Made by a program: the position numbers and the translations under genes
Notes under the pieces: generated by a model
The model's database searches: none
What the model was told of the DNA's origin: nothing
Seen by the model: the letters and a program-made list of their open reading frames with translations, nothing else
Part shown: piece by piece, positions 1-10,059 of the stretch
Numbering within the stretch: the stretch's first letter is position 1
Layout of the letters: the number at the start of each line of letters is the position of its first letter
UHGV virus genome: UHGV-0160578
Strand: one strand, 5' to 3'
Source of the DNA: a virus
Length of the DNA stretch: 10,059 nucleotides

Positions 1-47
1 GGGGAAACTCTGCCCTTTATGACTGAATTCCGTCTCGGAAAAATGCC

Positions 48-743
48 TCAGGCCTGCGTCAGGTCGAGGCGCTGCTCAGTGGCGCTCAGTTTTTCCTGCA
101 CATGTTCAGCAACAGCGGTCACCGCTTCATGCACATCATTCAGACGGGCGTCATCGCTGGCCTGTTTGCGGCCAAAAATGGATTTCACCTTTTCGGTCAG
201 GGCGGTGAACACGGTTTCAGGCAGGTCTTCAAATTCCAGCTCAACAGGCGTTGCCACTGAAATCAGGTTTTCAGGGCTTAATTTGAAGCGGTTCAGGGGG
301 TTGTGTTTTGCCGTGCGGCAGAATTCCAGGTATTCCGTGCCGAGGCTTGCCGGGTCATCGGTGACGGCCAGACCCACCAGATAACATTTGCCGGTGTTGG
401 CAAAGTTCGGCTGAATTTCCATTGAGGTATAGACCTTCTGCGCGGCCTTGTTCATCGCGATAAGGTCATCGGTCGGGGTGATTTTCGCAAACAGCGCCCA
501 TTTGCCTTTCAGCGCCGAATCATCGTCAATCTTTTCGGCCTTCAGTTCGGCCACATCGCCATAACGTTTAAAAATACCGTCAGGCAGGATGCCGCGCAGA
601 TGCTCCAGGTTAATGCGGCAACCATAGACACGCGGGTCAAAGGTTTCGGCCATTTCCTGAATATCCTGCGCACTGATGACACGCCCGTCACAGGTGTCAC
701 CCTCAACGCCGATACGAAAGAATTTTGAGACTTTTTTTGCCAT
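48..743 (-). CDS. O: Capsid scaffolding protein (P2 gpO family)
   Basis: ORF 48..809 (-). N-terminus from the ATG at 743 (MAKKVSKFFRIGVEGDTCDGR...) matches my recollection of P2 gpO. AGGA lies about 10 nt upstream; the upstream in-frame ATG at 809 has GGAGG directly abutting it, so is an unlikely start. Position is divergent from P as in P2. 231 aa is shorter than the 284 aa I recall for P2 gpO. Confidence 0.82.
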   Translation of the reverse strand: MAKKVSKFFRIGVEGDTCDGRVISAQDIQEMAETFDPRVYGCRINLEHLRGILPDGIFKRYGDVAELKAEKIDDDSALKGKWALFAKITPTDDLIAMNKAAQKVYTSMEIQPNFANTGKCYLVGLAVTDDPASLGTEYLEFCRTAKHNPLNRFKLSPENLISVATPVELEFEDLPETVFTALTEKVKSIFGRKQASDDARLNDVHEAVTAVAEHVQEKLSATEQRLDLTQA

Positions 744-916
744 TGTCAGGAGTCCTGAATAGTGATTAGAGGAGTCACATGTCGGCATCAGTTTCCCGAC
801 GATACGCATCCTCCGCCATCAGTCCCGGATGGCTTATCACTGACACAACAGCACCTTAGCGAATCGCGGGGCGCGACTCAGTAGCCTTGCCGTGTATTCA
901 TCACGGCGAGGTATTC
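744..916. promoter_or_regulatory. Divergent late promoter region between O (leftward) and P (rightward), presumably Ogr/Delta-activated
   Basis: 173-bp intergenic between divergently oriented late genes. Contains dyads GTCGG-N10-CCGAC (781-800), GTGA-N9-TCAC (762-778), CGTG-N7-CACG (891-905) and palindrome TCAGGAgTCCTGA (746-758). No exact TGT-N12-ACA dyad found by eye. Confidence 0.4.
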
Positions 917-2689
917 ATGACCATCACCACAGACACCACTCTTTTACACGACCCGCGTCGTCAGGCGGCGCTGCTGTACTGGCAGGGGTTTTCCGTGCCG
1001 CAGATTGCCGCCATGTTGCAGATGAAACGCCCGACAGTGCAGAGCTGGAAACAGCGCGACGGCAGGGAAAGCGTTGCCCCCATCAGCCGTGTCGAAATGA
1101 GTCTGGAAGCGCGGCTGACCCAGCTCATCATCAAACCGCAGAAAACCGGCGGTGACTTCAAGGAAATTGACCTGCTGGGACGCCAGATTGAACGACTGGC
1201 ACGGGTAAACCGTTACAGCCAGACCGGCAACGAGGCAGACCTTAATCCGAACGTCGCTAACCGCAACAAAGGCGGGCGTCGCAAACCGAAAAAGAATTTT
1301 TTCAGTGACGAGGCCATCGAAAAGCTGGAGCAGATTTTCTTTGAGCAGTCTTTCGAATATCAGTTGCACTGGTATCGCGCCGGGCTTGAGCACCGCATCC
1401 GCGATATCCTGAAATCCCGCCAGATTGGTGCAACGTTTTATTTTTCCCGCGAGGCGCTGCTGCGCGCCCTGAAAACCGGTCATAACCAGATTTTTCTGTC
1501 GGCCAGTAAAACGCAGGCGTATGTGTTCCGCGAATACATCATCGCCTTTGCCCGGCTGGTTGACGTTGACCTGACCGGTGACCCGATTGTCCTGGGCAAT
1601 AACGGCGCAAAACTGATTTTTCTCGGCACCAACTCCAACACCGCACAGAGCCATAACGGTGACCTGTACGTCGACGAGATTTTCTGGATCCCGAATTTTC
1701 AGGTACTGCGTAAGGTGGCATCAGGTATGGCCTCACAGAGTCACCTGCGCTCGACCTATTTCTCCACCCCGTCCACGCTGGCGCACGACGCCTACGCGTT
1801 CTGGTCGGGTGAACTGTTCAACCGGGGACGCGCCAGCGCCGCCGAACGCGTGGAAATCGACGTCAGTCATAACGCCCTTGCCGGAGGTCTTCTCTGTGCG
1901 GACGGCCAGTGGCGGCAGATTGTCACCATTGAGGATGCCCTGAAAGGCGGCTGCACGCTGTTCGACATTGAGCAGCTCAAACGTGAAAACAGCGCCGACG
2001 ATTTTAAAAACCTGTTCATGTGTGAATTTGTTGACGACAAGGCGTCGGTGTTCCCGTTCGAGGAGCTGCAACGCTGCATGGTCGACACGCTGGAAGAATG
2101 GGAAGACTATGCGCCGTTTGCCGCAAATCCGTTCGGCTCCCGCCCGGTATGGATTGGTTACGACCCGTCACACCGTGGCGACAGCGCCGGATGCGTGGTA
2201 CTGGCACCGCCGGTGGTGGCCGGTGGCAAATTCAGAATACTTGAGCGTCACCAGTGGAAAGGCATGGACTTTGCCACCCAGGCTGAATCCATCCGCAAAC
2301 TCACCGAAAAATACAACGTCGAATACATCGGTATTGATGCCACCGGCCTCGGTGTCGGCGTGTTCCAGCTCGTGCGCTCGTTCTATCCCGCCGCGCGTGA
2401 TATCCGCTACACGCCGGAAATGAAAACCGCAATGGTGCTCAAGGCAAAAGACGTTATCCGCCGTGGCTGTCTGGAATATGACGTCAGCGCCACCGACATC
2501 ACCAGCTCGTTTATGGCTATCCGCAAGACCATGACCAGCAGCGGACGCAGCGCCACCTATGAGGCCAGCCGCAGCGAGGAAGCCAGCCACGCCGACCTCG
2601 CCTGGGCGACCATGCACGCCCTGTTAAATGAGCCACTCACCGCCGGTATCAGCACCCCGCTGACATCCACCATTCTGGAGTTTTACTGA
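917..2689 (+). CDS. P: Terminase large subunit / ATPase (P2 gpP family)
   Basis: ORF 887..2689. ATG at 917 preceded by GGCGAGG (904-910) gives 590 aa, the size of P2 gpP. N-terminus MTITTDTTLLHDPRRQAALLYWQGFSVPQIAAM as recalled for gpP. Stop overlaps Q start (TGATG). Confidence 0.9.
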   Translation: MTITTDTTLLHDPRRQAALLYWQGFSVPQIAAMLQMKRPTVQSWKQRDGRESVAPISRVEMSLEARLTQLIIKPQKTGGDFKEIDLLGRQIERLARVNRYSQTGNEADLNPNVANRNKGGRRKPKKNFFSDEAIEKLEQIFFEQSFEYQLHWYRAGLEHRIRDILKSRQIGATFYFSREALLRALKTGHNQIFLSASKTQAYVFREYIIAFARLVDVDLTGDPIVLGNNGAKLIFLGTNSNTAQSHNGDLYVDEIFWIPNFQVLRKVASGMASQSHLRSTYFSTPSTLAHDAYAFWSGELFNRGRASAAERVEIDVSHNALAGGLLCADGQWRQIVTIEDALKGGCTLFDIEQLKRENSADDFKNLFMCEFVDDKASVFPFEELQRCMVDTLEEWEDYAPFAANPFGSRPVWIGYDPSHRGDSAGCVVLAPPVVAGGKFRILERHQWKGMDFATQAESIRKLTEKYNVEYIGIDATGLGVGVFQLVRSFYPAARDIRYTPEMKTAMVLKAKDVIRRGCLEYDVSATDITSSFMAIRKTMTSSGRSATYEASRSEEASHADLAWATMHALLNEPLTAGISTPLTSTILEFY

Positions 2690-3723
2690 TGAGTAAGAAA
2701 AAAGGGAAAACACCGCAGCCAGCGGTGAAAACAATGACCGCCAGCGCCCCGAAAATGGAGGCATTCACCTTTGGTGAGCCGGTGCCGGTACTCGACCGCC
2801 GTGACATTCTGGATTACGTCGAGTGCATCAGTAACGGCAGATGGTATGAGCCACCGGTCAGCTTTACCGGTCTGGCGAAAAGCCTGCGTGCTGCCGTGCA
2901 TCACAGCTCACCGATTTACGTCAAACGTAATATTCTGGCTTCAACGTTTATCCCGCACCCGTGGCTTTCCCAGCAGGATTTCAGCCGTTTTGTGCTGGAT
3001 TTTCTGGTGTTCGGTAATGCGTTTCTGGAAAAGCGCTACAGCACCACCGGTAAGGTCATCAGACTGGAAACCTCACCGGCAAAATATACCCGCCGTGGTG
3101 TGGAAGAGGATGTTTACTGGTGGGTGCCGTCCTTTAACGAGCCGACACCTTTCGCGCCCGGCTCCGTGTTTCACCTGCTGGAGCCGGATATTAATCAGGA
3201 GCTGTACGGTCTGCCGGAATATCTCAGCGCCCTTAATTCTGCCTGGCTGAATGAGTCGGCCACGCTGTTCCGCCGCAAGTATTACGAAAATGGCGCACAT
3301 GCCGGATACATCATGTACGTCACCGATGCCGTGCAGGATCGCAACGATATCGAAATGCTTCGCGAAAACATGGTGAAGTCGAAAGGCCGCAACAACTTTA
3401 AAAACCTGTTTCTCTATGCCCCACAAGGGAAAGCCGACGGCATTAAAATTATCCCGCTCAGTGAAGTGGCAACGAAGGATGATTTTTTTAATATCAAAAA
3501 AGCCAGTGCCGCAGACCTGCTGGACGCGCACCGCATCCCCTTTCAGTTGATGGGCGGCAAGCCGGAGAACGTCGGGTCGCTGGGTGATATTGAGAAAGTG
3601 GCAAAGGTCTTTGTCCGCAATGAGCTTATCCCGTTACAGGACAGGATCCGCGAGATAAACGGCTGGCTCGGTCAGGAGGTCATCCGCTTTAAAAACTACT
3701 CACTGGACACTGACAACGGCTGA
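2689..3723 (+). CDS. Q: Portal protein (P2 gpQ family)
   Basis: 344-aa ORF, same length as P2 gpQ. Start ATG overlaps the P stop (TGATG at 2687-2691). Followed by a strong terminator and the cos site, as in P2. Confidence 0.9.
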   Translation: MSKKKGKTPQPAVKTMTASAPKMEAFTFGEPVPVLDRRDILDYVECISNGRWYEPPVSFTGLAKSLRAAVHHSSPIYVKRNILASTFIPHPWLSQQDFSRFVLDFLVFGNAFLEKRYSTTGKVIRLETSPAKYTRRGVEEDVYWWVPSFNEPTPFAPGSVFHLLEPDINQELYGLPEYLSALNSAWLNESATLFRRKYYENGAHAGYIMYVTDAVQDRNDIEMLRENMVKSKGRNNFKNLFLYAPQGKADGIKIIPLSEVATKDDFFNIKKASAADLLDAHRIPFQLMGGKPENVGSLGDIEKVAKVFVRNELIPLQDRIREINGWLGQEVIRFKNYSLDTDNG

Positions 3724-3727
3724 ACAT

Positions 3728-3750
3728 CGCCGCCTGCGGGCGGCTTTTTT
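3728..3750 (+). terminator. Rho-independent terminator downstream of Q
   Basis: GC stem GCCGCC (3729-3734) / GGCGGC (3739-3744) with loop TGCG, followed by TTTTTT (3745-3750), 5 nt after the Q stop codon. Confidence 0.7.
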
Positions 3751-3892
3751 ACACCCCGTCATCACGCCCTCACACGCTCACCACCGCACAAAACAGCCCG
3801 CAGACACACCAACGCCCCGGCAGGCCGACTAAACGCCATCACGACGCGCTCAGACGCTGAAAAAATAAAATCAGCACCACCGCCAGCGCGCA

Positions 3893-3911
3893 GTGCTTTC
3901 CCCGCCTCGCC
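3893..3911. other. cos: cos site (19-nt cohesive end core; reverse complement GGCGAGGCGGGGAAAGCAC)
   Basis: Plus strand GTGCTTTCCCCGCCTCGCC; its reverse complement matches the P2 cohesive-end sequence as I recall it. Location immediately downstream of Q/terminator is as expected. Confidence 0.6.
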
Positions 3912-4039
3912 TGCCCGCTTTATGGGTCGATTTTAATGCAAGTGCACGAACACACTGGAGACGCACCAGTACTGGCGGTGGTCACGTAGATCCGCCCCTT
4001 AAAAGCCATGCAGAATAATGCAACTATTGCGGGCGTCGG

Positions 4040-4459
4040 CTAATCATCTTCTAAAGGTGGAATTTTGATGCCACTAATTAGCAGTACTTTCCGGTATGCC
4101 TCAAAAATAATGTTGTGTGTTTTTTGTAAATCATCGAGCATTTTTTGCCGTCCTGCTGGGGTATCTTTGGCGAAATTATGAGCGCGAAAAAAATCATGTG
4201 CCAAGTAGTTTCGAGCTGATAGAGCCAGTTCTACATGTTGTAGCGTTTCATCATCTGCCACCCCTTTTTTACGCAATAAATTGCTTAGTCTGCCTAATGT
4301 TAACTTATCAAATTTTAAGAATTTTTCTTTTAATGTTGGAATGTCTTCGCCTTGCTTCATTTCATGTTCGATAAGGACATTAATCAGTTCAACTTCCAAC
4401 AATTGTGCAGCTTCTGAGGTGTAACCGAACTTCCAAAAGACTTCATCAAGCGTTGCCAT
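4040..4459 (-). CDS. Hypothetical 139-aa protein, AT-rich; possible HEPN-like (R-x4-H motif) accessory/defense candidate
   Basis: ORF 4040..4468 (-); first ATG at 4459 (MATLDEVFWKFG...). Sits in an approximately 36% GC island (about 4030-4500) inside an otherwise roughly 55% GC phage. Predicted helical; motif S81-A-R83-N-Y-L-A-H88-D-F. Function not recognised. Confidence 0.6.
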   Translation of the reverse strand: MATLDEVFWKFGYTSEAAQLLEVELINVLIEHEMKQGEDIPTLKEKFLKFDKLTLGRLSNLLRKKGVADDETLQHVELALSARNYLAHDFFRAHNFAKDTPAGRQKMLDDLQKTHNIIFEAYRKVLLISGIKIPPLEDD

Positions 4460-4596
4460 GTGTTCCACTCAAGATAAATGCAGGTTATGAAAAAGAAGAA
4501 TGATGATGGAAATTCCAGATGAAGTCTAACGCCTCGCTCCGCTCGTTGTTCAACCCCGCCAGCCCTGAAAACAAGTTTCACGACTGGCGGCGTTCT

Positions 4597-4803
4597 CTAT
4601 CGTCTGCGTGGTGGTGGCGTAACTCTTGATTGACCGATATGGTTAAACCGCCCGTAATTATCCCGGACTATTTCGGCACACACGACCAGCTCATCGGGCG
4701 TCAGATTTTCGTTGACCATAATCCGCTGTAAACGCTGAACAATAGCCATCAGCTTGATATTTTTAGTTTTATGGTGCGGTATCTCGCCTGGTATTCTGTG
4801 CAT
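4597..4803 (-). CDS. Hypothetical small protein (68 aa)
   Basis: ORF 4597..4815 (-). ATG at 4803 overlaps the stop of the upstream ASCH gene (TAATG), suggesting translational coupling. No recognisable domain; only ORF in this interval. Confidence 0.4.
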   Translation of the reverse strand: MHRIPGEIPHHKTKNIKLMAIVQRLQRIMVNENLTPDELVVCAEIVRDNYGRFNHIGQSRVTPPPRRR

Positions 4804-5255
4804 TATCCAAGCCACCCGTTTTGCTGTGCACGCTCCATCTGTTCATCTGAATAGTTCCATGCTCCATCCGTGGCAACCATTGCCCCGCCAGACATCCCCG
4901 TCTCTGGTTCATACATAACAGCAAGGCCGAGCTGATGCATAATTTCATGATTAATTCTGAATACCAGACCACGCTCACTAAGTTCTTTCCAGTTCACAAT
5001 CTCATATGCGCCTGTATTAAGCCGCTCAATACTTAGCAAGACATAATCTTCCAGCCAGTCTGACAGGTCAGTAACATCTGTTATCCGGGCTTCAACCTTT
5101 CGCCCCGTATACACACCCTGCACCCATTCATGCAAAATCAACGTGTCCCCGCGCTCATAATTACGGTCATTTTTCCGAAACTCTGCACGTTTATGTCCTT
5201 CCAGCACAAGGTCGAAATATTTTGCGTGCAGCTTTACCTCGTGAATTTTTGCCAT
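4803..5255 (-). CDS. ASCH / DUF3850-like domain protein (150 aa)
   Basis: ORF 4803..5291 (-). ATG at 5255 overlaps the A stop codon (TAATG); GGAGTGG RBS about 8 nt upstream. N-terminal signature HEVKL..KYFDLVLEGHKRAEFRKNDRNYERGDTLILHEW resembles DUF3850/ASCH (PUA-like fold). Lower GC (roughly 47%) than core genes. Confidence 0.72.
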   Translation of the reverse strand: MAKIHEVKLHAKYFDLVLEGHKRAEFRKNDRNYERGDTLILHEWVQGVYTGRKVEARITDVTDLSDWLEDYVLLSIERLNTGAYEIVNWKELSERGLVFRINHEIMHQLGLAVMYEPETGMSGGAMVATDGAWNYSDEQMERAQQNGWLG

Positions 5256-7540
5256 TATGTCCACTCCATTACTGTTGAGAATCCCGGCCACTCATCAGCG
5301 ACCGGATACGTGAATTTTTTCCCGTCGTAATTTACGGTTGCCCCACGCGCCAGCGCCTCAAGCTCCCATCGCTGAGGCCTGATACCGTTCTGAGCAAGGT
5401 CAACACGGATACGGGTAATTTGCATTCTTTCCGACCGGGTCAGTCTGGCCGATGGTGCAATTTCATGCGGTTTTAACGGGCTTCCGTTTCTTTGCTGACG
5501 ATTTGGTGTTCTCATGTCGTGTTTTAATGCGCCCCTGAGCGCCCTCACGACCTCCTGGTCATTCCATTCGATAACACCGTCATCAACCAGATTAAGCACT
5601 GCTGCGGCGTGTTCAGAAGGTGTGGGAGCCGGTAACGAAGCATCACCGCCGGTGAACTTTCCACAGTTATTGACAGGACTCCGAGGCGCGGCGATGCCGC
5701 TTTTTAAAGTCAAAGGCTCAACGACCGGAACTTTCGGCACAATGCGCCAGTCCGTCGTTCTGGTGATATGAATATGACGCGCGCCGAGATGCGGCGCGTA
5801 AATGCCGACCACTCTCTCGACTTCTTCCTCGTACTCGTTAACGTCATCCGACGGGCTACGGGCGACCCTGACAGTCTGACAATCGCGCGGGACATTTGCC
5901 CCACCCTGCGCGCTGATATACAACGCAAAATCACCACTGTCTGCGGCGGCGCGTGCAGCCTCGACGCGTTCGTCAAACTCATCAGCAATGCTGACGCCGC
6001 GAGGCAATTTGCGTAGTTCACGGTAAGCCCCCATTGTCGGCAGGCCAACCGTTTTAAATTGCGGAATGCGCCACGTTGACGCCCATGCGGTAACAGCCGC
6101 GGCAGTATCTTTCAGCGGCCTGCCAGTATCGTTATCGAGCTGACCATCCAGTGCATAGCCGTCGATGTTTTTTGAGATGTATTTCGCGATATATCCCGCA
6201 GCACCGCCCCGGTTAAGGTGTTTTGCCTGAAAACGGTTTCGCGCAGCGCCTCTTTCGTCACCATCCTCTTTGAGCGCATAGCGACGCATGATTTCGATAA
6301 TCTGGTTACGCTGGCGTGGATTACAAAAAAGCATCATATGCCAGTGCGGCGTTCCGTCGTGGTGTGGCTCGACGACACGCAAACCGTAGACCTGTAAATC
6401 ATTATCCTTGAATGCCGTGCGCATCAGGCTCCAGATACGGCAGAGATAACGCTGCGCATCCTTTGGATTAAATGCCTCATCGTTCCAGCCGTGATTAAGC
6501 TGAACGGTTTTACTTTCGCCTTTTCCGACCTGACGTGTCGGGTGATACTTTGACGGCGCGGTCAGCGTGATAAACATCCCCACATCACCCTCTGCGGCGG
6601 CGTAACGCTCAATACCGGCAATGGTGTTCATCAGCTCCATCCGGCGAATTTCAGGATTAGAAATACTGCCCATCACCTTACTGATAAGGTCGATGCGCTC
6701 GCCGGTTTCCCTGTTTTCAAGGTCACACGATTTAAGAAATTCCAGATTTGCCTGGCGGCGCGCACGCACATCACGAATGGCATGTTTACTGGCATAAGGA
6801 GAACGGTCTTTATTGACCTCCCCGACAGCAATCAGTAACGCCTCATGCCAGCGCATACGCTGGCCTTTAAGCTGATGAGTCCACCACTCATCGTTAAACA
6901 GACGGGCAATGGCAGAATATGCCTGCCTCGTGGTTATCTGTCCTTTACGGTATTTTTTCCAGTAGAGCGGGGAAATATTGAAAGCACGTGCAGCGCCAGC
7001 AACATGACCATACAGATGATCCTGCGCCTCATCCGTAAACAGCGATTCTTTTTCGCCATGCGCATCCACCCAGGCATCGCAGAGTTCCTCATACATCATG
7101 AAAAGCTGCGATGAGATACGGGCGGCAAACTTTTTCAGCTCCTTGTCATTCATCCCCGGCAGACGCGCATAATGGTCACGCTCTGCCAAAAACAGCAACG
7201 ACGCGTCGGTGTTCATTTCATGGCGCTGATTCACACGCTCAATGCGCGGCCATAAACGACGCTGAAAAGTGGATGTGAGGAAATAAAACCCGTGCACCGG
7301 GCTTTTATTGCGCCGGATGTAGTCATAGCGTGAAGTAAACAGCGAGCGCAAAAAGTAAGGCAGGCGGTTAATCGTGGATAAAACACCTTGCACCTGACGC
7401 ATCTCATCACGTGTAAGGGGTCTTTCGCGCCCGACAGCCTCGCGTGGCGCGTTCCATGCATAAGCACCGGCAAACGTCTTACCGGTGCCTGCGGCAAATG
7501 CTGACGGAGGGACAAAACGCCCGGAGGCTTTAACGGCCAT
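5255..7540 (-). CDS. A: Replication initiation protein, rolling-circle HUH endonuclease (P2 gpA family)
   Basis: ATG at 7540 gives 761 aa, the size of P2 gpA. N-terminus MAVKASGRFVPPSAF as recalled. HUH motif (PHWHMMLF) and paired tyrosines (GYIAKYISK) typical of rolling-circle initiators. The track's longer ORF uses a TTG at 7582. Confidence 0.9.
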   Translation of the reverse strand: MAVKASGRFVPPSAFAAGTGKTFAGAYAWNAPREAVGRERPLTRDEMRQVQGVLSTINRLPYFLRSLFTSRYDYIRRNKSPVHGFYFLTSTFQRRLWPRIERVNQRHEMNTDASLLFLAERDHYARLPGMNDKELKKFAARISSQLFMMYEELCDAWVDAHGEKESLFTDEAQDHLYGHVAGAARAFNISPLYWKKYRKGQITTRQAYSAIARLFNDEWWTHQLKGQRMRWHEALLIAVGEVNKDRSPYASKHAIRDVRARRQANLEFLKSCDLENRETGERIDLISKVMGSISNPEIRRMELMNTIAGIERYAAAEGDVGMFITLTAPSKYHPTRQVGKGESKTVQLNHGWNDEAFNPKDAQRYLCRIWSLMRTAFKDNDLQVYGLRVVEPHHDGTPHWHMMLFCNPRQRNQIIEIMRRYALKEDGDERGAARNRFQAKHLNRGGAAGYIAKYISKNIDGYALDGQLDNDTGRPLKDTAAAVTAWASTWRIPQFKTVGLPTMGAYRELRKLPRGVSIADEFDERVEAARAAADSGDFALYISAQGGANVPRDCQTVRVARSPSDDVNEYEEEVERVVGIYAPHLGARHIHITRTTDWRIVPKVPVVEPLTLKSGIAAPRSPVNNCGKFTGGDASLPAPTPSEHAAAVLNLVDDGVIEWNDQEVVRALRGALKHDMRTPNRQQRNGSPLKPHEIAPSARLTRSERMQITRIRVDLAQNGIRPQRWELEALARGATVNYDGKKFTYPVADEWPGFSTVMEWT
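5670..5689 (-). other. ori: Putative origin nick site (ori) for the A protein, internal to gene A
   Basis: Minus-strand sequence GCGCCTCGGAGTCCTGTCAA matches my recollection of the P2 ori nick-site region, which lies within the 3' part of gene A. From memory only, not verified. Confidence 0.45.
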
Positions 7541-7805
7541 ATGAGCCAAAAGCCTCTGAACAACGCTTGCTGAGTTGCTCAACCTGCGCGTTTAAATCAG
7601 CAAAAGACTTTGCGCTTCCGGTCAGAATATCGTGATGCATCAGGCCGGAAACGAGCTGGCTTAATTTCGGGTAATAACCAACCACCGCCAGCCATTCCTG
7701 ACCGGCGTTTTTACCGCTTTCAGCTCTCTTTTTCTCGTGGAGAATAAACTGAAAGCTGTCACTGGTAACGACATAACGTTCGCCAATTTCAATACGAATA
7801 CTCAT
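7530..7805 (-). CDS. Hypothetical early-operon protein (P2 orf83-like position), 91 aa
   Basis: ORF 7530..7805 (-). ATG overlaps the stop of the upstream TraR-like gene (ATGA); GGAG RBS upstream. Sits immediately upstream of A and overlaps it by 11 nt. Confidence 0.68.
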   Translation of the reverse strand: MSIRIEIGERYVVTSDSFQFILHEKKRAESGKNAGQEWLAVVGYYPKLSQLVSGLMHHDILTGSAKSFADLNAQVEQLSKRCSEAFGSYGR

Positions 7806-8026
7806 GCCGTTCTCCGGTAATGTTTGTTTTTTGCTTCAAAGACTGACTGACAGGAAACACAACGCGTGGCTGACGGATAAGCCGCACGACGGGCAGCAGG
7901 TATTGGCGCGTCACACTCTTCGCAAACCAGCGCAGAAGCACCGCAATGTTTTACCCTTGCCGCGTTAATCTGGCGCTCCAGTAATTCAGCCTGTTGTTCC
8001 TGAATAAAATCTACGTTGTCCGGCAT
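7802..8026 (-). CDS. TraR/DksA-family C4 zinc-finger protein (P2 orf82-like)
   Basis: 74 aa with CEEC...CVSC four-cysteine motif near the C-terminus, typical of TraR/DksA C4 zinc fingers. Start overlaps the upstream stop (TAATG); AAGGAA RBS. Confidence 0.78.
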   Translation of the reverse strand: MPDNVDFIQEQQAELLERQINAARVKHCGASALVCEECDAPIPAARRAAYPSATRCVSCQSVFEAKNKHYRRTA

Positions 8027-8328
8027 TACCAGTTCCTTTTGTCGTTAAGGTTTTTAAATTCATCAGCGCAATAGCTGGCAATTTCTGTCGTTAATTTCGT
8101 CAGTTCATCCACGGAGGAGATTTGCTTGTGAAATACAGCGCGTTTAACAAGTAAATTGACCACATCAGACAGGAGATTTAATTCGTTCTGATAAATCGCG
8201 ATAACAGACTCAGTTATTTCGCGTTTTTCTTTATCAAGACCAAGTTGAATAAGAGATAAATCGCCATTTTTCATAACGGCGATTTTTAAGGCGTTATTCA
8301 GTAATACAACTGAACGAGAACAGGACAT
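8026..8328 (-). CDS. Hypothetical 100-aa protein, AT-rich insert in early operon
   Basis: ORF 8026..8331 (-); ATG at 8328 overlaps the upstream stop (TGATG) with GGAGG RBS; its own stop overlaps the TraR-like start (TAATG). Roughly 37% GC against a roughly 55% GC background. No recognisable domain. Confidence 0.65.
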   Translation of the reverse strand: MSCSRSVVLLNNALKIAVMKNGDLSLIQLGLDKEKREITESVIAIYQNELNLLSDVVNLLVKRAVFHKQISSVDELTKLTTEIASYCADEFKNLNDKRNW

Positions 8329-8552
8329 CAAAGCACCTCCCCGCGAGACAATCCGATATTGTGAAATTTTTCCGACTCCTGACTGAGCAGCTCGACTATC
8401 TCCACGCGGGATAACTCCGCCTTTGTGATGTGGCGAATCATGGCGTCAAGATGAGAAGAAAAGCGCGTCGCTGCGTCGGCCTGTGCTTCGGTTCTGGCCT
8501 GTTGCAGCAGTAATGCGTATTTACCGCACTGATTTTCAGAAACTGTATGCAT
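8328..8552 (-). CDS. Hypothetical early-operon protein (P2 orf80-like position), 74 aa
   Basis: ORF with ATG at 8552 and GGAG RBS about 8 nt upstream; sits between B and the downstream early genes. Confidence 0.62.
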
Positions 8553-8574
8553 GACTTTCTCCAGGCAAAAAGAA

Positions 8575-8598
8575 GCCCCGCACGATTAAGTGCGTTAA
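8575..8598 (-). terminator. Weak hairpin / possible attenuator between B and the next early gene
   Basis: Minus-strand RNA CGCAC-UUAAUC-GUGCG (5-bp stem) followed by GGGCUUCUUUUUG. Short stem, so weak. Confidence 0.2.
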
Positions 8599-8615
8599 AA
8601 ACTCGGGTTAATTAC

Positions 8616-9116
8616 TTAATGCAGATATTGCTCTGGTTTTACCGACGTCAGAATTGTCGGTGCATACTCAAACAGACTGAATAATTCACGTAATGCACGG
8701 AATAAAGCATCACGCCAGTAACATGACTCTTCATTAATTCGCCAGTATGGCTGGTTGAATTCTTTTTCAGTCAATCCGGCATGCATAAATAAAGTACGAC
8801 GCTGACTGACTGTTAAAAAACTAATATATGCATACTCACTTGCGCCAACCTGACGGCGTTTTGAGAATGCCCCACGCAATTCATCAATTGCACAAACCAG
8901 CCGTTCACGTTCGACGTCGTTCATTTCTTCAAAACGCATCGTTGCGTGACGCTGTTTTAACTGCGCATGAAAGCAAACCGTTAACCGTTCGCGCTCCATC
9001 ATCTGATTATAATAATCACATGTATCCTGCCAGCGAGGGACGGCCAGATGCTTACCAATTATCCGGCGCATAGTTGCTGGCTGTTTTTCGACGAGATTGA
9101 GCGTCATCACTGTCAT
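8616..9116 (-). CDS. B: Replication protein B (helicase-loader-like, P2 gpB family)
   Basis: 166 aa, same length as P2 gpB. N-terminus MTVMTLNLVEKQPA as recalled. Start overlaps the stop of the upstream small ORF (ATGA). Confidence 0.88.
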   Translation of the reverse strand: MTVMTLNLVEKQPATMRRIIGKHLAVPRWQDTCDYYNQMMERERLTVCFHAQLKQRHATMRFEEMNDVERERLVCAIDELRGAFSKRRQVGASEYAYISFLTVSQRRTLFMHAGLTEKEFNQPYWRINEESCYWRDALFRALRELFSLFEYAPTILTSVKPEQYLH

Positions 9117-9283
9117 TTCCAGACCCTCCGGCTTTTCAGAAAGGTCAGAGCCTTTTTTAACGGACTCTGTTTTTTGGTGCGGATAATGATTCCCTTGCGA
9201 CCCTTCCCGTGGGTGATGGTGAAGTCAATCGCCCTGGGGCTTTCGTTACGCAGTAACTGAGCAATACAACGCGGCTCATTCAT
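9113..9283 (-). CDS. Small hypothetical basic protein (P2 orf78-like position), about 56 aa
   Basis: ORF 9113..9310 (-). In-frame ATG at 9283 lies 2 nt after the cox stop; its stop overlaps the B start (ATGA). Alternative ATG at 9310 would overlap cox by 25 nt and lacks an RBS. Confidence 0.45.
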   Translation of the reverse strand: MNEPRCIAQLLRNESPRAIDFTITHGKGRKGIIIRTKKQSPLKKALTFLKSRRVWK

Positions 9284-9285
9284 AA

Positions 9286-9558
9286 TCACAACCCCATCCA
9301 CAAAAGCCATGCATCACGCTGTTCAACCGGTCGGTTATAAAACGCCTCACGTACAGCGCGATTAAACTCAGGAATGAAAACCCATTTTTCACCGGCACGA
9401 GCCTTCGGTTTGCAAGGATCACGCAATTCAATAATTGGTAATTTATTTGCCTTCACCATTTCACTGACGGCTGTCTTTGGCTTCCCTAATAAATCAGCAA
9501 ATTTATCCACATGAACCGCATCAAGCGGATACTGAATCACATAATTTTCAGCGTCCAT
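9286..9558 (-). CDS. cox: Cox-like excisionase / early-promoter regulator
   Basis: About 90 aa, first gene of the early operon. C-terminal pattern ...AGEKWVFIPEFN...RPVEQRDAWLLWMGL resembles P2 Cox (...AGEYWVY.P.WN...RP.E.RDGWLMWLGL). ATG at 9558 has a GAGGG RBS 9 nt upstream. Confidence 0.78.
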   Translation of the reverse strand: MDAENYVIQYPLDAVHVDKFADLLGKPKTAVSEMVKANKLPIIELRDPCKPKARAGEKWVFIPEFNRAVREAFYNRPVEQRDAWLLWMGL

Positions 9559-9694
9559 ATATGGTACCCTCATAGGATCCAGCCCTTTCTAAACCACTCA
9601 AAACCGTTTAGACGCTGGTTTATTCTCAAATCAATGGAACCTATATAGGTTCCAGTTTTGAGGGAATTTAGTCCCTATATAGGCACCATGTCAA
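9559..9694. promoter_or_regulatory. Immunity switch region: early promoter Pe (leftward), repressor promoter Pc (rightward) and operator repeats
   Basis: Minus strand has a perfect -35 TTGACA (9689-9694) and a -10-like TAAATT (9665-9670) at 18-bp spacing, aimed at cox. Two copies of palindromic CCTATATAGG (9640-9649, 9674-9683) flank this -10; the first lies within the perfect 18-bp palindrome GGAACCTATATAGGTTCC (9636-9653). Confidence 0.6.
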
Positions 9695-9988
9695 ATGAAA
9701 TTAAGCGAAAAGATTAAGGCCTTGCGTGAGGCTGAAGGGCTAAGCCAATCAAAATTCTGTGAAATCATAGAGTTACCGCTAAGCACACTTAAAAAATATG
9801 AAGGAGGAAACTTTGAACCCGGTGGCACAGCTTTGCTAAAAATCACTATGCATCCCACATTCCAAAAATATGCTCTATGGCTTATGACAGATAAAACCGC
9901 GCCGGACGCAGGACAAATCGCACCGGCTCTCGCGCACATTGGGCCAGAGTCAACAGAGTCCAACCACTCCGCGAAAAGGATTGGCTAA
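9695..9988 (+). CDS. C: Immunity repressor (P2 C-like)
   Basis: 97 aa, divergent from cox. C-terminal region KYALWLMTDKTAPDAGQIAPALAHIG resembles P2 C (KYTLWFMTNQIAPESGQIAPALAHFG as recalled); N-terminal region differs, so a distinct immunity type. Weak or absent SD. Confidence 0.78.
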   Translation: MKLSEKIKALREAEGLSQSKFCEIIELPLSTLKKYEGGNFEPGGTALLKITMHPTFQKYALWLMTDKTAPDAGQIAPALAHIGPESTESNHSAKRIG

Positions 9989-10059
9989 CTCTATATAAAG
10001 ATTACATTTTCACCATTTGCTACCAAGATGGTGAATACAGCGCCGGAGGGCTTTCTTAT

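What the first reader, a model, noticed from the sequence alone, without database searches (positions are those of the whole stretch)
3912..5255. Cos-proximal accessory locus replaces P2 old/tin with three unrelated genes
In P2 the interval between gene A and cos carries old and tin (anti-phage/exclusion genes), and this position is a known hotspot for defence cargo in P2-like prophages. Here the same interval holds an ASCH/DUF3850 gene, a 68-aa ORF and an AT-rich HEPN-like gene, none resembling old or tin. GC falls stepwise from the core (roughly 55%) to about 47% and then about 36% toward cos, consistent with acquired cargo. This is the most likely place for an uncharacterised defence or exclusion function.
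Basis: partly seen in the sequence, partly recalled or inferred. Interest (0 to 1): 0.75.

Follow-up and report, generated by a model that had tools for sequence, protein, structure and literature searches.

The report
Small HEPN-like gene beside P2 cos
In this P2-like E. coli prophage only one of the three genes between gene A and cos is swapped-in cargo: a rare, untested 139-residue protein with an RNase-type (HEPN-like) motif that may be a one-gene anti-phage effector, while the other two belong to the phage's replication operon.

Summary
Three minus-strand ORFs lie between the 19-nt cos site (3893-3911) and gene A, and GC steps from 53% to 47% to 38%.

- **ASCH/DUF3850 gene (4803-5255).** It is the full-length form of P2's own orf91. 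P2's copy is cut off at codon 75 by the old-tin cassette.
- **68-aa ORF (4597-4803).** It is a homologue of PSP3 gp37.
- **Both genes.** They overlap the preceding stop codon (TAATG), occur together in 391 of 5426 E. coli genomes, and end at a conserved hairpin. I read them as the tail of the early operon, not as replacements for old/tin.
- **True cargo.** Only about 486 bp (4040-4525) is cargo: one 139-aa gene, present in 31 of 5426 E. coli genomes and always the last gene before cos.

The 139-aa protein belongs to an unnamed family of at least 1444 clusters in many phyla.
- It has no conserved partner gene.
- An RNxxxH motif is nearly invariant.
- The model is a confident helical bundle.
- Matches to HEPN families are all below threshold.
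- Relatives often sit near defence genes.

It is most likely a standalone HEPN-like RNase acting in phage exclusion, but this is untested. Rousset 2022 already lists this arrangement as "hypothetical". I rate it a new member of a known kind, of moderate interest.

The parts
3874..3889 (-). Terminator-like hairpin with a T-run on the minus strand, just beyond cos. It could end ORF139 or early-operon transcripts once the genome is circular or integrated.
   Evidence: Consensus scan. Its function is inferred only.
3893..3911 (.). cos cohesive-end 19-mer.
   Evidence: Identical to the annotated cosR of P2.
3912..4039 (.). Conserved cos flank with ATGCA/TGCAT repeats. It is probably part of the packaging signal and forms the cos-side edge of the cargo slot.
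   Evidence: ATGCA motifs are invariant between the window, P2 and Wphi. The flank is conserved in 15 of 15 loci that carry ORF139.
4040..4459 (-). ORF139, a standalone HEPN-like protein with RNYLAH at residues 83-88. It is the only true variable cargo in this interval.
4500..4528 (-). Candidate weak promoter of ORF139. The -35-like hexamer TAGACT is at 4528-4523, followed by 17 nt and the -10-like hexamer CATCAT at 4505-4500.
   Evidence: TAGAYT is conserved in 15 of 15 loci, with a -10-like hexamer 16-17 nt downstream (my reading of the alignment). It falls below the threshold of the consensus scan. Inferred.
4552..4594 (-). Conserved hairpin directly after the orf68 stop codon. It marks the likely end of the early operon, as a terminator or 3' stabiliser.
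   Evidence: Inverted repeat I2. 17 pairs are predicted, 6 of them with compensatory changes across 8 loci.
4597..4803 (-). orf68, a small conserved protein (PSP3 gp37 homologue, phrog_11386). Its ATG overlaps the ASCH stop codon (TAATG).
4803..5255 (-). ASCH/DUF3850 + DUF7415 protein, the full-length orthologue of P2 orf91. Its ATG overlaps the gene A stop codon (TAATG).
5255..7582 (-). Replication gene A (Phage_GPA), the conserved flank on this side.
   Evidence: Pfam E-value 1.2e-123. 98% identical to E. coli P2-like prophages.

Best explanation
The interval has two unrelated parts.

**1. Window 4552-5255: the tail of the early (replication) operon.**
- It encodes a PUA-like ASCH/DUF3850-DUF7415 protein, the full-length form of P2 orf91, and a 68-aa protein.
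- Each gene starts on the stop codon of the gene before it, so both are made together with gene A during lytic growth.
- A conserved hairpin closes this unit.

**2. Window 4040-4525: a minimal one-gene 'moron' in the old/tin slot.** It consists of a weak promoter-like element and ORF139, and ORF139's stop codon abuts the cos packaging flank.

**What ORF139 most likely is.**
- It is most likely a standalone HEPN-type, metal-independent RNase that works as a homodimer. The catalytic R83, N84 and H88 sit at the end of the third core helix.
- Expressed at a low level from the prophage, it would cut host or phage RNA when a competing phage infects. That would abort or exclude the infection, as other single-protein HEPN Abi effectors do.

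**Shown versus inferred.**
- Shown: the gene anatomy, conservation, distribution, motif, predicted fold topology and absence of a partner gene.
- Inferred: HEPN membership, RNase activity, the promoter, expression in the lysogen and any defence phenotype.
For: **Anatomy.**
- TAATG overlaps at A/ASCH and ASCH/orf68.
- The hairpin shows 6 covarying pairs.
- ASCH is P2 orf91. ASCH+orf68 occur together in 391 E. coli genomes and many Peduovirus phages.

**ORF139 as cargo.**
- It is in 31 of 5426 E. coli genomes, against 1722 genomes that carry the flanks.
- It occurs with different neighbours: HNH; DUF2971 plus two hypotheticals; DinI; tumAB.
- It is always about 128 nt from cos, in 15 of 15 loci.

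**ORF139 as a protein.**
- dN/dS is 0.08-0.40.
- The family has 1444 clusters at 50% identity with E<=1e-3.
- RNxxxH is present in 122 of 129 full-length relatives. R83, N84 and H88 are at least 90% conserved in 50 diverse members.
- The AF2 model has pLDDT 91.9 and five helices, with the motif in the C-terminal third of the penultimate long helix. That placement matches the HEPN description in PMC3710099.
- The family consensus's three best Pfam hits are all HEPN families: MAE_28990 at 0.021, DUF4145 at 0.067 and Swt1 at 0.11. Eleven further weak HEPN-family hits occur among members.
- One relative is a tandem dyad, and one is fused to a HepT-like HEPN domain that scores above Pfam's cut-off.

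**Context.**
- There is no conserved partner gene in 47 distant loci.
- Neighbours there include McrBC, type I RM, CBASS, HamA, DrmA, DolB, PD-Lambda-3, AbiJ, Ymh, Shedu and DUF4145.
- The gene's GC is below that of its flanks in 31 of 32 distant loci.

**Prior expectation.**
- About 40% of tested P2-slot systems defend against phage.
- 6 of 21 new E. coli systems are HEPN-like, and 4 of the 21 sit in this slot.
Against: - No HEPN match reaches a curated or significant threshold.
- Foldseek finds nothing significant in the PDB or BFVD libraries.
- hhalign against two single HEPN proteins gave nothing.
- There is no hit in PADLOC or NCBIfam.
- No strong sigma-70 promoter is present. The gene points the same way as the early operon, unlike old/tin, so it might be expressed only in lytic growth.
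- A partner-less RNase toxin needs some control that I have not identified.
- The defence association of the distant loci was not counted locus by locus.
Confidence: 0.5

Rival explanations
1. One reading: all three genes (ASCH, orf68, ORF139) are acquired cargo that together replace old/tin and may act as one defence locus.
For: - All three lie between A and cos and have lower GC than A.
- Rousset 2022 Table S5A lists them together as one arrangement, 'DUF3850/ASCH + hypothetical + hypothetical'.
Against: - P2 itself has orf91 next to old and tin.
- ASCH+orf68 occur in 391 E. coli genomes, nearly all without ORF139.
- ORF139 occurs without them in K_EC180, SaT040 and Kosakonia.
- The TAATG coupling to A and the intervening conserved hairpin separate the two units.
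- The GC of ASCH and orf68 equals that of conserved early genes.
Confidence: 0.05
2. ORF139 is the toxin of an addiction or toxin-antitoxin module whose antitoxin is not a neighbouring protein. Control might come from its own leader RNA, an antisense RNA, or a host factor. It would serve mainly to stabilise the prophage rather than to exclude other phages.
For: - Small HEPN toxins are classic TA components (PMC3710099).
- In the window and in L001 a 22-nt leader segment pairs with codons 1-8 and encloses the SD and AUG (MFE -22 kcal/mol).
- The promoter is weak, the gene is AT-rich, and relatives occur on plasmids and ICEs.
Against: - There is no conserved adjacent ORF of 60 aa or more in 47 loci.
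- There is no MNT partner.
- Rfam finds no RNA family here.
- The leader-ORF pairing partner is not conserved in other alleles.
Confidence: 0.15
3. ORF139 serves the phage itself. It might be an anti-defence or host-takeover factor, an anti-satellite (P4) factor, or an RNA-processing or packaging accessory, expressed in the lytic cycle by read-through from the early operon. It need not be an RNase at all.
For: - It points the same way as the early operon, whereas old/tin point the opposite way and have their own mapped promoter.
- It has an invariant position as the last gene before cos, in 15 of 15 loci, across both the Peduovirus and Eganvirus lineages.
- HEPN similarity never reaches significance.
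Against: - It is present in only about 2% of E. coli P2-like prophages, so it is not needed for packaging.
- Relatives in 47 non-phage chromosomal loci of many phyla keep the RNxxxH motif.
- A conserved hairpin lies between the early operon and ORF139, and a conserved -35-like element follows that hairpin.
Confidence: 0.2
4. ORF139 is a decaying or chance ORF in AT-rich spacer DNA next to cos and has no function.
For: - Its GC is among the lowest in the window (only the orf81-like gene is as low).
- There is no database annotation.
Against: - dN/dS is 0.08-0.40 with synonymous sites saturated.
- The 139-aa length is conserved.
- There are 1444 related clusters.
- The AF2 model is confident.
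Confidence: 0.01

Closest known systems
P2-like gpA-gpQ (cos-proximal) defence hotspot (Rousset et al. 2022, PMC9122126; Odegrip 2006; Vassallo 2022)
   Same: - The flanks are the same: replication gene A, cos and portal Q.
- The content is variable.
- This exact gene arrangement appears in their Table S5A for E. coli 06-3462.
   Different: - The cargo here is about 0.5 kb, one gene, against a mean of 3.2 kb.
- The gene was listed only as 'hypothetical' and was not tested.
- The A-proximal two genes are operon tail rather than cargo.
- cos splits the hotspot into two slots.
Single-protein HEPN abortive-infection effectors (AbiV, AbiU2, AbiD/F, AbiJ, ApeA; Anantharaman 2013, PMC3710099)
   Same: - It has a predicted all-helical HEPN-like core with R[N]xxxH.
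- It has no partner gene.
- It is carried on mobile elements and next to RM or Abi genes.
- It is AT-rich.
   Different: - There is no significant sequence match to any of these families in Pfam or PADLOC.
- It is much smaller than ApeA or AbiJ and has no N-terminal sensor domain.
- Its activity is untested.
HEPN-MNT (HepT/MntA) type II/VII toxin-antitoxin systems
   Same: - The HEPN protein is of similar size, about 130-140 aa.
- One relative is fused to a HepT-like domain.
   Different: - There is no adjacent MNT or any other conserved neighbour.
- There is no Pfam HepT or DUF86 match for ORF139 itself.
P2 old and tin
   Same: ORF139 occupies the same genomic slot next to cos.
   Different: - There is no sequence or domain similarity.
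- The orientation is opposite.
- old/tin have a mapped own promoter at the cos side.
P2 orf91 / PSP3 gp37-gp38
   Same: - ASCH is orf91: 96% identical over residues 1-74.
- orf68 is gp37: 72% identical.
- ORF139 is gp38: 66% identical, in the same position.
   Different: - P2 orf91 lacks the DUF7415 half.
- PSP3 has tumA/tumB instead of ASCH.
- None of these genes has a known function.

Membership tests
HEPN superfamily | Rx4-6H motif with a polar residue (N, D or H) after the R, conserved across the family. | tested here: met
   RNYLAH is at residues 83-88. R83, N84 and H88 are invariant in 19 close homologues and at least 90% conserved in 50 diverse members. RNxxxH is present in 122 of 129 full-length relatives.
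HEPN superfamily | All-alpha four-helix core with an insert between helices 2 and 3, and the motif at the end of helix 3. | tested here: met
   The AF2 model (pLDDT 91.9) has helices at 4-35, 40-51, 55-65, 70-94 and 101-128, with the motif in the C-terminal third of helix 70-94. This was compared with the description in PMC3710099. It rests on a model, not a solved structure.
HEPN superfamily | Significant profile or sequence similarity to an established HEPN family. | tested here: not met
   All matches are below threshold. The consensus scores MAE_28990 E=0.021 (15.5 bits against a cut-off of 26.8), DUF4145 0.067 and Swt1 0.11. The best member hit is RiboL-PSP at 0.0025. PDB hmmsearch found no HEPN. 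hhalign against two single HEPN proteins found nothing.
HEPN superfamily | Significant structural similarity to solved HEPN domains. | tested here: inconclusive
   [not shown]
HEPN superfamily | Dimeric composite active site and metal-independent RNase activity. | not testable with these tools
   Only indirect evidence exists: a tandem-dyad relative (P0134) and a fusion to a HepT-like domain (P0063). The AF2 model of the dyad failed, with pLDDT 53.
HEPN-MNT toxin-antitoxin | An adjacent minimal nucleotidyltransferase antitoxin gene. | tested here: not met
   No protein family recurs next to the gene in 47 loci. The neighbours in P2-like loci vary.
Known defence systems (PADLOC-DB 2.0.0, including old, tin, Abi, PD-T4/Lambda/T7, Rst and PDC) | A match to a system's protein model. 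| tested here: not met
   ORF139 and orf68 have no hit at E<=1. ASCH has only a chance-level hit (PDC-M11B, E=0.034).
P2 gpA-gpQ hotspot cargo | Lies between conserved A and cos/Q flanks and is replaced by other genes in related prophages. | tested here: met
   This holds for ORF139. The flanks are in 1722 E. coli genomes, ORF139-like genes in 31, and the exact allele in 1. For ASCH+orf68 it is only partly met: they are in 391 genomes, coupled to A and present in P2 itself.
ASCH / DUF3850 (PUA-like) | Pfam domain match above the gathering score. | tested here: met
   DUF3850 scores 64.1 bits (cut-off 22.9), ASCH 42.5 (21.2) and DUF7415 53.8 (27).

The most novel reading that the evidence does not exclude
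ORF139 would found an unnamed, widespread family of partner-less minimal HEPN RNases (about 140-160 aa, at least 1444 clusters at 50% identity, many phyla). These would give single-gene anti-phage immunity. In P2/186-type phages the gene would be held as the terminal gene next to cos and kept quiet by weak transcription or a leader-ORF hairpin until infection. That would make it one of the smallest self-contained defence effectors known.
Probability: 0.3. Interest if true: 0.6.

Novelty: new member of a known kind. Interest (0 to 1): 0.4.

Why it matters
The P2 cos-proximal hotspot is a proven source of new anti-phage systems. About a fifth of P2-like elements still carry only unannotated genes there (PMC13586616).

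- **A small, testable candidate.** The work isolates a 486-bp, one-gene candidate from the conserved operon tail around it and gives point mutants to try (R83A, H88A). It also links the gene to a large unannotated family that has no Pfam, NCBIfam or PADLOC model.
- **If it defends.** It would add a very small standalone HEPN effector to the defence catalogue and a new model for annotation tools.
- **A correction to the P2 reference picture.** orf91 is truncated in P2 itself, and the 'hotspot' begins only after the early-operon hairpin.

Tried and rejected
**Searches that found nothing significant.**
- Foldseek of the ORF139 model against PDB and BFVD.
- The afdb50 library was not available.
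- PDB sequence and profile searches with A1 and A2 found no HEPN.
- hhalign of the family profile against a DUF4145 protein and an annotated HEPN protein from fetched loci gave probability below 3%. One sequence per side gives low power.
- Rfam on 3600-5400 gave no hit.
- PADLOC and NCBIfam gave nothing meaningful for any of the three proteins; the only hit was a chance-level PADLOC match (PDC-M11B, E=0.034) for the ASCH protein.
- No paper mentions WP_000212183 in its main text.

**Analyses that failed.**
- AF2 of the tandem-dyad relative P0134 without an alignment gave pLDDT 53 and is unusable.
- Context look-ups for three distant representatives returned only short metagenome contigs.
A1 worked instead.

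**Ideas considered and dropped.**
- A conserved partner or antitoxin gene: all-against-all BLAST of neighbouring ORFs in 47 loci found only the gene itself and its antisense shadow ORFs.
- A conserved leader-ORF hairpin that hides the AUG: it is strong in the window and L001, but the pairing partner differs or is absent in other alleles.
- GC content as proof of cargo: conserved early genes are equally AT-rich.
- orf68 as the antitoxin of ORF139: each occurs without the other.
Full report
**What the window is.** The window is a P2-like (Peduovirus-type) prophage of the E. coli kind, read in reverse relative to the P2 map.
- O is at 48-809 on the minus strand.
- Terminase P is at 887-2689 on the plus strand, and portal Q at 2689-3723 on the plus strand.
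- cos follows, then three small minus-strand ORFs.
- Replication gene A is at 5255-7582 on the minus strand, followed by the early genes up to cox and C.
- The A-to-C half is 98.4% identical to E. coli prophages.
- Bases 3893-3911 are identical to the annotated P2 cosR 19-mer. The finding's start (3912) is therefore the first base after cos. Its end (5255) is the base shared by the gene A stop codon and the ASCH start codon.

**Checking the observation.** The three ORFs exist as described.
- The ASCH/DUF3850 protein (4803-5255, 150 aa) also has a C-terminal DUF7415 domain. All three Pfam matches are above their curated cut-offs.
- The 68-aa ORF is at 4597-4803.
- The AT-rich gene is 139 aa from the ATG at 4459. 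Every homologue starts MATLD or MVTLD, and PGAP annotates 139 aa in E. coli 06-3462.
- GC is 53.3% for A, 46.8% and 47.3% for ASCH and orf68, and 37.9% (GC3 32%) for ORF139.
- The step is real but weak evidence for acquisition. Conserved early genes in the same window have 36.9% (orf81-like), 44.3% (B) and 43.8% (cox).

**ASCH and orf68 are not replacements for old/tin.**
- P2 is laid out as A, orf91 (DUF3850), tin, old, cos.
- The window's ASCH protein is 96% identical to P2 Orf91 over residues 1-74, after which P2 diverges. In P2 the old-tin cassette ends inside orf91 and has removed the DUF7415 half.
- The same DNA (window 4526-5400) is 96-98% identical in Wphi, P22H4, P24A7b, 9W, S164 and other phages.
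- ASCH+orf68 together are found in 391 of 5426 complete E. coli genomes, 345 of them with at least 80% coverage.
- orf68 is 72% identical to PSP3 gp37.
- The A stop codon and ASCH ATG share the sequence TAATG, as do the ASCH stop codon and orf68 ATG. This is typical translational coupling.
- Directly after the orf68 stop codon lies a hairpin (4552-4594). It recurs after orf68 or after tum/DinI in 11 of 15 related loci. It has 17 predicted pairs, 6 with compensatory changes in 8 sequences.
- I read 4552-5255 as the tail of the early replication operon.
- The function of the two proteins is unknown. DUF3850 is a PUA-like, probably RNA-binding, fold that is enriched in phages (bioRxiv 10.1101/2025.10.10.680097).

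**The real cargo is one gene.**
- Homology to other P2-like phages breaks at 4525/4526 on the A side.
- On the cos side, ATGCA repeats up to about 4030 are shared with P2 and Wphi. They are conserved in all loci that carry ORF139, so the cos flank reaches the ORF139 stop codon.
- The variable insert is thus about 486 bp (4040-4525). Rousset reports a mean of 3.2 kb for this hotspot.
- ORF139-like DNA is in 31 of 5426 E. coli genomes, and this allele in only one (06-3462, 96.9%). The flanks are in 1722 genomes.
- Among isolated phages only PSP3 has it: gp38, 66% identical, and again the last gene before cos.
- In other prophages it sits behind different genes: an HNH endonuclease in K_EC180, DUF2971 plus two hypotheticals in SaT040, and DinI in Kosakonia.
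- In all 15 aligned loci its stop codon is about 128 nt from cos. In Kosakonia (L006) and L010 the extra cargo, a GmrSD-type gene and a 528-aa gene, lies on the far side of cos, between cos and Q.
- ORF139 is therefore an independent, cos-linked, single-gene module.

**Expression signals (inferred).**
- Just after the hairpin, TAGAYT is conserved in 15 of 15 loci. It is followed at 16-17 nt by CATCAT, CATTAT or TTTAAT. In the window these are 4528-4523 and 4505-4500.
- This is a plausible weak sigma-70 promoter, but it is below the threshold of the consensus scan.
- A terminator-like hairpin on the minus strand lies just beyond cos at 3889-3874.
- In the window and in L001 the leader can pair with codons 1-8 and enclose the SD and AUG. 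The partner is not conserved in other alleles, so I do not rely on this.

**What ORF139 is.**
- *Real gene.* Pairwise dN/dS is 0.08-0.40 with synonymous sites saturated between lineages.
- *Close homologues.* There are 20 clusters in Enterobacteriaceae, none with an informative name. The protein matches PHROG 12893, 'unknown function'. It has no Pfam, NCBIfam or PADLOC family.
- *Wider family.* An exhaustive profile search finds 1444 clusters at 50% identity with E<=1e-3, and 262 with E<=1e-10. Most are 140-170 aa. A scan of species-representative genomes finds relatives in Acidobacteriota, Proteobacteria, Verrucomicrobiota, Nitrospirota, Actinomycetota and others.
- *Motif.* The conserved core is ALxxRNxLxHxFxRxH. 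R83, N84 and H88 are invariant or at least 90% conserved, and RNxxxH is present in 122 of 129 full-length relatives. This is the HEPN Rx4-6H motif with the typical polar residue after R (PMC3710099).
- *Predicted fold.* The AF2 model is confident (pLDDT 91.9). It shows a long helix, two short helices and two long helices, with the motif near the end of the penultimate helix. That fits the HEPN description of H1-H2, an insert, then H3-H4 with the motif at the end of H3.
- *Sequence similarity.* No match reaches significance. The three best Pfam hits of the family consensus are all HEPN families (MAE_28990, DUF4145, Swt1), and members give eleven more weak HEPN hits. All are below the cut-offs.
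- *Domain architecture.* One relative is a tandem dyad of the domain. Another is fused to a HepT-like HEPN domain that scores above Pfam's cut-off. Both fit a fold that works as a dimer.
- *My estimate.* I put HEPN superfamily membership at about 0.75.

**Context outside P2.**
- In 47 distant loci no neighbouring protein family recurs, so there is no MNT or other protein antitoxin.
- The nearest large neighbours are a mixture of housekeeping genes and defence genes. The defence genes include McrBC/AAA_5, a type I methylase, a CBASS cyclase with a phospholipase, HamA, DrmA, DolB, PD-Lambda-3_B, AbiJ and Ymh.
- A metagenomic relative lies beside Shedu (SduA_C), DUF4365 and DUF4145 genes.
- Plasmid copies lie among IS elements, helicases, a HEPN protein, a GIY-YIG nuclease and VapB.
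- I could not count defence hits locus by locus, so the enrichment is only suggestive.
- The gene has lower GC than its surroundings in 31 of 32 distant loci, by 7 points on average. This is typical of mobile cargo.

**Most likely mechanism.**
- ORF139 is a partner-less, minimal HEPN-type RNase carried as a one-gene moron at the right end of the phage genome. Made at a low level in the lysogen, it would cut RNA on superinfection and exclude or abort the competitor.
- The priors are favourable. Three of eight extra P2-slot systems plus the AC1 locus defended in Rousset 2022. Six of eight unknown P4 loci defended in the 2026 follow-up. Six of 21 new E. coli systems were HEPN-like, and four of the 21 sat in this slot.
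- The main weakness is that expression in the lysogen and any trigger or control are unknown. The gene is also co-oriented with the early operon, so a lytic-cycle role (anti-defence, anti-satellite or RNA processing) or a hidden TA arrangement remains possible.

**Comparison with what is known, and novelty.**
- The hotspot and its variability are established (Odegrip 2006, Rousset 2022, Vassallo 2022 and the 2026 NAR study).
- This exact arrangement (WP_032213322 + WP_000554767 + WP_000212183) is already listed, as 'DUF3850/ASCH + hypothetical + hypothetical', in Rousset's Table S5A. It was not tested.
- ORF139 is not a member of any named defence family tested here.
- It is best called a new, uncharacterised member of a known kind: a HEPN-like effector in a known hotspot.
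- Interest is moderate at 0.4. It is a clean, small, testable candidate from a large unannotated family, but it would not surprise a specialist. The headline claim that three genes replace old/tin does not hold.

Noticed in passing
window 4552-4594 (minus strand): A conserved hairpin lies right after the orf68 stop codon. It is also found after tum/DinI in PSP3 and Kosakonia. It has 17 pairs, 6 with compensatory changes, and no U-tract. It is probably the end of the early operon.
   Followed up: yes
window 4500-4528 (minus strand): TAGACT is conserved in 15 of 15 loci that carry ORF139, with a -10-like hexamer (CATCAT, CATTAT or TTTAAT) 16-17 nt downstream. This is a candidate weak promoter missed by the consensus scan.
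   Followed up: partly
window 4438-4459 and 4506-4527: A 22-nt inverted repeat lets the leader pair with ORF139 codons 1-8 and enclose the SD and AUG (MFE -22 kcal/mol in the window and in L001). The pairing partner is not conserved in other alleles.
   Followed up: partly
L003 (P2) 2817-3146 compared with window 4803-5255: P2 Orf91 is a truncated chimera. It is identical to the window's ASCH protein up to residue 74 and then unrelated, so the old-tin cassette boundary lies inside orf91 and the reference phage is the derived state.
   Followed up: yes
L006 5631-7409; L010 6862-8448: cos splits the gpA-gpQ hotspot into two cargo slots. In Kosakonia a GmrSD-type gene, and in L010 a 528-aa gene, lie between cos and portal Q, while ORF139 stays on the A side of cos.
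   Followed up: partly
window 3876-3886 and 3972-3982: A perfect 11-nt inverted repeat (ACCACCGCCAG / CTGGCGGTGGT) brackets cos. The heptamer CCGCCAG/CTGGCGG also forms the stem of the 4552-4594 hairpin.
   Followed up: no
window 4005-4030: ATGCA/TGCAT repeats next to the ORF139 stop codon are invariant in P2 and Wphi and duplicated in L081 and L085. They are probably part of the cos packaging signal.
   Followed up: partly
window 8026-8331: The conserved early gene (orf81-like, DUF5405) has only 36.9% GC, as low as ORF139. Low GC in this phage is therefore not a reliable mark of cargo.
   Followed up: no
P0134 (331 aa) and P0063 (279 aa), relatives: P0134 is a tandem dyad of the ORF139-like domain with two RNxLAH motifs. 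P0063 is an ORF139-like domain fused to a HepT-like HEPN domain (PF01934, 25.1 bits against a cut-off of 23.5).
   Followed up: partly
L004 (Wphi) 3662-4177: Wphi's annotated gp91 (93 aa) and gp92 (64 aa) do not match the window's reading frames, although the DNA is 96% identical. The C-terminal part of gp92 (residues 47-55 of 64) matches the start of orf68 (MHRIPGEIP). This suggests frameshifts or an annotation artefact in the old record.
   Followed up: partly
L034 6390-7420: A Nitrospirota MAG carries two tandem paralogues of the ORF139-like gene.
   Followed up: no
[not shown]
   Followed up: no

Follow-up and report, generated by a model that had tools for sequence, protein, structure and literature searches.

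orf91 in a P2-like phage segment: an accessory ASCH–DUF7415 gene next to replication gene A

Introduction

Among the genes of P2-family phages, orf91 is already catalogued, and versions of it are annotated in P2, in WPhi (gp91) and in L-413C. Proteins 90–97% identical to the one described here form clusters with hundreds of members, annotated as 'DUF3850 domain-containing protein' (97% identity for those so labelled) or as 'ASCH domain protein'. A literature search on orf91 found no reported function; matches to 'orf91' were tables giving the function as 'unknown', uses as a qPCR target, and unrelated genes. Rousset et al. 2022 list 'DUF3850/ASCH' in their supplement among the components of gpA–gpQ hotspot arrangements; in the 'old-tin' arrangement it is protein 3. 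A preprint (bioRxiv 10.1101/2025.08.28.672839) that uses P2 orf91 as a qPCR target calls it 'an essential protein' in the methods, in passing and with no data.

A protein with a domain of the same general kind is Escherichia coli YqfB, in which the catalytic triad is Lys21/Thr24/Glu74, plus Arg26. For the second domain discussed below, DUF7415, a literature search found no paper that mentions it. This report describes an orf91-type gene in a stretch of 10,059 nucleotides from the virus genome UHGV-0160578 (the window), its distribution and domain structure, and the readings that can be given of its role. By megablast and annotation the gene is a homologue of P2 orf91, WPhi gp91 and L-413C orf91, and it is the intact, full-length form of this P2-family accessory gene.

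Organization of the locus

The window is a segment of a P2-like (Peduovirus) genome, with its orientation reversed relative to the P2 map. Its features are as follows.

48–809, minus strand: gpO
887–2689, plus strand: terminase P
2689–3723, plus strand: portal Q
3893–3911, minus strand: P2 cohesive-end sequence GGCGAGGCGGGGAAAGCAC, 19 nt, identical to P2 cosR
4040–4459, minus strand: cargo ORF of 139 aa (142 aa from an upstream GTG), matching phrog_12893
4597–4803, minus strand: ORF of 68 aa (phrog_11386), its ATG overlapping the orf91 stop (TAATG)
4803–5255, minus strand: orf91-type coding sequence, ASCH/DUF3850 plus DUF7415, 150 aa and stop (Pfam; homology to L-413C and P2 orf91)
4818–5006, minus strand: DUF7415 domain, aa 84–146 (Pfam, exhaustive HMMER, conservation, AF2)
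4872–5000, minus strand: Pfam core of DUF7415, aa 86–128
4935–4949, minus strand: H103-E-I-M-H107 (HEIMH), aa 103–107 (translation and family alignment)
5028–5246, minus strand: DUF3850, a minimal ASCH (PUA-like) domain, aa 4–76 (Pfam, PDB 3IUW, AF2 model)
5253–5267, minus strand: junction of gene A and orf91, from GGAG to the orf91 ATG (sequence)
5255–7540, minus strand: replication gene A (P2 gpA homologue), start placed by analogy with P2

Beyond gene A lie orf83/82/81/80, B and cox, and then the C repressor on the opposite strand. Because GGCGAGGCGGGGAAAGCAC is the P2 cosR sequence, the window includes the cos junction that separates portal Q from the hotspot.

The stop codon of gene A (TAA, 5257–5255) and the start codon of orf91 (ATG, 5255–5253) have one base in common on the minus strand, where the junction reads ATGGAGTGGACATAATGGCA; a GGAG at 5267–5264 is separated from the ATG by a spacer of 8 nt. 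The overlap is as the initial annotation described it, and such a stop/start arrangement supports the proposal made there that translation of orf91 is coupled to that of A. Close relatives have ATGATGG at the junction, with TGA as the A stop, and the overlap is also present in them; in an Enterobacter relative A and orf91 are 5 nt apart. At 5255–5259 on the minus strand the window has ACATAATGG as against ACATGATGG in P2, WPhi and L-413C. The A stop is TAA in the window versus TGA in these three phages, and the window is without the first of the two tandem ATGs of orf91, so that its product begins MAK rather than MMAK. A lower GC content of orf91 relative to A had also been pointed out; the difference is real and modest, about 0.43–0.48 in the orf91 ORF versus about 0.50–0.59 in A. 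The cargo downstream of orf91 is at 0.35–0.40.

The 68-aa gene repeats the TAATG arrangement at the orf91 stop. In the ORF list it starts at a GTG and encodes 72 aa; the ATG start agrees with the PHROG profile. The gene occurs in 361 of 5426 E. coli genomes, co-occurring with orf91, and an Enterobacter locus (L017) has a 54%-identical homologue (E 6e-24) in the same coupled position after orf91. In one protein (P0045), the N-terminal 50 residues of the 68-aa protein are fused to a ClpX-type zinc finger and an orf91-type DUF7415 (E 1e-7 for the 68-aa protein against P0045; E 1.6e-6 with a two-sequence profile); its gene is preceded by one for a large Toprim protein and followed by a Gp49/HigB-like gene. 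Gene order and conservation alike mark the 68-aa gene as a conserved partner of orf91, translationally coupled to it as judged from the overlapping codons.

The 139-aa ORF sits in an island of 35–40% GC between the 68-aa gene and cos. It has no match in Pfam, NCBIfam or PADLOC and matches only phrog_12893, a family of unknown function. This ORF is the variable hotspot cargo proper of the window, and it is a candidate for a single-gene defence or exclusion factor.

Distribution of orf91

The 3' end of gene A was found by megablast in 1681 of 5426 complete E. coli genomes. Among these, the ASCH half of orf91 is present in 378 and the DUF7415 half in 351, so that orf91 DNA accompanies the P2-type A in about 22% of these genomes, a figure from which very divergent copies could be missing since the survey was by megablast. 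Three sampled prophages with A and no orf91 match carry unrelated cargo straight after A: one has SIR2 together with an ATPase, another an ImmA/IrrE set, and the third a ComEC-like protein among hypothetical genes. The gene is accessory and not part of the P2 core. A universally conserved core gene was the alternative that the initial annotation had named as fatal to its own reading, and the counts of 378 and 351 against 1681 go the other way. The 'essential' label of the preprint fits badly as well, since orf91 is missing from about 78% of the A-carrying E. coli genomes surveyed.

Among close relatives of orf91, dN/dS is 0.4–0.7, calculated on very few substitutions. Four E. coli proteins (P0017, P0018, P0029 and P0035) have the N-terminus of Cox or B joined directly to the C-terminal part of orf91; these chimeras resemble the products of extensive deletions within the early operon of P2-like prophages in decay.

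The N-terminal ASCH domain

The N-terminal half of the protein was annotated from the outset as ASCH/DUF3850, and sequence and structure comparisons agree. Pfam places DUF3850 (PF12961) at aa 4–76 (E 1.2e-17, 64.3 bits against a cut-off of 22.9) and ASCH (PF04266) at aa 8–86 (E 9.5e-11, 42.8 bits against 21.2), the ORF matches phrog_986, and phmmer matches the protein to PDB 3IUW (E 7.6e-13). In a Foldseek search, the AF2 model (mean pLDDT 87.5) superimposes on 3IUW with a TM-score of 0.89 and an rmsd of 1.4 Å over 80 residues, followed by YqfB, PH0355 and YTH domains. The binding cleft of ASCH domains is marked by an octapeptide, GxKxxExR, and the translation of orf91 contains it as G20-H-K22-R-A-E25-F-R27. 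The domain is a minimal ASCH/PUA-like module with the canonical motif and, in the predicted model, the PUA-like beta-barrel fold.

A YqfB-type amidohydrolase was considered and rejected on the catalytic triad: Lys and Arg are kept, and the position of the Thr nucleophile is occupied by Glu25. With Glu at this position, orf91 is a canonical ASCH protein rather than a YqfB-type amidohydrolase. No sequence-level match between YqfB and orf91 was found by phmmer.

The C-terminal DUF7415 domain

The C-terminal 50 residues had been described as a tail, probably too short for a peptidase domain, that carries an HExxH motif. This part of the protein does not behave as a mere tail. Pfam recognizes DUF7415 (PF24187) at aa 86–128 (E 1.9e-14, 54 bits against a cut-off of 27), a match that the initial annotation had overlooked. 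Structure prediction, which had been proposed as a check, gives the domain alone an alpha-alpha-beta-beta-alpha arrangement with high confidence (AF2, pLDDT 93.5, pTM 0.78) and no likeness to metallopeptidases. In this prediction the C-terminal region is an autonomous folded domain and not a loose extension, and DUF7415 is a compact, acidic, phage-specific module.

An exhaustive HMMER search with aa 78–150 as the query yielded 196 clusters at 50% identity, of which 147 representatives were aligned. The family motif is (D/N)W(N/K)xxSxxGLxxRINxE(I/V)(L/M)HPLGLAxxRxPxTGxSxGALVxxDGxWxY. The near-invariant residues G96, L97, I101, N102, E104, H107, G110, L111, A112, G120, S122 and D130 are all present in orf91, and only P108 is replaced, by Gln; E104 is found in 122, H107 in 142 and P108 in 136 of the 147 representatives. 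The conserved surface set comprises W89, S93, R100, N102, E104, H107, S122, D130, W133 and Y135.

The HEIMH sequence is present at aa 103–107 as first reported; as a zincin site it does not survive the alignment. Position 103 is variable (R in 57, K in 25, T in 18 and H in 14 of the 147 representatives), and HExxH stands in register in 10. Comparison of the DUF7415 fold with solved structures returned no match to a metallopeptidase or to any other protein, and the predicted fold is not that of zincins, which have a beta-sheet subdomain before the active-site helix and a third ligand on a later helix or loop. A zincin peptidase site is ruled out by this combination of family conservation and fold. 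By the alignment, H103 is a lineage-specific residue at a variable position that happens to stand beside two conserved ones, E104 and H107, and HExxH in orf91 is a chance feature, a quirk of the lineage, as had been suspected. A non-zincin metal or ligand site may be formed by E104, H107, S122 and D130.

DUF7415 in other phages and prophages

DUF7415 was found in 799 of 50,697 phage records, almost all from phages of Gammaproteobacteria; the carriers include T5-like phages (often with two copies), T4-like phages (RB43, Jiaodavirus, Slopekvirus, Karamvirus), P2-like phages and others. Among 146 representatives, the domain is standalone (60–90 aa) in 42, extended at the N-terminus in 36, extended at the C-terminus in 54 and extended on both sides in 14, and the extensions make up about 80 unrelated groups. 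Recognizable partners are the PF04447 dATP/dGTP pyrophosphohydrolase (three times), thymidylate kinase, an Rv2179c-like 3'-5' exonuclease, DUF3850 (twice), PGDYG, DUF551 and a ClpX-type zinc finger. In Jiaodavirus the DUF7415 gene lies between nrdD and nrdG, in phage Miller it is in an early cluster near a NUDIX gene, and in a T5-like phage it is just upstream of the primase.

In the P2 family, the heads attached to DUF7415 vary. ASCH–DUF7415 fusions of 52–55% identity occupy the same slot in Enterobacter prophages, and in a metagenomic contig (L010) ASCH and DUF7415 are separate, adjacent genes. Klebsiella P2-like prophages (L023–L025, 6001–6531) have, 3 nt after gpA, a 176-aa protein in which DUF7415 is fused to another head; this head belongs to phrog_24212 and carries the NCBI name 'MazG-like', an identity that searches of Pfam, NCBIfam and PDB did not confirm. 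In Enterobacter sp. MGH 24 (L030, 4707–5180) a single 157-aa ORF, which overlaps the start of A on its upstream side, combines P2 orf83 (DUF5405, E 3e-31) with DUF7415 (E 4e-19). Separate DUF7415 genes lie upstream or downstream of A at eight further loci (L026, L028, L031, L035, L038, L041, L045 and L046). These arrangements point to DUF7415 as a mobile module shuffled among unrelated partners.

In a scan of species-representative genomes, with the query alignment trimmed to the DUF7415 domain, 19 of 21 DUF7415 loci lay no more than 5 kb from a P2-type gpA, portal or terminase. Nine Pseudomonas-type loci (L027, L029, L032, L033, L036, L037, L039, L042 and L044) have a standalone DUF7415 of 62–70 aa, about 3.3 kb from the terminase. 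At the one locus of this group that was annotated (L029, 4989–5201), the gene stands in the position of a late-operon moron, with head-completion gene L on one side and tail gene X on the other. This L–X position weakens the case for a tie of DUF7415 to replication genes in particular. What the loci support is a looser association with the lytic operons of the P2 family at large, in which the place next to A is the commonest, and the domain is better described as an accessory of the lytic cycle that frequently neighbours A.

Proposed role of orf91

The best explanation as a whole is that orf91 and the 68-aa gene form a dispensable, lytic-phase accessory pair that acts on nucleotides or nucleic acids; its probability is put at somewhat under one half (about 0.45). 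The product of orf91 would be made from the early (Pe) operon during lytic development, translationally coupled to the replication initiator A. Its ASCH head would bind, and possibly process, an RNA, a nucleoside or a modified-base ligand, and DUF7415 would serve as a portable element for binding or regulation, joined by phages to enzymes that act on nucleotides and nucleic acids. Since its partners include enzymes of the nucleotide pool and of nucleic acids, what DUF7415 binds is most likely a shared ligand or else a partner that is conserved. The pair may act around the time of replication, either in support of replication or by blunting a nucleotide-based host response, and orf91 would not be a defence gene expressed from the prophage.

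The last point bears on the reading of orf91, with or without the 68-aa gene, as anti-phage defence cargo of the gpA–gpQ hotspot, in which the ASCH domain would sense modified phage nucleic acid. The gene does lie inside the P2 defence hotspot interval, 'DUF3850/ASCH' appears in the arrangement tables of Rousset et al., presence among E. coli genomes is patchy, and in type IV restriction enzymes modification is sensed by domains of the PUA superfamily. Against this, orf91 shares the orientation of A and is translationally coupled to it within the early operon of the lytic cycle, with no notable promoter or terminator between them, and the variable cargo starts downstream of orf91 and the 68-aa gene. 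The protein has no effector domain (nuclease, NADase or pore); PADLOC gave it no significant match (only PDC-M11B, E-value 0.033 over 20 residues) and none for the two downstream ORFs, and no NCBIfam defence-system match was found. Both domains are moreover common in strictly lytic T4-, T5- and T7-like phages. Four points favour a lytic accessory over a defence gene: orf91 is coupled to A, it has no effector domain, PADLOC gives no match, and both domains abound in phages that are strictly lytic. The defence reading is distinctly improbable, and a defence or counter-defence role for orf91 is conjecture. Nucleoside salvage by a YqfB-type N4-acylcytidine amidohydrolase, with DUF7415 as an oligomerization tag only, is very unlikely. 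E. coli YqfB structures come next after 3IUW in Foldseek (E about 3e-3, TM 0.5), and K22 and R27 of the octapeptide align with YqfB K21 and R26, but Thr24 is replaced by Glu25, and the orf91 domain falls about 25 residues short of YqfB, with which it is about 10% identical and has no phmmer match; the invariant residues of DUF7415 are polar (N, E, H, S, D), unlike a simple oligomerization interface. Still further down the scale comes a miniature HExxH (zincin/gluzincin-like) metallopeptidase that would make orf91 an ASCH-targeted protease. HEIMH does fall on a predicted helix, H103 is kept throughout the orf91-like subfamily, including the 52–55%-identical Enterobacter homologues and P0045, and acidic residues (E116, E118, D130) follow it; this reading was nonetheless largely refuted already by the alignment and fold, and its chance of being right is very slight.

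The preferred reading of a lytic accessory leaves room for different views of what DUF7415 contributes. The domain could be a protein–protein adaptor that tethers variable heads (ASCH, MazG-like, exonuclease, kinase, orf83) to a common host or replisome component, as would suit its extremely promiscuous fusion partners on either side, the P2-family slots that flank A, the positions elsewhere beside a primase or Toprim gene, and an acidic domain whose predicted helix exposes a conserved face of R100, E104 and H107 (from helix periodicity in the model). This is unlikely overall, if the weightiest of the alternatives: the standalone forms of 60–90 aa, called the largest single class, speak against it, although they could still be competitive binders; the Pseudomonas late-operon position does not fit; and T4-, T5- and P2-like phages have no replisome proteins of their own in common. 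A bolder proposal, which we consider improbable, is that DUF7415 is an unrecognized fold whose polar set (N102, E104, H107, S122, D130) together with W/Y residues binds either a conserved factor of the host or a ligand derived from a nucleotide; the domain would then be the constant element of the A-flanking slots, with the heads (ASCH, MazG-like, orf83) swapped, and with the 68-aa partner it would constitute a new lytic-phase counter-defence or nucleotide-surveillance module.

The main value of the analysis is one of tidying up, in that a tempting but false 'hidden protease' reading is removed. New, at a modest level, are the cut of P2 orf91 at a domain boundary, the recurrence of DUF7415 around A with swapped partners, and the conserved 68-aa partner. 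DUF7415 itself is a modest lead, being a confidently predicted, phage-only fold with no structural relative that is present in about 800 sequenced phages, and orf91 with the 68-aa gene is a well-defined, easily deleted target at the conserved edge of the P2 defence hotspot.

Comparison with known systems

The window protein has its full counterpart in Yersinia phage L-413C, whose orf91 product consists of the same two domains in 150 aa and is 90% identical. P2 orf91 (NP_046796) occupies the same slot directly after A, its start overlaps the A stop, and its ASCH domain is about 96% identical over aa 1–75. The reference P2 protein differs in its length of 109 aa and in having no DUF7415: at the DNA level identity runs up to codon 75, where the ASCH domain ends, and then gives way to complete divergence, the remaining 34 codons (gene at L004 4317–4646) being unrelated read-through sequence beside tin. 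From this alignment, the reference P2 gene evidently derives by truncation from the two-domain gene, with the break between the domains and at the start of the tin–old cassette, and a viable laboratory phage thus does without DUF7415. In WPhi the region is annotated as two ORFs, orf91 (93 aa) and orf92 (64 aa; L001 3662–4177). They correspond to one orf91-type gene split by several single-base indels relative to the window, and gp92 matches the DUF7415 profile; the split is due either to sequencing errors or to the gene being a pseudogene.

Outside the P2 family, the closest structure is PDB 3IUW, an 'activating signal cointegrator' (DUF3850) of Enterococcus faecalis from structural genomics, with 39% identity to the N-terminal domain of orf91. 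It is a single-domain protein of 83 aa with no DUF7415 and no known function, whereas orf91 has two domains. The PUA-like beta-barrel and the GxKxxExR motif are common to orf91 and to E. coli YqfB, PH0355, ZmASCH, YTH and the ASCH domain of TRIP4. The orf91 domain is shorter than the YqfB-type ASCH/PUA-like proteins and bears only a distant likeness to them (TM about 0.5); in the motif alignment, the YqfB nucleophile Thr24 corresponds to Glu25. Prophage ParB-CTPase-DUF3850 fusions (PNAS 2025, PMC12704722) have the DUF3850 module in common with orf91, but there the partner is a CTP-binding ParB fold, the gene lies beside parA, and again no function is given for DUF3850. On the C-terminal side, the Pfam DUF7415 proteins of T4-like, T5-like and P2-like phages (phrog_3954, phrog_2502 and phrog_33705) have the same domain of about 55 aa and the same motif; orf91 differs from them in its fusion to ASCH, in the His at variable position 103, and in the Gln that stands in place of the near-invariant Pro108.

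Follow-up and report, generated by a model that had tools for sequence, protein, structure and literature searches.

Two palindromic decamers flanking the early promoter of a P2-like prophage are probable operators of its C repressor

Among the P2-like phages, P2, P2 Hy dis and WPhi were the only ones with known operator positions by 2007 (PMC1904268), and our literature search found no operator mapping of later date. In P2 these operators are 8-bp half-sites, 22 bp apart centre to centre, which flank the -10 of the early promoter Pe; in P2 Hy dis they are 8-bp half-sites, 26 bp apart, which flank the Pe -35; and in WPhi they are 10-bp half-sites, 34 bp apart, which flank the Pe -10 (PMC1904268). 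In WPhi, repression in vivo requires both half-sites (PMC1904263). The P2 repressor, C, is the standard example of a protein that binds direct repeats lacking palindromic symmetry, and all classes seem to recognise direct repeats (PMC2995052); the same recognition of direct repeats by P2 C is stated in another report (PMC4752584). P2 C has been modelled as a symmetric dimer making one specific and one less specific helix contact, with its recognition helices 26 Å apart (PMC2995052). The paper describing the P2 C structure cites as an analogue the restriction-modification controller C.Esp1396I, a small helix-turn-helix protein whose dimers cooperate in binding directly repeated palindromes, one dimer per repeat (PMC2995052). 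Its sites lie just 15 bp apart in an unrelated system, and it is likened to the locus described here by mechanism.

We analysed a stretch of 10,059 nucleotides from the virus genome UHGV-0160578, hereafter the window, which represents the early and regulatory region of a P2-like (Peduovirus) prophage in reverse orientation (Table 1). The gene order cox-orf78-B-orf80-83-A is that of the L-413C annotation, and cox faces C across a short intergenic region, as in P2-type C/Cox switches. The accessory ('tin/old') region between Q and A (3724-5291) encodes two proteins, one of 142 aa whose function is not known (phrog_12893) and one of 162 aa that has ASCH/DUF3850 and DUF7415 domains; in related phages the cargo at this position is different, for example the cytolethal distending toxin of the T22 phage.

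Table 1. Features of the window, with positions counted from its first letter
Feature	Coordinates	Strand	Remarks
O, P, Q			Left end of the window
Short accessory region	3724-5254		Follows O, P, Q
A	5255-7582	minus	With orf83-80
B	8616-9116	minus	With orf78
cox	9286-9558	minus	Lytic repressor and excisionase; Pfam Phage_Cox, E = 1e-23
Tentative Pc -10 region	9560-9567	plus	TATGGT / TGGTAC; aligned to the annotated WPhi Pc; weak consensus match
Outer inverted repeat	9657-9662 and 9625-9630		CTCAAA and TTTGAG in the minus-strand reading; encloses TGGAACCTATATAGGTTCCA
Perfect 20-bp palindrome	9635-9654		TGGAACCTATATAGGTTCCA; surrounds the distal decamer
Promoter-distal decamer	9640-9649		CCTATATAGG; O2 in WPhi nomenclature; about +9 to +18 of the predicted Pe transcript
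Predicted Pe start	9657	minus	A; by analogy, the last base of the annotated WPhi promoter being taken as the start site
Pe -10 hexamer	9665-9670	minus	TAAATT
Promoter-proximal decamer	9674-9683		CCTATATAGG; O1 in WPhi nomenclature; in the Pe -35/-10 spacer, about -26 to -17
Pe -35 hexamer	9689-9694	minus	TTGACA; abuts the C start codon
C	9695-9988	plus	Immunity repressor, 97 aa, helix-turn-helix; predicted recognition helix region LPLSTLKKYEGGN
int			Begins at the right edge of the window

The C protein carries a Pfam HTH_3 domain and matches the P2 C structures (PDB 2XCJ and 2L49) over residues 3-97 with E = 1.9e-21. It shares 56% of its residues with WPhi C and 43% with P2 C, and its divergence from the latter is concentrated in the N-terminal, DNA-binding part, with 34% identity over residues 1-56 against 56% over residues 57-97; an earlier note on this DNA, made by a model from the letters alone, had described just such a protein, unlike P2 C at its N terminus and conserved at its C terminus. 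Cox is 82% identical to WPhi Cox. The records disagree on the cox start, placing it at the ATG at 9573 (95 aa) or at 9558 (90 aa; 273 nt), and the ATG at 9558-9556 appears the likelier one, because it aligns with the N-terminus of WPhi Cox and is preceded by GAGGG.

The decamer CCTATATAGG, itself a perfect palindrome, occurs twice in the 10,059 bp, with no third match even when one mismatch was allowed (0.04 expected), and two matches in one sequence were obtained in none of 200 shuffles. The two copies lie 34 bp apart centre to centre, one on each side of the Pe -10, exactly as the earlier note had placed them. That note had also described one copy as part of a perfect 18-bp palindrome, GGAACCTATATAGGTTCC (9636-9653); the palindromy holds, and the length needs correcting, since the symmetry runs on to the 20 bp of TGGAACCTATATAGGTTCCA. 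Its predicted Pe, with a perfect -35 hexamer, proved to be the sole sigma-70-like site in a promoter scan of 9400-10059 (18-nt spacer, 10 of 12 matches), and in a weighted scan it scored 13.2 against at most 6.4 for every other candidate.

On the plus strand, no promoter passed the scan of 9400-10059. The tentative Pc -10 had the second-best plus-strand score in the weighted scan (5.2), and a Pc start near 9573-9575 is a guess from the alignment to WPhi Pc (record positions 1911-1875); with this guessed start the Pe and Pc transcripts would overlap by about 85 nt, compared with about 82 nt in WPhi. The block GGATCCAGCCCTTTCTAAACC, at 9575-9612, recurs in WPhi and P37, and TCTAAAC...GTTTAGA makes an inverted pair there; it is a candidate Cox-binding region because the Cox protein is 82% identical to that of WPhi.

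Of the characterised systems WPhi, rather than P2, is the nearest model. Like the window, WPhi has a 97-aa C, a Pe -35 TTGACA that abuts the C start codon, an inverted repeat around the distal site and a closely similar Cox, and its 10-bp half-sites likewise lie 34 bp apart around the Pe -10 (its Pe is annotated at record positions 1757-1793), which places the window within the WPhi-type architecture. Counted on the Pe strand from the first T of TTGACA, the decamers start after 11 and 45 nt in the window, whereas the WPhi half-sites TATTGGTGAC start after 12 and 46 nt. The geometry thus agrees to within 1 bp, while the sequences are unrelated: the half-site of WPhi, read on its Pe strand, is the non-palindromic TATTGGTGAC, whereas here it is the palindromic CCTATATAGG. 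The recognition helices differ as well (ALGTVKNYE in WPhi, PLSTLKKYE here), and the cox-C spacer of the window is 16 nt shorter than that of WPhi and lacks a 19-nt segment bearing the WPhi Pc -35.

P2, which the earlier note had taken as its reference, is the more distant relative: the immunity is indeed distinct from that of P2, but the nearest layout, with 10-bp sites 34 bp apart, is that of WPhi. P2 shares with the window a homologous C, two repeats that flank the Pe -10, and, if the tentative Pc is right, a face-to-face arrangement of Pe and Pc with Cox, and differs in having 8-bp non-palindromic GTTTAGAT repeats 22 bp apart. The Pe -35, the -10, O1 and O2 are annotated in the P2 record, and the P2 repeats, as well as those of phiT5282H/SEN5, occupy offsets equivalent to those of the decamers here.

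The earlier note had pointed in addition to a related CTATATA motif just after C. The motif is present at 9991-9997, as stated, but its relation to the decamer does not hold up: set against CCTATATAGG over ten bases (TCTATATAAA, 9990-9999), it differs at three of them, and matches of this quality occur in the window at chance level (15 found, 18.8 expected). We rejected it as an operator on this count, as well as for lacking the CC/GG ends and because the homologous stretch is kept in WPhi, whose operators differ.

We scanned one genome per species, which yielded 80 loci encoding C homologues, and counted, in the 79 species-representative loci used for the helix count, those with at least two CCTATATAGG-like decamers (at most two mismatches) within 110 bp upstream of C. 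Such pairs were present in 8 of the 13 loci whose helix fits T[LYF][KRAT]KY[ED] and in none of the 66 others (Fisher p = 5e-8, a value that overstates independence, as the loci are phylogenetically related). The eight two-site loci come from Escherichia, Kosakonia, Enterobacter, Dryocola, Brenneria and, in three cases, Pseudomonas; their sites are spaced 24-34 bp centre to centre and always straddle the -10, within spacers that have otherwise diverged. Decamer positions 1, 2 and 10 (C, C and G) are near-invariant across this clade, and the variation falls mainly on the symmetry partners 3 and 8 (CCCATATAGG vs CCTATATGGG). Half of the 16 sites in these loci are perfect 10-bp palindromes, each expected by chance at about 1e-3.

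Natural variants of the same switch point in the same direction. R18C, described as a virulent, lytic P2-like phage in a report that gives no cause and describes no lysogeny or immunity test (PMC6823313), differs from the window at 2 of 810 bases, and these two differences fall one in each decamer: 9649 G>A replaces the last base of the distal copy, and in the proximal one the second base is altered by 9675 C>A. Two random substitutions would be distributed in this way with a chance of about 3e-4, and one mutation per site is what is expected of a virulent escape mutant, because repression in WPhi needs both half-sites. L-413C, a clear-plaque mutant of L-413 (PMC3448106), shows four differences from the window, three of which lie in this segment (chance about 1.5e-3): 9637 G>T in an arm of the palindrome, 9666 A>G in the Pe -10, and 9683 G>T at the last base of the proximal decamer. 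The decamer mutations of the lytic isolates thus affect positions 2 and 10, which are near-invariant in the clade. In both phages C is 100% identical to that of the window, which in these comparisons represents the wild-type prophage form, and a search of 5,426 E. coli genomes found the 75-bp segment in neither its R18C nor its L-413C form. We infer from these positions that the mutations are linked to the lytic phenotypes of the two phages. For L-413C, operator loss is not the unique explanation of the phenotype, because 9666 hits the -10 and 9683 G>T removes AGG, the probable ribosome-binding site of C, whose counterpart GGAACC is conserved in relatives. In the Yersinia phage HQ103 a 7-bp deletion, at the equivalent of window 9851-9857, truncates C, which is annotated there as a 186-nt gene.

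Among the 420 E. coli prophages that bear the switch, the wild-type distal 30-mer (9630-9659) is exact in 415 and the proximal one (9667-9696) in 407, which is weak evidence for the decamers because the whole region is at least 99% identical. Within the 75-bp probe, about a quarter of these prophages (106 of 420) are not identical to the window. We sampled five of these variants, and each proved to be altered in the Pe -10 or directly beside it (9664 G>A, 9665 A>G, 9666 A>G); in four of them 9665 A>G turns TAAATT into TAAATC, with loss of the conserved last T; prophages with such an altered -10 may be unable to fire the early promoter.

The case for operators is made by the sequence and geometry of the decamers, the homology of their layout with that of WPhi, their co-occurrence with the recognition helix and the mutations in lytic isolates. 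On this comparative and natural-variant evidence, the proposal of the earlier note that the two CCTATATAGG copies are C operators, of a type distinct from that of P2, is very probably right. In a lysogen, C dimers would occupy the proximal site in the spacer of Pe and the distal site past the predicted start, probably binding cooperatively and bending the DNA, by extension from WPhi C and P2 C (PMC1904263). Bound C would exclude RNA polymerase from Pe and keep cox, B and A silent, so that lysogeny is maintained and infection by further phages of this type is prevented. Since both the operator sequence and the recognition helix differ, the type is predicted to be heteroimmune to both P2 and WPhi. 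As each decamer is a palindrome, the simplest view is that it would be a whole symmetric site occupied by a single C dimer, the two recognition helices of which would touch the outer CC/GG.

Other roles for the decamers were weighed against this one. We consider it very improbable that Cox or a host protein binds them, or that they are AT-rich -10-like elements, for instance of Pc. TATATA does resemble a -10, the best plus-strand candidate (TTCTCA, 17 nt, TAGGTT; 9623-9651) overlaps the distal decamer, and in P2 the Cox protein, too, binds in the cox-C intergenic region. Plus-strand promoter scores do not exceed 6.2, however, against 13.2 for Pe, and the lytic isolates are mutated at the flanking CC/GG and not at the TATATA core. 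As for Cox, that of the window is WPhi-like and the decamers, which match nothing in the WPhi spacer, are not, and we rejected this assignment; the decamers, wholly different from the WPhi sites, thus vary with C (56% identical to WPhi C) and not with Cox (82%). The known sites of Apl, the counterpart of Cox in phage 186, are moreover direct repeats one helical turn apart (PMC7498355). A role of the distal palindrome mainly as a nucleic-acid hairpin (a stem-loop at the 5' end of the Pe transcript, a Pc-leader structure or an attenuator), to which the resemblance with the proximal decamer would be secondary, has more in its favour but is still improbable. The palindrome was listed in the scan as terminator-like, its stem being 8 bp long and its tail TTGATTTGAG, and its folding gave z = -2.2 to -5.8. 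In most relatives whose C is at least 52% identical, a hairpin with other arm sequences occupies the equivalent position, and the WPhi start site, taken as the last base of the annotated Pe promoter, lies within the 5' arm of the hairpin. Against this, the promoter spacer contains the decamer a second time but no hairpin, and relatives from Pseudomonas, Dryocola and Hafnia keep the decamer pair with little or no hairpin (z -1.5 to +1.0); the T-run is poor for a terminator, and no strand preference was detected.

The hairpin may nonetheless coexist with the operator, as the two roles are not exclusive. Folded as RNA, the distal palindrome together with its CTCAAA/TTTGAG arms reaches -13.7 kcal/mol (z = -2.2; z = -5.8 in a 48-nt frame), and the hairpin would begin 3 nt from the 5' end of the predicted Pe transcript. 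An inverted repeat at the position of 9625-9662 is also present in WPhi (L002) and in L030, L032, L037, L038, L047, L050, L051 and other loci, its arms being AAAAGGT/ACCTTTT in WPhi and GGTATCCA/TGGATACC, CAATGGTTTTA/TAAAACCATTG, GCTTGGTGGT/ACCATCAAGC and others in further relatives. Over the WPhi-like half of the family a hairpin enclosing the distal operator is conserved, with covarying arms. The early transcript could bear it as a 5' stem-loop, or it could be a Pc-leader structure or a feature acting at the DNA level; folding energies and G-U counts did not separate the Pe strand from the Pc strand (11 vs 17 loci, Wilcoxon p = 0.10). As an intrinsic terminator the hairpin (9654-9635, tail TTGATTTGAG) is not favoured, its T-run being weak, and half of its stem pairs are A-T.

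A closer contest concerns the way in which C would read its operators, whether as symmetric sites or, in the classical P2 manner, as direct repeats. The latter is the less probable of the two accounts, though a substantial one. It agrees with the published P2 C model and its unequal helix contacts (PMC2995052), and it draws on the Kosakonia relative (L028), whose helix is identical over LPLSTLKKYE and which has CCTATATGTG twice, with GGAACCTATAT in both copies and GTG in place of AGG, so strict palindromy is not required; in the Dryocola locus (L046), as in Kosakonia, the sites form 14-bp direct repeats. Set against it are the eight perfect palindromes among the 16 sites, the variation at symmetry partners 3 and 8, the Enterobacter locus (L042) and three Pseudomonas loci, in which the two sites match over their longest stretch (11-12 bp) in inverted and not direct orientation, and the lytic-isolate mutations, which strike both ends of the decamer. 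Symmetric reading by C is also plausible on the dimensions of P2 C, as 26 Å corresponds to about 7-8 bp, the distance from CCT to AGG.

The family rule of non-palindromic direct repeats does not describe this locus, where the unit is a perfect palindrome, and a direct-repeat operator rule does not seem general for the P2 family. The paired sites are inverted in L042, L078, L092, L098, L032, L043 and P37 and direct in L028, L046, L055 and L061. The sequence GGTTCCGA is arranged directly in two loci and inversely in two others, all with an STLKKLE helix; the P37 sites are TTAATGAC and GTCATTAA, and a Pseudomonas group has 16-bp near-palindromes, GTTCCTTG..AGGAAC. In other C classes, too, presumed sites in either orientation, inverted or direct, were seen in the spacers upstream of C (L003 (P37), L032, L043, L055, L061, L071 and L099), even between loci with nearly identical recognition helices. 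A broader proposal, which we advance tentatively and regard as having somewhat less than an even chance of holding in full, is that throughout the STLKKYE/STYKKYE-helix clade, from Escherichia to Pseudomonas, each half-site would be a full symmetric operator whose orientation is irrelevant, that the direct-repeat behaviour of P2 C would be derived and not a family rule, that the lytic phenotypes of L-413C and R18C would reflect operator (vir-type) mutations, and that the distal operator would lie within a conserved hairpin.

The immunity type differs from that of P2 but is not new: by sequence it is the type of L-413C and P24B2. C is identical in published phages, and among 5,426 complete E. 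coli genomes 420 carry the switch (75-bp probe over the operators), always as a single copy and always on the chromosome. The 810 bp at 9250-10059 are 100% identical to Peduovirus P24B2 and 98.9-99.9% identical to 'P2' of E. coli O157:H43 T22, MET_P1_103_31, R18C, P2_AC1, FSL SP-004, vB_YpM_50, L-413C, vB_EcoM-569R9 and HQ103 (for P24B2, L-413C and R18C the range is 99.5-100%), and C is 100% identical in seven of the listed records, among them L-413C, R18C, P24B2 and FSL SP-004. L-413C and its relatives (P24B2, R18C, FSL SP-004, vB_YpM_50 and the T22 'P2') thus share with the window an identical C and a matching cox-C spacer; they differ from it in the point mutations in or beside the decamers of L-413C and R18C, and HQ103 in the 7-bp deletion in C. 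L-413C was part of a published survey of P2-like regulatory regions, in which C proteins of one class are at least 95% identical (PMC3448106). On that measure the window lies outside the WPhi immunity class (class III of Karlsson/Nilsson), its C being 56% identical and its half-site CCTATATAGG in place of TATTGGTGAC, and outside the P2 class (class I), with a C of 43% identity and no GTTTAGAT half-sites 22 bp apart. A full-text search, in which figures are not searchable, found CCTATATAGG in no phage paper.

Apart from the puzzle of recognition and the mutations in lytic isolates, this is an ordinary phage immunity region, albeit one that about 8% of complete E. coli genomes have, and knowledge of its operators would explain which phages are mutually immune. 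Phages of this type are in practical use, L-413C in plague diagnosis and R18C in Citrobacter and Shigella models, and the putative operators offer a simple reason why both are lytic although their repressor and integrase genes look undamaged; the truncated C of HQ103 would be a different route to a lytic phenotype within the same immunity type. If the broader proposal is true, the hairpin around the distal operator may govern how stable the early transcript is or how strongly C is expressed. For the small field concerned with P2 repressors, a natural relative with palindromic sites provides a direct comparison for the old puzzle of how a symmetric C dimer reads asymmetric direct repeats.
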